A stretch of 64,000 nt of DNA, from the sequence record MZ956761.1. One strand, written 5' to 3'. The notes under the pieces are model-generated. The model was not told where the DNA came from. It did not search any database and saw only the letters and a program-made list of their open reading frames with translations. Position numbers and translations under genes: made by a program. Source of the DNA: a phage. Shown piece after piece: positions 1 through 64,000 of this stretch. Numbering within the stretch: position 1 is the first letter of the stretch; every line of letters begins with the position of its first letter.

Positions 1-1850
1 TCAAATTTTTCAGATGTTAAATTAATTTTAGCGATATTCCAATAAATCATGTCAGCCGGATAATTTATTTCACCGATAACATAGTATTTGTCACGTCCAT
101 CAGAATTTGCTAATTTATTAAAATCATTGCCTGTATACGGCTGAATGTTTTCATTTTCTGTAACATCGCCAGAAGCAAATGGACCAATAATAACTTTACC
201 AATTCCTTTAGAATCTCGGTCTGTTGATACTATACGAACGTCATATAATACATCTTCTTCTAAACCAGTATTAGGATTTACAACCTTTCGTCCAGAATTA
301 AATGAAAACGTATTAGATTCCATAGAACGGTCTTTTATTTGATTATTGTATTTAATACCCGCTTCAGGCGTTTTATAGAAGTTTTGTACTTCACGAACCA
401 TTTGAATAGTCGCTGATGAACCAATGACAGAATGATCTGCATCATCTACATATGTCAACATCTTAGATTTAGCGAAAGACGAGTTAAAAATTTCTACATC
501 TTCGGTATAATAGCGATCAATTTTATCAATTATTTGACCTTCAAGCCACTGTTCGGATTCTTGCAGTTTATTTAAAGCATATGTGACTTTTAAATTAGTC
601 TTAATAAAAAGATAATTAGGAGAAATAATTGATGGCGTAATAGGAGCTAAATTATAGTCTTTGAGATAATTTTTAATATCTTCACGCTGTACGGTAGTTA
701 AATACAGACCTGATTTAGGTTTAGCAGCAATGAATGCATACCCAGGTTTAGTAGAATCAGTGAAAGTTTGAACAGCTTGAATAATAGAACCAAATCTCTC
801 TGAAACGAATGTATCATAGTCAGTTGCAGTTACGCAGCGTTGCTGGGTTTCGCGTTTAATAGTACCCAATTCGCGAATACGCTCAATATCTTCTGGATCA
901 CCGCCGCCATCTGCCCCAACAAAATCTGGGTCATCGTTTGGATTTTCATTAATATTGATGACAGTTATATTTGTTAATGTATCTGCGTATGAAAATCCGA
1001 CTGCTCCGTTCGCGTCAGCACCATTAGTACTGATGTACTCAATGACAATCGTAGAGTTCTGAGTAGGTTTAAGACCTCCGATATAATTAGCGGTCAAAGC
1101 TCCTTCAGAAGCATTAACAGAAATTTCACCTTCACCAAAATAGAATTCAGTGTTTCCATCAATAGTTTCACGCATATAGTAAATCGTTGATGTTGAACCA
1201 GCATGAACCATTGACTTTCTCGTCCAGTTAATCCATTCCGCTCCATCAACATATAATTTAACCTGGTTTCTATCAATATTTTTATCATAAATGATAATAG
1301 GTGTTAATTTATCATAAATGATTTCAGTTCTTACTATACGTCCCTGGGCCAATTTTAAACGCGGAAAATATTGGTTATTTTTATCACGAATAGCAATAAC
1401 GTCTTCGGTAGAAACGAAGTTATATGGATTAACAGAAGTATCTTTTGCATATGCTAAAAAGCGAGTTCCGCGAGGAATAGTAATGTAATTCCTATTCAAT
1501 GCGTCGGTGCATGTTAACATAATTTCGGTCTGCGCAGCGGATTTTGAAGTAGGTAAATATCCGTTATCTTGCGCAGCTTGAACAACTGAACTTCGTAAGT
1601 TAGCAGTACGCATAAAGCTTTCATACACAGCAGCATTACCAAACTGCTGAATGTATAATGTATTATAAGCTAAAAGGTCACACAGAACGTTTAATCTTGA
1701 GCCTTCAAAATCATAATCCAAAAATTCATTTTGGCCATTAAGCCATTCAATGAGGTTTTGTTTTATTTCAGCAAACGTACCCCCGACGAATATCTCGGGA
1801 ATAGCATTTGCTGTTCTTGTTAATTGATAATTTACAGGGGTATTTGCCAT
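1..1850 (-). CDS. 6: Baseplate wedge subunit gp6, N-terminal ~616 codons (3' end lies beyond window start)
   Basis: Minus-strand ORF starting at ATG 1850-1848, N-terminus MANTPVNYQLTRT, frame still open at window edge (...YWNIAKINLTSEKF); follows 5.4 as in T4 baseplate module. Confidence 0.8.
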   Translation of the reverse strand, partial: MANTPVNYQLTRTANAIPEIFVGGTFAEIKQNLIEWLNGQNEFLDYDFEGSRLNVLCDLLAYNTLYIQQFGNAAVYESFMRTANLRSSVVQAAQDNGYLPTSKSAAQTEIMLTCTDALNRNYITIPRGTRFLAYAKDTSVNPYNFVSTEDVIAIRDKNNQYFPRLKLAQGRIVRTEIIYDKLTPIIIYDKNIDRNQVKLYVDGAEWINWTRKSMVHAGSTSTIYYMRETIDGNTEFYFGEGEISVNASEGALTANYIGGLKPTQNSTIVIEYISTNGADANGAVGFSYADTLTNITVININENPNDDPDFVGADGGGDPEDIERIRELGTIKRETQQRCVTATDYDTFVSERFGSIIQAVQTFTDSTKPGYAFIAAKPKSGLYLTTVQREDIKNYLKDYNLAPITPSIISPNYLFIKTNLKVTYALNKLQESEQWLEGQIIDKIDRYYTEDVEIFNSSFAKSKMLTYVDDADHSVIGSSATIQMVREVQNFYKTPEAGIKYNNQIKDRSMESNTFSFNSGRKVVNPNTGLEEDVLYDVRIVSTDRDSKGIGKVIIGPFASGDVTENENIQPYTGNDFNKLANSDGRDKYYVIGEINYPADMIYWNIAKINLTSEKF

Positions 1851-1858
1851 TTTAAATC

Positions 1859-2152
1859 CTATTTAATGAATACTTTAGATGATGCCTGAGCCACAGTATC
1901 ACCGCATGATATTGGATCAGCCATTTGAACAGCTTTCTTTCCAGTGACATATACCTTAGAAGTTCGAGGTTGTGTCACTCCGCCATGTGTTTCATACGGC
2001 TTTTTAATTTCTGTATGTTCTGTAATTGGATCGCCTGCTACGAGAACAGCAATTCCTCCAGTGAATACTTTACTTTGCGTAGCATTCACAACTGTTGGAG
2101 GCCACGCTTCATGGCCAGCAGTAACACACTTATCATAACTTAATCCTGACAT
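1859..2152 (-). CDS. 5.4: PAAR-type spike tip protein gp5.4
   Basis: 97 aa ORF directly downstream of gene 5 block; size and position as T4 gp5.4. Confidence 0.7.
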
Positions 2153-2710
2153 TTATGGCCTCTCATACACATAGCTTCTTAATTTATTAGCCCAACGACT
2201 CCAATTTCCAACTATAGTTTTAGTATAATTTTTAACTAGAGCTTTTCTCACTGGAGCAGGAGGATCTGTCGGTTCAGTAGTATCAGAAGATGACCTAGAA
2301 TTACTGCCAGAACCACCGGATTCACTTTGTTCTTGGTAGTCATATATTAATGTTACTTCGTAAGTGAATGTCTTCTGGAGATTTTGAGGAGCTTTCCACA
2401 AATACAACTGAGTATCAGAATCAGTAGGAAGTTCTTCCCATGAAGCAGCAGTTTTAAATTCATCGCCTAAACGATATTTCAACGCGTCATTTCCGAAACC
2501 AAATACAGATTCATATGTTCCATATAAGCGATTTTCTTCTACTAAAACCCCAGGAGTTTCTTCGTAACTAGTTATATTTATAGATACTAACGTTTCACCT
2601 GTTTCTAATTGAGCGGTAAAGGTGACGTCGATAGAAGAACCTTCCATGGATTCTCCTAAATCAGCGCTCATTGGAAGTATATTAGCCAATGTCAATCCTC
2701 GATCCATCAA
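2153..2710 (-). CDS. Conserved hypothetical protein between gene 5 and 5.4
   Basis: 185 aa ORF overlapping 3' end of gene 5; Ser/Gly-rich N-terminus, no recognisable motif. Confidence 0.55.
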
Positions 2711-4409
2711 TTGTGTATTGACCAGATGAAATAGAATTCATAGATGCCATTTTTTCTGTCCAATCACCACCAACGTCCCAATCAACTGTCCCAGCAACTT
2801 TCCAAGAAAGATTTCCATTTACTGTGTTAGTTTGATTTCCTTCAACTAAAGTGGTAGCATCTCCTTTAACTGTAATGTCAGCATTACCTTCAACTATAAT
2901 AGTAACATTACCTTTAACTAGGATAGTTCCATTACCTTCAACAGTTTTCGTTTCGTCGCCGCGCACAAATATTGTATTGCTTCCATCTATTTGGTGAAGA
3001 CGATTATCCATGTTGTAATAAATTTCTGATCCACCGACGTTAGTCTTTTTATCACCGGCTACCAAAAAATTACCATCAGCATTTGTTATATCATACAAAT
3101 TATCAACAGTTTTTCTTGTTCTTCTTCCTGACGGTGATACTTCTTCATAAGTTCCAGTTGGATGAACTAATCTGTATCGTTCTTGCCCAGGGGTATCATC
3201 AAATTCCTGAATATGTCCGCTTTCAGTTTCCATTGTATGCACATAAGGATATTCGCCTTTATATGAAGAAACTGGTTCTTTGAATAAAATTCTCGAGTCA
3301 TTTGGAATAGGAGGATCAGCAGGGTCAGAAGATTTAGCTACAGTAGCAGCCATTGCAGATAAAGACCTAGCTGGTGTTTTCACTTCAACACCATATGATT
3401 CCAAATTTCCCGTAAGAATAATCATGGTAACACGGGATGCACGACCTTTTGTTTGTTGATACCACAATGAATCACGACCGGCTTTATATGCTTTTTCCCA
3501 ATCTCCTGCTAACATAGCAGTTAACATTGTGTTAAATTTAGCGACACCACCAACACCCATCTGAAATGCCATATTTTCTAATGCCATTTGACGAGAACGG
3601 TTGACAGCTTGCCAGACTGGTCCTACTTTAGAATGTGATTTAATGTCACGTTGCATATCAGCCAAATCACGCTCAAATAAAGCTGTCGCTTCTTCCATTG
3701 TAATAGAACCTGGATTTCCTGTAATTTCACGACCAACTTGTTTTGATAAAACTTTATTAATTTGAGCCATATCACGAACTGGCTGCTTCATGATAAGATG
3801 ACCAATACCAATTGTCGGATATCCTTCGGTATCCCAATAAACTTTTAGTCTTAATCCTTCATCACGGCGAAGCATTTCAGCCATTGACATATTTGGATTA
3901 TCATCGGTTGGAATCTCTGATAGTGGTCTATCATCGGGATTTATTGCGGTGTCTAAGTTACTATCTTGGATAATGTTAGAAGACGAATCATATCCTACTT
4001 CTCCGCCTTGGTTTAGTACGTTCGTATCATTTCCTAAACGTCTAGGATACTGCCCAGTTGGGTCAGAAAATCCTTCAAGTCTATTCGGTTTTTCGCGAAC
4101 TATTCCACCATACGTGCCAAGGACAATTCCGTTAGTTTTCCATTTGTCTAAAAAATGACCATAAACTCTAGTTCCTTCTACTGGCCCTGTAACAGAACCT
4201 CCAATTCCTGACATTGCTGCAGAAGTTATAGGTTGAATAACTGACATCCATGGTAATTTTTCAGTTGGAATACCCATTACATCACCTTGTGCTCTTTGAG
4301 GTGGATGCAAACCAACCACACGAACACGAACACGACCTAATTTTAATGGGTCCATTCTATCTTCAACAACACCAACAAACCAATTAAGGTTATTACTTAT
4401 CATTTCCAT
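2682..4409 (-). CDS. 5: Baseplate hub subunit and tail lysozyme gp5
   Basis: 575 aa; internal lysozyme-like segment (LRLKVYWDTEGYPTIGIGHL) resembling e lysozyme in this window; C-terminal VEGN-type beta-helix repeats. Confidence 0.9.
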   Translation of the reverse strand: MEMISNNLNWFVGVVEDRMDPLKLGRVRVRVVGLHPPQRAQGDVMGIPTEKLPWMSVIQPITSAAMSGIGGSVTGPVEGTRVYGHFLDKWKTNGIVLGTYGGIVREKPNRLEGFSDPTGQYPRRLGNDTNVLNQGGEVGYDSSSNIIQDSNLDTAINPDDRPLSEIPTDDNPNMSMAEMLRRDEGLRLKVYWDTEGYPTIGIGHLIMKQPVRDMAQINKVLSKQVGREITGNPGSITMEEATALFERDLADMQRDIKSHSKVGPVWQAVNRSRQMALENMAFQMGVGGVAKFNTMLTAMLAGDWEKAYKAGRDSLWYQQTKGRASRVTMIILTGNLESYGVEVKTPARSLSAMAATVAKSSDPADPPIPNDSRILFKEPVSSYKGEYPYVHTMETESGHIQEFDDTPGQERYRLVHPTGTYEEVSPSGRRTRKTVDNLYDITNADGNFLVAGDKKTNVGGSEIYYNMDNRLHQIDGSNTIFVRGDETKTVEGNGTILVKGNVTIIVEGNADITVKGDATTLVEGNQTNTVNGNLSWKVAGTVDWDVGGDWTEKMASMNSISSGQYTIDGSRIDIG

Positions 4410-4983
4410 AAGATTTCTCCATTATACGTATAAGGTCGTTCATAAATGAATTGATGTCTGATTTTGCTATTATTTTTATTTGACGAAGTTTTTCATTTTC
4501 AAGAACAGCCGCTTCATACGTATCGACCGCAGCAAGTGCTCCTTCATATTGAGGATATTTTCTAGCTTTATCGCCTTTATCATACCAAACATATGGATTA
4601 TCATCGTATGATATTAAATTATAAAATTTTTCACCGTTCTCATTCACATGATATACTATCTGGTCTCCACCCACATTTTTGTATTTTTGTATAGATGCTT
4701 GATAAGCTGCTTCTTGTGAAGTAATCCATCCATAATATGGATCATAATTATCATTACACATCAATAAAACCCAATACAGCTGTGGATTTCCATATATAGT
4801 ATTTGCTAATTCTTCCGGGCGTGGTGAACCTTTAATATAGTAAGTACGTAAGCGGTATCCCGCAAGAGCGCGTTTAAAATAGTCTTTATAGTTTCTAAAA
4901 ATATCTGTCATAGGAATAGTCGGCGCGTTTTTATTCACCGTTTTGGCCGCATATTCAATCGGATCAAAAAATGTAAAGAGCAT
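4393..4983 (-). CDS. 53: Baseplate wedge subunit gp53
   Basis: 196 aa ORF immediately upstream of gene 5 on same strand; length and order as T4 gp53. Confidence 0.8.
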   Translation of the reverse strand: MLFTFFDPIEYAAKTVNKNAPTIPMTDIFRNYKDYFKRALAGYRLRTYYIKGSPRPEELANTIYGNPQLYWVLLMCNDNYDPYYGWITSQEAAYQASIQKYKNVGGDQIVYHVNENGEKFYNLISYDDNPYVWYDKGDKARKYPQYEGALAAVDTYEAAVLENEKLRQIKIIAKSDINSFMNDLIRIMEKSYGNDK

Positions 4984-4996
4984 GGGCCCTCCTGTT

Positions 4997-5004
4997 TATA
5001 AATA
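4997..5004 (+). promoter_or_regulatory. T4-type late promoter motif TATAAATA upstream of gene 4
   Basis: Exact TATAAATA about 27 nt before ATG 5031. Confidence 0.5.
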
Positions 5005-5011
5005 TATTATC

Positions 5012-5019
5012 TATTTATA
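5012..5019 (-). promoter_or_regulatory. T4-type late promoter motif TATAAATA (minus strand) upstream of gene 53
   Basis: Reverse complement of tatttata at 5012-5019, upstream of minus-strand start at 4983. Confidence 0.5.
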
Positions 5020-5030
5020 AGGAGAATCCA

Positions 5031-5483
5031 ATGGCATATTCTGGAAAATGGGTTCCTAAAAATATATCAAAATATAGAGGTGACCCTAAAAAAATTACGT
5101 ATAGATCAAATTGGGAAAAATTCTTTTTTGAATGGTTAGATAAAAATCCAGAAATTATTGCATGGGGTAGTGAAACAGCAGTAATTCCTTATTTTTGTAA
5201 TGCAGAAGGGAAAAAACGTAGATACTTCATGGATATTTGGATGAAAGATTCTTCTGGACAAGAATTTTTTATTGAAATAAAACCTAAAAAAGAAACACAA
5301 CCACCAGTTAAACCAGCACATCTAACAACTGCAGCGAAGAAAAGATTTATGAATGAAATTTATACCTGGTCTGTGAACACTGACAAATGGAAAGCAGCAC
5401 AATCTTTAGCTGAAAAGCGTGGAATAAAATTTAGAATTTTAACAGAAGATGGATTACGAGCTCTTGGCTTTAAGGGGGCATAA
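5031..5483 (+). CDS. 4: Head completion protein gp4
   Basis: 150 aa; divergent from gene 53, followed by genes 2 and 3 as in T4. Confidence 0.8.
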
Positions 5484-6307
5484 TGGCTATTTTTCAAATA
5501 ATTAATGAAAGCACTCCCAAAGTTCCAAAGGTTAAGCAATCATTAAACGAAAAGAAATGGATTCAGATAGGTCTTGAATATAAAAAGGCCAAAGCAAAAG
5601 GAATGACAGGAAAGCAATTTGCTGAAGAAAGAGGAATCAAATACTCTACGTTTACTTCGGCAATGTCAAAATATGCTTCAGGAATTAAAACGGCTGAAAA
5701 GATTCAAAAGCTTGAATCAAAACCAATGAATAAACTCAATAAGCAAGAAAGACAACTGCTTATGATAAATTCATTCAGACAAACATTGCGCGATAAAATT
5801 CGTAATGAAGGTGCAGCAATTAATAATAAAACCAGAAAGTGGTTTGCTGAAACTATTAAGCAAGTAAAAGGACATAAAGTTGTTCGCCCGCAGCCGGGAC
5901 GAATATATGCTTTTGCTTATGATGCTAAGCACAAGGAAACTCTTCCTTACTGGGATAAATTTCCTTTGATAATTTACCTTGGTTTAGGTAAGCATAATTT
6001 AATGTACGGATTAAACTTGCACTATATTCCACCTAAAGCTCGTCAGCAATTCCTAGAAGAGCTTTTAAAGCAATATGCAAATACACCGACTATTACTAAT
6101 AAAACGAAATTAAAAATTGATTGGAGTCAAGTGAAAGGATTTAGGGGTGCAGACCAAATGATTAAGGCATATATACCTGGTAATATTATGGGTAGCCTTG
6201 TTGAAATCGCCCCGAAAGACTGGGCGAACGTTGTGTTGATGCCACTTCAGCAGTTCGTTTCAAAAGGAAAACGTTTCTCTGCAAACAAAGTCTGGTCAAA
6301 TATCTAA
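5483..6307 (+). CDS. 2: DNA end protector protein gp2
   Basis: 274 aa basic protein, start overlaps gp4 stop; size and order as T4 gp2. Confidence 0.8.
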
Positions 6308-6413
6308 TTCTATTATCTTCCATTCTTTTCTATTGTTTGTTCTAATTGGAATTGAATGGAAGGGACTTAGACCCATTATACCACCAACATTTATGAAGCA
6401 TTATGAGGAATAT

Positions 6414-6944
6414 ATGTCGCAAGCACTACAACAAATTTTTAACCAAGCAAATACAACTAACTTTGTAGTATCAATACCGCATAGTAATACTACATCTGCT
6501 TTTACTTTAAATGCTCAGTCAGTTCCTATTCCGGGAATTAGGATACCTGTTACTGATACCGTGACTGGGCCGTTTGGACTAGGCCGAGCACAACGTCCAG
6601 GTGTTACATTTGAGTACGACCCACTCATCGTGAGATTTATAGTTGATGAAGAGCTTAAGTCATGGATAGGAATGTATGAATGGATGCTAGGAACTAGTAA
6701 CTATCTTACAGGCGAAAATACTGCCCAAAAAACAGGTCCTGAATACATTACGCTTTACATTTTAGATAATAGTAAAACTGAAATTGTGATGTCAATAAAT
6801 TTTTATAAGCCTTGGGTTTCTGACCTCTCTGAAGTAGAATTTAGCTACACGGAAGATTCAGACCCAGCCTTAGTATGCACAGCAACGATTCCTTATACGT
6901 ATTTTCAAGTAGAAAAAGATGGCAAAATTATAGCAGAAGTTTAA
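6414..6944 (+). CDS. 3: Tail completion and sheath stabiliser gp3
   Basis: 176 aa from ATG 6414 (GAGGAA 5 nt upstream); track ORF 6333 is a 5' over-extension. Confidence 0.75.
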   Translation: MSQALQQIFNQANTTNFVVSIPHSNTTSAFTLNAQSVPIPGIRIPVTDTVTGPFGLGRAQRPGVTFEYDPLIVRFIVDEELKSWIGMYEWMLGTSNYLTGENTAQKTGPEYITLYILDNSKTEIVMSINFYKPWVSDLSEVEFSYTEDSDPALVCTATIPYTYFQVEKDGKIIAEV

Positions 6945-6993
6945 TGCTTCAGTTTCATGTGTTATAATCTTAACTAAATTTGAGGAGAAACAT

Positions 6994-7706
6994 ATGAAAC
7001 TAATCTTTTTAAGCGGTGTAAAGCGTAGTGGAAAAGATACTACTGCTGATTTTATCATGAGCAATTATTCTGCAGTTAAATACCAACTTGCTGGTCCTAT
7101 TAAGGATGCATTGGCTTATGCATGGGGAGTATTTGTAGCAAACACTGACTATCCTTGTTTAACTCGTAAAGAGTTTGAAGGAATTGACTATGATCGTGAA
7201 ACTAATTTAAATCTGACTAAATTAGAAGTAATTACGATTATGGAACAAGCATTTTGCTATCTTAATAGTAAAAGCCCAATTAAAGGTGTGTTTGTTTTTG
7301 ATGACGCAGTTAATTTCGTAGCATTTAACAAGATTGCTGACGTTATAAATAATATTGAAGATCAATGGTCAGTCCGTCGTCTGATGCAAGCCCTAGGTAC
7401 GGATTTGATTGTTAATAACTTCGACCGCATGTATTGGGTAAAATTATTTGCTTTAGATTATCTTGATAAATTTAACTCAGGTTATGATTATTATATCGTT
7501 CCTGATACTCGTCAAGATCATGAAATGGATGCGGCTAGGGCGATGGGTGCTACAGTAATTCATGTAGTTCGTCCTGGTCAAAAATCCAATGATACTCATA
7601 TTACAGAAGCTGGATTGCCAATTCGTGATGGCGATTTAGTAATTACAAACGATGGTTCTCTTGAAGAACTTTTTTCTAAAATTAAAAATACACTAAAGGT
7701 ACTATA

Positions 7707-7707
<1 letters not shown>
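6994..7707 (+). CDS. 1: Deoxynucleoside monophosphate kinase gp1
   Basis: 237 aa; P-loop GVKRSGKDT; recognised T4 gp1 sequence. Confidence 0.9.
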
Positions 7708-8404
<697 letters not shown>

Positions 8405-8416
8405 TTTCACAAAGTT

Positions 8417-8446
8417 GTTTACATGCTGATGAGGTAGTGATACTAT
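8417..8446 (+). promoter_or_regulatory. Early promoter (GTTTAC -35, TACTAT -10), copy 1 of repeated cassette
   Basis: GTTTAC 8417-8422, 18-nt spacer, TACTAT 8441-8446; -10 flanked by GAGGTA/TACCTC dyad. Confidence 0.55.
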
Positions 8447-8476
8447 TACCTCATCAAAATTAATTAGGAAAATAAA

Positions 8477-8734
8477 ATGAAAACTTTCAAAGAGTTTGCT
8501 ACAAAAACTATTATCACTGAATCTTCTCATGGTATGGAAGTAAAGCTTGGAATGGCTTTAGCTGAAGCTGAGCGTCTTTTCTCTCGTATTAAAGAACTTG
8601 CTGCTGCAGTCGATCCTTCATCTTTTAAAGGAGACCAAACGAAAGTTAAAGCGCTTTTAGCATTATGCTCTGATGCAGGCGAAATCGCTAAGAACGGTTC
8701 TAAGATGAAGAAACGATTAGAAGATTTAAAATAA
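8477..8734 (+). CDS. Internal-protein-like small protein (CTS-like N-terminus MKTFKEF)
   Basis: 85 aa; RBS AGGAAA; N-terminus resembles capsid targeting sequence with I-x-E site (IITE). Confidence 0.5.
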   Translation: MKTFKEFATKTIITESSHGMEVKLGMALAEAERLFSRIKELAAAVDPSSFKGDQTKVKALLALCSDAGEIAKNGSKMKKRLEDLK

Positions 8735-8746
8735 TTTCACAAAGTT

Positions 8747-8776
8747 GTTTACACGGGGTTTTAGTAGTGATACTAT
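8747..8776 (+). promoter_or_regulatory. Early promoter, copy 2 of repeated cassette
   Basis: Near-identical to 8405-8452: aatttcacaaagttgtttac...gtgatactattacc. Confidence 0.55.
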
Positions 8777-8812
8777 TACCCTATCAAAACAAATGTGAGA
8801 TTGGAGAATAAA

Positions 8813-9046
8813 ATGAAAACTTATCAAGAATTTATTGCTGAAACTGCTGATGTAAAAGTTGAGTTTATTTATACTGACAAGAAAGATAAAATGGGTGAAA
8901 TGCCTCATGGAGTTCTTCGCGATGCATTAGATAATTTCGGTCAACTCGCTGCAGAAGATTACGGTGATAAAATTGTTGTTACTGGTCCTGCTGCAGTTAT
9001 TGAAAAATGGGCAGCAGAAAATAAATCAATTTTTCGTAAAAAATAA
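8813..9046 (+). CDS. Internal protein (IPI-locus type), CTS MKTYQEFIAE
   Basis: 77 aa from ATG 8813 (RBS GGAGAA); exact T4 internal-protein N-terminal decapeptide. Confidence 0.6.
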   Translation: MKTYQEFIAETADVKVEFIYTDKKDKMGEMPHGVLRDALDNFGQLAAEDYGDKIVVTGPAAVIEKWAAENKSIFRKK

Positions 9047-9076
9047 GTTTACTTTTAGATAGGGTAGTGATACTAT
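9047..9076 (+). promoter_or_regulatory. Early promoter, copy 3 of repeated cassette
   Basis: GTTTAC 9047-9052, TACTAT 9071-9076; -10 flanked by 9-bp dyad GATAGGGTA/TACCCTATC. Confidence 0.55.
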
Positions 9077-9104
9077 TACCCTATCAACTACTGAGGAGAA
9101 TAAA

Positions 9105-9290
9105 ATGAAACGTTGTGAATTAATTCGAAATGTTGCTATTGCAATTTCTGCTTCTGCTTTTAGTTTTTCAATGTTTGTTGGATTTATATGCGGATTATTG
9201 ACTACAGCAGAAAATGTTTTTTCACTTGTAGTAGCATTTTTAATTGGTTTAATTGCTATCGTTATGGATAAAATTTCTAAAGGTGAATAG
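9105..9290 (+). CDS. Small membrane protein
   Basis: 61 aa, two hydrophobic segments; RBS GAGGAGAA. Confidence 0.45.
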   Translation: MKRCELIRNVAIAISASAFSFSMFVGFICGLLTTAENVFSLVVAFLIGLIAIVMDKISKGE

Positions 9291-9701
9291 ATGAGTATTA
9301 ACGAATATTATGTTTATGCTGGGGATTATGCAAATCCTTCTCATTTTGAAGGTAATTTAATACCTGATAAAGTTTTTAATACTCCTTTTGAAGCGTGGAG
9401 TTGGATTGAAAGTAAAAATGGATTTTCTTACCGTTATGTTGAAGTAACTGATTGGAGAGGAACTAAATATCCTAAAGACCATTATTACGTAAATCCATCT
9501 AAGGTAAATTTTCTTTTATTCGCAGGTGATAATTATTACCCTTGTGGTGGATATGATGATTTAATTGCGTATGCTGAAACAGAAGATAAACTGCGTGATA
9601 TCATTAAAGAAAATGAAAATAAACCAGATTATGGTTCTAATCGCTTTGACTGGTGGCAAATCGTAAATGCCCATACTCATGCTATTGTTGATAGAGGTTG
9701 A
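9291..9701 (+). CDS. Hypothetical protein
   Basis: 136 aa ORF, start abuts upstream stop; Tyr/Trp-rich. Confidence 0.5.
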   Translation: MSINEYYVYAGDYANPSHFEGNLIPDKVFNTPFEAWSWIESKNGFSYRYVEVTDWRGTKYPKDHYYVNPSKVNFLLFAGDNYYPCGGYDDLIAYAETEDKLRDIIKENENKPDYGSNRFDWWQIVNAHTHAIVDRG

Positions 9702-9991
9702 TAATGATACTTTATGCGAAAGTATCGTCCATTGAAAATGGATATAAATATGATCAAGAAGCAGCTAAAGCCTTGATTGATGATTATGGCATTTTAACAT
9801 GTTTTGAAGTTGAAAAGGTTTACATTGATCGTTCATCTTCTCAAGTTAAATTAGTGAAGGAAGACCGTAAATTTAATACAGTAAATTTTGATTTCTTTAT
9901 TGAAACAGAAAAAGGTCCTCTTGAATATGATATTTTCAAGAATCCTTTGAGTCTTGAATGTATCGTAAATACGTATCATCATAAATGGTAA
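9698..9991 (+). CDS. Hypothetical protein
   Basis: 97 aa ORF with ATGA overlap to upstream gene. Confidence 0.5.
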   Translation: MIMILYAKVSSIENGYKYDQEAAKALIDDYGILTCFEVEKVYIDRSSSQVKLVKEDRKFNTVNFDFFIETEKGPLEYDIFKNPLSLECIVNTYHHKW

Positions 9992-10088
9992 ATATGCTTT
10001 AAGAATTATTTGTTATTATTAACTCATACCACACTGATTAATACCCTCTATCATCAAGGGTTCTTGTTAGAGAGCCTTTGTTAATAAT

Positions 10089-10161
10089 TGGGAATTAGCC
10101 AAGTTGGTAAGGCATAGCACTTTGACTGCTAGATGCAAAGGTTCGAGTCCTTTATTCCCAG
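10089..10161 (+). tRNA. tRNA-Gln (UUG)
   Basis: Acceptor tgggaat/attccca, T-loop ttcgagt, anticodon loop cTTTGAc. Confidence 0.85.
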
Positions 10162-10162
10162 C

Positions 10163-10249
10163 GCGAGAATGGTCAAATTGGTAAAGGCACAGCACTTAAA
10201 ATGCTGCGGAATGATTTCCTTGTGGGTTCGAGTCCCACTTCTCGCACCA
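10163..10249 (+). tRNA. tRNA-Leu (UAA), type II, CCA encoded
   Basis: Acceptor gcgagaa/ttctcgc, anticodon loop cTTAAAa, long variable arm. Confidence 0.85.
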
Positions 10250-10254
10250 AATTT

Positions 10255-10328
<74 letters not shown>

Positions 10329-10338
10329 ATTTAATCTA

Positions 10339-10412
10339 CTCCGTGTAGCTCAGTTTGGTAGAGCGCCTGATTTGGGATCAGGAGGTCCAAGGTTCAAATC
10401 CTTGTATGGAGA
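10339..10412 (+). tRNA. tRNA-Pro (UGG)
   Basis: Acceptor ctccgtg/tatggag (two G-U), anticodon loop tTTGGGa. Confidence 0.8.
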
Positions 10413-10414
10413 CT

Positions 10415-10504
10415 GGAGGCGTGGCAGAGTGGTTTAATGCACCGGTCTTGAAAACCGGCAGTCGCTCCGGCGACTCATAGGTTCAAATCCTATCGCCTCC
10501 GCCA
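10415..10504 (+). tRNA. tRNA-Ser (UGA), type II, CCA encoded
   Basis: Acceptor ggaggcg/cgcctcc, anticodon loop cTTGAAa, long variable arm. Confidence 0.85.
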
Positions 10505-10509
10505 GTTTT

Positions 10510-10585
10510 GCTGATTTAGCTCAGTAGGTAGAGCAACTCACTTGTAATGAGAAGGTCGGCGGTTCGATTCCGTCAATCAGCACCA
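10510..10585 (+). tRNA. tRNA-Thr (UGU), CCA encoded
   Basis: Acceptor gctgatt/aatcagc, anticodon loop cTTGTAa. Confidence 0.85.
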
Positions 10586-10586
10586 A

Positions 10587-10661
10587 GGCCCTGTAGCTGG
10601 AAGGTTCAAGCAAGCGACTCATAATCGCCAGATGGTGGTTCAATTCCACCCAGGGCCACCA
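10587..10661 (+). tRNA. tRNA with CAU anticodon (Ile by analogy with T4; Met not excluded)
   Basis: Acceptor ggccctg/cagggcc, anticodon loop cTCATAa. Confidence 0.8.
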
Positions 10662-10674
10662 AATTAAGAATTAA

Positions 10675-10761
10675 GGGGAGTTATCCCGTAGAGGTAGCGG
10701 TGTGGACTGTAAATCCATTGTCATTGCGACTCGGGTGGTTCGACTCCATCACTCCCCACCA
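10675..10761 (+). tRNA. tRNA-Tyr (GUA), type II, CCA encoded
   Basis: Acceptor ggggagt/actcccc, anticodon loop cTGTAAa, variable arm resembling bacterial tRNA-Tyr. Confidence 0.75.
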
Positions 10762-10765
10762 ATTT

Positions 10766-10840
10766 GGATGTGTAGCTCAATGGCAGAGCGATCGCCTGTT
10801 AAGCGATTGGTTATAGGTTCGAATCCTATCACGTCCGCCA
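10766..10840 (+). tRNA. tRNA-Asn (GUU), CCA encoded
   Basis: Acceptor ggatgtg/cacgtcc, anticodon stem atcgc/gcgat, loop cTGTTAa. Confidence 0.8.
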
Positions 10841-10954
10841 AATTTGTGACAACTGTCACATTAATATCTACTTGACGCGATTATAGGGGTTGAACTGATC
10901 ACTCTTCTCTTAATTTCGTGTGAAGACATCTTGATTGTTGGAGTAGGTATTAAT
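10841..10954 (+). ncRNA. Inter-tRNA spacer, possible small stable RNA
   Basis: 114-nt segment between tRNA-Asn and tRNA-His with hairpin tgtgac-aact-gtcaca at 10845-10860; tRNA processing would release it. Confidence 0.25.
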
Positions 10955-11030
10955 GTGGCCGTAGTTCAGTTGGTAGAACTCGAGATTGTGATTCTCGTAG
11001 TCATGGGTTCGACTCCCATCGGTCACCCCA
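10955..11030 (+). tRNA. tRNA-His (GUG), CCA encoded
   Basis: Acceptor gtggccg/cggtcac, anticodon stem cgaga/tctcg, loop tTGTGAt. Confidence 0.8.
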
Positions 11031-11034
11031 ATTA

Positions 11035-11110
11035 CGGGGCATAGCTCAGAAGGAAGAGCAAGGACCTTCTAAGTCCTAGGTCGTAGGTTCGATCCCTACT
11101 GCCTCGACCA
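11035..11110 (+). tRNA. tRNA-Arg (UCU), CCA encoded
   Basis: Acceptor cggggca/tgcctcg, anticodon loop cTTCTAa. Confidence 0.85.
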
Positions 11111-11126
11111 ATTAAGTGAGGAAAAT

Positions 11127-11477
11127 ATGAAAGGTAATGTTTATTTAGTAGTTCATGATTTAACATTCTATTTTAATCATAATGACACTGTTATTTCTGA
11201 ACGTGTAATTAATTTGCTTTATCAGCACGCAGATTATGTTTATGTCGAAAACGAATATGGTCATTGGCAATTTCTTAAAAATCGTTCATTTGGCTTAGAT
11301 GGTTACGAATACTTTGAACGTAAAGACCTTTTAGATAAAATTCCGTTATCTACACAATATCAAAATCACAAATCTTTATATAAATGCCGACCAATTCGAA
11401 ATGTTGAATCCGCGTATGAAGCAATTGATTTATGGCGTAAACGCCGTGAACAGATTGATGCTTTAAAAGAATATTAA
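11127..11477 (+). CDS. Hypothetical protein
   Basis: 116 aa ORF 17 nt after tRNA-Arg; RBS GAGGAAAA. Confidence 0.5.
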   Translation: MKGNVYLVVHDLTFYFNHNDTVISERVINLLYQHADYVYVENEYGHWQFLKNRSFGLDGYEYFERKDLLDKIPLSTQYQNHKSLYKCRPIRNVESAYEAIDLWRKRREQIDALKEY

Positions 11478-11579
11478 GAAACCGGGTCGCTACCGGTAAG
11501 TCGTCGGACTGATGTTCCCTGAGTAAGGAATTGTGTTAATAAATCTTTATGATTTGTTGATGCCCTCTTACATCACAGC

Positions 11580-11750
11580 AGAAACGGCGCACCGAATTAT
11601 CGATTCGAGGAAATATCTTTGCCATAAGCCGAGTAGCGTTTTTGACGGAACGTTCGGATATGGTCGAGATATGGCCTTTTAAAAATATTGAGTAGCGTCA
11701 ACTACTTAATAACCGGGTTCGAATCCCGGCGTTTCGTACAAACACTTGCC
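11580..11750 (+). ncRNA. Candidate structured RNA with tRNA-like T-arm and acceptor-like pairing
   Basis: ccggg-ttcgaat-cccgg T-arm at 11722-11738; cgtttcg can pair with gaaacg at 11584-11589; several hairpins; no long ORF. Confidence 0.3.
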
Positions 11751-11788
11751 TTAGCAGGTGGAACCCCGACAAGGTTGCCGCAAGGCTT

Positions 11789-11816
11789 AGCCCCGACCGA
11801 AAGGTTGGGGCTTTTT
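11789..11816 (+). terminator. Rho-independent terminator
   Basis: agccccgacc-gaaa-ggttggggct hairpin followed by TTTTT. Confidence 0.7.
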
Positions 11817-11862
11817 AGTATAAATAAGTATATTAAAACCACGAATTAAAACAGGAAATAAG

Positions 11863-12336
11863 ATGAAATCATATGCTCAATTTTTAAATGAAGCGGTGTT
11901 AAATGAAGCATCTAGCACCGAAATTCAAGCTGTTGCAAAAGCTGCCATTGCCGCGGGTAAATATTCCTATAAGGATGCTTCCGATGAATCACGATTCCAA
12001 TTTGCTCGTGATATGAAAGCCGAAGGATTTACAGGGAATGCAGTTAGTATGGCTTGGAAAAGTTTAGTTGCTACTGGAGCTGCTTTTGCAAAGGCTTCAG
12101 GTAAACCTGCTCCTAAGGCTGACCCTAAAGCAGCACAAGAAAAAAATATTGCTAAAGGAATTATCTCTAGGTATGAAGCAATTCTTAAAGAACTTTTGAT
12201 AATTAAGACCGAAGGCCAGAAACTTGCGCGAGCTCATAGTTTCAAAGATAATCCACATGCTCATGACCTAGAGTATGTTGAAGACATCCAAAAAATTATT
12301 AAAGACCGCATTTGGTCTGCTAAACAAATCAAATAA
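11863..12336 (+). CDS. Hypothetical protein with CTS-like N-terminus (MKSYAQFLNE)
   Basis: 157 aa; RBS AGGAAA; Ala/Lys-rich; N-terminal decapeptide resembles capsid targeting sequence. Confidence 0.5.
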   Translation: MKSYAQFLNEAVLNEASSTEIQAVAKAAIAAGKYSYKDASDESRFQFARDMKAEGFTGNAVSMAWKSLVATGAAFAKASGKPAPKADPKAAQEKNIAKGIISRYEAILKELLIIKTEGQKLARAHSFKDNPHAHDLEYVEDIQKIIKDRIWSAKQIK

Positions 12337-12343
12337 CATTCTT

Positions 12344-12371
12344 AGCCCCGACCGAAAGGTTGGGGCTTTTT
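12344..12371 (+). terminator. Rho-independent terminator (same sequence as 11789-11816)
   Basis: Identical hairpin plus T-tract. Confidence 0.7.
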
Positions 12372-12503
12372 GGTATCTAGGCCTTTCCGGGCCTCTCTAG
12401 GCATCATTTAGTTTATACCCTTTATAATATATTATCCTACCTTTTAATTGCCCCTCCTGACCCTAGAATTCCCTAAAAATTTTTAAAATTTTTTCACAAA
12501 ACG

Positions 12504-12533
12504 GTTTACATCCCCGTTCTTCCATGGTACTAT
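12504..12533 (+). promoter_or_regulatory. Early promoter (GTTTAC-N18-TACTAT)
   Basis: Shares tttttcacaaaac...ggtactatacaactatcaact with promoters at 24156, 27913, 29352, 54378. Confidence 0.55.
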
Positions 12534-12576
12534 ACAACTATCAACTACTGATATAGAAAACAACTTGGAGAACGAA

Positions 12577-12840
12577 ATGGATAATTACGGCGAACTGTTC
12601 AACTTCTTTATGAAATGCGTTTCAGAAGATTTCGGTCGTACAGTGAATGATATTAAAGTTATCGGTCCTGATCATCCGATGTTTGAAACTTACGCAGTAA
12701 TGGGTAATGAAGATGGTCAGTGGTATACTGTAAAGGTTGTGATTAATATGTTCACGGCAGAAGGTTATGTTAAACTGTCTTCTAAAGTTTACCATGATAA
12801 CGATGAAATCGCAGAAGAATATTTCAATAATATGAAATAA
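12577..12840 (+). CDS. Hypothetical protein
   Basis: 87 aa from ATG 12577 (RBS GGAGAA); track start 12565 is TTG. Confidence 0.5.
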   Translation: MDNYGELFNFFMKCVSEDFGRTVNDIKVIGPDHPMFETYAVMGNEDGQWYTVKVVINMFTAEGYVKLSSKVYHDNDEIAEEYFNNMK

Positions 12841-12842
12841 TT

Positions 12843-12872
12843 GTGTACAAACACCAAGGACGGTGTTATTAT
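12843..12872 (+). promoter_or_regulatory. Early promoter variant (GTGTAC-N18-TATTAT)
   Basis: Followed by 26-bp element tgttattatagacttatcaaaacaaa also found at 60933. Confidence 0.4.
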
Positions 12873-12908
12873 AGACTTATCAAAACAAATACAGAAACGG
12901 AGAAATAA

Positions 12909-13073
12909 ATGACTACTTTAATTATTTGGTTTGACGAAAATGAAGAAACATACTGCGTGAACATTGGCGAAAGCCCAATGCCAGAATTTGAATCTTCGGA
13001 TAAAAACTCGGTTGTATCTTGGGCTGAAGGTTATAAAGCAGCAAAAGGCGATGTTGAAATAGTTTACAACTAA
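12909..13073 (+). CDS. Small hypothetical protein (54 aa)
   Basis: ATG 12909 after RBS-like GGAGAAATAA; below track length cut-off. Confidence 0.35.
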   Translation: MTTLIIWFDENEETYCVNIGESPMPEFESSDKNSVVSWAEGYKAAKGDVEIVYN

Positions 13074-13091
13074 GTATGAAGGCGTTACTAT
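13062..13091 (+). promoter_or_regulatory. Early promoter (GTTTAC-N18-TACTAT)
   Basis: Overlaps 3' end of preceding small ORF; followed by tagacttatc motif. Confidence 0.45.
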
Positions 13092-13117
13092 AGACTTATC
13101 ATCACAAGGAAAACATT

Positions 13118-13453
13118 ATGAAACGTAACTTTAGTAAAGCTTTTTGTAATAGAAATGATTATCCTGAAGAGCTTTTTGAATCTAAGGAATTTAAAGAGTT
13201 TAACGAACGTTCTCAAAACATGCCTATACAGTGGGTATTGGATTATGCTAACCGTATCTTTGAAGGCGTACGTTTCGTTGGCCCCGATGATGAAGCTCCT
13301 TATTTTAAAAAGGCTTGGGAACTCGCCAACCAAGCATATATCAATGCTTTAGAATCTTCTAAAGGTACTGACGATGATTTTATTTTATTGGCTATCAATG
13401 ATGCCGTTGTCGAGGCCATCGACGCCTTTATCGACGAGCTAGACGAAGAATAA
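13118..13453 (+). CDS. Hypothetical acidic protein
   Basis: 111 aa; acidic C-terminus. Confidence 0.5.
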   Translation: MKRNFSKAFCNRNDYPEELFESKEFKEFNERSQNMPIQWVLDYANRIFEGVRFVGPDDEAPYFKKAWELANQAYINALESSKGTDDDFILLAINDAVVEAIDAFIDELDEE

Positions 13454-13483
13454 GTTTACAATCTATTAGAAACGTGATATTAT
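13454..13483 (+). promoter_or_regulatory. Early promoter (GTTTAC-N18-TATTAT)
   Basis: GTTTAC 13454-13459, TATTAT 13478-13483. Confidence 0.45.
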
Positions 13484-13510
13484 CTAATTATACCAACCTA
13501 AGGAAATACT

Positions 13511-14104
13511 ATGAACACACTGAAGAAAATTGTTGAGTTTATTCGCACTAAACTTGGTTCTGCTATGGCTAAAAATTTATCTGTTGAAGAACAGTATACT
13601 GCTGCGGCAGCAAAACTGCTTGATAAAATTAAAGATCTAAAAACTGCTTCTGTTAAATCTATTAATGAAGAAAAGCGTATTCGTGAACTTATTGTCGAAA
13701 AGAATAAGCAGGCCGAATCAAAAGAGCGTGAAATTCGCAAGCTTCTTTCCGAAGGTCAAGATGTAACAATGCATGCTAAACTCGGCTTGCTATATCGTCG
13801 AACAGCTGAGCAGTTGACTACTAAAGCTGATGGTTATGCTGAAATGCGAATTGAAATCGCTAAGAAAGTAGTTGAATTGGATGATGCACGCCAAGAACTT
13901 GCGGTTAAATTGGAATATATCCGTGAAACTCGTGCAGCAAATGCCCTTGGAATTAGTACTGCTGATGATGTAGTTGAAATTGCAGCACTGACTAAGGTTG
14001 ATATTGAAGATACTCTTGCTCGAGTTGAAACCTTTAACGGTAATATTTCTGGGGTTGAAACTACTTCTGCTGATGTTCAGGAATACATTAATTCTCTGAA
14101 ATAA
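13511..14104 (+). CDS. Coiled-coil protein, possibly PspA/IM30-like
   Basis: 197 aa, predicted largely helical with heptad-like Ala/Leu/Lys/Glu patterning. Confidence 0.45.
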
Positions 14105-14110
14105 TGATAA

Positions 14111-14130
14111 GGGGCTTCGGCCCCTATTAC
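14111..14130 (+). terminator. UUCG-tetraloop hairpin, terminator-like
   Basis: ggggcttcggcccc right after stop; weak T-tract. Confidence 0.45.
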
Positions 14131-14145
14131 TTGGAGTAAATAGGA

Positions 14146-14754
14146 ATGAAAATGCAAAGTGATTTCAATTCAATGTTTGAAGAGTTCCAAAGACAGGTTG
14201 ATGTTCCAGACCAATTACTAAATGCTCTTAAACGTATGGCAGAAGGACGTAATTATTATTGGGGTTCTTCATATGAAACTGATGAAAGTCTTTCTGGAAG
14301 ATTTTCCAGAGGTAAAAAGTCTTTAATACGTCCTGGAATACTTATTAACAGTATTGAATCAATTCATTCATTGACATGTGATTTTGATGTTGAATTTACT
14401 GATTTCATTTCTCCTGAATGGTCAGTTTGTTATTTAAACGACGATTTTGATTATCTCGGTGTTTATAGTTTAAGTGACGCATGGTTTAAACGTAACTTAC
14501 AAAAGTCAAATTTATTTTATATTGATACTACGGTAAAATTTCAGGGCAAGAAATATTTTTTTACTCTTATAGTTGATTCTGAAACGAAGTATGAAAATAA
14601 ACGTATTCTTAGTAAAAAGAATATCTTAACTATTGTTGATGATCTTTTTGATAAATTCGTAGAAAATCCCAATTTTGAAAGCGATTTATTACTAGAAAAA
14701 TTTGTGAAGGAATGTAGAGAATATGTCAAAGCCATCAATGTATCTTCCAAGTAA
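14146..14754 (+). CDS. Hypothetical protein
   Basis: 202 aa; C-terminal F-V-K-E-C-R motif shared with next three genes. Confidence 0.5.
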   Translation: MKMQSDFNSMFEEFQRQVDVPDQLLNALKRMAEGRNYYWGSSYETDESLSGRFSRGKKSLIRPGILINSIESIHSLTCDFDVEFTDFISPEWSVCYLNDDFDYLGVYSLSDAWFKRNLQKSNLFYIDTTVKFQGKKYFFTLIVDSETKYENKRILSKKNILTIVDDLFDKFVENPNFESDLLLEKFVKECREYVKAINVSSK

Positions 14755-15115
14755 ACCGTTGAAGTATGAATTAAAGCGCCAGCTAATTTCTACTGATGTA
14801 TTAATAGGTCCTGTAATAGCTGTATCATTTGTAATTCTACTGGGGGTTGGAATAGTTATAGATGTTATGACTGATATTGAATCTAATATAATATTTGCGT
14901 CAACATTAATTCTTCCAATGATAGTTCCATTTTTATTAGTACCTGTAAATTGGGTAGGATACTGGTATCAAGGAAGGCATTATCGTAAACGCGTACGTGA
15001 TTGGAAAGCACAGTGTAAAAAGATTAAAAAGGAACATCAGCTTAAACTTGCTGCGTATGAATTTGATGAAATTATGAAATTTGTTAAGGAATCACGATGC
15101 AAAAGCCAAAACTAA
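14723..15115 (+). CDS. Membrane protein, tandem paralog family member 1
   Basis: 130 aa, two hydrophobic helices, C-terminal FVKESR. Confidence 0.5.
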   Translation: MSKPSMYLPSKPLKYELKRQLISTDVLIGPVIAVSFVILLGVGIVIDVMTDIESNIIFASTLILPMIVPFLLVPVNWVGYWYQGRHYRKRVRDWKAQCKKIKKEHQLKLAAYEFDEIMKFVKESRCKSQN

Positions 15116-15459
15116 ATAAAGTCAAATATTCGCTTCCTGAGTCATTTTTAATTTTTGCTGTGGCGTTGGCTGCAGCTCTTGCGGGTAGTCTTTTTGGATT
15201 GTTAATTGACTGTCTTATTTTAAACATTGACGGCACAGTAAATATAATAGAAGTTTGGAGTGAACTTCACTATACTAAAATTATTTCATTATTTTCATTC
15301 TTTGGTACCATGTTATATTTTCATTATGATAATTTTAAAATAAATTGGCAAAGAAAAAAAGATTACAAAATACAATTAAAAGAATATAATAGCTACATGT
15401 CTTATATTGAAAAAGAATCAATGGAAGAGTTTGTGAGTGATTGTAGGAAAATTAAATGA
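15097..15459 (+). CDS. Membrane protein, tandem paralog family member 2
   Basis: 120 aa, two hydrophobic helices, C-terminal FVSDCRKIK. Confidence 0.5.
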   Translation: MQKPKLNKVKYSLPESFLIFAVALAAALAGSLFGLLIDCLILNIDGTVNIIEVWSELHYTKIISLFSFFGTMLYFHYDNFKINWQRKKDYKIQLKEYNSYMSYIEKESMEEFVSDCRKIK

Positions 15460-15944
15460 TTTTAAAAACTCGCTGGTATGATTTAGATGATGGGGATGAT
15501 GGCATTTCAGTTGATAGAGTTGACTGGAATGGTTGTTCCGAAGATATGAAAAATTTGTTGATTAGGGAGTTTAGAATGGGATATCAAGCAGCTAAGCCAT
15601 TTACTGTAACAGATGATAAGTTCGTATGTATTCAAAACGGTCGCGCTAAGTTAACGAATGCTGATTGGTTCACAGATAAGAAGGTTCTTCTGTGGTATAT
15701 CATTAGTCTTCCTATATCATCGTTCGTATTTTACTTTTTTATAAAAAATCCAATGGACAGAATAGGAGATTGGGTTCTTTTAACTATACTTGTTAATATT
15801 TTTACAGCAGCAGTATTATCAGGAATATGGTACATGTTCATTGAAATGCCATGGCGGTTACGCAGACAGCAAAAGATTTTTGATGAAAAGAAATATACTC
15901 AAAATTTAAATAACTTTATCACTGAATGCAGGAAATTAAAATGA
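15456..15944 (+). CDS. Membrane protein, tandem paralog family member 3
   Basis: 162 aa, soluble N-part plus two hydrophobic helices, C-terminal FITECRKLK. Confidence 0.5.
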   Translation: MILKTRWYDLDDGDDGISVDRVDWNGCSEDMKNLLIREFRMGYQAAKPFTVTDDKFVCIQNGRAKLTNADWFTDKKVLLWYIISLPISSFVFYFFIKNPMDRIGDWVLLTILVNIFTAAVLSGIWYMFIEMPWRLRRQQKIFDEKKYTQNLNNFITECRKLK

Positions 15945-16381
15945 AAACACTATCAGCTGGTATTATCTTTATGACAGAAGATAAAGATTTATTTATGGGT
16001 CGGGTTACTGGTTCTCGTAAGCCTGGAATGATGGCACACCGCTGGGATATTCCAAAGGGCCGTGTAGAAAATTCTGATTTAAGCGCATTAGATGCAGCAC
16101 GAAGAGAATGTTTAGAAGAGACTGGTTTTAGCAATTATAATCCAGACCTTCTAGAAGACCTAGGTGTATTTAAATATTCTAGTAATAAAGACCTACAGTT
16201 ATTTTATTATACGATTCCAGTAGAGCATGAGATGTTTAGAAATTGCCATTGCGAGTCTTATTTTGAAAATAAAGACGGTGTTATGATTCCAGAGATGGAC
16301 GCTTTTGCTCTTATTCCTCGTACTCAGTGGCAATATGTGATGGGTCCTTCACTTTACCGAATAATGAACAACCTCTTTTAA
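15926..16381 (+). CDS. nudE: Nudix hydrolase NudE
   Basis: 151 aa; Nudix box GRVENSDLSALDAARRECLEETGF; directly upstream of e. Confidence 0.8.
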   Translation: MQEIKMKTLSAGIIFMTEDKDLFMGRVTGSRKPGMMAHRWDIPKGRVENSDLSALDAARRECLEETGFSNYNPDLLEDLGVFKYSSNKDLQLFYYTIPVEHEMFRNCHCESYFENKDGVMIPEMDAFALIPRTQWQYVMGPSLYRIMNNLF

Positions 16382-16912
<531 letters not shown>

Positions 16913-16916
16913 AGTT

Positions 16917-16946
16917 GTTTACTTTCTCCTAGAATTGTGATAGTAT
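16917..16946 (+). promoter_or_regulatory. Early promoter (GTTTAC-N18-TAGTAT)
   Basis: Directly after e stop, upstream of internal-protein gene. Confidence 0.5.
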
Positions 16947-16983
16947 ATTCACAGTTACTAATTAAAATATTTAAAGGAAACAC

Positions 16984-17301
16984 ATGAAAACGTATAAAGA
17001 ATTTATTGCAGAATCTGCTGCAGGACAACGTGTAGAAGGCGGTTATATCTGGATTGAACAAGTTGAGCCGCCGAGTCGCACTTCTACGGGTAAATGGAAA
17101 ATCACTGTTGATGGTCCTGGTGGTAAACGTAGGACTCTTAAAGAAATTAACGGGTACTATGAAGAAGCTCTTTCTGACGCGGGTACTTATATGATGCAAA
17201 TCATGATTAAAAACCCAGAAAATCGTTTTGCGGCTAGAGTTTTCCGCCGTATTGGAAATAAGCTTTATGATGCATATTCTAAAAACTTTCCTAAAGAATA
17301 A
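16984..17301 (+). CDS. Internal protein (CTS MKTYKEFIAE)
   Basis: 105 aa; CTS-type N-terminus with I-A-E site; IPII/IPIII locus position. Confidence 0.6.
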   Translation: MKTYKEFIAESAAGQRVEGGYIWIEQVEPPSRTSTGKWKITVDGPGGKRRTLKEINGYYEEALSDAGTYMMQIMIKNPENRFAARVFRRIGNKLYDAYSKNFPKE

Positions 17302-17317
17302 AAATTAAAGGATACAC

Positions 17318-17791
17318 ATGAAAACATATCAAGAATTTATTACTGAAGCAGCTATTAATTCTCAAATTATTGCTGAATCTTTTACTGATCTTTTGAAATT
17401 TAAAAAAGGTCAAAAAATCACTGCTGTATTGGATGATGGTACAGAAGTTGAGATGGATGTACAGGGATATAATTATGCAGTAGATGGAAAACTGTATAAT
17501 AAATCTCATGCTAAATTTGATTCATTTGACGACTTTGTTAATACAGTTGAAGATGAAAAAACTCGTAGATCCATTGCAACTGGTGATGCTAAGGTTCTTA
17601 TGGCACATGGTCATGAACGCATTCGCGCTAAACAGAATAAAATGGGTGAAGATAATTTTGCATTAGTTGGTTATCAATCTGGTAAACAAACTTATGGCTA
17701 TCAGCGTACTGCTACCATGTATAACAAAAATGGTAAAATCGCTTTCGTGAATAGCAAAGGCTCTATTCAGTACGTCAAATCATTCAAATAA
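17318..17791 (+). CDS. Internal protein (CTS MKTYQEFITE)
   Basis: 157 aa; CTS-type N-terminus. Confidence 0.6.
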   Translation: MKTYQEFITEAAINSQIIAESFTDLLKFKKGQKITAVLDDGTEVEMDVQGYNYAVDGKLYNKSHAKFDSFDDFVNTVEDEKTRRSIATGDAKVLMAHGHERIRAKQNKMGEDNFALVGYQSGKQTYGYQRTATMYNKNGKIAFVNSKGSIQYVKSFK

Positions 17792-17944
17792 GCAAATAAG
17801 AAATATGGGAACAAGCTGGACCTCATGATTCTATGAGGGATTCCCGCCAACCTGTAATAAGGTCGAGCCCAAGCGCGGTAATGGGTAAATACAGAAATGG
17901 ACAATTCATGCGCCATGGAATGGCCCAAATTTAGAGAGAATAAA

Positions 17945-18484
17945 ATGAGAACATTTTTAACTGGTCCTTATCTATCCCTGATGAATGCTTTTACACACCA
18001 TTCTGATGCTAGAGTAGAAGAAATTTGTAAAAACGAATATATCCCGCCATTTGAAGACTTACTCAAACAGTACTGCACACTTCGCATAGATGGTGGACGT
18101 CAATCCGGCAAATCAATTGCTGTGACTAACTTTGCTGCTAATTGGCTGTATGATGGCGGAACAGTTATTGTTCTTTCTAATACTTCAGCTTACGCTAAAA
18201 TTTCTGCAAATAACATCAAAAAGGAATTTTCGCGTTATTCTAATGATGATATACGTTTTCGTTTATTTACTGATTCTGTGCGCAGTTTTATTGGTAATAA
18301 AGGAAGCAAGTTCAGAGGTTTATCGCTTTCGCGAATTTTGTATATAATTGATGAGCCTGTCAAATCTCCTGATATGGATAAGATTTATAGTGTCCATATT
18401 GACACTGTACACTACTGCTGTAATAGTAAATGTTGCATTGGTGGTATTACTCGTCCGCAGTTTTTCGTAATCGGAATGCAATGA
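17945..18484 (+). CDS. Small P-loop NTPase-like protein
   Basis: 179 aa from ATG 17945 (RBS GAGAGAATAAA); Walker A-like DGGRQSGKS and Walker B-like ILYIIDEP; where T4 has denV. Confidence 0.45.
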   Translation: MRTFLTGPYLSLMNAFTHHSDARVEEICKNEYIPPFEDLLKQYCTLRIDGGRQSGKSIAVTNFAANWLYDGGTVIVLSNTSAYAKISANNIKKEFSRYSNDDIRFRLFTDSVRSFIGNKGSKFRGLSLSRILYIIDEPVKSPDMDKIYSVHIDTVHYCCNSKCCIGGITRPQFFVIGMQ

Positions 18485-18810
18485 TGACAGATACACAGCT
18501 TTTCGAATATCTCTATTTTTCGCCAAAAACTATTAAAAATAAATTGGTAAATCATTTTGAAATTTTGGCAAATAACAACATTTTGAGCGAATTTTATCCC
18601 AAGCAATACAAATTACAAAAAGGTGTATTCAAAGGATGCAGAGTTTTGTGCACTGCTCCTAATGCACGGCTAATGAATAAAATTCCATATTTTACCATGG
18701 AATTTATTGATGGACCTTTTAAAGGATTAATTACGCAAAGTTTAATGGCATATGATTCTGAGCCGTTTTTAATTAAAGAACAATCTTGGATAAATTTATT
18801 TTCTAATTGA
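18481..18810 (+). CDS. Hypothetical protein, translationally coupled to upstream NTPase-like gene
   Basis: 109 aa from ATGATG overlapping upstream TGA. Confidence 0.4.
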
Positions 18811-18817
18811 GGTTTAT

Positions 18818-19180
18818 ATGAAAGCATATCAAATTCTTGAAGGCACACATAAAGGTACTATTTATTTTGAAGATGGTATTCAGGCACGAATTATTGTCTC
18901 TAAAACCTTTAAAGAGGACTCTTTTGTAGACCCAGAAATTTTCTATGGTTTGCACGCCCGTGAAATTGAAATTGAAACACAACCTACAGTTAAAATTGAA
19001 GGTGGTCAGCACCTGAACGTTAACGTTCTGCGTCGTGAAACTTTGGAAGATGCAGTTAAGCATCCGGAAAAATATCCGCAGCTGACCATCCGTGTATCCG
19101 GTTATGCAGTTCGCTTTAACTCTCTGACTCCGGAACAGCAGCGCGACGTTATCGCTCGTACCTTTACTGAGAGTCTGTAA
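18818..19180 (+). CDS. Autonomous glycyl radical cofactor (GrcA/YfiD-like)
   Basis: 120 aa; C-terminal [61 protein letters not shown] is the glycyl-radical motif region of enterobacterial GrcA. Confidence 0.8.
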
Positions 19181-19401
19181 TGGCAAAGATAATTATTGAA
19201 GGTTCTAAAGATGTGCTAAATGCTTTCGCAGAATGGTTTAGTAATTCAGGCGAACAGCAATTTAATGAAGCGTGGAATATGGGTGATATTAGTGGAATTT
19301 ATCCTACGACAGAAATTTCTGTTCAGGGATATGGCATTCATGAACCTATTCGTTTAGTTGAATATGATTTATGTACTGGTGAGGAAGTCAAATATGATTG
19401 A
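19180..19401 (+). CDS. Hypothetical protein
   Basis: 73 aa ORF, ATG overlapping upstream stop. Confidence 0.45.
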   Translation: MAKIIIEGSKDVLNAFAEWFSNSGEQQFNEAWNMGDISGIYPTTEISVQGYGIHEPIRLVEYDLCTGEEVKYD

Positions 19402-19660
19402 AGATATTAAAGGTTATAAGCCACATACTGAAGAGAAAATCGGTAAAGTAAATGCTATTAAAGACGCTGAAGTTCGTTTAGGACTTATCTTTGATGCTTT
19501 ATACGATGAATTTTGGGAAGCATTTGATAGCTGTGAAGATGATGAACTCGCGAAGAATTATGCCGAAAGCCTCGATCAGTTAACTATTGCTAAAACGAAA
19601 CTCAAAGAAGCCAGTATGTGGGCTTGTCGTGCAGTGTTCCAACCAGAGGAAAAATACTAA
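19394..19660 (+). CDS. Hypothetical protein
   Basis: 88 aa from ATG 19394 (RBS GAGGAAG); track start 19358 overlaps upstream gene. Confidence 0.45.
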
Positions 19661-19938
19661 TGGCTCAATTAAGTGCAGGGTTTGGTTATGAGTATTATAC
19701 TGCACCTCGTCGTGTATCTGCCGCTCCTAAGAAAATTCAAAGTCTTGATGACTTCCAGGAAGTAGTCCGTAAAGCTTTCCAAGACTATGCACGTTATCTT
19801 AAAGAAGATTCACAGGACTGTCTCGAAGAAGATGAAATTGCTTACTATGAGCAGCGTCTTGAACAGCTTAAAAACTTACATGAGGTTCGTGCAGAAGTTT
19901 CAAAGTCTATGAATAAATTGATTAGATTTAAAGAATAA
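19660..19938 (+). CDS. Hypothetical protein
   Basis: 92 aa from ATG 19660; acidic helical C-terminus. Confidence 0.45.
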
Positions 19939-19940
19939 CT

Positions 19941-19970
19941 GTTTACTTTTCCTCTTGACTGTGGTATAAT
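19941..19970 (+). promoter_or_regulatory. Early promoter (GTTTAC-N18-TATAAT)
   Basis: Perfect TATAAT at 19965-19970 with TG two nt upstream. Confidence 0.55.
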
Positions 19971-19997
19971 TTTTCTATCAGTTAAGAGGAGAATAAC

Positions 19998-20459
19998 ATG
20001 ACTATCAATACAGAAGTTTTTATCCGTCGAAATAAGCTTCGTCGTCACTTTGAGTCGGAGTTTCGTCAAATTAACAATGAGATTCGTGAGGCATCAAAAG
20101 CAGCAGGGGTCTCATCGTTTCATCTAAAATATTCTCAGCATCTTCTTGATCGCGCAATTCAACGGGAGATTGATGAGACATATGTTTTTGAATTATTCCA
20201 TAAAATAAAAGACCATGTTTTAGAAGTTAATGAATTCCTGAGTATGCCTCCGCGTCCTGACATTGACGAGGATTTTATTGATGGGGTTGAATATCGTCCT
20301 GGACGTTTAGAAATCACAGATGGAAATCTTTGGCTTGGATTTACAGTTTGTAAACCTAATGCGAAGTTCAAAGACCCGTCACTTCAATGTAGGATGGCAA
20401 TTATCAACAGTCGTCGTTTACCAGGAAAGGCTTCTAAAGCAGTAATTAAAACTCAATGA
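19998..20459 (+). CDS. regB: Probable RegB endoribonuclease
   Basis: 153 aa basic protein; size and position between e-IP block and tk. Confidence 0.55.
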   Translation: MTINTEVFIRRNKLRRHFESEFRQINNEIREASKAAGVSSFHLKYSQHLLDRAIQREIDETYVFELFHKIKDHVLEVNEFLSMPPRPDIDEDFIDGVEYRPGRLEITDGNLWLGFTVCKPNAKFKDPSLQCRMAIINSRRLPGKASKAVIKTQ

Positions 20460-20466
20460 GGTAAGC

Positions 20467-21012
20467 ATGAGAAAAGCACTACTCGCTGGTCTATTGGCCA
20501 TTTCAATGATGGCACATAGCTCCGAGCATACTTTCAGTAATGTCCAACTCGATAACATGCGTTACGCGTATCAATTCGGGGAACAATTTTCTAAGGATGG
20601 AAAATATAAAACACACAAAAATATCCACAAGAGCGGATTAGGTCATATAATGGCAGCCATTTTATGGCAAGAAAGCTCTGGCGGAGTTAATTTAAAATCT
20701 AAACCAAAGCATCACGCCTACGGAATGTTCCAAAATTATTTGCCTACTATGCGAGCAAGAGTTAAGGAACTTGGTTATAATATGACCGATGCTGAAATAA
20801 AAAGAATGTTGAATAAACGATCCAATTCAGCTTCCTGGGCGTACATTGAACTTTATTATTGGTTAAATATACATAAGGGCGATATAAGAAAGGCGATATC
20901 CTCTTATAATTCGGGATGGAATGTTAAAGCAGGTTCTAAATATGCTTCTGAAGTCCTAGAAAAGGCTAATTACCTTAAAAATAATAAACTTTTGGAAATA
21001 GTAAATGACTAA
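20467..21012 (+). CDS. Secreted lytic transglycosylase-like protein
   Basis: 181 aa; N-terminal signal peptide; ILWQESSGG resembles SLT catalytic E-S motif. Confidence 0.5.
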   Translation: MRKALLAGLLAISMMAHSSEHTFSNVQLDNMRYAYQFGEQFSKDGKYKTHKNIHKSGLGHIMAAILWQESSGGVNLKSKPKHHAYGMFQNYLPTMRARVKELGYNMTDAEIKRMLNKRSNSASWAYIELYYWLNIHKGDIRKAISSYNSGWNVKAGSKYASEVLEKANYLKNNKLLEIVND

Positions 21013-21352
21013 AATTTTGGTTTTATGTATAGGATTAATTTCATTTTCTGCTTCTGCGTCAGCAGATACATCATATACTGAAATTAGAGAATATGTAAAC
21101 CGCACTGCGGCAGATTATTGTGGGAAAAATAAAGCATGCCAAGCTGAATTTGCACAGAAATTAATATATGCATATAAAGACGGAGAAAGAGATAAATCAA
21201 GCAGATACAAAAACGATACATTATTAAAACGATATGCTAAAAAGTGGAATACATTAGAATGTTCAGTTGCGGAGGAGAAAGATAAAGCCGCTTGTCATTC
21301 AATGGTTGACCGTTTGGTAGATTCTTATAATCGAGGATTGAGTACTAGATGA
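21005..21352 (+). CDS. Secreted Cys-containing small protein
   Basis: 115 aa; signal peptide MTKILVLCIGLISFSASASA; four Cys. Confidence 0.5.
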   Translation: MTKILVLCIGLISFSASASADTSYTEIREYVNRTAADYCGKNKACQAEFAQKLIYAYKDGERDKSSRYKNDTLLKRYAKKWNTLECSVAEEKDKAACHSMVDRLVDSYNRGLSTR

Positions 21353-21816
21353 TTGTAAAATATATCAAGGGCGATATTGTCGCCCTTTTCGCTGAAGGTA
21401 AAAATATTGCGCATGGATGCAATTGTTTTCATACTATGGGTTCAGGCGTAGCGGGTCAATTAACCAAAGCTTTCCCTAAAATTTTGGAAGCTGATAAATT
21501 ACAGACTGAATGGGGTGATGTGACTAAACTTGGTTCTTATTCAGTCTATGAAAAATACTTTAGGACTCATAAAGCGTATTGCTTCAACCTTTATACTCAA
21601 TTTCAGCCAGGGCCAAATTTTGAGTATTCCGCTTTAATGAATTGTATGTTAGAATTAAATGAGTTTGGTGAAAATAAACTAATTAAACCTACAATCTATA
21701 TGCCTAGGATTGGTGCAGGCATAGGTAAAGGGAACTGGGATATTATTGAGGGGATTTTAGATGCATATTCCTCTAAATTAGAAATTGTGATTGTTGATTG
21801 GGAACCATTATTATGA
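21349..21816 (+). CDS. Macro-domain protein (ADP-ribose binding/hydrolase fold)
   Basis: 155 aa; motifs GDI...NIAHGCNCFHTMGSGVAGQL and IGAGIGKGNWDIIEGIL match macro-domain signatures. Confidence 0.6.
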   Translation: MIVKYIKGDIVALFAEGKNIAHGCNCFHTMGSGVAGQLTKAFPKILEADKLQTEWGDVTKLGSYSVYEKYFRTHKAYCFNLYTQFQPGPNFEYSALMNCMLELNEFGENKLIKPTIYMPRIGAGIGKGNWDIIEGILDAYSSKLEIVIVDWEPLL

Positions 21817-22025
21817 ATATACATTATCCACATCCGTTTGATCCTAAAAACAAAGCAGTAATTATTCGTCAATGGGAACGCATTTGCCGTACTAAATGTC
21901 CAATTAATAGTCAACATGATGTAAATAAAGACTATATTGGAACATTCGTTGAATATACCTTTATTGATAAGAAAGGTCGTAAACAGCATGTAGAAGAATA
22001 TTGCTTAAAGGTTACATGGTTATGA
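21813..22025 (+). CDS. Hypothetical protein
   Basis: 70 aa from ATG 21813 (ATGA overlap). Confidence 0.4.
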   Translation: MNIHYPHPFDPKNKAVIIRQWERICRTKCPINSQHDVNKDYIGTFVEYTFIDKKGRKQHVEEYCLKVTWL

Positions 22026-22228
22026 GCCAAACTAGTATTCTTAAAAATGCCCATTGTGAAAAGTGTAAATGGCCTGTTGTTTTTGCTTTATGTAATGATG
22101 AAATGGCTTGTGATTTCGATTATTGGTGCTATTGTTCTAATAAAGGATGCATCAATCATAAAGGTGAAGGATTTTATTCGGGATTTTATCCTTATCCTGA
22201 TTTCGTTAAAGAAGGTAAACCAAAATGA
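22022..22228 (+). CDS. Cys-rich small protein (putative zinc-binding)
   Basis: 68 aa; CEKCKW...C...C...CYC...C pattern. Confidence 0.4.
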   Translation: MSQTSILKNAHCEKCKWPVVFALCNDEMACDFDYWCYCSNKGCINHKGEGFYSGFYPYPDFVKEGKPK

Positions 22229-22401
22229 ATGATGATTTAAAATATCAATTATTACGTGAACTTGATGTTTTGATTGAACTTTCTGCACAAAAAGGATTTA
22301 TAATTGGATCGGGTCAAAAAGACCCTAACGGTCATTCAATCGTAGCGGTTATGAATCAGAAACGAGTCATTTTAAAACTTTTGGGGATTGACATACTGTG
22401 A
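22225..22401 (+). CDS. Small hypothetical protein (58 aa)
   Basis: ATGA overlap with upstream gene; not in track. Confidence 0.35.
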   Translation: MNDDLKYQLLRELDVLIELSAQKGFIIGSGQKDPNGHSIVAVMNQKRVILKLLGIDIL

Positions 22402-22583
22402 GTCTAAGCAAAGAACAAAAAGATAAATTGTTTGAGCTTATCCATGAACTTCTAGATGAGCATACAGAAGCAAACACCTTTTATGATGAATACGGCCCGC
22501 TATCTCCCGAACAGCAGGAAGAATTTGCTGATCGGTTTGATAAGAAAGAAAATGAATTAATAGCTTATGTGAATACGCTTTAA
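22398..22583 (+). CDS. Small acidic hypothetical protein
   Basis: 61 aa, GTG start overlapping upstream stop. Confidence 0.4.
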   Translation: MSLSKEQKDKLFELIHELLDEHTEANTFYDEYGPLSPEQQEEFADRFDKKENELIAYVNTL

Positions 22584-22592
22584 GAAGGTGAT

Positions 22593-23174
22593 ATGGCGAG
22601 TTTAATTTTTACTTATGCAGCAATGAATGCTGGAAAATCTGCTTCTCTTTTGACTGCTGCACATAATTATAAAGAACGTGGAATGAGTGTATTAGTTCTT
22701 AAGCCTGCTATTGATACTCGCGATTCTGTCTGTGAAGTCGTTTCTCGCATTGGAATTAAGCAGGAAGCGAATATTATTACAGATGATATGGATATTTTCG
22801 AGTTCTATAAATGGGCTGAAGCACAAAAAGATATTCATTGCGTATTTGTAGATGAAGCTCAGTTTTTAAAAACTGAACAGGTGCATCAATTGAGCCGAAT
22901 TGTTGATACATATAATGTTCCTGTTATGGCTTATGGGCTAAGGACTGATTTCGCTGGAAAATTATTTGAAGGTTCTAAAGAACTTTTAGCGATTGCAGAT
23001 AAACTTATTGAACTAAAGGCAGTTTGTCATTGTGGTAAAAAAGCGATTATGACAGCTCGATTAATGGAAGATGGAACACCAGTTAAAGAAGGTAATCAAA
23101 TCTGTATTGGTGATGAAATTTATGTTTCTTTGTGTAGAAAACATTGGAATGAATTAACTAAAAAGCTCGGTTAG
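22593..23174 (+). CDS. tk: Thymidine kinase
   Basis: 193 aa; P-loop AAMNAGKSASLL, C-terminal CHCGKKA...C zinc motif. Confidence 0.9.
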   Translation: MASLIFTYAAMNAGKSASLLTAAHNYKERGMSVLVLKPAIDTRDSVCEVVSRIGIKQEANIITDDMDIFEFYKWAEAQKDIHCVFVDEAQFLKTEQVHQLSRIVDTYNVPVMAYGLRTDFAGKLFEGSKELLAIADKLIELKAVCHCGKKAIMTARLMEDGTPVKEGNQICIGDEIYVSLCRKHWNELTKKLG

Positions 23175-23216
23175 TGCAAAAGTTATAAATAGGTTTATCT
23201 AACTAAAGGGGTATAT

Positions 23217-23429
23217 ATGCTACAATTAACTGAAAAGCAACTTCGCAATCTTACTGTGCTTCAATTAGATGAAATTCGTAGGGAAGTTGGAAATATCATT
23301 TCAGCTTTGCGTCGAGAAGTATCACTCAACCAATCTCCGGCAGACTATACTAGATTGCGAAATTTTGAAAAATACCTTGATAAAGTTAAGGCCGTGCATC
23401 GGCATAAAGTAAATACAGGACAAAAATGA
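23217..23429 (+). CDS. Hypothetical protein (rI.1 position)
   Basis: 70 aa between tk and rI. Confidence 0.5.
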
Positions 23430-23441
23430 TAGGAGGCCTTT

Positions 23442-23735
23442 ATGGCCTTAAAAGCAACGGCACTATTTGCCATGCTAGGATTGTCATTTGTTTTATCTCC
23501 ACCGATTGAAGCGAATGTCGATCCTCATTTTGATAAATTTATGGAATCTGGTATTAGGCACGTTTATATGCTTTTTGAAAATAAAAGCGTAGAATCGTCT
23601 GAACAATTCTATAGTTTTATGAGAACGACCTATAAAAATGACCCGTGCTCTTCTGATTTTGAATGTATAGAGCGAGGCGCGGAGATGGCACAATCATACG
23701 CTAGAATTATGAACATTAAATTGGAGACTGAATGA
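23442..23735 (+). CDS. rI: Lysis inhibition regulator RI
   Basis: 97 aa MALKATALFAMLGLSFVLSP...; recognised T4 RI. Confidence 0.85.
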   Translation: MALKATALFAMLGLSFVLSPPIEANVDPHFDKFMESGIRHVYMLFENKSVESSEQFYSFMRTTYKNDPCSSDFECIERGAEMAQSYARIMNIKLETE

Positions 23736-24118
23736 AATTCAGCGACTTTTCACAAAGTGGAAAACCTTCAAAGGCAGATGAATACTTAGGTTTATTAATG
23801 GCTGCACAAGCTTATTTTCATTCTGCACATTTTGAAACTAAAAGTTATGCTAGACACAAAGCATACGATTTTATTTTCTCTGAGTTACCAGATTTGATTG
23901 ATAAATTTGGTGAGCAATATTTGGGGTATTCTGGTAGAAAATACACACCTTCAATTCCAGATGCCAGTAAACTTCCTACCGACACAATTAAAATGATTGA
24001 TCGCATACTAGACCAATCTAACAGCATTTATAAAGAAATGCCTCCAGCCATCCAAAGCACGATAGATGATATTACTGGAATGTTTTACCAAAGTAAGTAT
24101 CTTCTTTCCCTCGAATAA
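23732..24118 (+). CDS. Hypothetical protein (rI.-1 position)
   Basis: 128 aa, ATGA overlap with rI. Confidence 0.5.
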
Positions 24119-24122
24119 CATT

Positions 24123-24146
24123 AGTCTCCTTCGGGAGACTTTTTTC
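24123..24146 (+). terminator. Rho-independent terminator (UUCG tetraloop)
   Basis: agtctcc-ttcg-ggagact plus TTTTT. Confidence 0.7.
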
Positions 24147-24155
24147 ATTTTACCG

Positions 24156-24185
24156 GTTTACTTTCCGTTTGAGCTGTGGTACTAT
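24156..24185 (+). promoter_or_regulatory. Early promoter (GTTTAC-N18-TACTAT)
   Basis: GTTTAC 24156-24161, TACTAT 24180-24185. Confidence 0.55.
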
Positions 24186-24213
24186 ACAACCATCGGATAA
24201 AGAGGAGAACATC

Positions 24214-24402
24214 ATGAAAATTGAAGCACTTAATCAAGAAGGAAATATCTACGTCATCATTAATGGTGATTTTTTCGTCGACATGGATGAAGTTACTAGT
24301 GAAGAACTTGTAGAACTTCTTAAGAAACGCTATAATATGTGTGATGAAGTTGCAACTCGCATGGCATGTGCAATATTCTCTCTTTCATATGTGGTGGAAT
24401 AA
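24214..24402 (+). CDS. Hypothetical protein
   Basis: 62 aa from ATG 24214 (RBS AGAGGAGAA). Confidence 0.4.
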
Positions 24403-24605
24403 TGATTAGTATCGAACAAGCGGATAAAATTAAGGAATTGGTAGCTTTAATTCGTAAAGCAGATGAGGAACTTAGTGACTTTGCTTGGTTTTCATCAGGC
24501 ATTGCAAATAAAGGTATTGAAGAATTTGAAGCTAAAGTTGATAATGCTTTAGAAGCGTTAGATATGTTTCTTGATGAAATTATCGATCATAATACGAGAG
24601 TTTAA
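24402..24605 (+). CDS. Hypothetical protein
   Basis: 67 aa from ATG 24402, coupled to upstream stop. Confidence 0.4.
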   Translation: MISIEQADKIKELVALIRKADEELSDFAWFSSGIANKGIEEFEAKVDNALEALDMFLDEIIDHNTRV

Positions 24606-24607
24606 GT

Positions 24608-24802
24608 ATGCTAACACGTGAACAGTTTGAAAAAATCATTAAATTAGCACGTGATATTGAAATAGATTCATATCAATTAGCAGTTGAGCATTGTGAAGGA
24701 TATTCATACGACGGTATAGAAGCAGCTAAAAGAGATTTGGATAAATCCAAAGCTAAGTTAGTTCAATATCTTGAAATGATTAGGTGGAATAATGAAAACT
24801 GA
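24608..24802 (+). CDS. Hypothetical protein
   Basis: 64 aa. Confidence 0.45.
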   Translation: MLTREQFEKIIKLARDIEIDSYQLAVEHCEGYSYDGIEAAKRDLDKSKAKLVQYLEMIRWNNEN

Positions 24803-24965
24803 AAAGCAGATGTTTTTAATGAAGCTAATTGAAGAATATGCTAATGCAGTTTCTGACTATGAGTATTCTGCTCGGGAAAGAGGTACGGCTTTCGCTAAAG
24901 AAGAATTGAAAATCATGGTTGATGCTCATACAAAGCTTCAGAATTTTATCGAAAATGTCATTTAA
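24792..24965 (+). CDS. Small hypothetical protein (57 aa)
   Basis: ATG 24792 overlaps upstream gene end; not in track. Confidence 0.35.
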   Translation: MKTEKQMFLMKLIEEYANAVSDYEYSARERGTAFAKEELKIMVDAHTKLQNFIENVI

Positions 24966-24967
24966 TG

Positions 24968-25010
24968 GTTTACAAGTTGACAAGGTTATGGTATAGTAAT
25001 CTTGTCAACT
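24968..25010 (+). promoter_or_regulatory. Early promoter with 10-bp dyad embracing the -10 region
   Basis: GTTTAC 24968-24973, TATAGT 24992-24997; AGTTGACAAG 24975-24984 complementary to CTTGTCAACT 25001-25010. Confidence 0.5.
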
Positions 25011-25129
25011 GCCAAGGAGAAGAGAATGAAAGTTTTGTTTGTTGTGTATGTGATGATTCAATATAATTACCCAATGTTTACTTATAATTTGGTAAACAAC
25101 ATTATTGATATGATTCAGAGGAGTATGTA

Positions 25130-25315
25130 ATGACAAGTGAGCAGGCTTTTAAATTAAGAGAATTAATTGAGACGTATAGTAAAGCTGTTCATACATCAAC
25201 AATTATTGATGAATCAGCTTTCTCCGGACATGCTAACAAGATTAAATACAAAACTCTTATGGAAGAAGCTAAAGTAAATCTTGATTCTTATATTGAAACT
25301 TTAATTGGTAAATAA
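25130..25315 (+). CDS. Hypothetical protein
   Basis: 61 aa; RBS GAGGAG. Confidence 0.4.
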   Translation: MTSEQAFKLRELIETYSKAVHTSTIIDESAFSGHANKIKYKTLMEEAKVNLDSYIETLIGK

Positions 25316-25316
25316 T

Positions 25317-25859
25317 ATGAAAGCTGTAATTGAAACAACTGATTTGTTCGGTGACCTGGTTATCGAAAAACGTGATAATGTATACGTTCTGACGCAGGAA
25401 GACGATAGTATTACTATTCTTCCTATGGAATTGCCTGCGATTTTATCTTATGCTCCCTCAGGAGTTACCGGTGTAACTAATATTACAGACGACCTCCAAG
25501 TTCGTTTTTATCGTGGCACTCACGGTGGTAATATTGAAACTGAACTTGCGTGTCTTTCTATCAACAATTGGGCAACATTCGTTGCCAAGGTGAAAGAATT
25601 CTTGGAATCTGAAACAGTCGAAACACCCGAAAAGGCTAAACTTCAATGGGCTAAAGATCGCGGTGCTAGCATTATTAATCCAGTAGCTGCAAATTATACT
25701 ACGACTTTGGATGTCAAGACTTCTTATGAAGATGGCGATGTCGTACTTGTTCGCCAAATTGATGATTCTCGAGCACATATTGTCACATTTACCAAAGACG
25801 AAGCTATTGCACTAAAGACTTATCTTGATTCTGTTATTCCAACTATGATTTCAAAGTGA
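25317..25859 (+). CDS. Hypothetical protein, tandem paralog A
   Basis: 180 aa from ATG 25317; C-terminus DEAIALKTYLDSVIPTM resembles next gene. Confidence 0.5.
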   Translation: MKAVIETTDLFGDLVIEKRDNVYVLTQEDDSITILPMELPAILSYAPSGVTGVTNITDDLQVRFYRGTHGGNIETELACLSINNWATFVAKVKEFLESETVETPEKAKLQWAKDRGASIINPVAANYTTTLDVKTSYEDGDVVLVRQIDDSRAHIVTFTKDEAIALKTYLDSVIPTMISK

Positions 25860-25865
25860 GGAAAT

Positions 25866-26387
25866 ATGTTTATTTCAAGTGGAAGTGGTTTAATTCGTGT
25901 TGAATTTAAAAATGACATCTTCCTTAGTCAAGGAGATGATATTATTAAAATGAGTTATGACGAAATCAAGAAAATTTGTCATGCTCTTGAAAGTCATGGA
26001 AAAGTGAACGCTGTTATTGATATTGGCGATTTATGGGTGACACTTTATGAAGTATCCGAAGGATTTAACATTGAAGATGAAAATAACATTTTAGCTATTG
26101 ATAAAAGAAGTGATTTGTTTGATGTATTAAAAGTTTATGAACAGTCAAATGGCGGAAGAAAAGCTGCATTGATTTATCAAAAACCGCATTCATGTGGAAC
26201 TGCTTCAATCATTTCAAATATTGAAGATGAAGTTGATACTTATATGTGTGTTTTAAAAGCTGGTGGTGACCGTCATCCGGATTTTATTTCTATTCGTCAA
26301 AACAATGGAGAAATTTCATTATCAAAATCAGAAGCTGAAGCTATGATTAAGTATTTAACAACTGTTACGCCTTCAATGAAAGGATAA
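25866..26387 (+). CDS. Hypothetical protein, tandem paralog B
   Basis: 173 aa; C-terminus SEAEAMIKYLTTVTPSM. Confidence 0.5.
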   Translation: MFISSGSGLIRVEFKNDIFLSQGDDIIKMSYDEIKKICHALESHGKVNAVIDIGDLWVTLYEVSEGFNIEDENNILAIDKRSDLFDVLKVYEQSNGGRKAALIYQKPHSCGTASIISNIEDEVDTYMCVLKAGGDRHPDFISIRQNNGEISLSKSEAEAMIKYLTTVTPSMKG

Positions 26388-26389
26388 TT

Positions 26390-26851
26390 ATGATTATTAA
26401 TGAAAACTCTTGGCATTATAAATTATTCAAATTGTTTAACGATGAATGGCAACGACCTAAGACACTATGCGCATATTTTTGGTCTATTGTCATTCCTACA
26501 TTTTTCGTTTCTATTTTTGGGTGTGCTATACTCGTAGGGCTAACAATTATTTGTGCAGAAAGCCTACAACGTTGGCTTATTTTCGGTAGTTTATGGACTC
26601 TTCTTCCATCGGCATTTATACTTGCGCTTTTGGTTGTTTTACTTATTATCGGTTCATTTGTTATTCCTGCACATTTGCGTGAAAAATATAAAGATTATAA
26701 ATGGAAAAAGGATTATGCTTTACACGTAGAAAATATTGATAGAGCGTATAAAGGTTTACCTCCTATTCAACCCAAGAAATCGGTTATCGTTGAATTTTTA
26801 AAAGCTCGTAAAGCTAAAGTATGTCCTGTTATTGAATATAAGGCTGAATGA
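26390..26851 (+). CDS. Membrane protein
   Basis: 153 aa, at least two hydrophobic helices. Confidence 0.5.
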   Translation: MIINENSWHYKLFKLFNDEWQRPKTLCAYFWSIVIPTFFVSIFGCAILVGLTIICAESLQRWLIFGSLWTLLPSAFILALLVVLLIIGSFVIPAHLREKYKDYKWKKDYALHVENIDRAYKGLPPIQPKKSVIVEFLKARKAKVCPVIEYKAE

Positions 26852-27861
26852 TGAAAACAGTAATGAAAAGCTATTTTGGTAGTCATCTTTATGGAACTTC
26901 TACCCCAGAATCTGATGTAGATTTTAAAGAAATTTTTGTTCCTCCTGCTCGCGATATTCTTATCGGAAATGTTAAAGAGCACATGAGTAAAAACACCAAC
27001 AACACATCATCTAAAAACACTAAAGATGATATTGACCATGAACTATACAGTCTTAAGTATTTCTTTAAATTAGCAGCAGATGGTGAAACTGTAGCATTGG
27101 ATATGCTCCACACTCCACCTGAACTAGTGGTTAAATCTGATTTACCTGATGTATGGAAATTTATCCAAGACAATCGTTCACGGTTTTATACAACTAACAT
27201 GAAATCCTATTTAGGATATGTCCGCAAGCAAGCTTCTAAATACGGTGTCAAGGGTTCTCGTTTGGCCGCATTACGTGATGTATTGAAAGTAGTTAATCAA
27301 ATCCCTGACCAGTGGGTTGATTATCAAGAAGACGGTTCTATTAAGCAGCGTCGCACTAAAGTTGAAGATATTAAGCATCGTCTTCCAGAGAACGAATTCT
27401 GTGAATGGGTATTCCATAATCATGAGAAAACCGGTCCACAAACGTTCTACACTGTGTTGGGTCGTAAATATCAGACAACACTTTCTCTTATTGAGCTTAA
27501 GCAGTCACTGAACAAATTAGATGCTGAATACGGCGAACGTGCTCGTAAGGCTGAAGCGAATGAGGGCATTGACTGGAAAGCTCTGAGTCATGCTTGTCGT
27601 GGTGGACTCCAACTATTGGAAATTTACAAAACTGGTGACTTAGTCTATCCACTTCAAGACGCTCCATTTATTCTCGACGTGAAGCTGGGTAAACACCCAT
27701 TTAAAACTGTTCAAGAGTTTTTGGAAGATGTGGTCGATCAAGTAGAAGCAGCATCCATTGAAGCTTCTAAGAACGGTATGCAGCAAAAAGTAGACATGGG
27801 TTTTTGGGATGACTTCCTTGAGAGGGTTTATCTTGAAAACCACCGAAGTTATTATAAATGA
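26848..27861 (+). CDS. Nucleotidyltransferase-fold protein (Pol-beta superfamily-like)
   Basis: 337 aa; N-terminal FGSHLYGTSTPESDVDF matches G-S ... D-x-D nucleotidyltransferase motif. Confidence 0.5.
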   Translation: MMKTVMKSYFGSHLYGTSTPESDVDFKEIFVPPARDILIGNVKEHMSKNTNNTSSKNTKDDIDHELYSLKYFFKLAADGETVALDMLHTPPELVVKSDLPDVWKFIQDNRSRFYTTNMKSYLGYVRKQASKYGVKGSRLAALRDVLKVVNQIPDQWVDYQEDGSIKQRRTKVEDIKHRLPENEFCEWVFHNHEKTGPQTFYTVLGRKYQTTLSLIELKQSLNKLDAEYGERARKAEANEGIDWKALSHACRGGLQLLEIYKTGDLVYPLQDAPFILDVKLGKHPFKTVQEFLEDVVDQVEAASIEASKNGMQQKVDMGFWDDFLERVYLENHRSYYK

Positions 27862-27864
27862 TAA

Positions 27865-27888
27865 GGGAGCCTTCGGGCTCCCTTTTTT
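27865..27888 (+). terminator. Rho-independent terminator (UUCG tetraloop)
   Basis: gggagcc-ttcg-ggctccc plus TTTTTT. Confidence 0.75.
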
Positions 27889-27912
27889 ATTTCAAAAATT
27901 TTTCACAAAACT

Positions 27913-27942
27913 GTTTACAAGCATAAAGCTTTATGGTACTAT
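27913..27942 (+). promoter_or_regulatory. Early promoter (GTTTAC-N18-TACTAT)
   Basis: Spacer holds 14-bp palindrome cataaagctttatg at 27922-27935. Confidence 0.55.
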
Positions 27943-27976
27943 ACAACTATCAACTGATACGGATTTGGAGAATAAA

Positions 27977-28945
27977 ATGAAAACTGTAACTATCAATAAG
28001 GGTATCTACTTCGGTAAAGAAATCTCTGGAACTTTTGAGCTCTTAGGTGAATGGTTCCCAGATAATGCTCCGGTAGATGCACAAGGAGATGGTAAAGTTT
28101 TTGTTGAAATTGACGGTAAACGTCGCGGTGTTTGGGTTTACAAATCAGACATTTCATATGATGGTGTAAAAGTTGAAGAAGTTAAAGAATCATATGAAGA
28201 TATGAAAACCCGCATTAATAAAAGATTTAATGTTATGGGAATGATGACGAATGGTATTATTAACGGAAACATTCGTTCATTAATTATCTCTGGTGCGGCA
28301 GGTATTGGTAAAACGTATTCTTTAGATAAAGCTTTAAATAAAGCAAATGATATTGGATACATTGAGTATAAAAGCATTAATGGTAAAATCTCTGGTATCG
28401 GTCTTTATGAACAGCTCTGGAATAATCGTGAAGAGAATTCTGTCCTTTTGATTGATGATGTGGATGTTTTCTCTGATATGGACATTCTTAATCTTCTGAA
28501 AGCTGCTTTGGACACTGGAGAGACCCGTAAAGTCTGCTGGAGCACTGCATCTTCTTACTTAGAAGAAAAAGGCATTGAGCGTGAGTTTGAATTTAAAGGA
28601 ACGATTGTTTTTATCACAAACGTTGATATTGACCGCGAATTAGACCGTGGTACTAAACTTGCTCCACATTTACAAGCATTAGTGTCCCGCTCAGTTTATT
28701 TAGATTTGGGTGTTCACACTAATGAAGAAATTATGGTCAGGGTTGAAGATGTTATTCTTTCAACCGACATGATGCAAAAGCGCGGTCTTTCTGATGAAGA
28801 AACTTATAAAGCATTATCATGGATGAAAGTCAATGTTAACCGTTTACGCAATGTTTCACTGCGTACTGCTCTTTATCTTGCTGACTTTATTATGACCGAC
28901 AAAAATGGTTGGGAAGAAATCGCTGAGGTTACTCTTCTGAAATAA
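27977..28945 (+). CDS. ATPase with Walker A and B motifs (AAA-like)
   Basis: 322 aa from ATG 27977 (RBS GGAGAATAAA); GAAGIGKT and VLLIDDVD; track start 27809 runs through terminator and promoter. Confidence 0.5.
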   Translation: MKTVTINKGIYFGKEISGTFELLGEWFPDNAPVDAQGDGKVFVEIDGKRRGVWVYKSDISYDGVKVEEVKESYEDMKTRINKRFNVMGMMTNGIINGNIRSLIISGAAGIGKTYSLDKALNKANDIGYIEYKSINGKISGIGLYEQLWNNREENSVLLIDDVDVFSDMDILNLLKAALDTGETRKVCWSTASSYLEEKGIEREFEFKGTIVFITNVDIDRELDRGTKLAPHLQALVSRSVYLDLGVHTNEEIMVRVEDVILSTDMMQKRGLSDEETYKALSWMKVNVNRLRNVSLRTALYLADFIMTDKNGWEEIAEVTLLK

Positions 28946-29046
28946 TTCATAAGAGGACTTCTATGACAAAAAGGCAGTTCAGAAATAGATTATATGGACT
29001 GCCATCAAAAAGATGACTAGAATTAAACTGGTAAATGGAGGTAGTG

Positions 29047-29349
29047 ATGTTATACTCAAAGGCTCGTGAAATTTACGAAACTAAAATTAAAGAAGCTGTA
29101 CTTCAATTCGCAACAACGATGCGATGGACAAATGATTGGGAGTATTCAAAAAATCATAAGAAGCCCATGGTGACAAGAAAGGCTCATATGTTAGTGTTAA
29201 TAGACCGTGAGCAGATTAAAGCCCGAGAAGCCCTCCAGAATCATAAAAAGGCTGCTTTTGAATGGTTTATGGATAACACTGCTCCTGAGACTAAGAAAGC
29301 GGTGAGCGCGTGGTTCAGTGGAAAAAATTGTGAAAGAAGTTTCTTTTAG
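29047..29349 (+). CDS. Hypothetical protein
   Basis: 100 aa from ATG 29047 (RBS GGAGG). Confidence 0.4.
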   Translation: MLYSKAREIYETKIKEAVLQFATTMRWTNDWEYSKNHKKPMVTRKAHMLVLIDREQIKAREALQNHKKAAFEWFMDNTAPETKKAVSAWFSGKNCERSFF

Positions 29350-29351
29350 TG

Positions 29352-29381
29352 GTTTACAAGACTGTTCCTTTGTGGTACTAT
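29352..29381 (+). promoter_or_regulatory. Early promoter (GTTTAC-N18-TACTAT)
   Basis: GTTTAC 29352-29357, TACTAT 29376-29381. Confidence 0.55.
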
Positions 29382-29409
29382 ACAACTATCAACTACGGAG
29401 GAACACAAA

Positions 29410-29937
29410 ATGAACGCTAAAGATATTTTCAACCTGGTAAATTACAATGATGGTAAATTTAAATCTGAAGCACAAAGCAAGTTCTTTAACGACATCTCAA
29501 TCGGAGGTGAAATCACAGTTGATGGAGGACAAATTTACAAATCCCGCTGGAATTGGATCGTTATTATTGATGAGATTGGTATTGTAGAAATTTACAAAAA
29601 TACGAATAAAAATCGTACATTACACTGGTCTCGTGATACTAACGAACAGTACAAAAAGGATAAAGCATCTAAATTATCTCGTGTAACTCAAGAAGATATT
29701 GAGTTCATCAAGAAAGATATTTTAATGTATGATAACTTAATTGCTGAAGAGCAAGCTGTTATTGATAAATTTGATGAGATTAAAGCTTCTCGTGAAATTC
29801 CTGATTTTATGAAAGAATCAGTAAATGAACGATACTCTCTCATTTCAGAGCGTATTGAAACTTACAAAAAGCAAAGAGCTGAACGCCAAAATACTCTTCG
29901 GAAGTTTGAAGAACGGTTAAAGACGGTACTCGCATAA
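29410..29937 (+). CDS. Hypothetical protein
   Basis: 175 aa; helical, charged C-terminal half. Confidence 0.5.
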   Translation: MNAKDIFNLVNYNDGKFKSEAQSKFFNDISIGGEITVDGGQIYKSRWNWIVIIDEIGIVEIYKNTNKNRTLHWSRDTNEQYKKDKASKLSRVTQEDIEFIKKDILMYDNLIAEEQAVIDKFDEIKASREIPDFMKESVNERYSLISERIETYKKQRAERQNTLRKFEERLKTVLA

Positions 29938-29992
29938 CCGCTTTATACCAAGGATGGTATAATGGTTCTAAGCCCTTTTAATTGAGATTATT

Positions 29993-30400
29993 ATGAAACA
30001 GTTGATAATTAAAAGATTGAATTTATTGATATGTTGTTTATGTGTAGTAGTTGCATATGGTTATTACGCAATTAATGATTATATGCATTATAAAGATTAT
30101 GATGTTACTGTAGTTAATACTATTACAGGAACACAAGGAAAGGGGTCTAGTTTATCGTTTATTGCCGTATATGAACTCAAAGACGGTTATAGATTTAGTG
30201 AATATATTTCCCCAGAGATGTATTCTTCAATAGAAAAAGGTGATAATATTACTGTAAGTTTACGTCCTTTCGACGTAAAACAGACATTGTTTGATAATAT
30301 TGTTTGGTTCTTTGGAATGGTATTAGTTCAATCTGTATGCGGTGCTTATATAGTCTGTTCCATCTTATTCTGTATATTTAGTAAAATTGAAATTGAGTGA
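29993..30400 (+). CDS. Membrane protein
   Basis: 135 aa; N- and C-terminal hydrophobic helices. Confidence 0.5.
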   Translation: MKQLIIKRLNLLICCLCVVVAYGYYAINDYMHYKDYDVTVVNTITGTQGKGSSLSFIAVYELKDGYRFSEYISPEMYSSIEKGDNITVSLRPFDVKQTLFDNIVWFFGMVLVQSVCGAYIVCSILFCIFSKIEIE

Positions 30401-30407
30401 GGAAAAT

Positions 30408-31295
30408 ATGTCAGTCGTAATTAATAATGTCAATGCAGTAATTAAATCTTTAGTTAATAAAAAATTGAATGAATGGACTGTACTTCGTCGTGGAGAGCCA
30501 GATAAATTTTTTCATAGATTTAACCCAGTACTAAATTTAAATGTTATTGACAGAGATGTTCATGCAGAAATTTTAGATAAGTTTAAAGTTGATATTGGAT
30601 TTGGATTAGAAAAACATTTACAGCGAACAAATGGGTCTGGAATGGGTTTATCTAATCGCATCATGAAAGCCCTTAATAAAATTGGAGCATTGTCTCATAT
30701 TAATGCAAGTGAAATTCTTCGCAATTATAATAAAGGCTATGATCTTTACGGTCGACTAATGCCGAAATTATCATTCGACCAAATGATTACGGATTTGTGG
30801 GAAAATCAACGACGATTATTAGCATTAGGCGCTCGATTGGCTAAAGGTCTAGATAAACAAATGATTTTTAAAACTAATAATACAGAAGACCTTAAATGCT
30901 TTAAATTTAGTACACGCGGAATTGATTATTATATCAGAGCTCACTCTACAGATTATGTTAATATGGGGCATCATCTCTGTTTAGCTTTTGAAATTTTAAA
31001 AGAAGCTGGAACATTAGAATATGTGTCTGGTGCTAAATGCCCGATTGGTTCAAATTGCATTTTAATTTATCGCCCGGATGAATCCAGTTCAACTAAATTG
31101 CCTACAAAACCTGTACCAGTTCGTAGTAACGAAAAACATTCTGAACAAATTGATTATTTTAATAAACAGATTGAAGAGCTGAATATTTCTATTCAACAAT
31201 ATGATGATGAAATTTTCAGACTATCTGGACTGAGTAGTAAAGCTAAATCTGAGCGTGAAAAGTTAATTAAAATTGTCGATTTACTTAAATCTTAA
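30408..31295 (+). CDS. Hypothetical protein with C-terminal coiled coil (paralog set member 1)
   Basis: 295 aa from ATG 30408 (RBS GAGGAAAA); C-terminal ~40 aa heptad segment. Confidence 0.5.
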   Translation: MSVVINNVNAVIKSLVNKKLNEWTVLRRGEPDKFFHRFNPVLNLNVIDRDVHAEILDKFKVDIGFGLEKHLQRTNGSGMGLSNRIMKALNKIGALSHINASEILRNYNKGYDLYGRLMPKLSFDQMITDLWENQRRLLALGARLAKGLDKQMIFKTNNTEDLKCFKFSTRGIDYYIRAHSTDYVNMGHHLCLAFEILKEAGTLEYVSGAKCPIGSNCILIYRPDESSSTKLPTKPVPVRSNEKHSEQIDYFNKQIEELNISIQQYDDEIFRLSGLSSKAKSEREKLIKIVDLLKS

Positions 31296-31303
31296 GGAAC
31301 ACC

Positions 31304-32308
31304 ATGAAAACTCGTTCTCAAATTGAAGATATGGTTCGTAATGCCAGCTATACTCGTGATGTTATGACATTTTTGTGCCAAAATAATTTAGACCCTGATA
31401 AAGTTAATCGTGATATTCACTTTAAATATATGAATAGCAGTGAATGGTTACGTCATTTTAGTAAAGCGGGGTATATTACACAAATGACGGCTCGTGAGCA
31501 GCTCACCGATTTCTGTAAAACTATTGATTATAAAAATCCTCTATTTGTTCAAGGCGTTGGTCAGAGTAAGGTTGATTTATCATCTGGATTTTTTAATCCA
31601 AATCATTATCGTATTGAATGGAGATTTATTGCTCTATTCCGTAAACAATTAAAGCAAATTTTGTCGACGGCTAGTCGATTAAAAGGTTCTGACATTAACT
31701 TAAAGAACCTGAAATTTGATGGTTATACTCTTCAGATGGAAGTAAGACCATTAAAAGAAAATAACAGAACTGCACGAATTAGCTTTAAACCTAATACAAA
31801 AAATTCTCTTTCAATTTGCGAATGCCTTAAATCGCAGTTGACAGAAGCATTTAAGTATATGGATGTTGTTGCCGCTGTTCAGTCTAAGATTTTACCTCGT
31901 TTTGAGCGATTTAAATTAGACACAACAACATATGAACTTGATATGATCGTTTCATTTAAATACGATTTTTTGAGAAAGGACGAAGTCCCGCAAGAGAAAA
32001 AGCATGAAGTGCAAGATAACTACTCATCAAACGATTCTAAATTTTGGATGTATAGTTCAAGTAACATAGATGCATGTAAACTTAATAAAGTGAGTTTTCT
32101 TCCTACTGAAAATTCAAATTTTAAACCTGTAGAAAAATGGCACGCTGACGCGATTGAGAAGTCTATCAAGGCAGTAGATGATGAATTAGTTAAAGCAACC
32201 AATGAAATGCTAGAAGCTGAAAAGGTGTTAGAACAAGCTCAGTCAAGGGTTCAAAATCTGACAAAGCAACGTTCTAAACTGAACAATGCATTAAATGCAC
32301 TGAATTAG
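31304..32308 (+). CDS. Hypothetical protein with C-terminal coiled coil (paralog set member 2)
   Basis: 334 aa; N-terminus MKTRSQIED; C-terminal heptad segment. Confidence 0.5.
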   Translation: MKTRSQIEDMVRNASYTRDVMTFLCQNNLDPDKVNRDIHFKYMNSSEWLRHFSKAGYITQMTAREQLTDFCKTIDYKNPLFVQGVGQSKVDLSSGFFNPNHYRIEWRFIALFRKQLKQILSTASRLKGSDINLKNLKFDGYTLQMEVRPLKENNRTARISFKPNTKNSLSICECLKSQLTEAFKYMDVVAAVQSKILPRFERFKLDTTTYELDMIVSFKYDFLRKDEVPQEKKHEVQDNYSSNDSKFWMYSSSNIDACKLNKVSFLPTENSNFKPVEKWHADAIEKSIKAVDDELVKATNEMLEAEKVLEQAQSRVQNLTKQRSKLNNALNALN

Positions 32309-32337
32309 TTTACTTTGCCACAAGGATGTGGTATAAT
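32308..32337 (+). promoter_or_regulatory. Early promoter (GTTTAC-N18-TATAAT)
   Basis: Perfect TATAAT at 32332-32337 with TG upstream. Confidence 0.55.
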
Positions 32338-32365
32338 GTTCTTACTTTCTACTGAGGAGATTATT

Positions 32366-33367
32366 ATGACTCGCAACGAATATATCAAATCATTCAATAG
32401 CGTTATTGATGATAAAGCTATACCGATGTTTGGCCAAAATAGCGTTCTTTCTATTATCAATCAGTGGCTCAATAGTGTTGATGCAGGTATTGTTTCTTCT
32501 GCTAAATTTATTCATGAAATTCGTAAAATTTCTAGCCGTGTAGATAAAGATGTTATCAAGAAAACCTTTAAAGAGTCTCGTCTTCTTTCATATTTGGTTA
32601 ATCGGGATATTCTTGGTAATTTTGGGAAAGAAATTAAACGAACCAAAGATGTAGTAGGATATAATTGGTTCGGTGATGTTAATTCTTATCATCTTAATGT
32701 CAAAGAAGACCCTGAGAATATTTTTACTCGTCGTTGGATTAGTAATTTCAGACTTTTCAGAGGACAAATTCTAAAATCAGCTTCTAAATTATGTTATGGC
32801 GATTATCGTCAAATTCATCCTTTGGCTTCTGATATGATTATCATAAAAGAATATGAACTTGATAAAAATAAAGTATCTATTTTTGTGAATTATGGATTTT
32901 TTACACCAGAAACTAACCAAAAGAATATTAATAAATTTTTCTCAATTGCTAGCACTATAACTCGTCAATTAGAGACTGCATTACTTTGTATGGAAACAGT
33001 AGAAAATATTCATACATATCCTTTTAAGAATATATGCGGTTGGGAAGGATATAAAATTGTAGTTAGTCTTCGTGAAGTAAAGTGTGCGTACTCACCGACT
33101 GATAAAGAAATTTACCAACAAAAATGTGATGAAATTGTGAATACTCCTAAAGAAGAAACTACCCTTGAGGAACTAATGGAATGTCTTGACGATTCACCTG
33201 AACCGGTAGAAATTCGTCCAGAAGTTATTGCACTAGAAAAAGCTTATAAAGAAGTTCTAGAAATTTCTAATAAAGCACAGAAAGAATATGAGCAGGCTAA
33301 AAGGATTTGGGAAGAATCTGTTAATCGCTTGGATCGTCTTGAACAAGCTTTACAGTTAATTAAGTAA
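32366..33367 (+). CDS. Hypothetical protein with C-terminal coiled coil (paralog set member 3)
   Basis: 333 aa from ATG 32366 (RBS GAGGAGA); C-terminal heptad segment. Confidence 0.5.
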   Translation: MTRNEYIKSFNSVIDDKAIPMFGQNSVLSIINQWLNSVDAGIVSSAKFIHEIRKISSRVDKDVIKKTFKESRLLSYLVNRDILGNFGKEIKRTKDVVGYNWFGDVNSYHLNVKEDPENIFTRRWISNFRLFRGQILKSASKLCYGDYRQIHPLASDMIIIKEYELDKNKVSIFVNYGFFTPETNQKNINKFFSIASTITRQLETALLCMETVENIHTYPFKNICGWEGYKIVVSLREVKCAYSPTDKEIYQQKCDEIVNTPKEETTLEELMECLDDSPEPVEIRPEVIALEKAYKEVLEISNKAQKEYEQAKRIWEESVNRLDRLEQALQLIK

Positions 33368-33419
33368 TTTAAAGCCAAGGATGGCTCGGAGTATAAATCA
33401 TTAACCAAGTGAGAAGAAC

Positions 33420-34349
33420 ATGAAAACTCGTAAACATTATATTGATTATTTTGATAGTCTTATTACTAAACACCGTAATTATCAGATAGGACACAGAGCA
33501 GTAATCAATAATATTCTTCGTGATTTCCTTCAATATGTTGGCCAGGAAAATCATATCTGTAAAGATACTCAGAACGCCTATTCTCATTCATTGGGCAATT
33601 TGCTTGAATGGTTTAAACGTTCTCGCATGTTATCTTCTACTGTAGCTCACGATAACATTAAAAACTTTATGAAGCCAAGCTTCATTAAATCTGCGACATC
33701 TATAACCGATTTGGTTGAATTTACTATTGTTAACGATGTTAAAAAGACCCATTTAGCTGATTGGTTATCTACCATTCCTGAAACTAAATTTGCTGATAAA
33801 TTTGCTTGTCAGTTCAATGACCAAGTGAATATGCTTTTTAAGCATGCTCGCAAACTATTTACCGCAGGCGATGACCGTACAAATACAGTTCATGTTAAGG
33901 ATTGGGTTATTGCTGATGAAGTAACACACAAGCCAGGTGGTTCATCAGTGTTAATTAATATCCAAGTTCCTTATTATTACTCACGTAATCTCGGCACCAT
34001 GAACTCTAGAGAAATTAATAAGCACAACAAAACTATTCGTTCGTTGTCTTATAAACTCCGCATGATGTTAAAAATCATGGACGTAGTAGAAATGTATGAC
34101 GAAATCGAAGATAATGGTTCAATGTTATACAGTTCACGTATTCTAATTAAACTGAAGAATCCTAATACATATAAGACAGTTGTAAAAGAGCCTAAAGTAG
34201 AAAAGATTGATAATATGAGTGAAGAACGCGAATACCTCAAATCTCGACTGGTTGAAGTTGAAGCCCAGATTGCCGAACACACCAAATTGTTAAAAGCTCT
34301 TAATGCAAAAGCAAGTGGTTTACGTAATGCTATTGAGGTATTGAAATGA
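33420..34349 (+). CDS. Hypothetical protein with C-terminal coiled coil (paralog set member 4)
   Basis: 309 aa; N-terminus MKTRKHYIDYF; C-terminal heptad segment. Confidence 0.5.
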   Translation: MKTRKHYIDYFDSLITKHRNYQIGHRAVINNILRDFLQYVGQENHICKDTQNAYSHSLGNLLEWFKRSRMLSSTVAHDNIKNFMKPSFIKSATSITDLVEFTIVNDVKKTHLADWLSTIPETKFADKFACQFNDQVNMLFKHARKLFTAGDDRTNTVHVKDWVIADEVTHKPGGSSVLINIQVPYYYSRNLGTMNSREINKHNKTIRSLSYKLRMMLKIMDVVEMYDEIEDNGSMLYSSRILIKLKNPNTYKTVVKEPKVEKIDNMSEEREYLKSRLVEVEAQIAEHTKLLKALNAKASGLRNAIEVLK

Positions 34350-34735
34350 AAAAGCGCTTATTAGAAGATATTGCAGCTTCAAGTAATTCCAGTCTAATTA
34401 AAATTATTATGGCTGGTGAAGAAGACGATCTGGAAATGCGTGGAAAGATTCACGGCTGCGACGATTTAGATTTTAAACCTCCAGCATGGGATGCTATTAT
34501 GGCTATGGTTGAACGACGTGAAAGAGCTTCTAAAAACGTTCCTAATTGCCCTGAATGCGGTACTGAACAGGTTCAATTGATTAACTGGCGTAAACCGGAA
34601 CTTGAATATAAATGCCGTCATTGTAAACACAAATTTAGCAAGCATGCTCCGGAAATGGTTAAATTACCTGACTCTACTGAGTTCTTTAAAGAACTTGCGA
34701 GTGTTCAACCAATGCCTAATAATATTTTGGATTAA
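34346..34735 (+). CDS. Zinc-ribbon protein
   Basis: 129 aa; CPECGTEQ ... CRHCKHKF. Confidence 0.5.
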
Positions 34736-34737
34736 AA

Positions 34738-34980
34738 ATGACCAAGCGTAAAGAATATATGGAGACTGCTGAAAAGGCAGTCCGTGAATTAGCAATAGCG
34801 TATTATAATGAACATGGTAAATTTCCTGATAGATACAGCGTGCTTAAATCTGCTATAACTCGTTCATATAAAAATATGCTATCAGAAGTAAGTGATATTA
34901 TATACAAACATAAAGAGCAAACGGGCCAAAGTCTTGATTACGATGAGACTTTTAAACAAGTACTAGGAATTAAGGAATAA
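34738..34980 (+). CDS. Hypothetical protein
   Basis: 80 aa. Confidence 0.5.
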
Positions 34981-34981
34981 T

Positions 34982-35245
34982 ATGTTTAAAGTATATGGTT
35001 ATGATAGCAACATCCATAAATGTGTGTATTGCGATAATGCAAAACGTCTTTTGACTGTAAAGAAACAGCCGTTTGAATTTATCAACATTATGCCGGAAAA
35101 AGGTGTTTTTGATGATGAGAAAATCGCTGAGCTTCTGACGAAACTAGGTCGTGATACTCAAATTGGTTTGACGATGCCACAAGTATTTGCTCCTGATGGA
35201 AGTCATATTGGTGGATTTGACCAATTGCGGGAATACTTTAAATGA
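34982..35245 (+). CDS. nrdC: Glutaredoxin/thioredoxin NrdC
   Basis: 87 aa MFKVYGYDSNIHKCVYCDNAKRLL; CVYC active site. Confidence 0.85.
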   Translation: MFKVYGYDSNIHKCVYCDNAKRLLTVKKQPFEFINIMPEKGVFDDEKIAELLTKLGRDTQIGLTMPQVFAPDGSHIGGFDQLREYFK

Positions 35246-35457
35246 TGCTCGAAGGAACTGATTATATCCATGACTACCGCGGAAGCGCGGTATATGTAGG
35301 TGATGAAGTCGCAGTTTACTATGGGTATGGAACTTTGATGACAGCCAAGGTTATTCAAATTAAAAATAATCGTGCTAAACTCGAAGTTTATTATTCTAAT
35401 GGTGAAAAGTCTATTTCTAAATGGAAATACGGCGATTGTATGGTCAAAATGGGGTAA
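35242..35457 (+). CDS. Hypothetical protein
   Basis: 71 aa, ATGA overlap with nrdC. Confidence 0.45.
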   Translation: MMLEGTDYIHDYRGSAVYVGDEVAVYYGYGTLMTAKVIQIKNNRAKLEVYYSNGEKSISKWKYGDCMVKMG

Positions 35458-35459
35458 AT

Positions 35460-35630
35460 ATGATTTACGATATTAGTGTATCAAGAACTCCGTCAATGGT
35501 TACTATTCCAGCTGAAGAACTAGATCGTCTTCAGAAAATTGAAGAACTTCTTTGGGAAATTGAATCTGATTTGCCATCAGGACTAGAATCCTGGATTGAT
35601 TATGAAGAACTTAATAAATTGCGAAATTAA
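35460..35630 (+). CDS. Small hypothetical protein (56 aa)
   Basis: ATG 35460; track start 35421 overlaps upstream gene. Confidence 0.35.
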   Translation: MIYDISVSRTPSMVTIPAEELDRLQKIEELLWEIESDLPSGLESWIDYEELNKLRN

Positions 35631-35640
35631 TTGGTGAAAA

Positions 35641-35961
35641 ATGACTATTGAAAATAAATTAGATGTTGATGCAATTCTGAGCGAAATCATCGAAGACCAT
35701 GATGCATTTTCAGAAAATTATGATTTCGATTTTTCGGATTATCTTAAACCTGTCGAAATAGAAGATTGGGTACAAGATGGCAAATGCCAATATCGGCAGT
35801 GCGTTTATTTTAGTCCAAAACATAACGTTTATGTGTCTGTAAATGAATCTCGCTCAGGTTCTTACCATTCTGACTGGTATTATGCAGTTCCTACAGTTGA
35901 ACTGGTTGAGCTTCGAGAACGTGTAGTAACTCAGACAGTACGAGAATGGATTACGCTATAA
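35641..35961 (+). CDS. Hypothetical protein
   Basis: 106 aa acidic. Confidence 0.45.
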   Translation: MTIENKLDVDAILSEIIEDHDAFSENYDFDFSDYLKPVEIEDWVQDGKCQYRQCVYFSPKHNVYVSVNESRSGSYHSDWYYAVPTVELVELRERVVTQTVREWITL

Positions 35962-36084
35962 AACCTTGGTGGGCGGCTAGATGGGAAACTGTAGAGCCAG
36001 AGCCGGAAGAACCGGTTTACACTGATGAAGAAACAGTATATAATGAACCAACGATAAATGACTTAATTGATATGGAGATGGGAC

Positions 36085-36489
36085 ATGATTACAGTAGATA
36101 AGTGGTTTAGAATTAATCGTGCTGATACAGGGCTGTGTAATTACTGGCCGGAACTTAGTGCAGGTGCTGTCTTTAAAGTTCGTGAACTTGCAAAAGAATG
36201 TGAAGATGATATAGAACCTGATACTGGAATTATTGAAATTGAACTTTCTGATGGAAAGATTATTAACATCTACGATAAGCCAATTACGTATTGGTGCTTA
36301 TGGAATACTGAATCAGTAGAAAATGGCGAAATTGAAGAAGTTGTAGAGAGAACTAATCAAGTTGTTCAGAAGCCTAAAGCCGATTTTCAAGGTGAACGCA
36401 TTTCATACGCATTAGCTAAATTAGCTGCACAAGAAAATAACGATGGTTATGAAGGAAATTTAATGCAAGCTTGCCGCAGAGTACATTGA
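36085..36489 (+). CDS. Hypothetical protein
   Basis: 134 aa from ATG 36085 (RBS GGAGATGGG). Confidence 0.45.
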   Translation: MITVDKWFRINRADTGLCNYWPELSAGAVFKVRELAKECEDDIEPDTGIIEIELSDGKIINIYDKPITYWCLWNTESVENGEIEEVVERTNQVVQKPKADFQGERISYALAKLAAQENNDGYEGNLMQACRRVH

Positions 36490-36612
36490 ATGGCTTGAAA
36501 CTCAAATTTCTTTTTCTGACCGAATGATTCAGCAATATAAGCGATTGCATCAAATGTTTTACAATACTTGAAAATAATAAATACCCTTATCTATTTAAGG
36601 TAAGGGTTTATT

Positions 36613-37086
36613 ATGTTATTGACTGGCAAATTATATAAAGAAGAAAAACAGAAATTTTATGATGCACAAAACGGTAAATGTTTAATTTGCCAACGAGAAC
36701 TAAATCCTGATGTTCAAGCTAATCACCTTGACCATGACCATGAATTAAATGGACCAAAAGCAGGAAAGGTACGTGGATTGCTTTGTAATCTCTGCAATGC
36801 TGCAGAAGGTCAAATGAAGCATAAATTTAATCGTTCTGGCTTAAAGGGACAAGGTGTTGATTATCTTGAATGGTTAGAAAATTTACTCACTTATTTAAAA
36901 TCCGATTACACCCAAAATAATATTCACCCTAACTTTGTTGGAGATAAATCAAAGGAATTTTCTCGTTTAGGAAAAGAGGAAATGATGGCTGAGATGCTTC
37001 AAAGAGGATTTGAATATAATGAATCTGACACTAAAACACAATTAATAGCTTCATTTAAGAAGCAACTTAGAAAGAGTTTAAAATGA
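36613..37086 (+). CDS. 49: Endonuclease VII (Holliday junction resolvase) gp49
   Basis: 157 aa; recognised T4 endo VII zinc motif CLICQRELNPD...HLDHDH...CNLCN. Confidence 0.9.
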   Translation: MLLTGKLYKEEKQKFYDAQNGKCLICQRELNPDVQANHLDHDHELNGPKAGKVRGLLCNLCNAAEGQMKHKFNRSGLKGQGVDYLEWLENLLTYLKSDYTQNNIHPNFVGDKSKEFSRLGKEEMMAEMLQRGFEYNESDTKTQLIASFKKQLRKSLK

Positions 37087-38900
37087 CAATTGAAAAAGAA
37101 ATTGAAGGATTGATTCATAAAACTAATAAAGACCTTTTGAACGAGAATGCTAATAAAGATTCTCGTGTTTTTCCAACTCAACGGGACCTTATGGCTGGTA
37201 TTGTGTCTAAACACATTGCCAAAAATATGGTCCCGTCTTTTATTATGAAAGCGCATGAAAGCGGAATTATCCATTTCCATGATATTGATTATTCCCCTGC
37301 TCTTCCATTTACTAATTGCTGTTTAGTAGATTTAAAAGGAATGCTTGAAAACGGATTTAAGCTCGGTAATGCGCAGATTGAAACTCCTAAATCAATTGGC
37401 GTTGCTACTGCAATTATGGCACAAATTACTGCGCAGGTTGCTTCCCATCAATATGGCGGAACAACTTTTGCGAATGTAGATAAAGTACTTTCTCCTTATG
37501 TTAAACGCACCTATGCAAAACATATTGAGGATGCAGAAAAATGGCAAATCGCTGATGTGTTGAATTATGCCCAATCTAAAACAGAAAAAGACGTATACGA
37601 TGCATTCCAAGCTTATGAATATGAAGTAAATACTCTCTTTAGTTCAAACGGACAAACGCCTTTTGTAACAATTACATTTGGTACGGGAACTGACTGGACT
37701 GAACGAATGATTCAGAAAGCAATTCTGAAAAATCGTATTAAAGGTCTTGGTCGTGATGGGATAACTCCTATTTTCCCTAAGCTTGTTATGTTCGTTGAAG
37801 AAGGTGTTAATCTTTATAAAGACGATCCGAACTATGATATTAAGCAGCTTGCTCTAGAGTGTGCAAGCAAAAGGATGTATCCTGATATTATTTCAGTTAA
37901 GAACAATAAAGCTATCACTGGTTCATCTGTTCCTGTTTCTCCAATGGGTTGCCGTAGTTTCTTGAGCGTATGGAAAGATTCGACTGGTAATGAAATTCTT
38001 GATGGGCGTAATAATCTTGGTGTTGTAACACTGAATCTTCCTCGTATTGCGTTAGATTCTTATATTGGAACACAGTTTAATGAACAGAAATTTGCCGAAT
38101 TGTTCAATGAACGAATGGATTTGTGTTTTGAAGCTTTGATGTGTAGAATTAGTTCCTTAAAAGGAGTTAAAGCGACTGTTGCTCCTATTCTTTACCAAGA
38201 AGGTGCATTCGGGGTTCGTCTTAAACCTGATGACGACATAATTGAGTTATTTAAAAACGGTAGAAGTTCAGTGTCCTTAGGATACATTGGTATTCACGAA
38301 TTGAATATTCTTGTCGGTCGTGATATTGGACAGGAAATTTTGACTAAAATGAATGCTCGTCTTAAGCAGTGGACTGAAAGAACCGGTTTTGCTTTTAGCT
38401 TGTATTCTACTCCTGCTGAAAACCTGTGCTATCGCTTCTGTAAACTTGATACTGAGAAATATGGAAGTGTAAAGGATGTTACTGATAAAGGCTGGTACAC
38501 TAACAGTTTCCATGTTTCAGTAGAAGAAAATATTACTCCGTTTGAAAAGATTTCTCGCGAAGCCCCATATCATTTCATTGCGACAGGCGGTCACATTTCT
38601 TATGTTGAACTTCCTGATATGAAAAATAACTTAAAAGGTCTTGAGGCTGTATGGGATTATGCTGCACAACATTTAGATTATTTTGGTGTTAACATGCCAG
38701 TAGATAAATGTTTTACATGTGGAAGTACACATGAAATGACTCCTACTGAAAACGGATTTGTTTGTTCTATTTGTGGAGAAACTGATCCTAAAAAGATGAA
38801 CACAATAAGAAGAACTTGTGGTTATTTGGGAAATCCGAACGAACGCGGATTTAATCTCGGCAAAAATAAAGAAATCATGCATAGGGTTAAACACCAATGA
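37083..38900 (+). CDS. nrdD: Anaerobic ribonucleotide reductase NrdD
   Basis: 605 aa continuous ORF; C-terminal CxxC...CxxC and glycyl-radical region; followed by nrdG. Confidence 0.9.
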   Translation: MTIEKEIEGLIHKTNKDLLNENANKDSRVFPTQRDLMAGIVSKHIAKNMVPSFIMKAHESGIIHFHDIDYSPALPFTNCCLVDLKGMLENGFKLGNAQIETPKSIGVATAIMAQITAQVASHQYGGTTFANVDKVLSPYVKRTYAKHIEDAEKWQIADVLNYAQSKTEKDVYDAFQAYEYEVNTLFSSNGQTPFVTITFGTGTDWTERMIQKAILKNRIKGLGRDGITPIFPKLVMFVEEGVNLYKDDPNYDIKQLALECASKRMYPDIISVKNNKAITGSSVPVSPMGCRSFLSVWKDSTGNEILDGRNNLGVVTLNLPRIALDSYIGTQFNEQKFAELFNERMDLCFEALMCRISSLKGVKATVAPILYQEGAFGVRLKPDDDIIELFKNGRSSVSLGYIGIHELNILVGRDIGQEILTKMNARLKQWTERTGFAFSLYSTPAENLCYRFCKLDTEKYGSVKDVTDKGWYTNSFHVSVEENITPFEKISREAPYHFIATGGHISYVELPDMKNNLKGLEAVWDYAAQHLDYFGVNMPVDKCFTCGSTHEMTPTENGFVCSICGETDPKKMNTIRRTCGYLGNPNERGFNLGKNKEIMHRVKHQ

Positions 38901-39367
38901 ATTATGATAGATTTTATCCTTGCGATTTTGTGAATGGCCCTGGATGCAGGGTCGTTCTTTTCGTTACAGGTTGTTTGCATAAATGCGAAGGGTGTTATAA
39001 TAAATCAACATGGAATGCTAGAAACGGTGTTCCATTCACTGGTGAAACGCTGGAACAATTAATTGAATGTTTGAATAATGATTATATAGAAGGATTAACT
39101 ATAACTGGAGGAGACCCTCTCTATCCTGATAACCGAGATGTTGTTCATTGCATTGTTCAAACAGTAAAAAATCTTTATCCCAATAAAAGCATTTGGTTGT
39201 GGACAGGATATAAGTTTGAAGATATTAAACAACTAGAAATGCTTAAATATGTTGATGTTATTATTGATGGGAAGTATGAGAAAAATCTTCCGACTAAAAA
39301 GCTGTGGCGAGGATCAGATAATCAGCGACTTTGGTCAAATACCGATGGGGTGTGGAAACATGATTAA
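38897..39367 (+). CDS. nrdG: Anaerobic RNR activating enzyme NrdG
   Basis: 156 aa; radical-SAM cysteine cluster CLHKCEGC. Confidence 0.9.
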   Translation: MNYDRFYPCDFVNGPGCRVVLFVTGCLHKCEGCYNKSTWNARNGVPFTGETLEQLIECLNNDYIEGLTITGGDPLYPDNRDVVHCIVQTVKNLYPNKSIWLWTGYKFEDIKQLEMLKYVDVIIDGKYEKNLPTKKLWRGSDNQRLWSNTDGVWKHD

Positions 39368-39482
39368 ATTGAATTATATTATGGACACTATAAATGATAT
39401 GATTTTTCATTTTGGTCCAGAATTTTATTCGCAATATAGTTTAGTGCTTATCAATGCTTGGTTAATCAATTAAGGGTAAAAT

Positions 39483-39695
39483 ATGTATAAATTTCGCAAA
39501 GGTTTAGCTGATTTTCTTACAACTGTAACATTCTTTCTGTTTATGGCAGTTGGAGCTATTTTCCTTATTCCTTTTATTGCTATATTTTTCGTGATTAGTT
39601 TGATTTCTCCAGAAAAAGGACTGTCTTCTAGCGAGTTCAATGAGCGTCTGGATAAAATTACTAATAAGCTGAATGCTGCTCTTAGTAAGGAATAG
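39483..39695 (+). CDS. Small membrane protein
   Basis: 70 aa with one long hydrophobic helix. Confidence 0.45.
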   Translation: MYKFRKGLADFLTTVTFFLFMAVGAIFLIPFIAIFFVISLISPEKGLSSSEFNERLDKITNKLNAALSKE

Positions 39696-39697
39696 TT

Positions 39698-40006
39698 GTG
39701 AAACAAAACAAGATTGAAGTCTATGGAATTCCAGATGAAGTAGGTCGTTGTCCTGGATGTCAATCAGTTACAAAACTTCTAAAGGAGCTCAATGCTCCTT
39801 TTACTTTCTATAAAGTTCTTACAAATAATGGTAAGATTGAGTATGATCGTCCACTGATTGTATCTCTTGCTAAACGCGCTGGATTCACATCTCTTAACAT
39901 TCGTTATCCAGTCATTTTCATTAATGATTCTAGACAAAAGAACATTAAACACTTCAAAGAAACTCTCATTTCACTCGGATATGATAGAGATATCATAGAA
40001 GACTAA
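39698..40006 (+). CDS. nrdH: Glutaredoxin-like protein (NrdH-like)
   Basis: 102 aa, GTG start; CPGC redox motif. Confidence 0.6.
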   Translation: MKQNKIEVYGIPDEVGRCPGCQSVTKLLKELNAPFTFYKVLTNNGKIEYDRPLIVSLAKRAGFTSLNIRYPVIFINDSRQKNIKHFKETLISLGYDRDIIED

Positions 40007-40010
40007 GACG

Positions 40011-40030
40011 GGCCCTCTGGGCCTTTCTTT
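40011..40030 (+). terminator. Rho-independent terminator
   Basis: ggccc-tct-gggcc hairpin plus tttcttt. Confidence 0.55.
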
Positions 40031-40104
40031 CTCACATTCTGTATATTACCATTCTAAGCTATCGTTCCCTTCTTATCGTTCCCTAAAATAATTTTCACAA
40101 AGTT

Positions 40105-40134
40105 GTTTACAAGAAGTTCAAACTGTGGTATTAT
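40105..40134 (+). promoter_or_regulatory. Early promoter (GTTTAC-N18-TATTAT)
   Basis: GTTTAC 40105-40110, TATTAT 40129-40134. Confidence 0.5.
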
Positions 40135-40164
40135 TAACATATGAATTGCCTTTGAGGATTTGAT

Positions 40165-40341
40165 ATGGTTGATAAAGAGATTAAAAGGGATCAGTATTAT
40201 CGTGTTAACGGACATATTGTTATTGTTACAGCAGTAGATGATCTAGATGTTCATTATACTGTACTTAAATGGAATAAACAGATGATTTGCGATCGTGCTG
40301 TATTTAGTTCAGCTGCTAAGGAAATTAAACTCCATGGGTAA
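40165..40341 (+). CDS. Small hypothetical protein (58 aa)
   Basis: ATG 40165 after RBS-like GAGGA; not in track. Confidence 0.3.
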   Translation: MVDKEIKRDQYYRVNGHIVIVTAVDDLDVHYTVLKWNKQMICDRAVFSSAAKEIKLHG

Positions 40342-40627
40342 AACGTATCGTCGTAAAGACTTGAAAGTTCGTGATTATGACTATTTCGGAAAGCGTAAAG
40401 CTCCTGATGGTGTAAGTCATAAAGATATGGTTGAAAACATTTTTCGCTCAGATAAATGGCGTAGAATGAAAGGCATTGATTCAGAAGTTAAAGATGAGCT
40501 AAATCGCCAATTACGTGGTGAAGTAAGAAAGTTGAAAAAATCAGTTTACATTGACGATGATTTTGATTACAATACTTCTCAACGAGTTGCTAAGCGTAAA
40601 TCAAACGAGTGCTATCGTTACAGCTGA
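40334..40627 (+). CDS. Highly basic small protein
   Basis: 97 aa from ATG 40334; Lys/Arg-rich. Confidence 0.4.
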   Translation: MGKTYRRKDLKVRDYDYFGKRKAPDGVSHKDMVENIFRSDKWRRMKGIDSEVKDELNRQLRGEVRKLKKSVYIDDDFDYNTSQRVAKRKSNECYRYS

Positions 40628-40634
40628 GGAAAAT

Positions 40635-40766
40635 ATGAATATCAAACGCATGCTTTTTAAACAAGGATTATACACTTTAAATGTTGCTCCAAAAGGCGAT
40701 ACGACTAAGTGGTCAGTAAATGACTGGATTAAATTTATTGATGAAAATGGTAACTGGAAAATTTAA
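40635..40766 (+). CDS. Small hypothetical protein (43 aa)
   Basis: ATG 40635 with RBS GAGGAAAA. Confidence 0.3.
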   Translation: MNIKRMLFKQGLYTLNVAPKGDTTKWSVNDWIKFIDENGNWKI

Positions 40767-40967
40767 ATGAATCCTGAATCTAAATTATCGCAACGAATTG
40801 CTGAAGCTCGTCGTCAGTTCTTTGAAAATATGATAGCCCAAGGTATTGATGACGAAGTTTTTCTAAACTGGTTTTGGAATCACAAATATTCAAGTTGCTC
40901 AGGAGCAATATTAATATCAGCTGCAATGATGTACGAAGGCTGGAAGGGTGCCAAACAGTTTAGCTAA
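40767..40967 (+). CDS. Hypothetical protein
   Basis: 66 aa. Confidence 0.45.
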   Translation: MNPESKLSQRIAEARRQFFENMIAQGIDDEVFLNWFWNHKYSSCSGAILISAAMMYEGWKGAKQFS

Positions 40968-40984
40968 GGGCTTCGGCCCTTTTT
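40968..40984 (+). terminator. Rho-independent terminator (UUCG tetraloop)
   Basis: gggc-ttcg-gccc plus TTTTT. Confidence 0.7.
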
Positions 40985-41019
40985 GGATAATAAAATTTTA
41001 ACGCAATTGAGGATAATGT

Positions 41020-41346
41020 ATGACTATTCAAATTAAAAACGCCATCAATTCTTATGCATATGATAAAGTAGTCTCTTTGCTAGAAAAAGGCAATATTGTA
41101 ACTCCTCAAATTTTGGATAAATGGGAAAAAGAGCTTCATCAGACGATGAAACAGAATGATCAGAAAATTGGGCGCAATACTGTCCGCGAATTGTTAGTTC
41201 AATATATCTTGTCAGAATTTGATGTTAAAGCTTTTGGTGTAGAATCTAAAGCTTATCAAAAGCATGAAATTTCCGATAAAACTATTCGTCGCATGAAAAA
41301 TCAACGCAAGAAAAAATTTGCTGACCTGAAAATTGCTAAGGTATGA
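41020..41346 (+). CDS. Hypothetical protein
   Basis: 108 aa, basic C-terminus. Confidence 0.5.
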   Translation: MTIQIKNAINSYAYDKVVSLLEKGNIVTPQILDKWEKELHQTMKQNDQKIGRNTVRELLVQYILSEFDVKAFGVESKAYQKHEISDKTIRRMKNQRKKKFADLKIAKV

Positions 41347-41564
41347 ATATGAACGAAGCTCTTATTAACGATTTACGTCTTGCCGGATATGAAGTAAATA
41401 CAAATAGCATTGGTTTAACTCAAATTGAAGGAAATGGATTCATCCTTGAGTATGAATTTAGCCAATGGTGGTTATACGCTAATTATGGCGAATTGATTGA
41501 ATACGTTGACCAGTTTGATTCACTAGATGCAGCTCTTGAAGCGGCTAAGTTGATGAATGCATGA
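41343..41564 (+). CDS. Hypothetical protein
   Basis: 73 aa, ATGA overlap. Confidence 0.45.
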   Translation: MNMNEALINDLRLAGYEVNTNSIGLTQIEGNGFILEYEFSQWWLYANYGELIEYVDQFDSLDAALEAAKLMNA

Positions 41565-41830
41565 AATTTATTAATATTTCTATTACTATTGAAAATTATG
41601 GCATTTTCTATGTTGATCAATACATGAAAATTTCATTTTTCCCAAATAAGACTGGTGTTGGATATTGGGAAAGCCATGTTTCTGAATTAAATGAAAGTGA
41701 ATATGCTAGCACACATGAAAAGTTTTTAGACTTTTTATATCATGCTGATTTAACTAGTCATTATATAGATATTCATGAATTTAAAAAGATGATGGAGAAA
41801 GTGTTCCAAGCATACTGCTTACTTAGATAA
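41561..41830 (+). CDS. Hypothetical protein
   Basis: 89 aa, ATGA overlap. Confidence 0.45.
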   Translation: MKFINISITIENYGIFYVDQYMKISFFPNKTGVGYWESHVSELNESEYASTHEKFLDFLYHADLTSHYIDIHEFKKMMEKVFQAYCLLR

Positions 41831-41908
41831 CTAATATCCTCTATGCTTTAAGATAGATCTTCAAATATTATGATATAATAGATCTATGAATTGAGCTAAG
41901 AGGTGAAA

Positions 41909-42466
41909 ATGTCAGAAACTAAGCCTAAATATAATTACGTAAACAATAAAGAGCTTTTACAAGCTATTATTGATTGGAAAACAGAATTAGCAAATAATAA
42001 AGACCCAAATAAAGTAGTTCGTCAGAATGATACTATCGGATTAGCCATTATGCTTATTGCAGAAGGCTTATCTAAACGTTTCAACTTTTCAGGATACACC
42101 CAATCCTGGAAACAAGAAATGATTGCAGATGGTATAGAAGCTTCTATTAAGGGGCTTCATAATTTTGATGAAACGAAATATAAAAACCCACATGCATATA
42201 TAACTCAAGCTTGTTTTAATGCATTCGTCCAACGTATTAAAAAAGAACGTAAGGAAGTTGCAAAGAAATACAGTTACTTCGTTCACAATGTCTATGACAG
42301 TCGTGACGACGATATGGTTGCGTTAGTAGATGAAACTTTTATTCAAGACATCTACGATAAAATGACGCATTACGAAGAATCAACCTATAGAACACCGGGG
42401 GCTGAAAAGAAAAGTGTTGTAGACGATTCTCCTAGTTTGGATTTTTTATATGAGGCTAACGATTAA
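41909..42466 (+). CDS. 55: Late sigma factor gp55
   Basis: 185 aa from ATG 41909, [20 protein letters not shown]; recognised T4 gp55. Confidence 0.9.
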
Positions 42467-42668
42467 CCTCTCCGGATTCTTGGAAGAAATACCTGAAGTT
42501 GAAGCTATTCCCTATTTACTTAAAATGTATCTCAGGGAAGTTTTAGCTCTTGACATTGATATTGATCCAGAAAATCCGTATGATACCGCTTTTAAATCTA
42601 ATGGTGTAGAATTAAACTATCGGTATCATTTAACAGATGATGATTTTTATTTTATATTAGAGAAATAA
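42450..42668 (+). CDS. Hypothetical protein
   Basis: 72 aa overlapping 3' end of gene 55. Confidence 0.4.
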
Positions 42669-42669
42669 T

Positions 42670-42987
42670 ATGACTGATAAACCCGAAATTAATGATGAAG
42701 TGGAAAAGCTTATTTCTTCTATTGAAGAAAAGAACCGTCTTGAAGCAGAAAGAAAAGCAAATAAGTTATTGTCTAAAAACAAACGCGAACTGAACCGTCT
42801 TTATAAGCACGCTCAGATTGCAGCTGAAAACAATAATTTTGCTCAATACGAATATGCTATCAAGAAAAGTCGGGATATTCTAAAACAGCCATATAACGAT
42901 GAACTCATTAGTATTCTTTGGAAGACTACTAGATCGCAGATTGAGGATATGATTGATGCTTACACATGTAAAATTCAAGCGTCTTAA
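42670..42987 (+). CDS. Hypothetical protein
   Basis: 105 aa helical charged. Confidence 0.5.
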   Translation: MTDKPEINDEVEKLISSIEEKNRLEAERKANKLLSKNKRELNRLYKHAQIAAENNNFAQYEYAIKKSRDILKQPYNDELISILWKTTRSQIEDMIDAYTCKIQAS

Positions 42988-43159
42988 AATTAATGCAGGA
43001 TTTACTGAATCTTTGAATGGTCATCTTTGTGTGAAAATTTCTGAAAAAGAATACCATGATAGTTCAATTAAAGAAGTTAATCCTCCTATTGTAAGAGCAG
43101 ACCCTAATATGAAAGTGTGGGTTGATTCTTATCAAGTCAAAAAATGGTGGCAACTGTGA
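42953..43159 (+). CDS. Hypothetical protein
   Basis: 68 aa. Confidence 0.4.
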   Translation: MMLTHVKFKRLKINAGFTESLNGHLCVKISEKEYHDSSIKEVNPPIVRADPNMKVWVDSYQVKKWWQL

Positions 43160-43162
43160 AAG

Positions 43163-43363
43163 ATGAACGCCCAGACTTGTGAAATAGATTATAATAAAAT
43201 TCGTTCCTCTAAAGTAGAAATGATGAGGCGCTTTAAAGAGTCTCATGATAAAGCTAAAGCAGAAGGAACTATAACATATAAGCGCATAAAATTTAGAAGC
43301 TCTAATGAGCCTCTGTATGGTGTATTATGCGGATAGGAGCTTCGGCTCCTATATTGCTTTATA
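43163..43363 (+). CDS. Small hypothetical protein (66 aa)
   Basis: ATG 43163 in same frame right after upstream stop; 3' end includes ggagcttcggctcc hairpin; absent from track. Confidence 0.35.
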
Positions 43364-43402
43364 AATTTTTGGTAAAATAAACCAAAACAATGAGGATATT
43401 AA

Positions 43403-44605
43403 ATGAAAGTATGCATTTTTATGGCTCGAGGTCTTGAAGGTTGTGGTGTAACTAAATTTTCTCTTGAGCAACGTGATTGGTTTATTAAAAATGGTCATGA
43501 AGTAACTTTGGTTTATGCTAAAGATAAATCATTTACTCGTAACTGCGCGCACGATTATAAATCATTTTCAATTCCGGTTTTATTGGCAAAAGAATACGAT
43601 AAAACACTTAAGCTGGTAAATGATTGTGATATTCTAATTATCAATTCAGTTCCTGCTACTTCAGTTGAAGAAGACACTATTAATAACTATAAAAAAATTA
43701 TTGATAACATTAAACCTTCGGTTCGTGTTGTAGTTTATCAACATGACCATTCTTCTCTTTCTTTGCGACGAAATTTGGGATTAGAAGAAACTGTTCGTCG
43801 AGCTGATGTTATTTTTAGCCATTCTGATAATGGTGATTTTAATAAAGTTCTGATGAAAGAATGGTATCCAGAAACTGTTTCTCTGTTTGATGATATTGAA
43901 GAAGCGCCGACAGTATATAACTTTCAGCCTCCTATGGATATTGCGAAGGTTCGGTCAACCTACTGGAAAGATGTTTCTGAAATTAACATGAATGTCAACC
44001 GTTGGATTGGTCGTACGACTACATGGAAGGGTTTTTATCAGATGTTTGATTTTCACGAAAAACATCTTAAACCTGCAGGACTAAGTACTATTATGGAAGG
44101 TCTGGAACGTTCTCCAGCATTCATTCCTATTAAAGAAAAAGGAATTCCATACGAGTATTATCGTCTTCATCAAGTAGACCAAATTAAAATTGCTCCTAAT
44201 TTGCCAACGCAAATTCTTGACCGTTATGTAAATAGCGAAATGCTTGAGCGTATGAGTAAATCCGGATTTGGTTATCAGTTGAGTAAGTTGGATAAAAAAT
44301 ATCTACAACGTTCTTTAGAATATACTCATCTCGAGCTTGGTGCATGTGGAACAATTCCGGTATTTTGGAAATCTACTGGCGAAAATTTAAAATTCCGTGT
44401 TGATAATACTCCTTTGACCTCACATGATAGCGGTATCATTTGGTTTGATGAAAATGATATGGAATCAACATTCGAGCGTATTAAAGAACTGTCATCTGAC
44501 CGAGCTCTTTATGACCGTGAGCGAGAAAAAGCGTATGAATTTTTGTATCAGCATCAAGATTCAAGCTTCTGCTTTAAAGAACAGTTTGACATTATTACAA
44601 AATAA
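43403..44605 (+). CDS. agt: DNA alpha-glucosyltransferase
   Basis: 400 aa MKVCIFMARGLEGCGVTKFSLEQRDWF; between 55 and 47. Confidence 0.9.
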   Translation: MKVCIFMARGLEGCGVTKFSLEQRDWFIKNGHEVTLVYAKDKSFTRNCAHDYKSFSIPVLLAKEYDKTLKLVNDCDILIINSVPATSVEEDTINNYKKIIDNIKPSVRVVVYQHDHSSLSLRRNLGLEETVRRADVIFSHSDNGDFNKVLMKEWYPETVSLFDDIEEAPTVYNFQPPMDIAKVRSTYWKDVSEINMNVNRWIGRTTTWKGFYQMFDFHEKHLKPAGLSTIMEGLERSPAFIPIKEKGIPYEYYRLHQVDQIKIAPNLPTQILDRYVNSEMLERMSKSGFGYQLSKLDKKYLQRSLEYTHLELGACGTIPVFWKSTGENLKFRVDNTPLTSHDSGIIWFDENDMESTFERIKELSSDRALYDREREKAYEFLYQHQDSSFCFKEQFDIITK

Positions 44606-44607
44606 AG

Positions 44608-44625
44608 GGCTTCGGCCCTTTAGCT
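44608..44625 (+). terminator. UUCG-tetraloop hairpin terminator
   Basis: gggc-ttcg-gccc after agt stop. Confidence 0.55.
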
Positions 44626-44644
44626 TTATACGGAGTTTGATATA

Positions 44645-44785
44645 ATGATATTTCTTGGATATGTGATACTTTTTCTAGCGTTTTATCTATTCGCCAGAGC
44701 ATGTTGGATTGGGTTCTTTAGCACTCCAGATGGATTTATTTCAATAATTTTATTTTGCATTTCAATGACGGTTCTTGATATATGA
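44645..44785 (+). CDS. Small membrane protein (46 aa)
   Basis: Hydrophobic ORF MIFLGYVILFLAFYLFARA; stop overlaps gene 47 ATG. Confidence 0.3.
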   Translation: MIFLGYVILFLAFYLFARACWIGFFSTPDGFISIILFCISMTVLDI

Positions 44786-45801
44786 AAATTTTAAATTTAG
44801 GTGATTGGCATTTAGGTGTTAAAGCCGATGATGAGTGGGTTCAATCTATTCAGCTGGATGGAATTAAACAAGCAATAGAATATTCTAAGAAAAACGGAAT
44901 TACTACATGGATTCAATACGGCGATATTTTTGATGTGCGAAAAGCAATCACGCATAAAACTATGGAGTTCGCTCGTGAAATAGTTCAAATGCTTGATGAT
45001 GCTGGTATTACCCTACATACTGTTGTAGGAAACCATGATATGCACTTTAAAAATACTTTAACTCCAAATGCTTCTACTGAGCTTTTGGCTAAATATCCTA
45101 ATGTTAAAGTATATGATAAGCCTACTACAGTAGATTTTGACGGATGTTTAATTGATTTAATTCCTTGGATGTGTGAAGAAAATACTGGTGAAATTCTTGA
45201 ACACATCAAAACTTCATCTGCTTCTTTTTGCGTTGGTCACTGGGAACTGAATGGATTTTATTTTTATAAAGGAATGAAATCTCACGGTCTTGAACCTGAT
45301 TTCCTTAAGACTTATAAGGAAGTGTGGTCTGGTCACTTCCATACTATCTCTGAGGCTGCTAACGTCAGATATATTGGGACACCATGGACACTAACTGCAG
45401 GTGACGAGAATGACCCTCGTGGGTTCTGGATGTTTGATACAGAAACAGAACGAATGGAATTTATTCCAAACAACACCACCTGGCATCGTCGAATTCAATA
45501 TCCATTTAAGGGAAAAATTGACTATAAAGATTTTACAAATCTATCAGTACGTGTTATAGTAACTGAGGTAGACAAAAATCTAACGAAGTTCGAATCTGAA
45601 CTAGAAAAAGTTGTGCATTCATTACGAGTTGTGTCAAAGATTGATAACTCTGTCGAGTCAGATGATAGTGAAGAAGTTGAAGTTCAATCTCTTCAGACAT
45701 TGATGGAAGAATACATTAATGCAATTCCAGACATCACTGATTCTGATCGCGAAGCACTTATTCAATATGCAAATCAGTTATATGTAGAGGCAACACAATG
45801 A
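44782..45801 (+). CDS. 47: Recombination nuclease subunit gp47 (Mre11-like)
   Basis: 339 aa; phosphoesterase motifs LGDWHLG, GDIFD, GNHD. Confidence 0.9.
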   Translation: MKILNLGDWHLGVKADDEWVQSIQLDGIKQAIEYSKKNGITTWIQYGDIFDVRKAITHKTMEFAREIVQMLDDAGITLHTVVGNHDMHFKNTLTPNASTELLAKYPNVKVYDKPTTVDFDGCLIDLIPWMCEENTGEILEHIKTSSASFCVGHWELNGFYFYKGMKSHGLEPDFLKTYKEVWSGHFHTISEAANVRYIGTPWTLTAGDENDPRGFWMFDTETERMEFIPNNTTWHRRIQYPFKGKIDYKDFTNLSVRVIVTEVDKNLTKFESELEKVVHSLRVVSKIDNSVESDDSEEVEVQSLQTLMEEYINAIPDITDSDREALIQYANQLYVEATQ

Positions 45802-46061
45802 CTTTTGATGAATTTAAAAATGTTATGATGAGTCAGCATTTTGAATGCGAAGTAAAAGATGATATTGGGCATAAAGAAATTATTGAATATTGGTTTGAAC
45901 CGCTAGAGGTTGAAGATAATTGTATTAAAAAGGTTACGGTCTGCACTGACTGGGCTGTATCTTTTAACTTCAACATTTTAGATAATGATACACCTAAATC
46001 ATTACAAGATATGGCTGTATCTTGTATTAAGGATGCATACTGTGAAGTTTTCGACATTTGA
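45798..46061 (+). CDS. Hypothetical protein
   Basis: 87 aa, ATGA overlap with gene 47. Confidence 0.45.
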   Translation: MTFDEFKNVMMSQHFECEVKDDIGHKEIIEYWFEPLEVEDNCIKKVTVCTDWAVSFNFNILDNDTPKSLQDMAVSCIKDAYCEVFDI

Positions 46062-46248
46062 CATTAATGATGAATTCATAGCAAATATTGATTACACCGA
46101 AGAAGATTCTAGATATGTTGGAATAATTTATATCACATCAAAAGCAGCACAAGGCGTTGTTTGCATGGCTGAATTTGATGAATACTTTTTAGATTATGAT
46201 GATATGATAGAATGGTCTAAAAGATACATTAAAAGGAATCTTTTGTGA
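46042..46248 (+). CDS. Hypothetical protein
   Basis: 68 aa from GTG 46042; stop overlaps gene 46 start. Confidence 0.4.
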   Translation: MKFSTFDINDEFIANIDYTEEDSRYVGIIYITSKAAQGVVCMAEFDEYFLDYDDMIEWSKRYIKRNLL

Positions 46249-47933
46249 AGAATTTTAAACTAAACCGAGTTAGGTATCAAAATATAATGTCAGTAGGTGG
46301 AAATCCTATTGACATTCAACTAGATAAGGTTCAAAAAACTCTTATTACTGGACGAAATGGCGGTGGTAAGTCTACTATGTTAGAAGCCATCACATTTGGG
46401 CTTTTTGGCAAGCCATTTCGTGATGTAAAGAAAGGTCAATTAATAAACAGCACAAATAAGAAAGAACTTTTAGTTGAACTGTGGATGGAATATGATGAGA
46501 AAAAGTACTATATCAAAAGAGGACAAAAACCAAACGTTTTCGAAATCACCGTTAACGGTACACGTCTTAATGAATCTGCCAGCAGTAAAGATTTCCAAGC
46601 AGAATTTGAACAGCTTATCGGAATGTCATATGCCAGTTTCAAGCAGATTGTTGTCCTTGGTACAGCAGGGTATACCCCTTTCATGGGTTTGTCGACCCCT
46701 GCACGAAGAAAGCTTGTGGAAGACCTGCTCGAGGTAGGAACATTAGCTGAAATGGATAAGCTTAATAAAGCACTAATACGTGAATTAAATTCACAAAACC
46801 AAGTGCTTGATGTTAAAAAAGATAGTATTATCCAACAAATTAAAATATATAATGATAACGTTGAACGCCAGAAAAAATTAACTGGTGATAACCTTACTCG
46901 TCTACAGAATATGTATGATGATTTGGCAAAAGAAGCTAGAACGTTAAAATCGGAAATAGAAGAAGCTAATGAAAGATTAGTTAATATTGTTTTGGATGAA
47001 GACCCGACTGATGCATTTAATAAAATCGGTCAAGAAGCATTTTTAATTAAATCAAAAATTGACTCGTATAATAAAGTCATTAATATGTATCACGAAGGTG
47101 GATTATGTCCAACCTGTTTGTCACAATTAAGTTCCGGTGATAAAGTTGTTTCTAAAATTAAAGATAAAGTTTCTGAATGCACGCATTCGTTTGAACAGCT
47201 TTCAACNCNNCNNGNNNNNNNNNNAGTATNTCGTTNNTNANTNNNGNGATNNTNNNAANNNCNANNNGTNNGTTGCTTGCNNNTNNTNTGTNNCNNTNNA
47301 AANCANTNNNTNNNCACGACTGTAGATAAAGCTAAAANAGTTAAAGCAGCTATAGAANAAGCATCATCTGAGTTTATTGNCCATGCTGATNAAATNGCNC
47401 TGCTTNAAGANGAACTTGATAAAATTGTTAAGNCAAANACTAATTTNNTAATGGAAAAATNCCACNGAGGAATTTTGACTGATATGCTCAAAGATTCTGG
47501 TATTAANGGTGCTATTATTAAAAAGTACATTCCATTATTTAATAAGCAGATTAACCATTATCTTAAAATAATGGAAGCGGATTATGTGTTTACATTAGAT
47601 GAAGAATTTAATGAGACAATTAAATCCCGTGGTCGTGAAGATTTTAGTTATGCTTCATTCAGTCAAGGCGAAAAAGCACGAATTGATATTGCTCTTCTAT
47701 TTACTTGGCGTGATATTGCTGAAAAAGTTTCAGGTGTTAAAATAAACACACTAATTCTCGATGAAGTTTTTGATTCAGCAACTGATGTTGAAGGTGTAAA
47801 AGCTATTTCAACTATTTTAGATAGTTTAAAAAATACTAATGTTTTTGTTATTTCACATAGAGACCACGACCCGCAAGCATATGGTCAGCATCTTCAAATG
47901 AAGAAAGTTGGTCGATTTACTGTAATGGTTTAA
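46245..47933 (+). CDS. 46: Recombination ATPase subunit gp46 (Rad50/SbcC-like)
   Basis: 562 aa; Walker A GRNGGGKST, central coiled coil, C-terminal signature region; interior partly masked by n. Confidence 0.9.
   Translation: MKNFKLNRVRYQNIMSVGGNPIDIQLDKVQKTLITGRNGGGKSTMLEAITFGLFGKPFRDVKKGQLINSTNKKELLVELWMEYDEKKYYIKRGQKPNVFEITVNGTRLNESASSKDFQAEFEQLIGMSYASFKQIVVLGTAGYTPFMGLSTPARRKLVEDLLEVGTLAEMDKLNKALIRELNSQNQVLDVKKDSIIQQIKIYNDNVERQKKLTGDNLTRLQNMYDDLAKEARTLKSEIEEANERLVNIVLDEDPTDAFNKIGQEAFLIKSKIDSYNKVINMYHEGGLCPTCLSQLSSGDKVVSKIKDKVSECTHSFEQLSXXXXXXXVXRXXXXXXXXXXXXXCLXXXCXXXXXXXXTTVDKAKXVKAAIEXASSEFIXHADXXXLLXXELDKIVKXXTNXXMEKXHXGILTDMLKDSGIXGAIIKKYIPLFNKQINHYLKIMEADYVFTLDEEFNETIKSRGREDFSYASFSQGEKARIDIALLFTWRDIAEKVSGVKINTLILDEVFDSATDVEGVKAISTILDSLKNTNVFVISHRDHDPQAYGQHLQMKKVGRFTVMV
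47207..47466. other. Stretch of partly ambiguous bases (n) inside gene 46
   Basis: n interleaved with called bases; translation gives X runs. Confidence 0.9.
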
Positions 47934-47988
47934 TTTATAAGAGATTATGCTTTAATTTATTAGAGTATAATCTCTATGGAGGAAAAAC

Positions 47989-48177
47989 ATGGAATATTCA
48001 ACTGGACAGCATCTATTAACTATTCCTGAAATAAAACGATATATTCTGAGAAATAATTTTTCTAATGAAGAGCATATAGTTACTGAATCTATGCTTAAGA
48101 ATGCATTTAAAGCAGAATATACAAAAATAATGTCCAATAGAAATGAAGCTTGGACTGTTACTGATTATTATGACTAA
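47989..48177 (+). CDS. Hypothetical protein
   Basis: 62 aa; RBS GGAGGAAAA. Confidence 0.4.
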   Translation: MEYSTGQHLLTIPEIKRYILRNNFSNEEHIVTESMLKNAFKAEYTKIMSNRNEAWTVTDYYD

Positions 48178-48186
48178 AGGTGTATT

Positions 48187-48576
48187 ATGACTAAAATTAC
48201 TGTGAATTATACTGTTGATGTAAAAGATATTCAGCCAAAACACGTGCGTTCTGAATCAAATCCACAAAACCAAAATAAAATTCGTCGAGCATGGGTTTTG
48301 TCTCTTTCTGATAACGCGATGGAAGTTATTCAGAGCAAAATTAAATCTGCACCTGCTCGTCATGCGTATTATGAAGCTATCGATCGTGAAGTAAGTAATA
48401 AATGGATTGAACTAATGCGCAAACATACGACAGAATCTTTAAATGCTGGTGCTAAATTTATTATGACTTCATGCGGTGAACGCCTTGAAGACGATTATTG
48501 TGGTAATGCAGATGAACGCCTAATTGTTGCTGCTCAAATTGTTGCGGAAACAATTGCTGCCGATTTTAATCGTTAA
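48187..48576 (+). CDS. rpbA: RNA polymerase binding protein RpbA
   Basis: 129 aa between genes 46 and 45. Confidence 0.7.
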
Positions 48577-48631
48577 TTGCTTTATTAAATTAGTTATAAA
48601 ATTAAATCTCATTTGAATTGAAGGAAATTAC

Positions 48632-49318
48632 ATGAAACTGTCTAAAGATACTACTGCTCTGCTCAAAAATTTCGCTACTATTAACTCTGGCATTATGCTT
48701 AAATCCGGTCAATTTATTATGACTCGTGCAGTTAATGGTACAACTTACGCGGAAGCAAATATTTCTGACGTTATTGATTTTGATGTAGCAATTTACGATT
48801 TGAACGGTTTTCTCGGTATTCTGTCCCTAGTTAATGACGATGCAGAAATTTCCCAGTCAGAAGATGGAAATATTAAAATTGCTGATGCTCGTTCAACAAT
48901 TTTTTGGCCAGCAGCCGATCCGAGTACAGTAGTTGCTCCTAATAAACCAATTCCATTCCCGGTAGCATCTGTTGTTACTGAAATTAAAGCTGAAGACCTT
49001 CAACAGCTGTTGCGTGTATCTCGCGGTCTGCAGATTGATACAATTGCTATCACAGTAAAAGAAGGTAAAATCATAATTAACGGTTTTAATAAAGTAGAAG
49101 ATTCTGCTTTGACCCGCGTTAAATATTCTTTGACTCTTGGTGATTATGATGGTGAAAATACATTTAATTTCATTATCAATATGGCAAATATGAAAATGCA
49201 ACCAGGAAATTATAAACTTCTGCTCTGGGCAAAAGGTAAACAAGGTGCTGCTAAATTTGAAGGTGAACACGCAAATTATGTAGTAGCTCTTGAAGCTGAT
49301 TCTACCCACGATTTTTAA
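48632..49318 (+). CDS. 45: Sliding clamp gp45
   Basis: 228 aa MKLSKDTTALLKNFATINSGIMLK; recognised T4 gp45. Confidence 0.9.
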   Translation: MKLSKDTTALLKNFATINSGIMLKSGQFIMTRAVNGTTYAEANISDVIDFDVAIYDLNGFLGILSLVNDDAEISQSEDGNIKIADARSTIFWPAADPSTVVAPNKPIPFPVASVVTEIKAEDLQQLLRVSRGLQIDTIAITVKEGKIIINGFNKVEDSALTRVKYSLTLGDYDGENTFNFIINMANMKMQPGNYKLLLWAKGKQGAAKFEGEHANYVVALEADSTHDF

Positions 49319-49322
49319 TAGA

Positions 49323-49340
49323 GGGCTTCGGCCCTTTATA
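49323..49340 (+). terminator. UUCG-tetraloop hairpin terminator
   Basis: gggc-ttcg-gccc after gene 45 stop. Confidence 0.55.
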
Positions 49341-49369
49341 ATTTACACTAAAACTTGAATGAGGAAATT

Positions 49370-50329
49370 ATGATTACCGTAAATGAAAAAGAACACATTC
49401 TTGAACAGAAATATCGTCCATCTACTATCGATGAATGTATTCTTCCCGCCTTTGATAAAGAAACCTTTAAATCTATTACAAGTAAAGGTAAGATTCCACA
49501 TATTATTCTTCATTCTCCTTCTCCAGGAACAGGTAAAACAACTGTAGCAAAAGCATTGTGTCATGATGTAAATGCTGATATGATGTTTGTGAATGGATCA
49601 GATTGTAAAATTGATTTTGTTCGTGGTCCTTTGACTAATTTTGCCAGCGCCGCTTCATTTGATGGTCGTCAAAAAGTAATCGTTATTGATGAATTTGACC
49701 GTTCAGGGCTAGCAGAGTCTCAGCGACATCTTCGTTCCTTTATGGAAGCTTATAGTTCAAACTGTAGTATTATTATTACTGCTAACAATATTGATGGTAT
49801 TATTAAACCGCTTCAGTCGCGCTGTCGAGTTATTACATTCGGTCAACCGACTGATGAAGATAAAATTGAAATGATGAAGCAGATGATTCGTCGATTGACT
49901 GAAATCTGCAAGCATGAAGGAATTGCTATAGCTGATATGAAAGTTGTAGCAGCTTTGGTTAAAAAGAATTTTCCTGATTTTCGTAAAACTATTGGTGAGC
50001 TCGATAGTTATTCATCTAAAGGTGTTTTGGATGCTGGTATTTTATCACTGGTTACTAACGATCGTGGTGCTATTGATGATGTTCTTGAGTCTCTCAAAAA
50101 TAAAGATGTTAAACAGCTCAGAGCTTTAGCGCCAAAATATGCAGCTGATTATTCGTGGTTCGTAGGTAAACTTGCCGAAGAAATTTATACACGCGTAACT
50201 CCGCAAAGTATTATTCGTATGTATGAAATTGTTGGTGAAAATAACCAGTATCATGGAATTGCGGCTAATACGGAATTACATTTAGCATATCTTTTCATTC
50301 AATTAGCATGCGAAATGCAGTGGAAGTGA
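49370..50329 (+). CDS. 44: Clamp loader large subunit gp44
   Basis: 319 aa from ATG 49370; AAA+ Walker [11 protein letters not shown], Walker B VIVIDEFD. Confidence 0.9.
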
Positions 50330-50330
50330 T

Positions 50331-50894
50331 ATGAGCTTATTTGAAGATGATATTCAATTAAACGAGCATCAAGTTGCTTGGTATTCAAAAGATTGGACAG
50401 CTGTCCAATCTGCTGCTGATTCTTTTAAGGAAAAAGCTGAAAATGAATTTTTTGAAATAATTGGAGCTATTAATAATAAAACTAAATGCTCTATTGCTCA
50501 AAAAGATTATTCAAAATACATGGTTGAGAATGCATTATCACAATTTCCTGAATGCATGCCAGCTGTATATGCTATGAATTTAATTGGATCAGGTTTAAGC
50601 GATGAAGCACATTTTAATTATCTGATGGCTGCTGTTCCTCGGGGTAAAAGATATGGTAAATGGGCAAAACTGGTCGAAGATTCTACCGAAGTATTGATTA
50701 TTAAGTTACTTGCTAAGCGGTATCAAGTTAATACAAATGATGCAATTAACTATAAATCAATTCTTACTAAAAATGGAAAACTTCCTTTAGTATTAAAAGA
50801 ACTAAAAGGTTTAGTCACGGATGATTTTTTAAAAGAAGTGACTAAGAACGTAAAAGAACAGAAACAACTCAAAAAACTAGCATTGGAATGGTAA
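50331..50894 (+). CDS. 62: Clamp loader small subunit gp62
   Basis: 187 aa directly after gene 44. Confidence 0.85.
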
Positions 50895-50895
50895 A

Positions 50896-51264
50896 ATGAT
50901 TGAAATTACTCTTAAAAAACCTGAAGATTTTCTGAAAGTAAAAGAAACTTTGACTCGTATGGGAATTGCTAATAATAAAGATAAAGTTCTGTATCAGTCC
51001 TGCCACATTCTTCAGAAAAAAGGACTATACTATATCGTTCATTTTAAAGAAATGCTTCGTATGGATGGCCGTCAGGTTGAAATGACAGAAGAAGATGAAG
51101 TTCGTCGTGATTCGATTGCGTGGCTGTTAGAAGATTGGGGACTGATTGAAATCGTTCCTGGTCAAAGAACTTTTATGAAAGATTTAACCAATAACTTCCG
51201 AGTTATTTCTTTTAAACAAAAACATGAGTGGAAACTCGTTCCTAAATATACGATTGGTAATTAA
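50896..51264 (+). CDS. regA: Translational repressor RegA
   Basis: 122 aa between 62 and 43. Confidence 0.85.
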   Translation: MIEITLKKPEDFLKVKETLTRMGIANNKDKVLYQSCHILQKKGLYYIVHFKEMLRMDGRQVEMTEEDEVRRDSIAWLLEDWGLIEIVPGQRTFMKDLTNNFRVISFKQKHEWKLVPKYTIGN

Positions 51265-51265
51265 T

Positions 51266-51487
51266 ATGACTGCTATAACTCCACAAGAATACATGGCGTC
51301 TCTTAAAGAAAAATATAATCTTTCTGCAACAGAAACACTTTTTGATTTACCAGAAAACCTCCAACTAAAATTTCAGGTAGAATTTCAAAAATTAGTTCAC
51401 CCAGAACAAAAACACTTTACCGCAGTGGTTAAGTCAATTAATGCAGATGGATTAACAATTTTTCACCGACAACTGGTATTAATTTAA
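51266..51487 (+). CDS. Hypothetical protein
   Basis: 73 aa from ATG 51266. Confidence 0.45.
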   Translation: MTAITPQEYMASLKEKYNLSATETLFDLPENLQLKFQVEFQKLVHPEQKHFTAVVKSINADGLTIFHRQLVLI

Positions 51488-51491
51488 GCAA

Positions 51492-51511
51492 GGGGCTTCG
51501 GCCCCTTATTT
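51492..51511 (+). terminator. UUCG-tetraloop hairpin terminator
   Basis: ggggc-ttcg-gcccc plus ttattt. Confidence 0.6.
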
Positions 51512-51565
51512 GGAGTATAATATATCAAGAGCCTAATAACTCGGGCTATAAACTAAGGAATATCT

Positions 51566-54262
51566 ATGAAAGAATTTTATATCTCTATCGAAACAGTCGG
51601 AAATAACATTGTTGAGCGTTATATTGATGAAAATGGAAAGGAACGTACTCGTGAAGTAGAATATCTTCCGACTATGTTTAGGCATTGTAAGGAAGAGTCA
51701 AAATACAAAGACATTTATGGTAAAAACTGTGCTCCTCAAAAATTTCCATCAATGAAAGATGCACGAGACTGGATGAAGCGAATGGAAGACATCGGTCTCG
51801 AAGCTCTCGGTATGAACGATTTTAAACTCGCTTATATCAGTGATACATATGGTTCAGAAATTGTTTATGACCGAAAATTTGTTCGTGTAGCTAACTGTGA
51901 CATTGAGGTTACTGGTGATAAATTTCCTGACCCAATGAAAGCAGAATATGAAATTGATGCTATCACTCATTATGATTCAATTGACGACCGTTTTTACGTC
52001 TTTGATTTGTTGAATTCAATGTACGGTTCAGTATCAAAATGGGACGCAAAGTTAGCTGCTAAGCTTGACTGTGAAGGTGGTGATGAAGTTCCTCAAGAAA
52101 TTCTTGACCGAGTAATTTATATGCCATTTGATAATGAGCGTGATATGCTCATGGAATATATTAATCTCTGGGAACAGAAACGACCTGCTATTTTTACTGG
52201 TTGGAATATTGAGGGATTTGACGTTCCGTATATCATGAATCGCGTTAAAATGGTTCTCGGCGAACGTAGTATGAAACGCTTCTCTCCAATCGGTCGAGTA
52301 AAATCTAAACTAATTCAAAATATGTACGGTAGCAAAGAAATTTATTCTATTGATGGCGTATCTATTCTTGATTATTTAGATTTATACAAGAAGTTTGCAT
52401 TTACTAATTTGCCATCGTTCTCTTTGGAATCAGTTGCTCAACATGAAACCAAAAAAGGTAAATTGCCGTACGATGGTCCTATTAATAAACTTCGTGAGAC
52501 TAATCATCAACGATACATTAGTTATAACATCATTGACGTAGAATCAGTTCAAGCAATTGATAAAATTCGTGGGTTTATCGATCTAGTTTTAAGTATGTCT
52601 TATTACGCTAAAATGCCTTTTTCTGGTGTAATGAGTCCTATTAAAACTTGGGATGCTATTATTTTTAACTCACTGAAAGGTGAACATAAGGTTATTCCTC
52701 AACAAGGTTCGCACGTTAAACAGAGTTTTCCAGGTGCATTTGTGTTTGAACCTAAACCGATTGCTCGTCGATACATTATGAGTTTTGACTTGACGTCTCT
52801 GTATCCTAGCATTATTCGTCAGGTTAACATTAGTCCTGAGACTATTCGCGGGCAGTTTAAAGTTCATCCAATTCATGAATATATCGCAGGAACAGCTCCT
52901 AAGCCAAGTGATGAATATTCTTGCTCTCCGAATGGATGGATGTATGATAAGCACCAAGAAGGTATCATTCCAAAGGAAATCGCTAAAGTATTTTTCCAGC
53001 GTAAAGATTGGAAAAAGAAAATGTTCGCGGAAGAAATGAATGCCGAAGCTATTAAAAAGATTATTATGAAAGGTGCAGGGTCTTGCTCAACTAAACCAGA
53101 AGTTGAACGATATGTTAAGTTCAGTGATGATTTCTTAAACGAATTATCGAATTACACCGAATCTGTTCTTAACAGTCTGATTGAAGAATGTGAAAAAGCG
53201 GCTACACTTGCTAACACAAATCAGCTGAACCGTAAAATTCTTATTAACAGTCTTTATGGTGCTCTTGGTAATATTCATTTCCGCTACTATGATTTGCGAA
53301 ATGCTACTGCTATCACAATTTTCGGTCAAGTTGGTATTCAGTGGATTGCTCGTAAAATTAATGAATATCTGAATAAAGTATGTGGAACTAATGGTGAAGA
53401 TTTCATCGCAGCAGGTGATACTGATTCGGTATATGTTTGTGTAGATAAAGTAATTGAAAAAGTAGGTCTTGACCGCTTTAAAGAACAAAATGATTTAGTT
53501 GAATTCATGAATCAGTTTGGTAAGAAAAAGATGGAACCTATGATTGATGTTGCATATCGTGAGTTATGTGATTATATGAATAACCGCGAGCATCTGATGC
53601 ATATGGACCGTGAAGCTATTTCTTGCCCTCCGCTTGGTTCAAAGGGTGTTGGTGGATTTTGGAAAGCGAAAAAACGTTATGCTCTGAACGTTTATGATAT
53701 GGAAGATAAGCGATTTGCTGAACCGCATCTAAAAATCATGGGTATGGAAACTCAGCAGAGTTCAACACCAAAAGCAGTACAAGAAGCTCTCGAAGAAAGT
53801 ATTCGTCGTATTCTTCAGGAAGGTGAAGAGTCTGTCCAAGAATACTACAAGAACTTTGAGAAAGAATATCGTCAACTTGATTATAAAGTTATTGCTGAAG
53901 TAAAAACTGCGAACGATATAGCGAAATATGATGATAAAGGTTGGCCAGGATTTAAATGTCCGTTCCATATTCGTGGGGTGCTAACTTATCGTCGAGCTGT
54001 TAGTGGTTTAGGTGTAGCTCCAATTTTGGATGGAAATAAAGTAATGGTTCTTCCATTACGTGAAGGAAATCCATTTGGTGACAAGTGCATTGCTTGGCCG
54101 TCGGGCACAGAACTTCCAAAAGAAATTCGTTCTGACGTACTGTCTTGGATTGACTACTCAACTTTGTTCCAAAAATCGTTTGTTAAACCGCTTGCGGGCA
54201 TGTGTGAATCGGCTGGTATGGACTATGAAGAAAAAGCTTCGTTAGACTTCCTGTTTGGCTGA
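51566..54262 (+). CDS. 43: DNA polymerase gp43 (family B)
   Basis: 898 aa; exonuclease and polymerase motifs incl. YGDTDS. Confidence 0.95.
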   Translation: MKEFYISIETVGNNIVERYIDENGKERTREVEYLPTMFRHCKEESKYKDIYGKNCAPQKFPSMKDARDWMKRMEDIGLEALGMNDFKLAYISDTYGSEIVYDRKFVRVANCDIEVTGDKFPDPMKAEYEIDAITHYDSIDDRFYVFDLLNSMYGSVSKWDAKLAAKLDCEGGDEVPQEILDRVIYMPFDNERDMLMEYINLWEQKRPAIFTGWNIEGFDVPYIMNRVKMVLGERSMKRFSPIGRVKSKLIQNMYGSKEIYSIDGVSILDYLDLYKKFAFTNLPSFSLESVAQHETKKGKLPYDGPINKLRETNHQRYISYNIIDVESVQAIDKIRGFIDLVLSMSYYAKMPFSGVMSPIKTWDAIIFNSLKGEHKVIPQQGSHVKQSFPGAFVFEPKPIARRYIMSFDLTSLYPSIIRQVNISPETIRGQFKVHPIHEYIAGTAPKPSDEYSCSPNGWMYDKHQEGIIPKEIAKVFFQRKDWKKKMFAEEMNAEAIKKIIMKGAGSCSTKPEVERYVKFSDDFLNELSNYTESVLNSLIEECEKAATLANTNQLNRKILINSLYGALGNIHFRYYDLRNATAITIFGQVGIQWIARKINEYLNKVCGTNGEDFIAAGDTDSVYVCVDKVIEKVGLDRFKEQNDLVEFMNQFGKKKMEPMIDVAYRELCDYMNNREHLMHMDREAISCPPLGSKGVGGFWKAKKRYALNVYDMEDKRFAEPHLKIMGMETQQSSTPKAVQEALEESIRRILQEGEESVQEYYKNFEKEYRQLDYKVIAEVKTANDIAKYDDKGWPGFKCPFHIRGVLTYRRAVSGLGVAPILDGNKVMVLPLREGNPFGDKCIAWPSGTELPKEIRSDVLSWIDYSTLFQKSFVKPLAGMCESAGMDYEEKASLDFLFG

Positions 54263-54275
54263 TAGAATAAATCTA

Positions 54276-54296
54276 GGGACCTCCGGGTCCCTTTTT
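54276..54296 (+). terminator. Rho-independent terminator
   Basis: gggacc-tccg-ggtccc plus TTTTT. Confidence 0.75.
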
Positions 54297-54377
54297 CATA
54301 CAAGTAATATAAATCTATACTTATGAAAAACAGATGATTCTGGACCTTTAGAATTCCCCAAAAAATTTTCACAAAAC

Positions 54378-54407
54378 TGTTTACAAGACTGTTCTTCCAT
54401 GGTACTA
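54378..54407 (+). promoter_or_regulatory. Early promoter (GTTTAC-N18-TACTAT)
   Basis: GTTTAC 54378-54383, TACTAT 54402-54407. Confidence 0.55.
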
Positions 54408-54442
54408 TACAACTATCAACTAATACGGATTTGGAGAATAAA

Positions 54443-54679
54443 ATGAAAATTGTTATGGGATGCTTAGCAGTTTGTTTAGTTGCATTAGCAGCTGTTCCAT
54501 TTATTGATATTGAAAATGATACTCAGAATGTGATTGAATCTAATACTGTTATTCACATGAATGGTAAAGTATCAACAAAAATTGATGATAATCTTCATAT
54601 GAATACTAATGGAACGCTGGGTGTTCAATTAGGTAATACCTGTGTAAGCACTACTGGAGTAATTACTACTTGTATTTGA
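54443..54679 (+). CDS. Small secreted or membrane-anchored protein
   Basis: 78 aa from ATG 54443 (RBS GGAGAATAAA); hydrophobic N-terminus. Confidence 0.45.
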   Translation: MKIVMGCLAVCLVALAAVPFIDIENDTQNVIESNTVIHMNGKVSTKIDDNLHMNTNGTLGVQLGNTCVSTTGVITTCI

Positions 54680-54689
54680 GGAAATTATT

Positions 54690-55070
54690 ATGAAAATCGC
54701 TATTTTGGTTATTGCATTAGGTCTTACTGGTTGTGTAGCTCAAGGACCGGTAGTAAATCAGTCTGATGTAGGAAAAATTGTAAACTGTTCAAGCAAATTT
54801 TATAATCCTAATGTCAAGTGTTATAAAGAAGCTCCAAAACAGACAGTAGAACAAATGCAGGCGAATTTTGACGAAGCTATTCGTCCAGATGAATCTGCTC
54901 AAGCATATCGTAATTCGGATGTAATTACACGCGAAGAAAAAATTGAAAACTACTGCGCTGAACTTTGGGCTAATTGGGCTAATAATTACCAATGGCGTAC
55001 TGGTAAAAATGCTCCGATGGAGTATGTAGTGAATTCTTATAATTCATGTGTAAAAAATTTGACTAAGTGA
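54690..55070 (+). CDS. Putative lipoprotein
   Basis: 126 aa; signal peptide with lipobox LTGC. Confidence 0.5.
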   Translation: MKIAILVIALGLTGCVAQGPVVNQSDVGKIVNCSSKFYNPNVKCYKEAPKQTVEQMQANFDEAIRPDESAQAYRNSDVITREEKIENYCAELWANWANNYQWRTGKNAPMEYVVNSYNSCVKNLTK

Positions 55071-55077
55071 GGAAAAC

Positions 55078-55329
55078 ATGGAAACTTTAGTAGCAGGTTC
55101 AATTTTTATGGTTTTAGTTTCAGGTGTGTTGGCTATTATTATATACATGCTTCCATGGTTTATCGCCTTGATGCGTGGGTCAAAATCGACAGTAGGAATC
55201 TTTTTCACATCTTTACTGTTTAACTGGTCAATTATTGGTTGGTTTATTACATTTATTTGGTCAATTGCGGGTGAAACTAAAAAGTCTGCACAACCAAATC
55301 AGGTAATTATCATCAGAGAGAAGGAATGA
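55078..55329 (+). CDS. imm: Superinfection immunity protein Imm
   Basis: 83 aa two-helix membrane protein between 43 and 42. Confidence 0.7.
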   Translation: METLVAGSIFMVLVSGVLAIIIYMLPWFIALMRGSKSTVGIFFTSLLFNWSIIGWFITFIWSIAGETKKSAQPNQVIIIREKE

Positions 55330-55475
55330 AAAGCAAAATTATAGCAGTGTTGCTTTTAATCTTGATGATTATAATAAGTATATACTATAGTGTAACGGTT
55401 CCTCTTATGATTCCAACTATTATTTTAGGTTGGGGTTTATTACTGTTACAAGTTAAATATGAATGTATCAATTGA
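55326..55475 (+). CDS. Small membrane protein (49 aa)
   Basis: ATGA overlap with imm; not in track. Confidence 0.3.
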   Translation: MKSKIIAVLLLILMIIISIYYSVTVPLMIPTIILGWGLLLLQVKYECIN

Positions 55476-55482
55476 GGTTTAA

Positions 55483-56223
55483 ATGATTAGTGACTCTATG
55501 ACAGTTGAAGAAATCCGTCTTCATTTGGGGCTTGCATTAAAAGAAAAAGATTTCGTAGTTGATAAAACCGGTGTTAAAACTATTGAAATTATTGGTGCAT
55601 CATTTGTAGCAGATGAACCGTTTATTTTTGGCGCTCTTAATGATGAATACATTCAACGTGAACTTGAATGGTATAAATCTAAAAGTTTGTTTGTTAAAGA
55701 TATTCCGGGTGAAACACCGAAGATTTGGCAGCAGGTAGCATCTTCTAAAGGCGAAATTAACTCGAATTATGGTTGGGCCATCTGGTCAGAAGATAACTAT
55801 GCCCAGTATGATATGTGTTTAGCTGAACTTGGTCAAAATCCTGATTCTCGGCGTGGTATCATGATTTATACTCGTCCATCCATGCAATTTGACTATAATA
55901 AAGATGGTATGTCAGATTTCATGTGCACGAATACAGTACAGTACCTGATTCGTGATAAGAAAGTTAATGCAGTAGTAAGCATGCGTTCAAATGACGTGGT
56001 CTTCGGATTCCGTAATGATTATGCATGGCAAAAATACGTACTAGATAAATTAGTATCTGATTTGAATGCAGGTGATTCAACTCGTCAGTATAAAGCAGGT
56101 TCTATTATATGGAATGTTGGAAGTCTTCATGTATATTCTCGTCATTTTTACTTGGTTGATCATTGGTGGAATACTGGCGAAACTCATATTGTGAAAAAAG
56201 ATTATAAAGGTGAGTGGAAATGA
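55483..56223 (+). CDS. 42: dCMP hydroxymethylase gp42
   Basis: 246 aa thymidylate-synthase-like fold; position before the glucosyltransferase locus. Confidence 0.9.
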   Translation: MISDSMTVEEIRLHLGLALKEKDFVVDKTGVKTIEIIGASFVADEPFIFGALNDEYIQRELEWYKSKSLFVKDIPGETPKIWQQVASSKGEINSNYGWAIWSEDNYAQYDMCLAELGQNPDSRRGIMIYTRPSMQFDYNKDGMSDFMCTNTVQYLIRDKKVNAVVSMRSNDVVFGFRNDYAWQKYVLDKLVSDLNAGDSTRQYKAGSIIWNVGSLHVYSRHFYLVDHWWNTGETHIVKKDYKGEWK

Positions 56224-57062
56224 TTCAATTCGTAATTCCAAGCTATCAACGCGTAGGGGCAGTTTCTGCCCTTGATATGTTTCCGACTGATTATGAACCT
56301 CATATTGTAGTACGTGAACACGAAGAAAAAGCTTATTATGACGCTTACGGGTCTAGAGCTAAAATTATAACTATTCCTGATGATGTTAACGGAATTGCTG
56401 GTACTCGTAAAGCAATTACTGATATGTATGCAGGTCAACGAATTTGGATGATTGATGATGATACTACTATTCGTATGAGTTCAATGCGAAAGAAAGATGA
56501 TCGTCGCTGCGTAGATAAAATTAATCAATTAACTCGTGAACAGTTCTATGAATTGATTCAATACGTTGAAGATGCCATGGATTGCGGGTATTATCATGGT
56601 CATGCTCGTTTACCAATTTTTAAAATTACTTCATCTTGGGGTAATTATCGTGAAAATTCATATGGATTCACGAATACTTGGTATGACCTCGGGAAACTTA
56701 CAACAGAACAAATTGGGTATGGAAAAATTGATTTATGCGAAGATATGTATGCATTTCTCAATTTAATTAATCAAGGTTATCCGCATTTGGCCTTGTTCAA
56801 ATATCTGGTTGTATCTGGAAAAGCACAGGCTCCAGGCGGATGTAGTTCAATTCGTAGTAATTCAAAACATAATAGAGCTCTTGAGCAAATCAATAGAGAG
56901 TTTCCAGAGCAAGCTCGTTGGAAAACATCGAATATCGAAAAGAGAAAATCGTTGGGTGAAGAAGACGAGCCATTAAAAGTTCTTCGCATGTGTGTTTCGC
57001 GCAAAGAAAAATCAGAAGCATTTCATAAGTTTAATGCTATTCATCCAATAGCAGTTGATTAA
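56214..57062 (+). CDS. Glycosyltransferase at the beta-gt locus (possibly T2/T6-type beta-glucosyl-HMC-alpha-glucosyltransferase)
   Basis: 282 aa; DxD-type motif IWMIDDDTTI; occupies the slot where T4 has beta-gt but does not look like T4 beta-gt. Confidence 0.5.
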   Translation: MEMIQFVIPSYQRVGAVSALDMFPTDYEPHIVVREHEEKAYYDAYGSRAKIITIPDDVNGIAGTRKAITDMYAGQRIWMIDDDTTIRMSSMRKKDDRRCVDKINQLTREQFYELIQYVEDAMDCGYYHGHARLPIFKITSSWGNYRENSYGFTNTWYDLGKLTTEQIGYGKIDLCEDMYAFLNLINQGYPHLALFKYLVVSGKAQAPGGCSSIRSNSKHNRALEQINREFPEQARWKTSNIEKRKSLGEEDEPLKVLRMCVSRKEKSEAFHKFNAIHPIAVD

Positions 57063-57139
57063 TGCCTAAATTTATTGTGTTATAATTACTCTATCTTTAA
57101 CCAGTGAGGAAAATATAATGTTGCCTATGGAAAAAATGA

Positions 57140-58321
57140 ATGTCTATTGCAGATTTAAAATCCCGTTTGATTAAAGCTTCCACTTCTAAAATGACTGCTG
57201 AACTGACTACATCTAAATTCTTTAATGAAAAGGATGTAATCCGTACAAAAATCCCAATGCTTAATATCGCTATTTCTGGTGCGATTGATGGTGGTATGCA
57301 GTCTGGTTTAACCATTTTTGCAGGTCCTTCTAAACACTTTAAATCAAATATGTCTTTGACTATGGTTGCAGCGTATTTGAACAAATATCCTGACGCGGTA
57401 TGTCTATTCTATGATAGCGAATTTGGTATTACTCCTGCTTATTTGCGATCCATGGGAGTTGACCCGGAACGAGTAATTCATACGCCAATTCAGTCAGTTG
57501 AACAGCTGAAAATTGATATGGTGAATCAGCTTGAAGCTATTGAGCGTGGTGAAAAAGTTATTGTATTCATCGACTCAATTGGTAATATGGCTTCTAAGAA
57601 AGAAACGGAAGATGCCTTGAATGAAAAATCTGTGGCAGATATGACTCGTGCTAAATCACTGAAGTCATTATTCCGTATTGTTACTCCTTATTTTAGTATT
57701 AAAAACATTCCGTGCGTTGCGGTTAACCATACAATTGAAACAATTGAAATGTTTAGTAAAACCGTGATGACAGGTGGTACAGGCGTAATGTATTCGGCTG
57801 ATACTGTATTCATTATCGGTAAGCGCCAGATTAAAGATGGTTCTGATCTTCAGGGGTATCAATTTGTTCTAAATGTAGAAAAATCTCGTACCGTTAAAGA
57901 AAAAAGTAAATTCTTTATTGATGTTAAATTTGACGGTGGCATCGATCCTTATTCTGGATTGTTAGATATGGCTCTAGAATTAGGATTTGTGGTAAAACCT
58001 AAAAATGGCTGGTATGCTCGTGAATTTCTTGATGAAGAAACCGGCGAGATGATTCGCGAAGAAAAATCTTGGCGTGCAAAAGATACCAACTGTACTACAT
58101 TCTGGGGTCCTTTATTTAAGCATCAACCATTCCGAGATGCTATTAAACGTGCTTATCAGTTAGGTGCTATTGATAGTAATGAAATTGTTGAAGCTGAGGT
58201 TGATGAATTGATTAACTCAAAGGTTGAAAAATTTAAATCTCCAGAAAGTAAAAGTAAATCAGCAGCTGATTTAGAAACTGACCTAGATCAGTTAAGTGAT
58301 ATGGAAGAATTTAATGAATAA
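57140..58321 (+). CDS. uvsX: Recombinase UvsX (RecA-like)
   Basis: 393 aa; Walker A GPSKHFKS; recognised UvsX sequence. Confidence 0.95.
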   Translation: MSIADLKSRLIKASTSKMTAELTTSKFFNEKDVIRTKIPMLNIAISGAIDGGMQSGLTIFAGPSKHFKSNMSLTMVAAYLNKYPDAVCLFYDSEFGITPAYLRSMGVDPERVIHTPIQSVEQLKIDMVNQLEAIERGEKVIVFIDSIGNMASKKETEDALNEKSVADMTRAKSLKSLFRIVTPYFSIKNIPCVAVNHTIETIEMFSKTVMTGGTGVMYSADTVFIIGKRQIKDGSDLQGYQFVLNVEKSRTVKEKSKFFIDVKFDGGIDPYSGLLDMALELGFVVKPKNGWYAREFLDEETGEMIREEKSWRAKDTNCTTFWGPLFKHQPFRDAIKRAYQLGAIDSNEIVEAEVDELINSKVEKFKSPESKSKSAADLETDLDQLSDMEEFNE

Positions 58322-58658
58322 AGATGATTTAGATTTAGATCTAGAAATTATCGATGAATCCCCCTCTTCGGAGGGGGAAGAAGAAAGAAAAGAACGTCTT
58401 TTTAATGAATCTCTTAAGATAATTAAATCTGCTATGGAAAATGTTATCCAGGAGATTGTCATTAAACTAGAAGACGGTTCTACACACATTGTGTATGTGA
58501 CAAAATTAGATTGGGTTGATGGAAAAGTCGTAATGGACTTTGCTGTTCTTGACCAAGAAAGAAAAGCTGAGTTAGCTCCTCATGTAGAAAAATGTATTAC
58601 AATGCAACTGCAAGATGCATTTAATAAAAGGTCAAAGAAAAAATTTAAATTCTTTTAA
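58314..58658 (+). CDS. 40: Probable gp40 head vertex assembly protein
   Basis: 114 aa from ATG 58314; acidic N-part; between uvsX and 41. Confidence 0.5.
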   Translation: MNKDDLDLDLEIIDESPSSEGEEERKERLFNESLKIIKSAMENVIQEIVIKLEDGSTHIVYVTKLDWVDGKVVMDFAVLDQERKAELAPHVEKCITMQLQDAFNKRSKKKFKFF

Positions 58659-58667
58659 GGAGTAAGT

Positions 58668-60095
58668 GTGGTAGAAATTATTCTTTCTCATCTCATATTT
58701 GATCAAGCTTATTTTTCAAAAGTTTGGCCATATATGGATTCAGAATATTTTGAAAGTGGTCCAGCTAAAAATACATTCAAATTAATTAAATCTCATGTTA
58801 ATGAGTACCATAGCGTTCCATCTATTAATGCGTTAAATGTTGCATTAGAAAATAGTTCATTTACTGAAACAGAATATTCTGGTGTAAAAACACTTATTTC
58901 AAAACTAGCTGATTCTCCGGAAGACCACAGTTGGTTAATAAAAGAAACAGAAAAATATGTTCAGCAAAGGGCGATGTTTAATGCTACGTCTAAAATAATC
59001 GAAATTCAAACTAATGCTGAGCTTCCTCCGGAAAAACGAAATAAGAAAATGCCGGACGTTGGTGCTATTCCTGACATCATGCGTCAAGCATTATCTATTT
59101 CATTTGATAGCTACGTTGGTCATGATTGGATGGATGACTACGAAGCACGCTGGCTATCTTATATGAATAAAGCTCGTAAAGTTCCATTTAAACTTCGTAT
59201 TTTGAATAAAATTACAAAAGGCGGAGCTGAAACAGGAACACTGAACGTTTTAATGGCTGGTGTTAACGTTGGTAAGTCATTAGGATTGTGTTCATTAGCA
59301 GCAGATTATTTGCAGCTCGGACATAATGTTCTTTACATTTCCATGGAAATGGCAGAAGAAGTTTGTGCTAAGCGTATTGACGCTAATATGCTTGATGTTT
59401 CTCTTGATGACATTGATGATGGGCATATTTCTTACGCTGAGTATAAAGGAAAAATGGAAAAATGGCGTGAGAAATCTACTCTCGGTCGTTTAATCGTTAA
59501 GCAATATCCCACTGGTGGAGCAGACGCTAATACATTTCGATCGCTTTTAAACGAATTGAAGCTCAAGAAGAATTTTGTTCCAACAATCATTATTGTTGAC
59601 TATCTAGGTATTTGTAAATCTTGCCGCATCAGAGTTTATTCAGAAAATAGTTACACAACTGTTAAAGCTATCGCAGAGGAATTGCGTGCTCTGGCTGTTG
59701 AAACCGAAACTGTTCTTTGGACTGCAGCGCAGGTTGGTAAGCAAGCTTGGGATTCTTCTGATGTTAACATGAGCGATATTGCAGAATCTGCCGGTCTTCC
59801 AGCAACAGCCGATTTTATGCTTGCGGTCATTGAAACCGAGGAGCTAGCAGCTGCTGAACAACAACTCATTAAGCAAATCAAATCACGATATGGTGATAAG
59901 AATAAATGGAATAAGTTTTTGATGGGTGTTCAAAAAGGAAATCAGAAATGGGTAGAAATTGAACAAGATTCTACTCCAACTGAAGTAAGTGAAGTAGCAG
60001 GTTCACAGCAGATTCAGGCTGAACAGAATCGCTATCAAAGAAACGAATCTGCTCGAGCCCAGTTAGATGCTTTAGCGAATGAATTAAAATTTTAG
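58668..60095 (+). CDS. 41: Replicative DNA helicase gp41
   Basis: 475 aa, GTG start after AAGGAG; MVEIILSHLIFDQAYF; Walker A GVNVGKS. Confidence 0.95.
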   Translation: MVEIILSHLIFDQAYFSKVWPYMDSEYFESGPAKNTFKLIKSHVNEYHSVPSINALNVALENSSFTETEYSGVKTLISKLADSPEDHSWLIKETEKYVQQRAMFNATSKIIEIQTNAELPPEKRNKKMPDVGAIPDIMRQALSISFDSYVGHDWMDDYEARWLSYMNKARKVPFKLRILNKITKGGAETGTLNVLMAGVNVGKSLGLCSLAADYLQLGHNVLYISMEMAEEVCAKRIDANMLDVSLDDIDDGHISYAEYKGKMEKWREKSTLGRLIVKQYPTGGADANTFRSLLNELKLKKNFVPTIIIVDYLGICKSCRIRVYSENSYTTVKAIAEELRALAVETETVLWTAAQVGKQAWDSSDVNMSDIAESAGLPATADFMLAVIETEELAAAEQQLIKQIKSRYGDKNKWNKFLMGVQKGNQKWVEIEQDSTPTEVSEVAGSQQIQAEQNRYQRNESARAQLDALANELKF

Positions 60096-60131
60096 TTTAC
60101 AAGCCGACAAGACTATGGTATAGTAGTCTTG
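60094..60131 (+). promoter_or_regulatory. Early promoter with 9-bp dyad embracing the -10 region
   Basis: GTTTAC 60094-60099, TATAGT 60118-60123; ACAAGACTA 60106-60114 complementary to TAGTCTTGT 60123-60131. Confidence 0.5.
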
Positions 60132-60153
60132 TTGGTTAAATGAGGAGATTGTT

Positions 60154-60336
60154 ATGGAATTGGTAAAGGTAGTTTTTATGGGGTGGTTTAAGAACGAAAG
60201 CATGTTTACTAAAGAAATCACAATGATGAAAGATGACGTTCAATGGGCTACTAATCAATATGCTGAAGTTAATAAAGCACTAGTTAAAGCTTTCATTGAT
60301 GACAAGAAAGTATGCGAAGTGGATTGCCGAGGATAA
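60154..60336 (+). CDS. dmd: Dmd, discriminator of mRNA degradation (antitoxin against RnlA/LsoA)
   Basis: 60 aa MELVKVVFMGWFKNESMFTKEI; directly after gene 41. Confidence 0.7.
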   Translation: MELVKVVFMGWFKNESMFTKEITMMKDDVQWATNQYAEVNKALVKAFIDDKKVCEVDCRG

Positions 60337-60337
60337 T

Positions 60338-60595
60338 ATGCATATCGTTTTATTTAAACCTACTCCGTATAACGTCAGGAAAAATACTCAATTCAAAGCA
60401 CTTATCGCAGATACGTGGGAATTGGTATTAGATATTCCAGCAGAAGAAAGCCCTCCATTTGGTCGAGTGGAATTTATTAAGTTTGCTGTGCGCCCTACAA
60501 AGCGGCAGATTCGCCAATGCAAAAGATACTTTCGTAAAATCGTCAAGTTAGAGAAACAGTTTGTAACATGTGATTATACAGAAGTTTTAAAATAG
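60338..60595 (+). CDS. Hypothetical basic protein (61.4 position)
   Basis: 85 aa from ATG 60338 (RBS GAGGATAA). Confidence 0.4.
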   Translation: MHIVLFKPTPYNVRKNTQFKALIADTWELVLDIPAEESPPFGRVEFIKFAVRPTKRQIRQCKRYFRKIVKLEKQFVTCDYTEVLK

Positions 60596-60597
60596 CT

Positions 60598-60639
60598 GTT
60601 TACAAGCTGATAGAGTTGTGTTATAGTAATTCTATCAGC
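60598..60639 (+). promoter_or_regulatory. Early promoter with 9-bp dyad embracing the -10 region
   Basis: GTTTAC 60598-60603, TATAGT 60622-60627; GCTGATAGA 60606-60614 complementary to TCTATCAGC 60631-60639. Confidence 0.5.
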
Positions 60640-60658
60640 TAATCGCGGAGAAAAGAAA

Positions 60659-60913
60659 ATGATGCTAGTTAATAGAGAATATCAGTTTAAATCAGAAGAA
60701 GATTTGGAAAAATTCGCGAGTGGTTGTGAACTGAATAGACGCACAGCTAAAGTCATAGGATTAAAACCCTTTACAGTTCTAGATTGTGAAGTTTCTAAAT
60801 TCCGCAGAGGGTGTTCTATTAGCGGTCATGCTCTGGTTGATGGGAACACATTTTTCTTTGTTTTTAGCGTCAGAGAACTTTTATTGATTAACGAACTTGA
60901 GGAAATAAAATAG
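60659..60913 (+). CDS. Hypothetical protein
   Basis: 84 aa. Confidence 0.45.
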   Translation: MMLVNREYQFKSEEDLEKFASGCELNRRTAKVIGLKPFTVLDCEVSKFRRGCSISGHALVDGNTFFFVFSVRELLLINELEEIK

Positions 60914-60941
60914 TTTACTTTTGTTTTAAACATGTTATTAT
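60913..60941 (+). promoter_or_regulatory. Early promoter (GTTTAC-N17-TATTAT)
   Basis: Contains 26-bp element identical to 12864-12889. Confidence 0.45.
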
Positions 60942-60977
60942 AGACTTATCAAAACAAACGAGTAAATGGAGAACAAA

Positions 60978-61160
60978 ATGTCTAAAGTATCAGGTTATCA
61001 ATTATTAACACAAGAACAACGTTCAGAGATGGATTCTTTACAAGAACGGTGTCAGCATAGAAATAACGCACTTGATTCATTTTTATTAGTTGAATATGAA
61101 AACTTGTGCTCTAGACTTGAAAAAGAATATGTTCATCAACATGAAGGAGGAGAAGAATGA
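60978..61160 (+). CDS. Hypothetical protein
   Basis: 60 aa from ATG 60978 (RBS GGAGAA). Confidence 0.4.
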   Translation: MSKVSGYQLLTQEQRSEMDSLQERCQHRNNALDSFLLVEYENLCSRLEKEYVHQHEGGEE

Positions 61161-61263
61161 AACTGAAATCACCAATTATTGCAATTTGTCTGTTTGCTTC
61201 TACTAGTGTTTACTTTTGTTGAAAATTGAGATACTATAAATATAAACTACTGAGGAGATTATC

Positions 61264-61557
61264 ATGAAAAAATTTGTTTTTGCTGCAATTTTTGCTTTGG
61301 CTTCTTGTACTGCTCAGCCTGCTATGGCGGGTTATGATAAAGATTTGTGTGAATGGTCTATGACTGCAGATCAGACTGAGGTTGAAACTCAAATTGAAGC
61401 AGATATTATGAATATCGTTGAGCGTGATCGTCCTGAAATGAAAGCTGAAGTGCAAAAACAGCTTAAGTCTGGTGGTGTAATGCAGTATAATTATGTTCTG
61501 TATTGCGATAAAAACTTTAATAATAAAAATATCATCGCTGAAGTGGTAGGTGAGTAA
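61264..61557 (+). CDS. sp: Spackle periplasmic protein
   Basis: 97 aa; signal peptide MKKFVFAAIFALASCTAQPAMA; position between dmd and 61. Confidence 0.65.
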   Translation: MKKFVFAAIFALASCTAQPAMAGYDKDLCEWSMTADQTEVETQIEADIMNIVERDRPEMKAEVQKQLKSGGVMQYNYVLYCDKNFNNKNIIAEVVGE

Positions 61558-61569
61558 TTAGAGGTTAGT

Positions 61570-61926
61570 ATGTATAGTTCTGAATTTTCATATTTAAAAA
61601 TGGAAAAAATTTCATACGATTTTATAGATGAAAAGGTTTATTACAGCTTCCATGAACCACGTTTTAATAGTGAGGTTGGGTTTATTGTAGTAAAAGACAA
61701 TTTCATTTTAAAAATATATTCGGCATTAAAGGATTTTCACTACGAAAATATTAACCTAAAATTTGATAAAGAAAACGTTCGTAATTGTGCAGTAACAATT
61801 ACAGGAAATAAAGGTACATGCGTTATGCTATCTGATGAAATTAATGATTTGCTAAATGATGCCGAAAAGGTTGTTGTTCCATCGATTGATGACCAAATTT
61901 TTAATGCTTTTATGAATAGAGGTTAA
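61570..61926 (+). CDS. Hypothetical protein (61.2 position, AdfA-like by position)
   Basis: 118 aa between sp and gene 61. Confidence 0.45.
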   Translation: MYSSEFSYLKMEKISYDFIDEKVYYSFHEPRFNSEVGFIVVKDNFILKIYSALKDFHYENINLKFDKENVRNCAVTITGNKGTCVMLSDEINDLLNDAEKVVVPSIDDQIFNAFMNRG

Positions 61927-61927
61927 T

Positions 61928-62092
61928 ATGAAAACATATAAAGAATTTATTAAAGAAGATATGGTCGCTGGAGATTCAGGTGGTAATCCTGAAAATATCT
62001 CCACTGGAACAACGTCAGGCGCTGTAGTAAATAAAGGTCCTGAACAGATTCCTAAAAAGAAAAAAGAGGAATCTAAAGAAAAAGAAGAGTAA
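61928..62092 (+). CDS. Small protein with CTS-like N-terminus (MKTYKEFIKE)
   Basis: 54 aa; after I-K-E the rest is Gly/Lys/Glu-rich. Confidence 0.4.
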   Translation: MKTYKEFIKEDMVAGDSGGNPENISTGTTSGAVVNKGPEQIPKKKKEESKEKEE

Positions 62093-62094
62093 AA

Positions 62095-63123
62095 ATGTCA
62101 TCAATACCTTGGATTGATAATGAGTTTGCATACCGTGCATTAGCTCATTTACCTAAATTCGCACAAGTAAATAATAGTTCAACTTTTAAATTACGGTTTA
62201 GATGTCCTGTTTGTGGAGATTCAAAAACCGATCAAAATAAAGCCCGTGGATGGTATTATGGTGATAATAATGAAGGAAATATTCATTGTTATAACTGTAA
62301 CTATCATGCACCAATCGGAATATATTTAAAGGAGTTTGAACCTGATTTATATCGTGAGTATATCTTTGAAATAAGAAAAGAAAAAGGTAAAAGTCGTCCA
62401 GTAGAAAAACCTAAAGAACTTCCTAAACAACCTGAGAAGAAAATAATTAAATCTCTTCCGTCATGCATTAGATTAGATAAACTGGCGGAAGACCATCCAA
62501 TTATAAAATATGTAAAAGCTCGTTGTATTCCAAAGGATAAATGGAAATATCTTTGGTTTACAACTGAATGGCCTAAATTAGTTAATAGCATAGCACCCGG
62601 AACATATAAAAAGGAAATACCTGAGCCTCGTCTTGTTATTCCAATTTATAATGCTAATGGAAAAGCTGAGTCTTTTCAAGGACGTGCATTAAAGAAAGAT
62701 GCTCCTCAAAAATATATCACCATCAAAGCTTATCCCGAGGCAACAAAAATCTATGGAGTCGAACGAGTCAAAGATGGTGATGTATATGTTCTAGAAGGAC
62801 CTATAGATTCACTTTTTATTGAAAATGGTATAGCTATTACGGGTGGTCAATTAGACCTAGAAGTTGTTCCATTTAAAGATAGACGTGTGTGGGTCTTAGA
62901 TAATGAACCTCGTCACCCTGACACTATTAAACGAATGACTAAATTAGTTGATGCAGGAGAAAGGGTTATGTTTTGGGATAAATCTCCCTGGAAATCAAAA
63001 GATGTTAATGATATGATTAGAAAGGAAGGTGCAACCCCTGAACAAATTATGGAATATATGAAAAATAATATTGCCCAAGGGTTGATGGCTAAAATGCGGC
63101 TATCTAAATATGCTAAGATTTAA
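62095..63123 (+). CDS. 61: DNA primase gp61
   Basis: 342 aa; zinc ribbon CPVCGDS...CYNC; TOPRIM-like region. Confidence 0.9.
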   Translation: MSSIPWIDNEFAYRALAHLPKFAQVNNSSTFKLRFRCPVCGDSKTDQNKARGWYYGDNNEGNIHCYNCNYHAPIGIYLKEFEPDLYREYIFEIRKEKGKSRPVEKPKELPKQPEKKIIKSLPSCIRLDKLAEDHPIIKYVKARCIPKDKWKYLWFTTEWPKLVNSIAPGTYKKEIPEPRLVIPIYNANGKAESFQGRALKKDAPQKYITIKAYPEATKIYGVERVKDGDVYVLEGPIDSLFIENGIAITGGQLDLEVVPFKDRRVWVLDNEPRHPDTIKRMTKLVDAGERVMFWDKSPWKSKDVNDMIRKEGATPEQIMEYMKNNIAQGLMAKMRLSKYAKI

Positions 63124-63320
63124 ATTAACCCAACCAAAGCAAATGCTAAATCTACGAATGTATCAAGAGTAATTACTGGAATATTAACACCATGAGCAAT
63201 AGCAATTGGTGATAAAACAAAATTCCAGAGTAAAATTCCTACCGTAGCAGAAATAGTAAAAGCTATACGCTTTTTATTACCTTTGATGGCATTAACAAGT
63301 GCCATTAATTTTTGTACCAT
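63120..63320 (-). CDS. Small membrane protein on the minus strand
   Basis: 66 aa; RBS AAGGAGG 4 nt before ATG; near-consensus late motif AATAAATA upstream; hydrophobic helices. Confidence 0.45.
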   Translation of the reverse strand: MVQKLMALVNAIKGNKKRIAFTISATVGILLWNFVLSPIAIAHGVNIPVITLDTFVDLAFALVGLI

Positions 63321-63391
63321 ATGTCCTCCTTATTGCTTTATATATTTATTGTATAATTAATCTACTAACCCATGAATTGAAAGGAAAAATA

Positions 63392-63910
63392 ATGGCTCAC
63401 TTTAATGAATGTGCTCATTTGATCGAAGGTGTTGATAAAGCAAATCGTGCATATGCTGAGTATATTATGCACAGTATTGACCCATTGCAGGTTATGCTTG
63501 ACATGCAGCGGCATTTACAGATTCGTTTGGCTAATGATAAACCAGAAACAAATCGTCATCCTGATTCACTTGAAACTGCAGGAGAAGTTCTTGCTTGGTT
63601 GCGAAACCAAGACGATTATATCGCAGACGAAACTCGCGAGCTATATACTTCTCTTGGTGGTATGAGTAATGGTGAAAAAGAAGCTTCTGCTGTATGGAAA
63701 CCTTGGAAGAAACGTTATTCTGAAATGCAATCCAAGAAAATTCAAGATTTATCTCCTGAAGATCAACTTGAAATTAAATTTGAACTAATTGACCAATTTC
63801 ACTTTTTCATGAATAAATTTATTGCTCTTGGAATGTCAGCTGAAGAAATCTTTAAACTTTATTATCTGAAAAATGCTGAAAACTTCGCTCGTCAAGACCG
63901 AGGCTATTAA
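63392..63910 (+). CDS. 56: Probable dCTP pyrophosphatase gp56
   Basis: 172 aa helical protein from ATG 63392 (RBS AAGGAAAAA); size and position as T4 gp56. Confidence 0.65.
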   Translation: MAHFNECAHLIEGVDKANRAYAEYIMHSIDPLQVMLDMQRHLQIRLANDKPETNRHPDSLETAGEVLAWLRNQDDYIADETRELYTSLGGMSNGEKEASAVWKPWKKRYSEMQSKKIQDLSPEDQLEIKFELIDQFHFFMNKFIALGMSAEEIFKLYYLKNAENFARQDRGY

Positions 63911-64000
63911 TGGCTCGTTTAAATAAACGTCAGCTTAAGAAAGCCCACAAGAAACGTATTGACCAGCTATTTAAAAATTATGACAAGGAGCTCACATACG
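63910..64000 (+). CDS. Hypothetical protein, 5' portion (continues beyond window end)
   Basis: ATG 63910 overlapping gp56 stop; open to window edge. Confidence 0.3.
   Translation, partial: MARLNKRQLKKAHKKRIDQLFKNYDKELTY

Follow-up and report, generated by a model that had tools for sequence, protein, structure and literature searches.

The closest described system is the ipI locus of phage T4, for the product of which packaging, cleavage and injection have been proven. Targeting and gp21 processing have been described for the T4 internal proteins IPII and IPIII (PMC9026906). According to Mullaney and Black, as relayed in that article, targeting needs positions 4 and 7 of the N-terminal sequence, processing needs positions 8 and 10, and gp21 cuts after L/I-x-E. 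A further point of comparison is given by the PeSL cassettes of RB49/phi1, PST/T4 and nt-1/KVP40 (PMC2839356, PMC4122927), which are built from an A/T-rich stretch, an early promoter, a stem-loop, a ribosome-binding site and an ATG, and which lie in hyperplastic regions beside insertions, deletions and replacements. As summarized by Arbiol et al. (2010), PeSL-like elements flanking two variable T-even internal-protein (IP) loci were already seen by Repoila et al. (1994, EMBO J 13:4181); the same authors give the number of known IP variants as >30 and regard the T-even IP-associated elements as analogues, not homologues, of the RB49 PeSLs. PeSL-like elements at IP loci were likewise reported by Comeau et al. 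(2014), with five IP differences between PST and T4. The early-promoter consensus published for PST/T4 is TTTACW-N17-TAYWAT (PMC2839356, PMC4122927).

With respect to function, Ip1, Ip2 and Ip3 were found to inhibit one GmrSD type IV enzyme each, a different one in every case, and it was proposed that all proteins of both Ip loci target GmrSD variants (Silas et al. 2025, PMC12373910). In the published GmrSD panels ip4-10 were without reproducible inhibition of the variants tried, and T6, which is 97% identical over the locus analysed here, was restricted by the ECOR21 and ECOR17 GmrSD enzymes (PMC12373910). Of the checks suggested with the original prediction, plating on hosts with type IV restriction has thereby been carried out in part.

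The present locus has the position, the flanking genes (57B and trna.4) and the propeptide logic of T4 ipI, and differs from it in holding two cassettes (ip5 and ip6) instead of one (ipI) and in having mature regions unrelated to IPI; no likeness of Ip5 or Ip6 to IPI, IPII or IPIII was found beyond the propeptide. With the PeSL cassettes it shares the order of elements from A/T-rich stretch to ATG and the hyperplastic setting. The stem-loop, by contrast, spans the -10 box here, where theirs precedes the promoter, and has no T-run after it. Ip5 and Ip6 resemble the GmrSD inhibitors Ip1-Ip3 in being small proteins of a presumably injected type, encoded at the same two loci, and differ from them in showing no sequence or fold similarity.

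Position and genes of the locus

Over positions 7700-10100 of the window (the whole stretch of DNA that was analysed, 64 kb), Escherichia phage ADUt, a T6-like Tequatrovirus, matched at 100% identity, and T6 and Yersinia phage PST each at 97%. The locus is the interval 57B-trna.4, which in T4 is occupied by ipI, and the gene order is that of PST and T4: gp1 (dNMP kinase), 57A, 57B (Acb1), ip5, ip6, trna.4, trna.3, trna.2 and tRNAs. The genes of the interval and its flanks were as follows.

7949..8404, + strand: gene 57B (Acb1, anti-CBASS), conserved left flank, with its last 15 nt inside module 1
8477..8734, + strand: ip5, 85 aa, propeptide MKTFKEFATKTIITE, predicted cleavage after E15
8813..9046, + strand: ip6, 77 aa from the ATG, propeptide MKTYQEFIAE, predicted cleavage after E10
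9105..9290, + strand: trna.4, 61 aa, hydrophobic, conserved right flank, start MKRCELIRNVAIAIS

Gene 57B matched Pfam Acb1 (E 2.6e-60), in agreement with the ADUt annotation, and showed 97% identity to T4. The product of trna.4, a gene with module 3 as its promoter, is without the targeting motif; it matched phrog_1692, gave no match in a Pfam search, and is annotated as 'Trna.4 ... predicted membrane protein' in T4 and as tRNA.4 in PST. Both ip5 and ip6 are annotated 'internal head protein' (Ip5/IpV and Ip6/IpVI) in PST, RB32, JB75, VR7 and others, under the names ipV and ipVI in PST and Ip5 and Ip6 in JB75, where a promoter is annotated ahead of each. The ip5/ip6 locus is already known, and adds nothing beyond published work. 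It was read as the hypervariable internal-protein locus, of the type of ipI, in a T6-like Tequatrovirus; in this locus the genes are carried as self-contained promoter/hairpin/targeting-sequence cassettes and the products would be packaged and injected; the probability assigned to this reading was about 0.88.

In an Rfam search, the tRNAs downstream of the locus were the sole matches. At 10089-11107, eleven tRNA genes were observed (T4 has eight, PST nine); the cluster of this phage has extra Asn, His and Met tRNAs and is without the segB homing endonuclease.

Promoter modules, hairpins and cassette exchange

Three near-identical modules had been claimed in the original prediction. A repeat search returned three copies (8417-8457, 8747-8787 and 9047-9087), and in each of them GTTTAC is followed, after an 18-nt gap, by TACTAT within the exact 14-mer GTGATACTATTACC; the copies were, however, about 80% identical (78-80% over 41 nt), and not near-identical. 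The modules were delimited as listed.

8389..8464, + strand: module 1, with an A/T-rich upstream part, the -35 TTTACA at 8418-8423 and the TG-extended -10 TACTAT at 8441-8446
8719..8794, + strand: module 2, with GTTTAC of the -35 at 8747-8752 and the -10 TACTAT at 8771-8776
9047..9104, + strand: module 3, with GTTTAC of the -35 at 9047-9052 and the -10 TACTAT at 9071-9076, then the ribosome-binding site GGAG

Copies 1 and 2 are longer, extending over 76 nt (8389-8464 and 8719-8794) at 84% identity, and module 3 is without the upstream TTTCACAAAGTT part. The 64 kb window contains exactly three copies of the 14-mer, all at this locus; when up to 2 mismatches were allowed, 4 matches were obtained against 0.33 expected, a count reached in 0/100 shuffles. 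In promoter terms, GTTTAC-N18-TACTAT gives a 17-nt spacer for the hexamer TTTACA/T, together with an extended -10 TG, and the published consensus TTTACW-N17-TAYWAT is matched by all three modules. That a ribosome-binding site and an ATG should come after each promoter had also been foreseen, and was borne out in 3/3 modules, the sequence after the promoter being AGGAAAATAAAATG, TGGAGAATAAAATG or AGGAGAATAAAATG. The T4-early-type pattern GTTTAC-N15-TGnTAYWAT had 21 matches in the window, all on the + strand, for 0.2 expected. The counterpart of module 1 in phage JB75 carries a 'promoter' annotation; the T4 GenBank records contained no promoter features, and published mapping of T4 transcription starts at ipI was looked for with no usable result. 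In the proposed mechanism, the cassette promoters would be read by the host sigma-70 RNA polymerase right after infection.

No T4 late-promoter box was found within the locus, the nearest on the + strand being at 7344. Because no late box lies inside the locus, the supply of Ip5 and Ip6 during late assembly needs either read-through or persistence of protein made early. In early mRNAs, GGAG is the motif cut by the T4 RegB endoribonuclease; it was observed in the ribosome-binding sites of ip6 (8803-8806) and trna.4 (9095-9098), and the ip5 site is AGGAA without GGAG.

The repeat formed by modules 1 and 2 was also seen to enter the 3' ends of the upstream coding sequences (8389-8404 and 8719-8734, respectively), which have GATTTAAAATAA in common; 57B ends in ...DDLK and Ip5 in ...EDLK. 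As both genes end in the common GATTTAAAATAA, the C-terminus of Ip5 looks copied from 57B, at cassette insertion or duplication.

A feature beyond the original prediction was a 12-13 bp hairpin spanning the -10 box in each module, with the box placed in the loop and upper stem.

8427..8456, + strand: hairpin 1, with a 13-bp stem and an AUAC loop; RNA fold -17.4 kcal/mol, z -3.7
8755-8782, + strand: hairpin 2 (inner), with a shifted 5' arm; extended structure -23 kcal/mol, z -4.4
9058-9085, + strand: hairpin 3; -17.4 kcal/mol, z -3.3

The arms of hairpin 1 include a perfect 10-bp Watson-Crick pairing, and between modules 1 and 3 compensatory GA>AG and TC>CT changes were found. When 30 distinct modules were compared, double changes were present at 8/13 pairs, and the covariation score was 0.224 against 0.173 +/- 0.013 for shuffled data (reached in 0/500), with slid-partner controls at 0.130 or below. 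In module 2, and in the second T4 module (before trna.4), pairing is kept via a 5' arm 6 nt further upstream. A T-run after the hairpin was absent at 3/3, and a terminator scan called none of the three; the hairpins are not canonical terminators, since they lack the following T-run. Strong hairpins (-18 to -22 kcal/mol) were also observed to flank the -10 box at other early promoters (24968-25010, 60095-60140, 60598-60640 and also 19941), and the -10-enclosing hairpin is therefore not confined to the internal-protein locus.

For comparison between phages, 36 IMG/VR loci were fetched with the 57B protein, and the 32 in which trna.4 was found, together with the window, gave 33 intervals. These contained 0-5 targeting-sequence ORFs each, and the N-terminal motif together with a hydrophobic-x-E site was present in 60 of the 65 that reached 50 aa or more; the mature regions fell into about 14 unrelated families by single-linkage BLASTP. 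A hypervariable internal-protein locus, as had been proposed, is what was found across these 33 related loci, and raw-sequence reading can thus pick out a phage counter-defence hotspot via promoter repeats and a targeting peptide. One locus (L036) has ip6 alone and is without exactly one 330-bp repeat unit (ip5), in another (L035) the same flanking modules enclose a different cargo of 102 aa, and a third (L010) has zero cassettes. Between close relatives, the modules were located at the boundaries of insertions, deletions and replacements. In blastn against T4, 97% identity extended from 57B to 8510 (~34 nt into ip5) and resumed at 9067, in the module 3 core, at 98.5%. The module upstream of T4 ipI has one mismatch to module 1 over the promoter/hairpin part, and the next T4 module, located between ipI and trna.4, is chimeric: its 5' part corresponds to module 2 and its 3' part to module 3. 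Other chimeric modules likewise combine the 5' hairpin arm of one type with the 3' arm of another, joined at the -10 core, which marks the core as a crossover site; crossover points were found in the promoter core or in the targeting-sequence codons.

That the three modules are independent early promoters, alike by consensus and with no part in recombination or cassette exchange, was considered very unlikely. Such promoters are common, as the 21 early-pattern matches in the window indicate, and much of the common sequence is -35, TG and -10 consensus, but GTGATACTATTACC is exact in all three modules and absent from the other 18 promoters, and the likeness of modules 1 and 2 (84% over 76 nt) includes 3' codons of the upstream genes. 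The homology breakpoints with respect to T4, L035 and L036 at modules, and the existence of chimeric modules, also argue for a role in exchange. The PeSL model, in which the hairpins are terminators or insulators acting on read-through RNA and making each cassette transcriptionally independent, is possible but was judged doubtful. It is consistent with the stability of the hairpins (-17 to -23 kcal/mol, z -3.3 to -4.4), with the compensatory changes by which they are kept among the 30 distinct modules (0.224 against 0.173 +/- 0.013) and with the description of the RB49 PeSL stem-loops as effective terminators. It is opposed by the missing T-run at all three and the negative terminator scan, and by the fact that these hairpins enclose the -10 box, whereas the PST PeSLs are described with the stem-loop upstream of the promoter. 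Strong termination would, moreover, block late read-through starting at the 7344 box, and no other late source of these transcripts is obvious. The hairpins might equally well stabilise 3' ends, form a recombination structure at the DNA level or modulate the opening of the promoter. For the modules themselves cassette exchange is the preferred reading: by these alignments, the shared promoter core and targeting-sequence codons are homology patches for cassette gain, loss and swap between phages. Within the arms race of T-even phages and host restriction systems, the locus is a textbook example of genes being shuffled as modules.

Targeting sequences, predicted processing and cargo

From its 5' end, a cassette would comprise the A/T-rich stretch, the early promoter TTTACW-N17-TG-n-TACTAT, the -10-enclosing hairpin, the ribosome-binding site with ATG, 10-15 targeting codons and a variable cargo. 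The expected starts MKTFKEF..IITE and MKTYQEFIAE were found in the ORFs at 8477-8734 (in full MKTFKEFATKTIITE) and 8813-9046, respectively. The first 10 residues of Ip6 are identical to the propeptide of T4 IPII and IPIII; MKTYQEFIAE, given in the original prediction as the classical T4 targeting sequence, belongs to these two proteins and not to IPI. Ip5 differs in having a 15-residue IPI-like propeptide, and its MKTFKEFATKTIITE resembles MKTFKEFTSTTTPVSTITE, with which T4 IPI itself starts. The I-x-E site reads ITE in Ip5 (residues 13-15) and IAE in Ip6 (residues 8-10).

Among 45 distinct 30-nt starts at the locus, Y/F4 was present in 44/45, E6 in 43/45, F7 in 44/45, I/L/M/V8 in 42/45 and E10 in 41/45; positions 5 and 9 vary, and the codons vary synonymously. 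Judged by this pattern, selection acts on the targeting sequence at the protein level. Propeptides of the Ip5 family have 10 or 15 aa, and conservation sets in exactly at the predicted cleavage site (S16). The ADUt genome encodes, outside the window, gp21 (Peptidase_S77, E 1.5e-111) and the gp22 scaffold (T4_CASP, E 9.5e-90).

Given the motif, Ip5 and Ip6 are probably packaged in the head, cleaved and injected with the DNA. By analogy with T4 IPI-III, each protein would be docked by its propeptide onto the scaffolding core that gp22 forms in the prohead, the protease gp21 would cut after I-x-E (after E15 in Ip5 and after E10 in Ip6), and the mature proteins of ~7.5 kDa would be retained in the head and delivered together with the DNA into the next host cell. 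A finding against this account is the mildly acidic character of mature Ip6 (pI 5.7), as the T4 internal proteins are basic. It was considered very unlikely that the N-termini represent DNA homology carried in a recombination module, with Ip5 and Ip6 being ordinary early cytoplasmic proteins that are not packaged. Such an account would fit the homology to T4, which, running ~34 nt into the coding region, places the 5' codons within the patch that is exchanged, the early and not late promoters, and a literature search in which no virion proteomics was found for Ip5 or Ip6. It does not fit the conservation at protein level of the targeting and cleavage residues, with synonymous codons and free positions 5 and 9, nor the presence of the motif and a hydrophobic-x-E site in 60/65 interval ORFs; in T4, furthermore, the same module (with a single mismatch in its promoter/hairpin part) precedes ipI, the product of which is known with proof to be packaged, cleaved and injected. 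Packaging and injection of Ip5 and Ip6 is accordingly retained as the probable course.

The predicted mature Ip5 has ~7.5 kDa and a pI of 9.2. Ip5 matched phrog_3499 (internal head protein, E 8.4e-50, residues 1-85/85) and bears the UniRef name 'Ip5', with the phage RB70 entry Q38378 included. A helical hairpin was predicted by AlphaFold2 (pLDDT 74, from a shallow alignment of 5 sequences). The predicted mature Ip6 is likewise of ~7.5 kDa, with the pI given above; Ip6 matched phrog_8111 (internal virion protein, E 1.7e-51, residues 1-77/77), is named Ip6 in UniRef and source records, and was predicted by AlphaFold2 as a small beta-alpha-beta-beta-alpha-beta, ferredoxin-like fold (pLDDT 68, from a shallow alignment of 9 sequences). 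The mature regions were present in 495 (Ip5) and 231 (Ip6) phage records. Pfam searches with Ip5 and Ip6 gave no match, and a PDB sequence search with both gave nothing meaningful. When both models were run in Foldseek against the PDB, only generic ferredoxin-like/designed and helical-hairpin folds were returned, none of them a significant match (best E 0.03 and 0.55), and the models, being of moderate quality, were given no functional reading. Searches of 5.8 billion proteins with the two sequences returned close T4-like homologues only (11 clusters in one search and 5 in the other) and no distant relatives by which the profiles could have been deepened. After injection, Ip5 and Ip6 would most likely neutralise a host defence nuclease. 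The target of Ip5 and Ip6 is relevant to host-range prediction for therapeutic T4-like phages.

Other targeting-sequence-like reading frames

An ORF of 157 aa at 11863-12336 (+ strand) starts with MKSYAQFLNE followed by AVLNE and thus has two L-x-E sites; its mature pI is about 9.4. A T4 late-promoter box, TATAAATA, is located near it at 11819-11826, and near-identical 36-nt terminator repeats flank it at 11786-11821 and 12341-12376. The ORF matched phrog_2280 (function not assigned), is absent from T4, and is a 'hypothetical protein' or unannotated in 25/25 records listed of the 512 with a match. It is a candidate for an unannotated internal protein at a third site. Rather doubtful, at somewhat under one chance in three, was the joint proposition that the -10 hairpin is a selected functional element (a structure-guided crossover site or an RNA-level insulator/stabiliser), that Ip5 and Ip6 disarm a defence other than the tested GmrSD variants and that the ORF at 11863-12336 encodes a further internal protein.

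A second internal-protein locus lies directly after lysozyme e, where T4 has ipIII and ipII. Its ORFs, and one with a similar start elsewhere in the window, were as follows.

16984-17301, + strand: 105-aa ORF, MKTYKEFIAE..., phrog_3966 ('unknown function')
17318-17791, + strand: 157-aa ORF, MKTYQEFITE..., DUF7412 / phrog_3155 (internal virion protein)
61928-62092, + strand: 54-aa ORF, MKTYKEFIKE, directly upstream of the primase gene, phrog_1823 (unknown function)

The ORF at 61928-62092 combines its targeting-sequence-like start, with I-K-E, and a low-complexity acidic/lysine tail, and is annotated as a hypothetical protein in ADUt.

Follow-up and report, generated by a model that had tools for sequence, protein, structure and literature searches.

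The species 1 and species 2 RNAs of T4-like phages, known since the 1970s, are cut from the tRNA-operon transcript, with processing of the p2Sp1 precursor by RNase. T4 mutants deleted for the tRNA region can grow on laboratory hosts. Several other non-decoding RNAs, among them YrlA, the tRNA-like structures of plant viruses, and mascRNA, copy the top half of tRNA and are handled by tRNA enzymes. Transcripts of the T4 genes for species 1 (rnaC) and species 2 (rnaD) have been detected by both Northern blot and RNA-seq (PMC9697503), the two RNAs are classed as late with their function given as unknown (PMC9697503; PMC3014915), and transcription of the T4 tRNA cluster was reported to stop after species 1 (PMC2330249). 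A search of the accessible literature found no functional study of rnaC or rnaD. The feature described below is itself already known, and the structural model is what the present analysis adds.

Identity and layout of the interval

The stretch of DNA analyzed here (64,000 nucleotides of record MZ956761.1, called the window) is from a Tequatrovirus, a T4-like phage. Base-for-base alignment of positions 11478 to 11862 to the annotated rnaD and rnaC genes of T4 (NC_000866), T2L (AJ880101), and RB10 showed that this interval carries the T-even stable RNAs rnaD and rnaC, the final genes of the tRNA operon. The interval was 100% identical to Escherichia phage ADUt and matched 803 phage records, and rnaD and rnaC annotations sit beneath the match in T2L, RB10, and T4. 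Element boundaries (Table 1) were transferred from these three annotated records, and the mature ends are therefore those of the database annotation. The rnaC sequence aligned over 139 of 139 nucleotides with 98.6% identity to T4 rnaC records and is the most distal member of the tRNA cluster, 3' of rnaD and 5' of the operon terminator. The rnaD sequence, directly 5' of rnaC, was 93.5% identical to T4 rnaD. As in T4, the order runs from tRNA-Arg to rnaD, a 6-nucleotide spacer, rnaC, trailer, and terminator, and the window contains no second copy.

The first-pass annotation had described the interval as a structured region without a long open reading frame (ORF) that might encode a stable small RNA, and had pointed to two stable RNAs near the T4 tRNA genes. 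This parallel was correct, and the identification with these known RNAs means that the interval is no longer a candidate for a new element. The T4 homologues are stable (PMC9697503). The interval holds two RNAs plus a trailer instead of one RNA. No ORF longer than 53 amino acids was found on either strand inside the interval. The minimum free energy (MFE) z-scores were -5.2 for rnaC, -3.1 for rnaD, and -4.1 for the trailer with the terminator, and none of 200 shuffles of each folded as well as the native sequence, placing the predicted folding of all three well beyond chance. Conservation was higher for rnaC than for rnaD, with at least 95% identity in 681 of 748 matching records versus 130 of 736. 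We consider it likely that the interval as a whole consists of species 2 (rnaD), species 1 (rnaC) as a non-decoding tRNA mimic with kissing loops, a trailer, and the operon terminator.

Table 1. Coordinates in the window of the elements in and around the rnaD/rnaC interval
Feature	Position	Strand	Basis or remark
rnaD (species 2 RNA), ~120 nt	~11474..11593	+	ends from T4, T2L, RB10 annotation
rnaD 5' hairpin ACCGG-GUCGCUA-CCGGU	11481..11497	+	RNAalifold
rnaD GUCGUCG, predicted long-range partner CGGCG(C)AC (11585-11592)	11500..11506	+	both strands invariant
GAAACG, in invariant 3' tail of rnaD	11581..11586	+	
rnaC (species 1 RNA), 139 nt, tRNA mimic	11600..11738	+	ends from T4 annotation
rnaC acceptor 5' strand CGAUUCG, partner CGUUUCG (11730-11736), two central U.U mismatches	11601..11607	+	compensatory changes
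rnaC long arm, replaces D and anticodon arms	11608..11677	+	covariation
Long arm, outermost (junction) helix AGG/CCU	11608-10 / 11675-77	+	UGG/CCA in PM2
Long arm, helix 2, AUAUCUU/GAGAUAU	11613-19 / 11666-72	+	
Long arm, helix 3, GCCAUA/UAUGGU	11621-26 / 11659-64	+	
Long arm, helix 4, CCGA/UCGG	11629-32 / 11654-57	+	
Long arm, innermost helix GCGUU/AACGU, terminal loop UUUGACGG	11636-40 / 11649-53	+	
Long-arm loop UUGACG, proposed kissing partner of CGUCAA (11696-11701)	11642..11647	+	covariation
rnaC 10-bp arm at variable-arm position, UAUUGAGUAG-[CGUCAA]-CUACUUAAUA	11686..11711	+	covariation
rnaC T arm CCGGG-UUCGAAU-CCCGG, 5-bp stem, 7-nt T-loop consensus	11713..11729	+	covariation
Discriminator-position U, then ACA	11737..11740	+	homologue tails
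Conserved 3' trailer, hairpins CACUUGC-CUUA-GCAGGUG (11743-11760) and GCC-GCAA-GGC	11739..11788	+	fold
tRNA-operon intrinsic terminator	11789..11817	+	GC-rich hairpin and T-run
Late promoter TATAAATA (11819-11826) and Shine-Dalgarno for ORF 11863-12336, outside the RNAs	11819..11862	+	

A tRNA-like top half in rnaC

rnaC folds as a tRNA mimic in which a 7-bp acceptor is stacked on a canonical 5-bp T arm. The homologue set that was compared contained 33 distinct rnaC sequences from at least 10 genera, its useful diversity coming from the GenBank phage collection, and a covariance model of our own scored the rnaC of the window at 163.3 bits (E = 1e-37). The T arm, which the first-pass annotation had recognized, occurs only once in the window. 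Together with the acceptor it makes up the standard 12-bp top half of tRNA: the 7-bp acceptor is contiguous with the 5-bp T stem, which carries a 7-nucleotide loop as in the tRNA family (RF00005), and both helices covary. In the covariance-model alignment of the 33 sequences, T arm cells were 100% paired, with pair 3 being either G-C (14 sequences) or U-A (17). Standard pairs accounted for only 72.7% of acceptor cells, and the two U.U mismatches were present in 31 of the 33 sequences. These U.U pairs are replaced by U-A and C-G in TG1 and by U-A and U-A in PM2, acceptor pair 1-72 changes from C-G to A-U in PM2, and pair 3-70 is A-U in 14 sequences, G-C in 18, and G-U in 1. The homologous 3' tail is UCA in TG1, and in the Marfavirus phages and PM2 an encoded CCA follows the U.

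Probable closure of the rnaC body by kissing loops

The body of rnaC has a single long, irregular arm in place of the D and anticodon arms, and a 10-bp arm at the site of the long variable arm of class II tRNAs; for both there was extensive covariation. Double changes were found in 15 of the 17 pairs of the middle helices of the long arm, in 4 of the 5 pairs of its inner helix, and in 9 of the 10 pairs of the 10-bp arm, the cells of which were 95.8% paired (33 sequences). A local hairpin, AGGA-AAUA-UCUU (11608-19), was considered and dropped: the AUAUCUU/GAGAUAU and AGG/CCU helices show compensatory changes (id4496, Karamvirus, PM2) and agree with the MFE fold. Overall, the comparative fold of rnaC is nearly the same as its MFE fold (-49.0 versus -50.6 kcal/mol).

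The loop of the long arm, UUGACG, is complementary to the CGUCAA loop of the 10-bp arm, and comparison of homologous sequences strongly indicates that the two form a 6-bp kissing interaction. Kissing-loop cells were 99.5% paired across the 33 distinct sequences. The loops read UUGAUG and CAUCAA in TG1 and UUGGCG and CGCCAA in the Marfavirus phages R3_1 and EI, and in PM2 both outer A-U pairs are lost together. Two pairs thus covary in independent lineages, with three to four of the six pairs being invariant and only three lineages varying. Since the kissing interaction would close the rnaC body, no anticodon-like loop would be exposed. The literature that we could search contained no description of this interaction.

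The complete fold was also evaluated in a MAFFT alignment of 27 distinct rnaC sequences that had not been fitted to any structure. In this alignment 92.1% of cells were paired and 30 of 53 pairs had double changes, compared to 37 to 47% paired in slid controls. None of 500 shuffles matched the observed values, a control that does not translate into a probability because the rnaC sequences share descent. The corresponding values for the covariance-model alignment of 33 distinct sequences were 91.7% paired and double changes in 36 of 53 pairs. A significant structural model with strong covariation therefore exists for this RNA, and a stable transcript is documented for T4 (PMC9697503); the lack of either had been named in the first-pass annotation as grounds for abandoning its proposal. 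That annotation had also pointed out a repeat, GAGTAGCGT. Both copies are present (11631-11639 and 11690-11698), although their number is about that expected by chance (~0.3 expected in 385 nt), and the repeat is not kept outside T4-type phages. We treat it as incidental.

Comparison of rnaC with known RNA families

A suggested Rfam covariance-model search, run at both gathering and relaxed thresholds, returned nothing beyond the 11 tRNAs of the window. For the tRNA family (RF00005) there was no match at the gathering score, the only match at E <= 10 was to tRNA-Sec, and the D and anticodon arms are absent. The match to tRNA-Sec (RF01852), the 13-bp acceptor/T stack of which (8/5 or 9/4) was not supported by the sequence family, reached 17 bits versus a gathering score of 47 (E = 3.5). 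Neither YrlA nor any other curated tRNA-like family reached its Rfam threshold in positions 11100 to 12450, where all of these matches had E > 1.

In its architecture rnaC resembles tmRNA in that its ends form a stack of acceptor and T arm, a long helix replaces the D and anticodon arms, and tertiary pairings (pseudoknots) shape the body. However, rnaC is much smaller and has neither G3.U70 nor a tag reading frame. ARAGORN found no tmRNA, and pair 3-70 is A-U or G-C in all but the single G-U sequence; rnaC is not a member of the tmRNA family. With the class II tRNAs (Ser, Leu, Tyr, and Sec) it shares the T-loop consensus, the 12-bp stack of acceptor and T arm, and the order of its parts, in which the acceptor strands enclose a body arm, then a long extra arm, and then the T arm. 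It differs from them in lacking a D arm and a 7-nucleotide anticodon loop, and in having a 10-bp extra arm with a loop that is paired to the loop of the body arm. In contrast to rnaC, YrlA ends in a Ro-binding stem instead of an acceptor stem, and the tRNA-like structures of plant viruses form the 3' ends of genomes.

rnaD, the trailer, and the terminator

We infer that rnaD is a separate, rod-like RNA in which the 5' hairpin and the mutually paired ends are conserved, whereas the central hairpin varies. RNAalifold analysis of 21 distinct rnaD sequences showed variation of the pair closing the 5' hairpin (A-U in 13, G-C in 6, and G-U in 2). The central part of rnaD in the window is of the T4 type and not of the T2 type. 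The upstream context is that of T2L: here and in T2L a 116-amino-acid ORF (11127-11477) lies between tRNA-Arg and rnaD, its TAA stop (11475-11477) overlapping the rnaD 5' end, whereas in T4 rnaD begins 2 nucleotides past tRNA-Arg. No signal was obtained for an intermolecular duplex between rnaD and rnaC (-52.2 kcal/mol, compared to -48.2 +/- 5.3 for shuffles, 71 of 300 of which were as good).

In the first trailer hairpin, phage 55 has CACUUAC...GUAGGUG, a double change from G-C to A-U. The strong terminator that had been noted at the end of the interval is a Rho-independent terminator, with a GC-rich 10-bp stem containing seven G-C pairs, a GAAA loop, and a TTTTT run. It is conserved in T4, T2L, and RB10, and an identical copy is present at 12344-12372. 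The downstream TATAAATA matches the T4 late-promoter consensus. The ORFs flanking the interval belong to PHROG families of unknown function and had no Pfam match.

Distribution of rnaC

Most genera that carry rnaC have no rnaD. In Karamvirus, Gelderlandvirus, Kagamiyamavirus, Winklervirus, Tegunavirus, Mosugukvirus, and others, rnaC is located between tRNA genes and rnaD is absent, the typical order there being tRNA-Trp, rnaC, and tRNA-Gly with spacers of 5 to 9 nucleotides. JS98 lacks rnaC and retains GAAACG and the trailer. Because of this phage, and because T4 tRNA-region deletions are viable, rnaC appears to be dispensable in at least some settings. Pattern scans for distant relatives gave 13 stretches in viral contigs, 16 in metagenome contigs that were T4-type copies, GC-rich chance matches, or tRNA matches, and 5 in genome contigs that were all ordinary tRNAs (21 to 25 bits). 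There was no sign of rnaC beyond T4-like phages in the scanned viral, metagenome, and genome contigs.

Alternative explanations for the interval

The first-pass annotation had paired CGTTTC of the CGTTTCG following the T arm with the upstream GAAACG, and both motifs are present. This pairing would give a single tRNA-like RNA of ~157 nt (11581-11737) with an acceptor formed by 11581-86 and 11730-35. Six Watson-Crick pairs are possible, and they form in the MFE structure when the entire unprocessed precursor (11474-11820) is folded, because the true acceptor stem has its two U.U mismatches, so an alternative fold of this kind at the precursor stage is possible. As the acceptor of a mature RNA, however, GAAACG provides only 6 bp and lies inside annotated rnaD, 5' of its mapped 3' end, and the conserved partner is instead CGATTCG at 11601-11607. 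The annotated mature 5' end in T4 likewise corresponds to 11600 and not to 11581. Changes in the 3' strand, namely C for U at position 70 and those seen in TG1 and PM2, are compensated in 11601-07 and not elsewhere, and rnaC homologues in more than eight genera keep the 3' strand with no rnaD or GAAACG upstream. Furthermore, JS98 retains GAAACG despite its lack of rnaC, and the motif occurs 20 times in the window. We therefore regard the ~157-nt RNA as very unlikely. It is extremely unlikely that the 3' 92 to 95 nt of rnaC are instead a decoding class II or selenocysteine-like tRNA, with an 8- to 9-bp acceptor formed by ACGGAACG(U) at 11645-53 and (G)CGUUUCGU. Some GenBank records do annotate tRNA-Met, tRNA-Lys, or tRNA-OTHER here, ARAGORN predicts a tRNA-Met(CAU) over this stretch for phage id4496 and a tRNA-Lys(UUU) for phage 55, the weak tRNA-Sec match points the same way, and 88.9% of the cells of this helix are pairable. 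Yet none of its pairs shows a double change, one is an A.C mismatch in 12 of 27 sequences, and neither TG1 nor the type-2 sequences can form the helix; this alternative acceptor was rejected since it shows no covariation. The supposed anticodon changes from Met to Lys between calls and is located in a linker, the tRNA would require segments occupied by helices with strong covariation, and in the window neither ARAGORN nor Rfam reports a tRNA at this site, the tRNA-Sec score being far under gathering.

The likelihood that the interval encodes small proteins is close to nil. A 49-amino-acid ORF (11533-11682) and a 53-amino-acid ORF (11688-11849) exist, and many phage records place a coding sequence ("hypothetical protein") over the match, but the ORFs have non-ATG starts and run through the junction of rnaD with rnaC and through the terminator. 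Indels of 1 and 2 nucleotides among the homologues would shift the frame, the substitutions are paired compensatory changes without a codon pattern, and the curated T4, T2L, and RB10 records annotate RNAs here. A further explanation is that rnaC and rnaD are cis-acting by-products without a function in trans, serving as punctuation or as a 3' cap for processing or protection of the tRNA operon. We think this unlikely, as we do the idea that the tRNA-like fold would merely recruit RNase P. In T4-type phages the RNAs are cotranscribed with the tRNAs and directly precede the terminator, processing signals that resemble tRNA are known elsewhere (mascRNA and the tRNA punctuation of mitochondria are examples), and JS98 manages without rnaC. 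On the other hand, rnaC is located mid-array in most other genera, where neither a cap nor extra punctuation is needed, and an acceptor/T minihelix suffices as a processing signal, yet the body helices and kissing loops covary and the rnaC loop sequences are nearly invariant. In addition, in T4 the RNAs accumulate as stable species (PMC9697503).

Possible functions of rnaC and rnaD

We infer that rnaC, as a tRNA mimic, does not decode. It is probably excised by host tRNA-maturation enzymes, because it resides in tRNA arrays, set off from its neighbors by tRNA-like spacers, and has kept the acceptor/T minihelix, and its fold probably confers stability. Our best guess from its shape and context is that rnaC is a processed, non-decoding tRNA decoy, a competitive look-alike that would occupy a tRNA-recognizing protein. 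The target may possibly be a host tRNA-targeting defense or toxin, or an enzyme that processes or modifies tRNA, a tentative suggestion that draws on the same shape and context. Defense systems that cut variable arms act on T-even phages and are countered by phage tRNAs (PMC13096335), which bears on the plausibility of a decoy only. Since phage tRNA loci are anti-defense loci (PMC13096335), a non-decoding tRNA look-alike would be a reasonable candidate for counter-defense.

More speculatively, rnaC could be the founder of a phage tRNA-mimic fold class that acts as a host-factor decoy, with rnaD being a second, independent host-range RNA, a proposal that we view as doubtful. Its candidate decoy targets, which we hold just as loosely, would be a defense nuclease or toxin that attacks tRNAs at the acceptor end or at a long variable arm, for example one of the PtuAB type (Septu, retron-Eco7). 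The role proposed for rnaD takes its hint from a convergent adaptive single-nucleotide polymorphism (SNP) reported in phage BW-1 (PMC12685909). On the RNA strand, we found this SNP to replace A by G within the central hairpin of rnaD, CACAG-UUUUA-CU(A>G)UG, where it restores a C-G pair and produces the T2L sequence. That an adaptive change restores structure in this hairpin suggests that rnaD matters to the phage.

The comparative model shows that rnaC is no oddity of T4: it is a tRNA mimic under structural constraint that has been conserved in many genera. The model accounts for the repeated mis-annotation of this region as tRNA-Met, tRNA-Lys, or "hypothetical protein," and it names exact nucleotides for mutation, namely those of the kissing loops, of the tandem U.U mismatches, and of the junction GG.

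Identity and layout of the region

A 501-nt query around the structured interval matched 803 phage records, nearly all of them from T4-like phages of Escherichia, Shigella or Yersinia and including a 100% match to Escherichia phage ADUt. Together with the 11 tRNA genes on the + strand, these matches indicate that the window is a segment of a Tequatrovirus genome with its tRNA cluster. Curated records annotate the matching DNA as rnaD ("species II RNA") and rnaC ("species I RNA") in T2L (AJ880101), as rnaD and rnaC in RB10, and as rnaC (70908-71046) and rnaD (71053-71171) in T4 (NC_000866). Late-RNA behaviour and Northern blot confirmation have been published for both RNAs (PMC9697503), the tRNA cluster transcript is a single precursor that ends after species I (PMC2330249), and a 2025 evolution study still labels both RNAs functionally unknown (PMC12685909). 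The feature is therefore the long-known rnaD/rnaC pair. The first-pass annotation, which suggested a stable small RNA here and pointed to a pair of stable RNAs in T4, was right about T4; its finding is real and its interpretation correct in outline.

The structured character that it assigned to the region was borne out by z-scores of -5.2, -3.1 and -4.1 for rnaC, rnaD and the trailer with terminator, none of 200 shuffles folding as well, and the two largest ORFs within it, of 49 and 53 aa, both lack an ATG start. Small ORFs across the region can be dismissed, since indels among the homologues would shift the frame and the substitutions come in pairs. The canonical T arm (CCGGG-TTCGAAT-CCCGG) is present and unique in the window, and the terminator lies where it was described. 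The repeat GAGTAGCGT does occur twice (11631-39 and 11690-98), but one 9-mer repeat in 385 nt is close to chance expectation and this one is lost in other genera. Identity to T4 was 98.6% for rnaC and 93.5% for rnaD, and at least 95% identity was retained by rnaC in 681 of 748 matching records and by rnaD in 130 of 736, so conservation across the phage collection is higher for rnaC than for rnaD.

Features of the tRNA cluster and the rnaD/rnaC region (window positions)
Feature	Position	Strand	Basis or remark
tRNA cluster (Gln, Leu, Gly, Pro, Ser, Thr, Met, Tyr, Asn, His, Arg)	10089-11110	+	ARAGORN, Rfam
rnaD	~11474-11593	+	T4 annotated ends carried through alignment
rnaD 5' hairpin, ACCGG-GUCGCUA-CCGGU	11481-97	+	Closing pair co-varies
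rnaD predicted pairing, GUCGUCG / CGGCG(C)AC	11500-06 / 11585-92	+	Both strands invariant
Spacer rnaD-rnaC, 6 nt		+	T4 ends via alignment
rnaC	11600-11738	+	T4 annotated ends carried through alignment
rnaC acceptor stem, CGAUUCG / CGUUUCG	11601-07 / 11730-36	+	Covariation
rnaC long arm: AGG/CCU; AUAUCUU/GAGAUAU; GCCAUA/UAUGGU; CCGA/UCGG; GCGUU/AACGU	Directly 3' of acceptor 5' strand		
rnaC 10-bp arm, after A-rich linker	11686-11711	+	Loop CGUCAA
rnaC T arm	11713-29	+	Loop UUCGAAU, T-loop consensus
Conserved trailer	11739-11788	+	T4 alignment
Terminator, hairpin and T-run	11789-11817	+	Sequence
TATAAATA	11819-26	+	Match to the T4 late-promoter consensus
Ribosome-binding site for ORF 11863-12336	3' of TATAAATA	+	

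Secondary structure of rnaC

The fold of rnaC was established by comparison. In a MAFFT alignment of 27 distinct sequences, made without structural fitting and with pairs counted for the final model, 92.1% of cells held standard pairs and 30 of 53 pairs showed changes on both sides; none of 500 shuffles reached any of the observed pairing measures, and sliding the partners by 1 to 3 columns lowered pairing to 37-47%. A covariance model built from this alignment scored the window rnaC at 163 bits and all homologues at 84-163 bits. The model-based alignment of 33 distinct sequences, which leans toward the covariance model where the MAFFT result does not, gave 91.7% of cells paired and double changes in 36 of 53 pairs. 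The comparative structure (-49.0 kcal/mol) lies close to the minimum free energy (MFE) fold (-50.6), so thermodynamics and comparison agree.

Within the 33-sequence set, acceptor pair 3-70 is mostly A-U (14 sequences) or G-C (18), and two central U.U mismatches are present in 31 of 33. Yersinia phage TG1 has U-A and C-G in their place, and Pectobacterium phage PM2 has two U-A pairs there as well as a change of C1-G72 to A-U. The 5-bp T stem is paired in every sequence, its third pair alternating between G-C and U-A, and is contiguous with the 7-bp acceptor stem, giving a 12-bp stack as in the top half of a tRNA. The long arm, with a GUA bulge in its CCGA/UCGG helix and the terminal loop UUUGACGG, changes AGG/CCU to UGG/CCA in PM2 and keeps its architecture in Gelderlandvirus, Moonvirus, Marfavirus and others with an almost unrelated sequence. 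The 10-bp arm, with double changes in 9 of 10 pairs, occupies the same place as the long variable arm of class II tRNAs. T4-annotated rnaC starts 1 nt 5' of the acceptor stem and ends 1 nt past the discriminator U (11737), which is followed by ACA; at the homologous positions TG1 has UCA, whereas Marfavirus phages and PM2 encode CCA. This fits a 3' end of tRNA type, which the CCA-adding enzyme could complete.

Two other acceptor stems were rejected. The first-pass annotation had paired GAAACG (11581-86) with CGTTTCG (11730-36). Both motifs are present as listed, but GAAACG occurs 20 times in the window, and a 6-nt complement about 145 nt away carries little weight. GAAACG belongs to the invariant 3' tail of rnaD, is missing in genera without rnaD and is present in phage JS98 without rnaC, and each change in the 3' strand is instead compensated at 11601-07. 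The MFE fold of the whole precursor does select GAAACG/CGUUUC, because the true acceptor stem contains the U.U mismatches, and on this modelling such a pairing may form transiently in the precursor of T4-type phages; the spacer hairpin that it needs is, however, not conserved. An 8-bp acceptor, ACGGAACG/CGUUUCGU, is the source of a weak Rfam tRNA-Sec match (17 bits) and of the ARAGORN "tRNA-Met" in phage id4496 and "tRNA-Lys" in phage 55, with matching GenBank annotations. It shows no double change, loses one of its pairs in 12 of 27 sequences, cannot form in TG1 or the type-2 group, and gives inconsistent anticodons.

In PQ824230 (1254-1348 of the stretch), OQ599310 (phage 55, 373-466 of the stretch), NC_054920 and many other public records, either the 3' two-thirds of rnaC is labelled tRNA-Met, tRNA-Lys or tRNA-OTHER, or "hypothetical protein" CDSs are drawn over rnaC and rnaD. 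The tRNA labels are reproduced by ARAGORN, but the comparative structure shows that these annotations are artefacts.

A predicted loop-loop interaction

The loops UUGACG (11642-47) and CGUCAA (11696-701) are exact reverse complements, and all six pairs between them are intact in 32 of 33 distinct sequences. They change together to UUGAUG/CAUCAA in TG1 and to UUGGCG/CGCCAA in Marfavirus phages R3_1 and EI, and in PM2 both outer A-U pairs are gone together. These pairs lay outside the covariance model, so the alignment was not fitted to them; the variation comes from three lineages, and 3 or 4 of the six pairs are invariant, depending on the alignment. A 6-bp kissing interaction is thus strongly indicated, on good if not overwhelming evidence, and would close the rnaC body with no anticodon-like element exposed. 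No description of it turned up in the literature that could be searched, which does not include the original structural papers.

Distribution and possible function of rnaC

rnaC is found in Tequatrovirus, Mosigvirus and some Dhakavirus, and BLAST identified diverged copies (68-86% identity) in Karamvirus, Kagamiyamavirus, Winklervirus, Tegunavirus, Gelderlandvirus, Moonvirus, Kanagawavirus, Mosugukvirus and Marfavirus, as well as in unclassified Citrobacter and Erwinia phages. The genomes with diverged copies lack rnaD, and their rnaC lies inside the tRNA array, typically between tRNA-Trp and tRNA-Gly, with spacers of 5-9 nt like those between tRNAs. JS98 conversely keeps rnaD and the trailer with rnaC cleanly deleted between two ACA(G/A)AA repeats (1195-1330 of the compared stretch); another Dhakavirus, LHE83, has both RNAs. 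rnaC is thus gained or lost as a unit, an independent module comparable in its behaviour to a tRNA gene. No second copy was found in the window, and when collections of viral, metagenome and bacterial genome sequences were scanned with patterns, all hits were either T4-type copies or ordinary tRNAs. In Kosakonia phage Kc304, an unannotated stretch of ~170 nt (~157-325) between tRNA-Ile and rnaC ends in ...GCUCCCACCA, a tRNA-like 3' end, and draws no ARAGORN call; the Kc304 rnaC has an atypical T loop, UGCAUUC.

From its place among tRNA genes, its tRNA-like spacing and its conserved minihelix, rnaC would be excised by host tRNA-processing machinery, and the compact fold would make it stable. 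A dimeric precursor of species 2 and species 1, cut by host RNases, would be consistent with such excision. Excised rnaC would act in trans, mimicking a tRNA without decoding and so engaging a protein that recognises tRNAs. Conservation of the body helices and loop sequences goes well past the requirements of a processing signal, and the RNA accumulates; on these grounds we tentatively favour this reading. The same observations speak against the main rival, a cis-acting processing or stability element, which we consider improbable. The remaining probability falls to functions other than these two. Recent work shows that the tRNA loci of T-even phages protect against defence nucleases whose target is the variable arm of tRNAs (PMC13096335), which makes a decoy role for rnaC plausible. 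With the acceptor stem corrected, a complete fold backed by covariation, the loop-loop interaction and the occurrence in many genera, the long-standing question of function becomes easier to test.

Structure and variation of rnaD

Among 21 distinct sequences, rnaD is nearly invariant in its first ~45 nt and last ~25 nt. The T4, RB, T2 and JS98 types of centre have dissimilar sequences, yet each forms a hairpin, and the helix flanking this variable centre shows double changes. A convergent SNP arose in three lines of phage BW-1 during adaptation to ECOR34 (PMC12685909). Its site, position 164264 in OR125554, falls within the T2-type central hairpin, where the change (A to G on the RNA strand) converts CACAG-UUUUA-CUAUG to CACAG-UUUUA-CUGUG, replacing a C.A mismatch with a C-G pair and giving the T2L sequence; that study does not describe it as repair of an rnaD hairpin. 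The SNP thus points, indirectly, to an effect of rnaD structure on fitness in some hosts. In the window, rnaD has a T4-type centre with no base equivalent to the SNP site.

Rfam detected no tRNA likeness in rnaD. In T4 and RB10 it ends in ...GCGCACCA followed by an AAUUA spacer; in other genera the identical spacer comes after the 3' ends of tRNAs that precede rnaC, and we speculate that rnaD may have descended from a tRNA. The two ends of rnaD are also alike (11476-11493, AGAAACCGGGUCGCUACC; 11578-11593, AGAAAC-GG--CGC-ACC), a likeness that could reflect a shared processing signal or an old duplication.

Flanking elements

A hairpin between rnaC and the terminator (CACUUGC-CUUA-GCAGGUG, 11743-11760) is kept in phage 55 with a G-C to A-U double change and survives in JS98 without rnaC; independently of rnaC, this hairpin may serve in processing or stability. 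The terminator is duplicated, with an identical 27-nt hairpin and T-run at 12344-12372, and the two copies flank a cassette of TATAAATA and a 157-aa ORF (11863-12336; phrog_2280, unknown function). T4, T2L and RB10 have a single terminator, immediately after which comes the sequence found downstream of the second copy in the window, and BW-1 has the same duplicated layout; the cassette looks like an insertion by recombination at the stem-loop. A 116-aa ORF (11127-11477; phrog_3355), for which no Pfam match was found, lies between tRNA-Arg and rnaD, as in T2L ("trna.2"), and its TAA stop overlaps the first rnaD nucleotides. With this gene order, the rnaD 5' end in the window must be cut from an mRNA-containing precursor, not made by tRNA-Arg 3' processing as in T4. 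Farther upstream, 10841-11030 comprises a 114-nt non-coding gap, which begins with the palindrome GTGACAACTGTCAC, and then tRNA-His, a gene that T4, T2L and RB10 do not have at that position.

Follow-up and report, generated by a model that had tools for sequence, protein, structure and literature searches.

The internal proteins of T-even phages (Ips; Ip1–3 and Ip4–13) carry an N-terminal capsid targeting sequence (CTS) of about 10 residues with aromatic residues at positions 4 and 7, are processed by the prohead protease gp21 and are injected. For the CTS of IPIII, amber-suppressor work as reviewed attributes targeting mainly to residues 4 and 7, and gp21 processing to residues 8 and 10 (PMC9026906). 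Each of the T4 proteins Ip1, Ip2 and Ip3 inhibits a different GmrSD-type restriction enzyme, and the authors expect the other Ips of "the two Ip loci" to act likewise (PMC12373910). At the polymorphic ipI locus of T-even phages, as later papers summarize Repoila et al. (1994; via PMC9026906, PMC12373910), alternative CTS genes occupy a single site. Regulatory repeats provide a second point of comparison. Repeats made of a promoter and a stem-loop (PeSLs) flank accessory ORFs, mark the boundaries of insertions and deletions, and yield excised mini-circles (PMC2839356; PMC4122927). T4 itself recombines efficiently at short homologies, giving both deletions and amplifications (PMC9391042).

We analyzed 64,000 nucleotides of phage DNA, one strand of record MZ956761.1, referred to throughout as the window. 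The phage is a Tequatrovirus, and the stretch that was compared is 100% identical to Escherichia phage ADUt. On balance, we think it probable that the site between the stable RNA gene rnaC and gene e.8 holds an unannotated internal-protein gene at a third Ip locus, and that this gene is turned over by recombination at terminator repeats in a PeSL-like manner. The variable site has the tRNA/rnaD/rnaC operon on its left and e.8 on its right, and a cluster of 11 tRNAs (10089–11110) lies a little upstream of the cassette. Because the Rfam models matched tRNAs only, and neither rnaC nor rnaD, in the window, these two genes were placed through their homology to T4. The features of the site are as follows:

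11477..11593, plus strand: rnaD (species 2 stable RNA), located by BLASTN of T4 rnaD at 94% identity; annotated in Aplg8 and T4
11600..11738, plus strand: rnaC (species 1 stable RNA), the last gene of the operon, located by BLASTN of T4 rnaC at 98.6% over 139 nt
11787..11816, plus strand: left copy of the repeat T1 (hairpin 11789–11812), the predicted intrinsic terminator of the tRNA/rnaC operon
11819..11826, plus strand: late promoter motif of T4 type, TATAAATA, read from the sequence; annotated as a late promoter in SA20RB
11853..11858, plus strand: Shine-Dalgarno sequence AGGAAA, read from the sequence
11863..12336, plus strand: ORF157, candidate internal (injected) head protein of 157 amino acids
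11863..11892, plus strand: predicted CTS of ORF157, codons 1–10
12342..12371, plus strand: right copy of T1 (hairpin 12344–12367), the predicted terminator of the ORF157 late transcript
12505..12533, plus strand: early-type promoter of e.8, TTTACA-17-TACTAT; annotated as an early promoter in SA20RB and fPS-2
12577..12840, plus strand: e.8, the conserved neighbor to the right of the variable site

The cassette thus runs in the order T1, late promoter, Shine-Dalgarno sequence, ORF157, T1. The TATAAATA motif sits 36 nt 5′ of the ORF157 start codon (ATG) and is kept in every Tequatrovirus locus with ORF157 that was examined. Judged by these signals, the cassette is a self-contained late transcription unit, insulated at both ends. 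The left T1 would terminate the RNA operon, and the right T1 would terminate the late transcript and shield e.8, whose early promoter lies 134 nt 3′ of the right T1 and outside the repeat. Late expression of ORF157 is suggested by the promoter motif, together with an upstream terminator against read-through. Two further observations concern the window at large. A second indel relative to T4 lies just beyond e.8, at 12853–13073: an ORF of 54 amino acids (12909–13073) is present in the window, T2, RB14 and others, is absent from T4, and has early-promoter-like sites on either side (12844–12872 and 13063–13091). At 47207–47507 the window contains many non-ACGT characters, probably the result of masking or assembly ambiguity.

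The initial annotation had reported that ORF 11863–12336 is bracketed by two identical 28-nt terminators, with the repeated sequence at 11787–11816 and 12342–12371. The two copies are indeed identical and bracket the ORF, and their reading as terminators holds, given the hairpin and the U5 tract; the identical stretch, in contrast, is 30 nt long. T1 (TTAGCCCCGACCGAAAGGTTGGGGCTTTTT) occurs in exactly two copies in the 64-kb window, both on the plus strand and with no mismatches. No further site was found in the window at up to three mismatches, and a scan of 100 shuffled sequences for the T1 string gave no match. If one mismatch is allowed, the direct repeat extends to 36 nt (11786–11821 vs. 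12341–12376), and its end overlaps the first bases of the late promoter motif. Each copy folds (−20.3 kcal/mol; z about −3.8) into a 10-bp stem, seven of whose pairs are G-C, capped by GAAA and trailed by U5, i.e., a G+C-rich hairpin with a U tract behind it, as in rho-independent terminators. T1 is carried as an annotated terminator in four independent records. Among the nine terminator-like hairpins of the window, only the two T1 copies have sequence in common; the other seven are unrelated.

To see whether the cassette is present or replaced between the repeats, the initial annotation had proposed an alignment across related phages. We compared the site in 27 loci, with IMG/VR giving 9 loci, and the predicted variation at the terminators was seen. 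Between rnaC and e.8, T4 carries just one T1, and it differs from the window by a single clean 555-nt gap, with flanks 91–98% identical. The states of the site were:

Empty (T1): T4, T2, Sf24, BCPSen_003 and pSe_SNUABM_01
A (T1-Plate-ORF157-T1): the window, Aplg8, SA20RB, fPS-2 and fD1
B (T1-ORF187-T2): HY03, CT01, Shfl2 and RB14
A+B (T1-ORF157-T1-ORF187-T2): PinkRuby, vB_SsoM_113, two IMG/VR contigs, and the Mosigvirus phages PhAPEC2 and phiE142
A-C (ORF157, then the non-CTS ORF184): Dhakavirus and GRNsp7

T6 carries a single T1 copy, which is compatible with either the Empty or an ORF187-only state. Across the collection, as counted from BLAST totals and evenly spaced samples of rows, full-length ORF157 is encoded in 468 phage records and ORF187 in 165. 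T1-like matches were found at 1166 places in 697 phage records, so that about 469 records have two copies. With about 469 two-copy records against 468 ORF157 records, the duplication of T1 tracks ORF157 nearly one to one.

The Empty alleles are informative about how these states arise. Every one of them has a single T1, in which the left flank of the left copy is joined to the right flank of the right copy. They occur on at least three right-flank haplotypes (ccagacc, ccgggcc and ctggacc), each of which is also found in filled alleles. On both flank trees (neighbor-joining trees of 25 loci, short and of low resolution), the different cassette states are interspersed; this pattern suggests recurrent change or frequent reassortment, and the trees are too crude to yield a count of events. 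The two T1 copies of a genome also tend to share their variants: both read GCCCCGACC in most Tequatroviruses, GCCCCAGCC in PinkRuby and GCCCCTTCC in Mosigvirus PhAPEC2, and both have the compensatory GGCCC...GGGCC in three Dhakavirus-type loci, whereas hybrid pairs occur in evident recombinants. Since T1 pairs share variants while ORF157 has diverged to 73–77% identity between the genera, the copies appear to interact, through gene conversion or repeated re-duplication. Taken together, genome comparison points to recombination at T1. A drop in identity between PhAPEC2 and PinkRuby at the left T1 was considered as a decisive breakpoint and rejected, because an RNA gene under strong constraint ends at that very point.

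These patterns also bear on a simpler history, in which the T1 copies are no more than working terminators that stem from a single ancient tandem duplication, one old deletion, or a few, spread through ordinary homologous recombination in the flanks, possibly aided by SegB-type co-conversion, and the repeats have no ongoing role. Such a history accounts well for the age of the unit, as ORF157 is orthologous at this site in Tequatrovirus, Mosigvirus and Dhakavirus, behind a T1-like hairpin and late promoter in each genus. The conserved flanks in rnaC and e.8, which are 90–100% identical over hundreds of bases, and the SegB-like genes found 0.4–1 kb upstream in several relatives are also in keeping with it, as is the difference of 1–2 nt between the T1 copies of several genomes. 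We nevertheless regard it as unlikely: it does not anticipate that every Empty allele retains exactly one T1 with the outer flanks of both copies, nor that such alleles sit on three or more right-flank haplotypes, and it would have to invoke conversion or re-duplication for the genus- and strain-specific variants, including a compensatory pair, that appear in both copies.

At the opposite extreme, the unit could be a site-specific mobile element whose T1 hairpin is recognized by a dedicated recombinase or nuclease. The conservation of the hairpin and the likeness of its two copies would fit this proposal, and for PeSLs, Arbiol et al. have speculated about a protein that binds the stem-loop (PMC2839356). 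However, the cassette encodes ORF157 alone, a helical protein of 157 amino acids without a nuclease or recombinase signature; T1 is present in just two copies in 64 kb; and T4's own recombination suffices at short homologies (PMC9391042). We consider a dedicated enzyme highly improbable.

The reading that we prefer is turnover by recombination between the T1 repeats. In a highly recombinogenic phage, this pair of terminators, a direct repeat of 30–36 nt, would double as a set of breakpoints for gene turnover. Exchange between the two copies would remove the 555-nt unit and leave one T1 behind, as in T4 and T2, and the excised circle that we infer could re-enter at any resident T1. Because ORF157 is orthologous at the site in three genera, it is most simply ancestral there, and the empty site of T4 probably reflects a deletion between T1 copies, which is likelier than a gain in the phage of the window. 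The initial proposal that the cassette was gained, or is exchangeable, by recombination between terminators is therefore upheld for exchange, given the Empty, A, B and A+B alleles, and disfavored for gain, with loss in T4 and T2 the likelier event. When co-infecting phages exchange DNA, the long conserved flanks are a far better substrate than a 30-nt repeat; hence T1 may count mainly for deletion within a genome. Nearby homing endonucleases of SegB type may co-convert the site as well.

The protein encoded by the cassette is a candidate internal protein. The resemblance of its N-terminus, MKSYAQFLNE, to the internal-protein targeting sequence, as pointed out in the initial annotation, is borne out: it matches the T4 CTS at positions 4, 7, 8 and 10. 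In full, the N-terminus is MKSYAQFLNE|A in ORF157 and MKTYQEFIAE|A in T4 IPII and IPIII, an agreement at 5 of 10 CTS positions, while all four positions that the literature marks as important are kept (Y4, F7, L8 and E10). The gp21 motif (L/I)-x-E| is present as L8-N9-E10|A11, and a second LNE|A occurs at residues 13–15. Cleavage by gp21 is predicted after E10, and possibly after E15 too, so that the mature protein would start at Ala11 (AVLNEASSTEIQAVAK) or Ala16 (ASSTEIQAVAK). This mature part is basic (pI 9.4, 13% Lys). Three of the five other CTS-bearing proteins compared, i.e., two from the window and ORF187, are basic too. With a pN/pS of about 0.2 against three diverged homologs, ORF157 is a genuine gene on which purifying selection acts.

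Evidence on packaging comes from Yersinia phage fD1; the fPS-2 paper contains no proteomics. Its ORF157 ortholog, g140, is about 95% identical and was flagged as particle-associated (PPAP) by LC-MS/MS of purified virions; the specificity of this data set is low, with 113–137 of 277 gene products flagged as particle-associated, including DenV and lysozyme. The detection of g140 supports packaging of ORF157 without settling it. The low specificity leaves room for an account in which ORF157 is made late and stays unpackaged, its CTS likeness being a functionless leader from common ancestry and its detection in virions a carry-over. The agreement at just half of the CTS positions with T4 IPII and IPIII is in line with this account, as is the presence of a CTS-like leader, MKTYKEFIKE, on a 54-amino-acid ORF that lies upstream of the presumed primase gene and at no known Ip locus. 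Set against it are the retention of all four important positions together with the LxE|A cleavage motif, the canonical late promoter upstream, and a mature part that is basic and Lys-rich like the other basic CTS proteins of the window. Moreover, ORF157 has nothing but the CTS in common with ORF187 and with the remaining CTS-bearing ORFs in the window, a pattern described for Ips. We judge it improbable that ORF157 stays out of the virion.

Database and structure searches place ORF157 outside of families with a functional name. Pfam and NCBIfam returned no family for either ORF157 or ORF187, only sub-threshold noise, and ORF157 falls in PHROG 2280, which is labeled "unknown function". Its AlphaFold model (pLDDT 77) is all-helical, with a small N-terminal helical domain and a long helical hairpin; no structural relatives outside its own family were found in BFVD and the PDB. 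In sequence or fold, we found no likeness of ORF157 to anything of known function. The record rows examined label it "hypothetical protein" or something equally generic, and literature searches on the RB32/RB14 ORF names, or on rnaC with internal protein, returned nothing.

Three observations concern the modular make-up of ORF157. Between Mosigvirus and Tequatrovirus (locus L019, 1913–2377, vs. locus L007, 1184–1657), nucleotide identity is 52–75% in the N-terminal half and 85–90% in the C-terminal half. The N-terminal domain (about residues 15–80) also occurs in proteins of Klebsiella and Yersinia phages that have another C-terminal half. Finally, the metagenomic protein P0014, a chimera of 94 amino acids, combines an N-terminus resembling trna.3 with the C-terminal ~30 residues of ORF157, from which it follows that some phage probably lost the whole tRNA/rnaC region by deletion.

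ORF187, the alternative occupant of the site, begins with MKTYAEFLTE|A and, by BLASTP and hhalign, has the 10-residue CTS alone in common with ORF157. Both proteins match PHROG 2280 (E values of 1.6e-59 for ORF157 and 9.7e-54 for ORF187), which may be a merger caused by the common leader. Despite this joint PHROG, we do not claim that the two are paralogs. Two candidate links, P0010 and P0011 of Klebsiella and Yersinia phages, contain the ORF157 N-terminal domain and were rejected as bridges, having no significant similarity to ORF187. The gene is bounded by T1 on the left and by a different terminator, T2, on the right, and T2 has only GGGCTTTTT in common with T1. In place of the canonical TATAAATA it has (A/G)ATAAATA. 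ORF187 is 96–97% identical between Tequatrovirus and Mosigvirus, compared to about 73–77% for ORF157 between the same genera, which implies a recent lateral transfer of ORF187. We propose that it enters the locus via T1 on the left, with T2 and its common GGGCTTTTT on the right.

Smaller rearrangements are also seen within the site. ORF162 of CT01 (L005, 1219–1707) equals ORF187 (L007, 1783–2346) less 25 residues; 75 nt were lost between two copies of AAAATTTCTAAGAA, and by its sequence this loss is a small repeat-mediated deletion within the same locus. ORF184, which lacks a CTS, follows ORF157 in Dhakavirus and in one Tequatrovirus, GRNsp7. In the latter (L027, 1803–3000), a Dhakavirus-type right module, i.e., an ORF184-type gene and a GGCCC-type T1, sits beside a Tequatrovirus-type left T1, and the site is on this evidence an intergeneric mosaic. 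The T2 loop of phiE142 (L014, 2663–2687) is inverted, reading CTATC-ATTTA-GATAG vs. CTATC-TAAAT-GATAGG in all other loci (e.g., L007, 2355–2379), a flip of the hairpin loop.

Other CTS genes of the window merit description in their own right. ORF 8813–9046 (77 amino acids, starting with MKTYQEFIAE; PHROG 8111, "internal virion protein") is bracketed by an identical 24-nt direct repeat, GTAGTGATACTATTACCCTATCAA, whose copies at 8764–8787 and 9064–9087 lie 300 nt apart in early-promoter-like sequence. As far as its repeats indicate, this cassette is PeSL-style and parallels the terminator-bounded ORF157 cassette. The ipIII/ipII position holds two adjoining CTS genes, 16984–17301 (105 amino acids; PHROG 3966, unknown function) and 17318–17791 (157 amino acids; DUF7412; PHROG 3155, "internal virion protein"), both unlike T4 IPIII and IPII in length and sequence. 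The 54-amino-acid ORF with the MKTYKEFIKE leader (61928–62092; PHROG 1823, unknown function) lies directly upstream of a 342-amino-acid ORF, which we take to be the gene 61 primase by its zinc-finger N-terminus. Far from any Ip locus, this small ORF could be a packaged mini-protein or a sign that the leader alone is not diagnostic.

With packaging of ORF157 as the preferred reading, its life cycle can be modeled on that of the T-even Ips. Its synthesis would fall late in infection, and its 10-residue CTS would direct ORF157 to the core of the prohead. Once trimmed by gp21 behind Glu10 (LNE|A), the protein would enter the head along with the DNA and be injected when the phage infects its next host. 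Both gp21 processing and injection are expected by analogy with known Ips. In the new host, ORF157 would most likely disarm a first-line defense, our best guess being a GmrSD-type type IV restriction enzyme, by analogy with Ip1, Ip2 and Ip3 of T4. Our proposal for ORF157 and ORF187 is that both are injected to inhibit other defense variants. A bolder and more tentative synthesis, which we put forward as a possibility rather than an expectation, is that rnaC|e.8 is a third, unrecognized Ip locus of the Tevenvirinae, that ORF157 and ORF187 are new inhibitors, injected and each directed at a different variant of host type IV restriction or of another first-line defense, and that the T1 hairpins, homogenized by gene conversion, keep the locus fluid as a minimal, recombinase-free attachment site that releases and captures expression-ready circles of 0.55–0.7 kb.

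The locus matters for several reasons. The numerous further Ips are regarded as a reserve of injected anti-defense proteins still to be tapped, and this site contributes two widespread candidates, neither of which bears a functional name in the records that were examined. It would also add a third Ip site, which cannot be seen in T4, where the site is empty. With four natural alleles (empty, A, B and A+B) in near-isogenic backgrounds, material for host-range tests is already at hand. A terminator-only repeat with co-varying copies offers a compact case of short regulatory repeats driving gene turnover in T4-type phages, and the T1 cassette would extend the PeSL idea to late genes.

Two kinds of element that are already known, CTS internal proteins and cassettes bounded by regulatory repeats, meet at this site, and the ORF157 locus is a further example of them. 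ORF157 is like the T-even Ips in its CTS, with Y4, F7, (L/I)8 and E10|A, and in being small, basic, non-essential and, by its promoter motif, probably late. It resembles them further in having no similarity to other Ips past the CTS, in its patchy presence among close relatives, and, by the fD1 data set of low specificity, in the detection of an ortholog in virions. It is unlike the known T-even Ips in its position: rnaC|e.8 is a third locus, empty in T4, whereas the 2025 literature has "two Ip loci" (PMC12373910). In harboring alternative CTS genes, the site is like the ipI locus as that is summarized in later papers; it differs from the ipI locus of those summaries in lying at another genomic site and in having its breakpoints at terminator repeats. 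The single gene with its own promoter and terminator, placed between two conserved genes, also recalls the morons of lambdoid phages. Morons, however, are not thought to move by regulatory sequences (a contrast drawn in PMC2839356), whereas the terminators of the T1 cassette are its breakpoints. The closest parallel is with PeSLs (Arbiol 2010; Comeau 2014), in which short regulatory repeats likewise flank a single accessory ORF, with its own promoter and terminator, at the boundaries of indels and replacements; an excised circle is the natural prediction for the T1 cassette by this likeness. The differences are equally clear. A PeSL combines a strong sigma-70-like early promoter with a stem-loop in an element of ~100 bp, whereas T1 consists of a hairpin and T-run only and the gene that it flanks is driven by a late promoter. 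PeSLs are present in many dispersed copies in hyperplastic regions, as against two copies of T1 in 64 kb. The T1 repeat is PeSL-like in its action without being a PeSL.

Follow-up and report, generated by a model that had tools for sequence, protein, structure and literature searches.

A C-terminal tail shared by the e.5, e.4, e.3, and e.2 proteins of T4-type phages, with predicted Shine-Dalgarno sites of the next gene in its codons

T4 is the best-studied virulent phage, and roughly half of its genes, including e.2 to e.8, have no known function. A capsid-targeting sequence (CTS), the leader MKTYQEFIAE, is carried by IPI-III, Alt, and other T4 proteins; it is N-terminal and is removed in the prohead by gp21, which cleaves after L/I-x-E. 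T4 Imm and the class II holins (such as S21) are small inner-membrane proteins of ~100–130 residues that form an N-in/C-in two-helix hairpin with a basic cytoplasmic C-terminus, while T4 lysis itself depends on an unrelated holin, T. At the level of genome organization, intergenic spaces can hold PeSLs, non-coding elements made up of a promoter plus a stem-loop. Arbiol et al. 2010 reportedly described PeSL cassettes and the modular shuffling of genes in the hyperplastic regions of T4-type phages.

The stretch of DNA analyzed here (hereafter the window; 64,000 nt) comes from a Tequatrovirus and is 100% identical to phage ADUt at e.5–e.2. Four open reading frames on its + strand correspond to T4 e.5, e.4, e.3, and e.2, followed by nudE and the lysozyme gene e; the gene order e.6-e.5-e.4-e.3-e.2-nudE-e is that of Tequatrovirus, with an identity of 85–100% among e.5–e.2 orthologues. 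The e.5 gene (14146–14754; 202 aa, ending in FVKECREYVKAINVSSK) is 95% identical to its T4 counterpart and matches the phrog_2607 profile over its full length (E = 2.3e-109, 1–202 of 203). It overlaps by 32 nt the e.4 gene (14723–15115; 130 aa, ending in FVKESRCKSQN), a full-length match to phrog_2604 (E = 1.2e-69, 1–130 of 130), whose homologues are all assigned to PF26873 in precomputed Pfam annotation. The e.3 gene (15097–15459; 120 aa, ending in FVSDCRKIK) overlaps e.4 by 19 nt and matches phrog_2330 over its full length (E = 2.2e-60); its 68 homologues come, without exception, from Tevenvirinae-type sources. The e.2 gene (15456–15944; 162 aa, ending in FITECRKLK) is a full-length match to phrog_2203 (E = 2.1e-78), with precomputed PF26896 on every match, and follows the plan of its family, i.e., an N-terminal domain with W..DDGD.GI..DW.GC, then two transmembrane (TM) segments, then the tail described below. 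It is intact here, whereas the T4 reference copy is frameshifted and only 102 aa long. Finally, nudE (15941–16381, + strand; Nudix hydrolase, PF00293, E = 9.6e-14) closes a gap-free block that begins with e.5. Databases list e.5, e.4, e.3, and e.2 as conserved hypothetical (predicted membrane) proteins in four separate families, and Tequatrovirus-type copies in the phage collection number 503, 499, 499, and 448, respectively.

All four proteins carry a common tail of 10–12 residues, with the consensus [LI]-[EN]-x-F-[IV]-K-E-C-R-[KE]. Its core reads L-E-K-F-V-K-E-C-R in e.5 (14692–14718, + strand, like the others), I-M-K-F-V-K-E-S-R in e.4 (15071–15097), where the Cys has moved to +2 (RC), M-E-E-F-V-S-D-C-R in e.3 (15421–15447), and L-N-N-F-I-T-E-C-R in e.2 (15906–15932). 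An earlier, sequence-only reading of this DNA had all four proteins end in F-[VI]-x-[ED]-[CS]-R; the motif is present in each of them, but in e.5 it is not terminal, being followed by 11 residues that overlap the start region of e.4. The tail is real and not a product of chance. Searched in six frames, the window contains five matches to F[VI].[ED][CS]R, and four of the five are the tails, each 3–11 residues before a stop codon; extending the search to the remainder of the T4 genome (~340,000 codons in total, six frames) leaves the count at five, and this motif scan found no further tail elsewhere in T4. Similarly, 10-column PSSMs, each built from orthologues of one family only and thereby free of dependence on a motif defined post hoc, were run over the whole genome (185,207 stop-free positions), and for every family (4/4) the best non-self match was another of the four tails. 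Both scans bear out the significance of the motif.

The tail is kept in orthologues from four genera at 20–50% identity, where it is the best conserved patch. For instance, the e.5 alignment (five sequences, 20–95% identity) has L183, F186, E189, C190, and R191 as invariant columns, and 27 homologues of e.2 all keep F154, I155, E157, C158, R159, and K160. Invariant columns are enriched among the 10 tail-core positions of e.5 (Fisher p = 0.0017), e.2 (p = 0.023), and e.4 (p = 0.039), the enrichment being not significant in the e.3 tail core (p = 0.20). The e.5 family is too small for a deeper alignment: a search of 1.84 billion proteins yields six representative clusters, including one spurious repeat protein. 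Codons within the tail vary (R = AGA/AGG/CGA/CGT, C = TGT/TGC, I = ATC/ATT). Since the tail persists at 20–50% identity through synonymous codon changes, selection appears to act on the protein, and the alignments argue for purifying selection on the tail peptide itself; part of the conservation (K-E as AAG-GAA, R-K as AGG-AAA) is nonetheless under nucleotide-level constraint. The genes with tails do not form a contiguous run in Mosigvirus, Gaprivervirus, and Dhakavirus, so adjacency does not account for the conservation of the tail. The Cys cannot be essential for every member, as e.4 has S, I, or V in place of the canonical Cys, and the e.4 tail of Gaprivervirus has no Cys at all.

Profile–profile comparison (hhalign) aligned e.3 with e.4 over 105 columns, i.e., their full length (probability 95.7%, E = 9e-9), and the two N-termini are alike (MSKPS and MQKPK, respectively). 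Being homologous over their full length, e.3 and e.4 arose by duplication. In all other pairs, the detectable similarity is limited to the tail: e.3 aligned with e.2 over 18 columns (E = 3.4e-6), e.5 with e.3 (E = 5e-5) and with e.2 (E = 1.6e-4) over only ~15 residues, and the RB69ORF133c-type protein of Mosigvirus with e.3 (E = 3e-6), with only the tail in common. Comparisons of e.4 with e.2 and with e.5 were not significant by hhalign. Thus, the repeated duplication of one module proposed in the sequence-only reading holds for e.3 and e.4 and fails for e.5, which has an unrelated body, while e.2 has significant similarity in the tail only, although its layout agrees; similarity beyond the last six residues is lacking between e.5 and the others but is found between e.3 and e.4. 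The different bodies of e.2, e.5, and RB69ORF133c, which share nothing but the tail, suggest that it is a small transferable module.

The prediction of TM segments agrees with the earlier view of e.4, e.3, and e.2 as two-helix membrane proteins, with a weaker second segment in e.3. In e.4, the segments span residues 31–49 and 56–74 and are placed N-in/C-in by charge distribution, 15 K+R falling within the C-terminal 56 residues. In e.3, a strong segment (19–37) is followed by the weaker one (~59–77), which aligns to TM2 of e.4. In e.2, a cytoplasmic N-terminal domain of ~75 residues precedes segments 78–96 and 106–124 and the tail; this layout of two TM segments plus tail is common to e.2 and e.3/e.4, as is a TM1 signature, P-[VI]..SFV. 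The body of e.5, unlike the other three, is soluble and has no TM segment. The tail itself has the character of an amphipathic helix (hydrophobic moment 0.34–0.75). An AF2 model of e.2 (pLDDT 71) has a helix at residues 75–96 and one continuous helix at 103–160 comprising TM2 and the tail, and a low-confidence model of e.5 (pLDDT 51, from only four sequences) is helical at residues 180–199. As modeled, then, the tail of the three membrane proteins is predicted to be the end of a cytoplasmic helix continuing from TM2, and that of soluble e.5 to lie within the C-terminal helix. Foldseek returned no match for the e.2 model in the PDB (best E-value 2.5), nor did the e.5 profile match any PDB sequence.

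The DNA encoding each tail also holds a Shine-Dalgarno-like hexamer for the following gene, so that the sequence-only reading was right in placing the next ribosome-binding site (RBS) there at all four junctions (J1–J4, + strand). At J1, AAGGAA (14707–14712; K-E of the e.5 tail) lies 10 nt upstream of the e.4 ATG at 14723; at J2, AAGGAA (15086–15091; K-E of the e.4 tail) lies 5 nt upstream of the e.3 ATG at 15097. At J3 and J4, the hexamer is AGGAAA, coding for R-K of the e.3 tail (15445–15450) and of the e.2 tail (15930–15935), in each case 5 nt upstream of the next ATG (e.2 at 15456 and nudE at 15941) and with an ATGA stop/start overlap. Overlaps between stop and start occur at all four junctions and measure 4–32 nt. 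The codons are unusual for this DNA: tails with K-E use AAG in 7/8 cases, versus 22% of Lys codons in the 64-kb stretch, and AGG, which makes up 4% of Arg codons there, is found in precisely those two tails without K-E. Where AAG-GAA is absent, the alternatives are AGG-AAA, GAG-GAA, or CGA-GGA. This codon usage points to tail codons chosen to hold the predicted Shine-Dalgarno sequence of the next gene. As each tail has an embedded Shine-Dalgarno sequence and the next start overlaps or abuts it, e.5 to nudE would form one gap-free, translationally coupled block. No promoter enrichment was found inside it.

As DNA, the junctions are only loosely alike. A related segment of the GAATG.AGGAAA type was earlier ascribed to each junction; the literal string is present only at the last two (GATTGTAGGAAA and GAATGCAGGAAA) and absent from J1, which reads GAATGTAGAGAA, and J2, which reads GAATCACGATGC. 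Similarity is weak for J1-J2, J1-J3, and J3-J4 (empirical p 0.009–0.023) and not significant for the other pairs, and the junction segments are barely more alike than random pairs of gene starts; J1 and J2 (e.5/e.4 and e.4/e.3) share 16 nt at 94% together with similar start regions. Given this weak similarity, the signal is mainly that of the protein. We therefore dropped the idea of a junction preserved as DNA: the segments are only marginally above random, the codons differ, the RBS sits at K-E in J1 and J2 versus R-K in J3 and J4, and conservation is instead found at the protein level.

Copy number varies among relatives, from two to five tail-bearing genes per genome. Phages of the RB32 type have lost e.2 precisely, at an AGGAAA microhomology, LQ5 has lost e.4 just as precisely, and UFV05/UFV10 encode an in-frame e.4/e.2 chimera. 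Breakpoints coincide with the junctions or fall within the homologous TM1, with 6–9 nt of microhomology, which suggests that the short similarities at junctions and TM1 served as recombination substrate. The likeness to PeSLs lies in short boundary repeats acting as recombination substrates and in the precise gain or loss of small genes (e.g., e.2 in the RB32 type, e.4 in LQ5). Unlike PeSLs, however, the repeats here occupy no intergenic space and consist of coding sequence plus Shine-Dalgarno, with microhomology of a few nucleotides. In addition to these losses, e.2 is frameshifted in T4 and e.3 in RB32, and in an engineered T4 clone a deletion removes e.7 to e.3 as well as the start of e.2. 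Members are thus individually dispensable, which argues against an obligate four-subunit complex.

Scans against Pfam, NCBIfam, and PHROG gave no functional family for e.5–e.2. In size, hairpin topology, and basic C-terminus, e.3 and e.4 resemble Imm and the class II holins, and they are encoded next to the endolysin gene, e. A holin or Imm identity was rejected, as there is no Pfam or NCBIfam match and TIGR01598 matches only one of 14 e.4 homologues (E = 0.054); no Imm or class II holin family is known to share a tail with a soluble neighbor. Similarly, e.4 scored 18.6 bits (E = 0.0013) against the Bfi1 family immunity protein (NF053699), far below the curated cut-off of 100 bits, and only 2/14 homologues match, for which reasons this reading was rejected; matches to assorted unrelated membrane families appear alongside. 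The name sulfurtransferase/rhodanese on some records of e.3/e.4 homologues is a source label only, with no rhodanese profile in Pfam (E up to 0.1) or NCBIfam (E up to 1).

The account that we favor, at a probability of about 0.6 for the whole, combines a selected tail helix, duplication of e.3/e.4, embedded Shine-Dalgarno sequences, recombination at the junctions, and a docking role for the helix, which we infer. The tail would be a helix for docking or assembly that these proteins have in common; it would act on the inner side of the cytoplasmic membrane and bring otherwise different proteins to each other or to one shared phage or host partner. The free loss of individual members makes a shared partner more likely than mutual binding. 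Lying on the hydrophobic face of the helix (L-x-x-F-I-x-x-C), the conserved Cys would be part of the contact. A bolder version, which we hold only tentatively, makes the tail a cytoplasmic-membrane address or docking signal of T4-type phages, the counterpart of the N-terminal CTS, which would recruit two to five accessory proteins (e.2, e.3, e.4, and RB69ORF133c in the membrane; e.5 soluble) to one phage or host hub, possibly via a reactive Cys beside Arg/Lys. Under such an address signal, clients would be gained and lost as cassettes, because the DNA coding for the tail is at once the junction and the RBS of the next gene.

The embedded hexamers, 5–10 nt before each following ATG, together with the strong bias to AAG-GAA and AGG-AAA and the stop/start overlaps, might mean that the junction is kept purely as a ribosome-binding or re-initiation site and that the peptide is incidental. 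We consider this quite improbable, since a Shine-Dalgarno sequence constrains ~6 nt and the conserved peptide spans 27–36 nt, with the hexamer at differing positions of the motif. Moreover, Arg, Cys, and Ile codons change synonymously between genera while the residues stay constant, the e.5 motif of phage VR26 is intact although e.4 starts 20 nt beyond it, and the weak similarity of junction DNA is matched by the lack of any credible Rfam match in a scan of 13000–17500. A relic of tandem duplication of one gene, with no function of its own, would fit the full-length paralogy of e.3 and e.4, the layout that e.2 shares with them, a TM1 signature similar enough to allow an in-frame natural chimera, and the J1/J2 resemblance. 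Such a relic is nevertheless unlikely to explain a tail that is the best conserved part of proteins whose TM bodies have diverged beyond recognition, that also sits on the unrelated soluble body of e.5 and on RB69ORF133c, and that has persisted since four genera diverged; neutral relics would not stay invariant.

A terminal peptide common to unrelated proteins is signal-like, and a sorting, processing, or turnover signal, i.e., a C-terminal analogue of the CTS with an I/V-x-E site for gp21 or a tag marking early proteins for regulated proteolysis, has to be weighed as well. Like the CTS, the tail is a short terminal peptide on otherwise unrelated proteins of the same phage and the same genome neighborhood, with a hydrophobic-I-x-E core: its F-[IV]-x-E is similar to F-I-[AT]-E in the MKTY[KQ]EFI[AT]E leaders, found on internal-protein genes two genes downstream (16984 and 17318). 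The CTS, however, is N-terminal and cleaved, whereas the tail is C-terminal or near-terminal, is found on membrane proteins, and includes a Cys-Arg, its most conserved part, that has no counterpart in the CTS. On the strength of its C-terminal position, and with the two leaders not among the top matches of any tail PSSM, the tail was rejected as a CTS member, the [IV]-x-E tripeptide notwithstanding. A processing or turnover role in general we judge doubtful: the tail of e.5 is not terminal, so a free C-terminus is not required, and three carriers, as integral membrane proteins, would make unlikely capsid cargo. As for chance or the composition of AT-rich coding sequence, it is true that the motif was defined post hoc and that short repeats of 70–85% identity are common in this DNA. 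The genome-wide counts, the independent PSSM scans, profile–profile E-values between 1e-4 and 9e-9, and conservation in orthologues leave that explanation refuted for practical purposes.

The shared tail, the e.3/e.4 paralogy, and the embedded RBS appear to be new, with no record in annotations or in the full-text literature searched for the gene names, and to our knowledge the tail has not been described before. A selected tail ties four orphan genes together with a fifth from RB69-type phages into one testable system, for which a 12-residue peptide is a single handle to mutate, swap, or fish with. It is also a case of compact dual coding, the last codons serving as a conserved protein module and as the RBS of the gene that follows, and it shows how such junctions permit the precise loss or fusion of accessory genes. 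Were the tail only a family relic, the gain would be a modest one in annotation, i.e., the e.3/e.4 paralogy, a full-length e.2, and corrected start codons.

A back-translated FIKECRK-stop had seven matches in IMG/VR, four of them in e.2 or e.3 orthologues and three being chance matches outside open reading frames. At the upstream edge of the block, a GC-rich hairpin, AGGGGCTTCGGCCCCT, lies between e.6 and e.5 (14110–14125, + strand).

The window matches Escherichia phage ADUt at 100% identity across positions 13400-17400, where hundreds of T4-like phages are 94-96% identical to it; the genome is a Tequatrovirus. Using synteny and the annotation of T4, RB32, and ADUt, we named the four consecutive ORFs e.5 (14146-14754, 202 aa), e.4 (14723-15115, 130 aa), e.3 (15097-15459, 120 aa), and e.2 (15456-15944, 162 aa), all already known T4 ORFs annotated as ‘hypothetical’ or ‘predicted membrane protein’. 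They match phrog_2607, phrog_2604, phrog_2330, and phrog_2203, respectively, over their full length, with E-values of 1e-60 to 1e-109. A direct scan of our Pfam copy found no model for e.2-e.5; in a large protein collection, precomputed assignments place PF26873 on e.4 homologues and PF26896 on e.2 homologues. The block is flanked by e.6 upstream (13511-14104, 197 aa) and by nudE (15941-16381) and the lysozyme gene e (16418-16912) downstream. Records disagree on two start codons. For e.4, ADUt has 14738, whereas RB32 and T4 both correspond to 14723; for nudE, ADUt and T4 take the earlier position (15926 or its equivalent) and RB32 the counterpart of 15941. We favor 14723 and 15941 as the probable starts because of the conserved MSKP..YLPSKP and the AGGAAA-N5-ATG context.

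Some neighboring features deserve mention. In contrast to its neighbors, e.6 is strongly kept in all four genera; it looks mostly helical and coiled-coil-like by eye, is called ‘host specificity protein’ in RAST-annotated records, and gave nothing above noise in a Pfam scan. The 41-nt e.6/e.5 gap contains a GC-rich hairpin with a UUCG loop, AGGGGCTTCGGCCCCT (14110-14125), the sole intergenic structure adjoining the gap-free e.5-nudE block and a possible terminator or RNA-stability element. Several NCBI records of e.3/e.4 homologues (including P0006, P0015, P0153, and P0170), among them bacterial assemblies contaminated with T4-like phage, carry the name ‘sulfurtransferase’, which no profile supports and which is probably a propagated mis-annotation.

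The sequence-only reading had noticed that all four ORFs end in F-[VI]-x-[ED]-[CS]-R, and this observation stands. The pattern occurs five times in six frames of the 64-kb window, a count that does not rise when the other 105 kb of T4 brings the total to ~340,000 codons, and four of the five matches are the tails of e.5, e.4, e.3, and e.2. Because the pattern had been written post hoc, we built an independent 10-column PSSM for each family from that family's orthologues alone and scanned the 185,207 stop-free 10-mers of the whole genome. The e.5 tail ranked second with the e.3, e.4, and e.2 matrices, e.2 ranked third with that of e.3, and the e.5 matrix placed e.2, e.3, and e.4 at ranks 2, 6, and 8. 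Profile-profile comparison agrees: e.3 matches e.2 over 18 columns (E 3.4e-6), and e.5 matches e.3 (E 5e-5) and e.2 (E 1.6e-4) within the tail only; e.4 gave no significant match to e.2 or e.5. The common tail is real and statistically solid, and chance resemblance is excluded.

Aligning 14 tails from four genera on the invariant Phe yields the consensus [LI](-3) [EN](-2) x F [IV] K E C R [K/E], in which the L-x-x-F-I-x-x-C spacing brings the four named residues together on one helix face, with a hydrophobic moment of 0.34-0.75. The proteins that carry it differ. In e.4, two strong transmembrane (TM) segments (residues 31-49 and 56-74) enclose a 6-residue periplasmic loop devoid of positive charge and precede a 56-residue C-terminal part with 15 K+R, a charge distribution that indicates a predicted N-in/C-in topology. 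Both hydrophobic segments of e.3, one of them strong and the other weaker, align to e.4. In e.2, a conserved N-terminal domain (~75 residues, no signal peptide) precedes TM segments at 78-96 and 106-124, and the tail is basic; its AF2 model (27 sequences, pLDDT 71) makes TM2 and the tail a single continuous helix (103-160). No TM segment is predicted in e.5, whose AF2 model is poor (pLDDT 51) but has the tail within a helix at the C-terminus (180-199). A selected, cytoplasmic, amphipathic helix is common to the paralogues e.3 and e.4, two more membrane proteins with different bodies, and one soluble protein.

We compared orthologues from Mosigvirus (ATK47, JQD51), Gaprivervirus (VR25, VR26), and Dhakavirus (ABTNLS3, plus LQ5, for which no genus is recorded). 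The tail is retained in all three genera despite only 20-50% overall identity: orthologues end in FIMECREYVKA or FITECREYAKE (e.5), FVKEIRCKS or FIKEVRNGTA (e.4), FIKECRK or FIKECKS (e.3), and FIKECRK, FIEECRK, or FITECRNLR (e.2). In e.5, eight of the 22 invariant columns lie within the last 20 residues, and in 27 e.2 homologues the tail F, I, E, C, R, and K are invariant, whereas the TM helices have diverged freely. Invariant columns are enriched at the 10 tail-core positions in e.5 (Fisher p 0.0017), e.2 (p 0.023), and e.4 (p 0.039), but not in e.3 (p 0.20). Each family keeps its own signature (ECREY in e.5, no canonical Cys in e.4, LN.FI.ECR in e.2), so the tails diverged before the genera split and are not being homogenized by gene conversion. 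While residues are constant, codons vary among orthologues (Arg AGA/AGG/CGA/CGT, Cys TGT/TGC, Ile ATC/ATT), which shows that selection acts on the protein. A fifth carrier occurs in Mosigvirus, RB69ORF133c (101 aa), with a hydrophobic N-terminal half and the end LENFVKECRGK; it resembles the other carriers in the tail only (E 3e-6 versus e.3). Adjacency is not required, since carriers are scattered over 5-8 kb among other genes in these three genera. Outside these Tevenvirinae genera the e.2-e.5 families seem to be absent; when IMG/VR was searched with a back-translated FIKECRK-stop pattern, only e.2/e.3 orthologues and three out-of-frame chance matches came up.

The DNA encoding the tail also acts as the translation-initiation region of the gene that follows, as the sequence-only reading had proposed. 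The e.5-nudE block has no intergenic bases, with overlaps of 32, 19, 4 (ATGA), and 4 (ATGA) nt, and each tail contains a Shine-Dalgarno-like hexamer: AAGGAA (K-E codons) 10 nt upstream of the e.4 start and 5 nt upstream of that of e.3, and AGGAAA (R-K codons) 5 nt upstream of the e.2 and nudE starts. Against a window background of 22% AAG for Lys and 4% AGG for Arg, AAG-GAA/GAG is used in seven of eight K-E tails examined; the exception, RB69ORF133c, has AAA-GAA with CGA-GGA-AAA just 3' of it. Tails lacking K-E use AGG-AAA (Tequatrovirus e.3 and e.2), AGG-AAT (Mosigvirus e.2), or GAG-GAA (VR25 e.2), and two extra codons after the Tequatrovirus e.3/e.2 and Mosigvirus e.2 tails restore the spacing. 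The position of the ribosome-binding site within the motif varies, the hexamer is six of ~30 conserved nucleotides, and in VR26 the e.5 motif is intact although the e.4 start lies 20 nt past it. Placing the conservation at the DNA level, as had been suggested, is mistaken: residues are kept over codons, junction similarity relative to random gene-start pairs is marginal for three pairs (p 0.009-0.023) and not significant for the other three, and no Rfam family matches the junction region. The resemblance between the e.3/e.2 and e.2/nudE junctions extends ~35 nt into e.2 and nudE, where the reading frames differ (15472-15490, GCTGGTATGATTTAGATGA, and 15956-15974, GCTGGTATTATCTTTATGA, each ~16 nt after the ATG). 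It may record how e.2 came to lie before nudE, or be chance in AT-rich DNA.

Repeated duplication of one module holds in part. A duplication relates e.3 and e.4 (profile-profile probability 95.7%, E 9e-9, 105 columns), but the four genes are not all copies of one module, with e.5 similar in the tail only and e.2 matching e.3 over just 18 columns. Copy counts in the phage collection (e.5 503, e.4 499, e.3 499, e.2 448; Tequatrovirus type) imply that about one-tenth of these phages lack e.2. In RB32, RB33, PP01, PST, and others, e.3 directly abuts nudE through the hybrid junction TGT-AGG-AAA/TTA-AAA-TGA, made of the e.3 tail through AGGAAA and then the e.2 tail, and the RB32-type loss is a precise deletion through the common hexamer. 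The tail-coding DNA has thus served as a recombination joint. In LQ5 the missing gene is e.4, and its absence is exact, spanning start codon to start codon. UFV05 and UFV10 encode an in-frame chimera of 106 aa (e.4 residues 1-31 followed by e.2 from TM1 onward). The two parts meet at a TCCT.TA microhomology, at which TM1 of either protein reads P-[VI]..SFV; a join at this common signature further supports a probable common ancestry of the two hairpins. The T4 reference e.2 (NC_000866, 67652-67960) is frameshifted to 102 aa, without TM2 and tail, although its downstream frame still encodes a tail ending in LNNFITECRKLK and a stop; the window copy is intact. RB32 e.3 is frameshifted in an A-run (98 aa), and a T4 clone with an engineered deletion has lost e.7-e.3 together with the e.2 start. 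Carriers hence number two to five per genome, each dispensable.

A peptide common to otherwise different proteins usually points to a partner that all of them bind, to assembly with one another, or to a signal for sorting or turnover, and the tail would be a docking or assembly helix. We favor a common partner because members are lost singly without decay of the others, carrier number varies, and the motif need not sit at a free C-terminus, as in e.5. Mutual assembly into a bundle, each helix contributing one Cys, is possible, but e.4 lacks the canonical Cys. A tail acting solely as an RNA element is contradicted by the synonymous codon variation; a neutral relic of duplication is a further rival, as is a degradation signal or one akin to the T4 capsid-targeting sequence (CTS). 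The CTS is the closest concept, a short terminal peptide common to unrelated proteins encoded two genes away, where two internal-protein genes (16984-17301 and 17318-17791) begin with MKTYKEFIAE and MKTYQEFITE. Its F-I-x-E resembles the tail core; however, the tail is C-terminal, on membrane proteins, and built on a Cys-Arg core, and its PSSMs do not detect the CTS leaders. Carrier architecture recalls Imm and class II holins, neither of which was matched in profile scans of the carriers, and identity with Bfi1 (a weak match) is unsupported. We found no description of the common tail, the e.3/e.4 paralogy, or the embedded ribosome-binding site in the annotations and literature searched, which did not include the 2003 genome review.

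A second tandem family, absent from the window and T4, follows e.3 directly in Mosigvirus, Gaprivervirus, and Dhakavirus (VR26, L006:4691-5959; ATK47, L004:4069-4863; and loci L007:1-1068, L009:4216-5255, and L010:56-1306). Its three to five small genes (65-101 aa) occupy the same hyperplastic region and likewise have a common C-terminal motif, W-[VFIY]-x-S-S-x-x-C at the very end, e.g., GAWVSSSAMC, GGWVSSSSEC, TSWVSSSYEC, GFWFNSSMSC, and KIWYPSSC.
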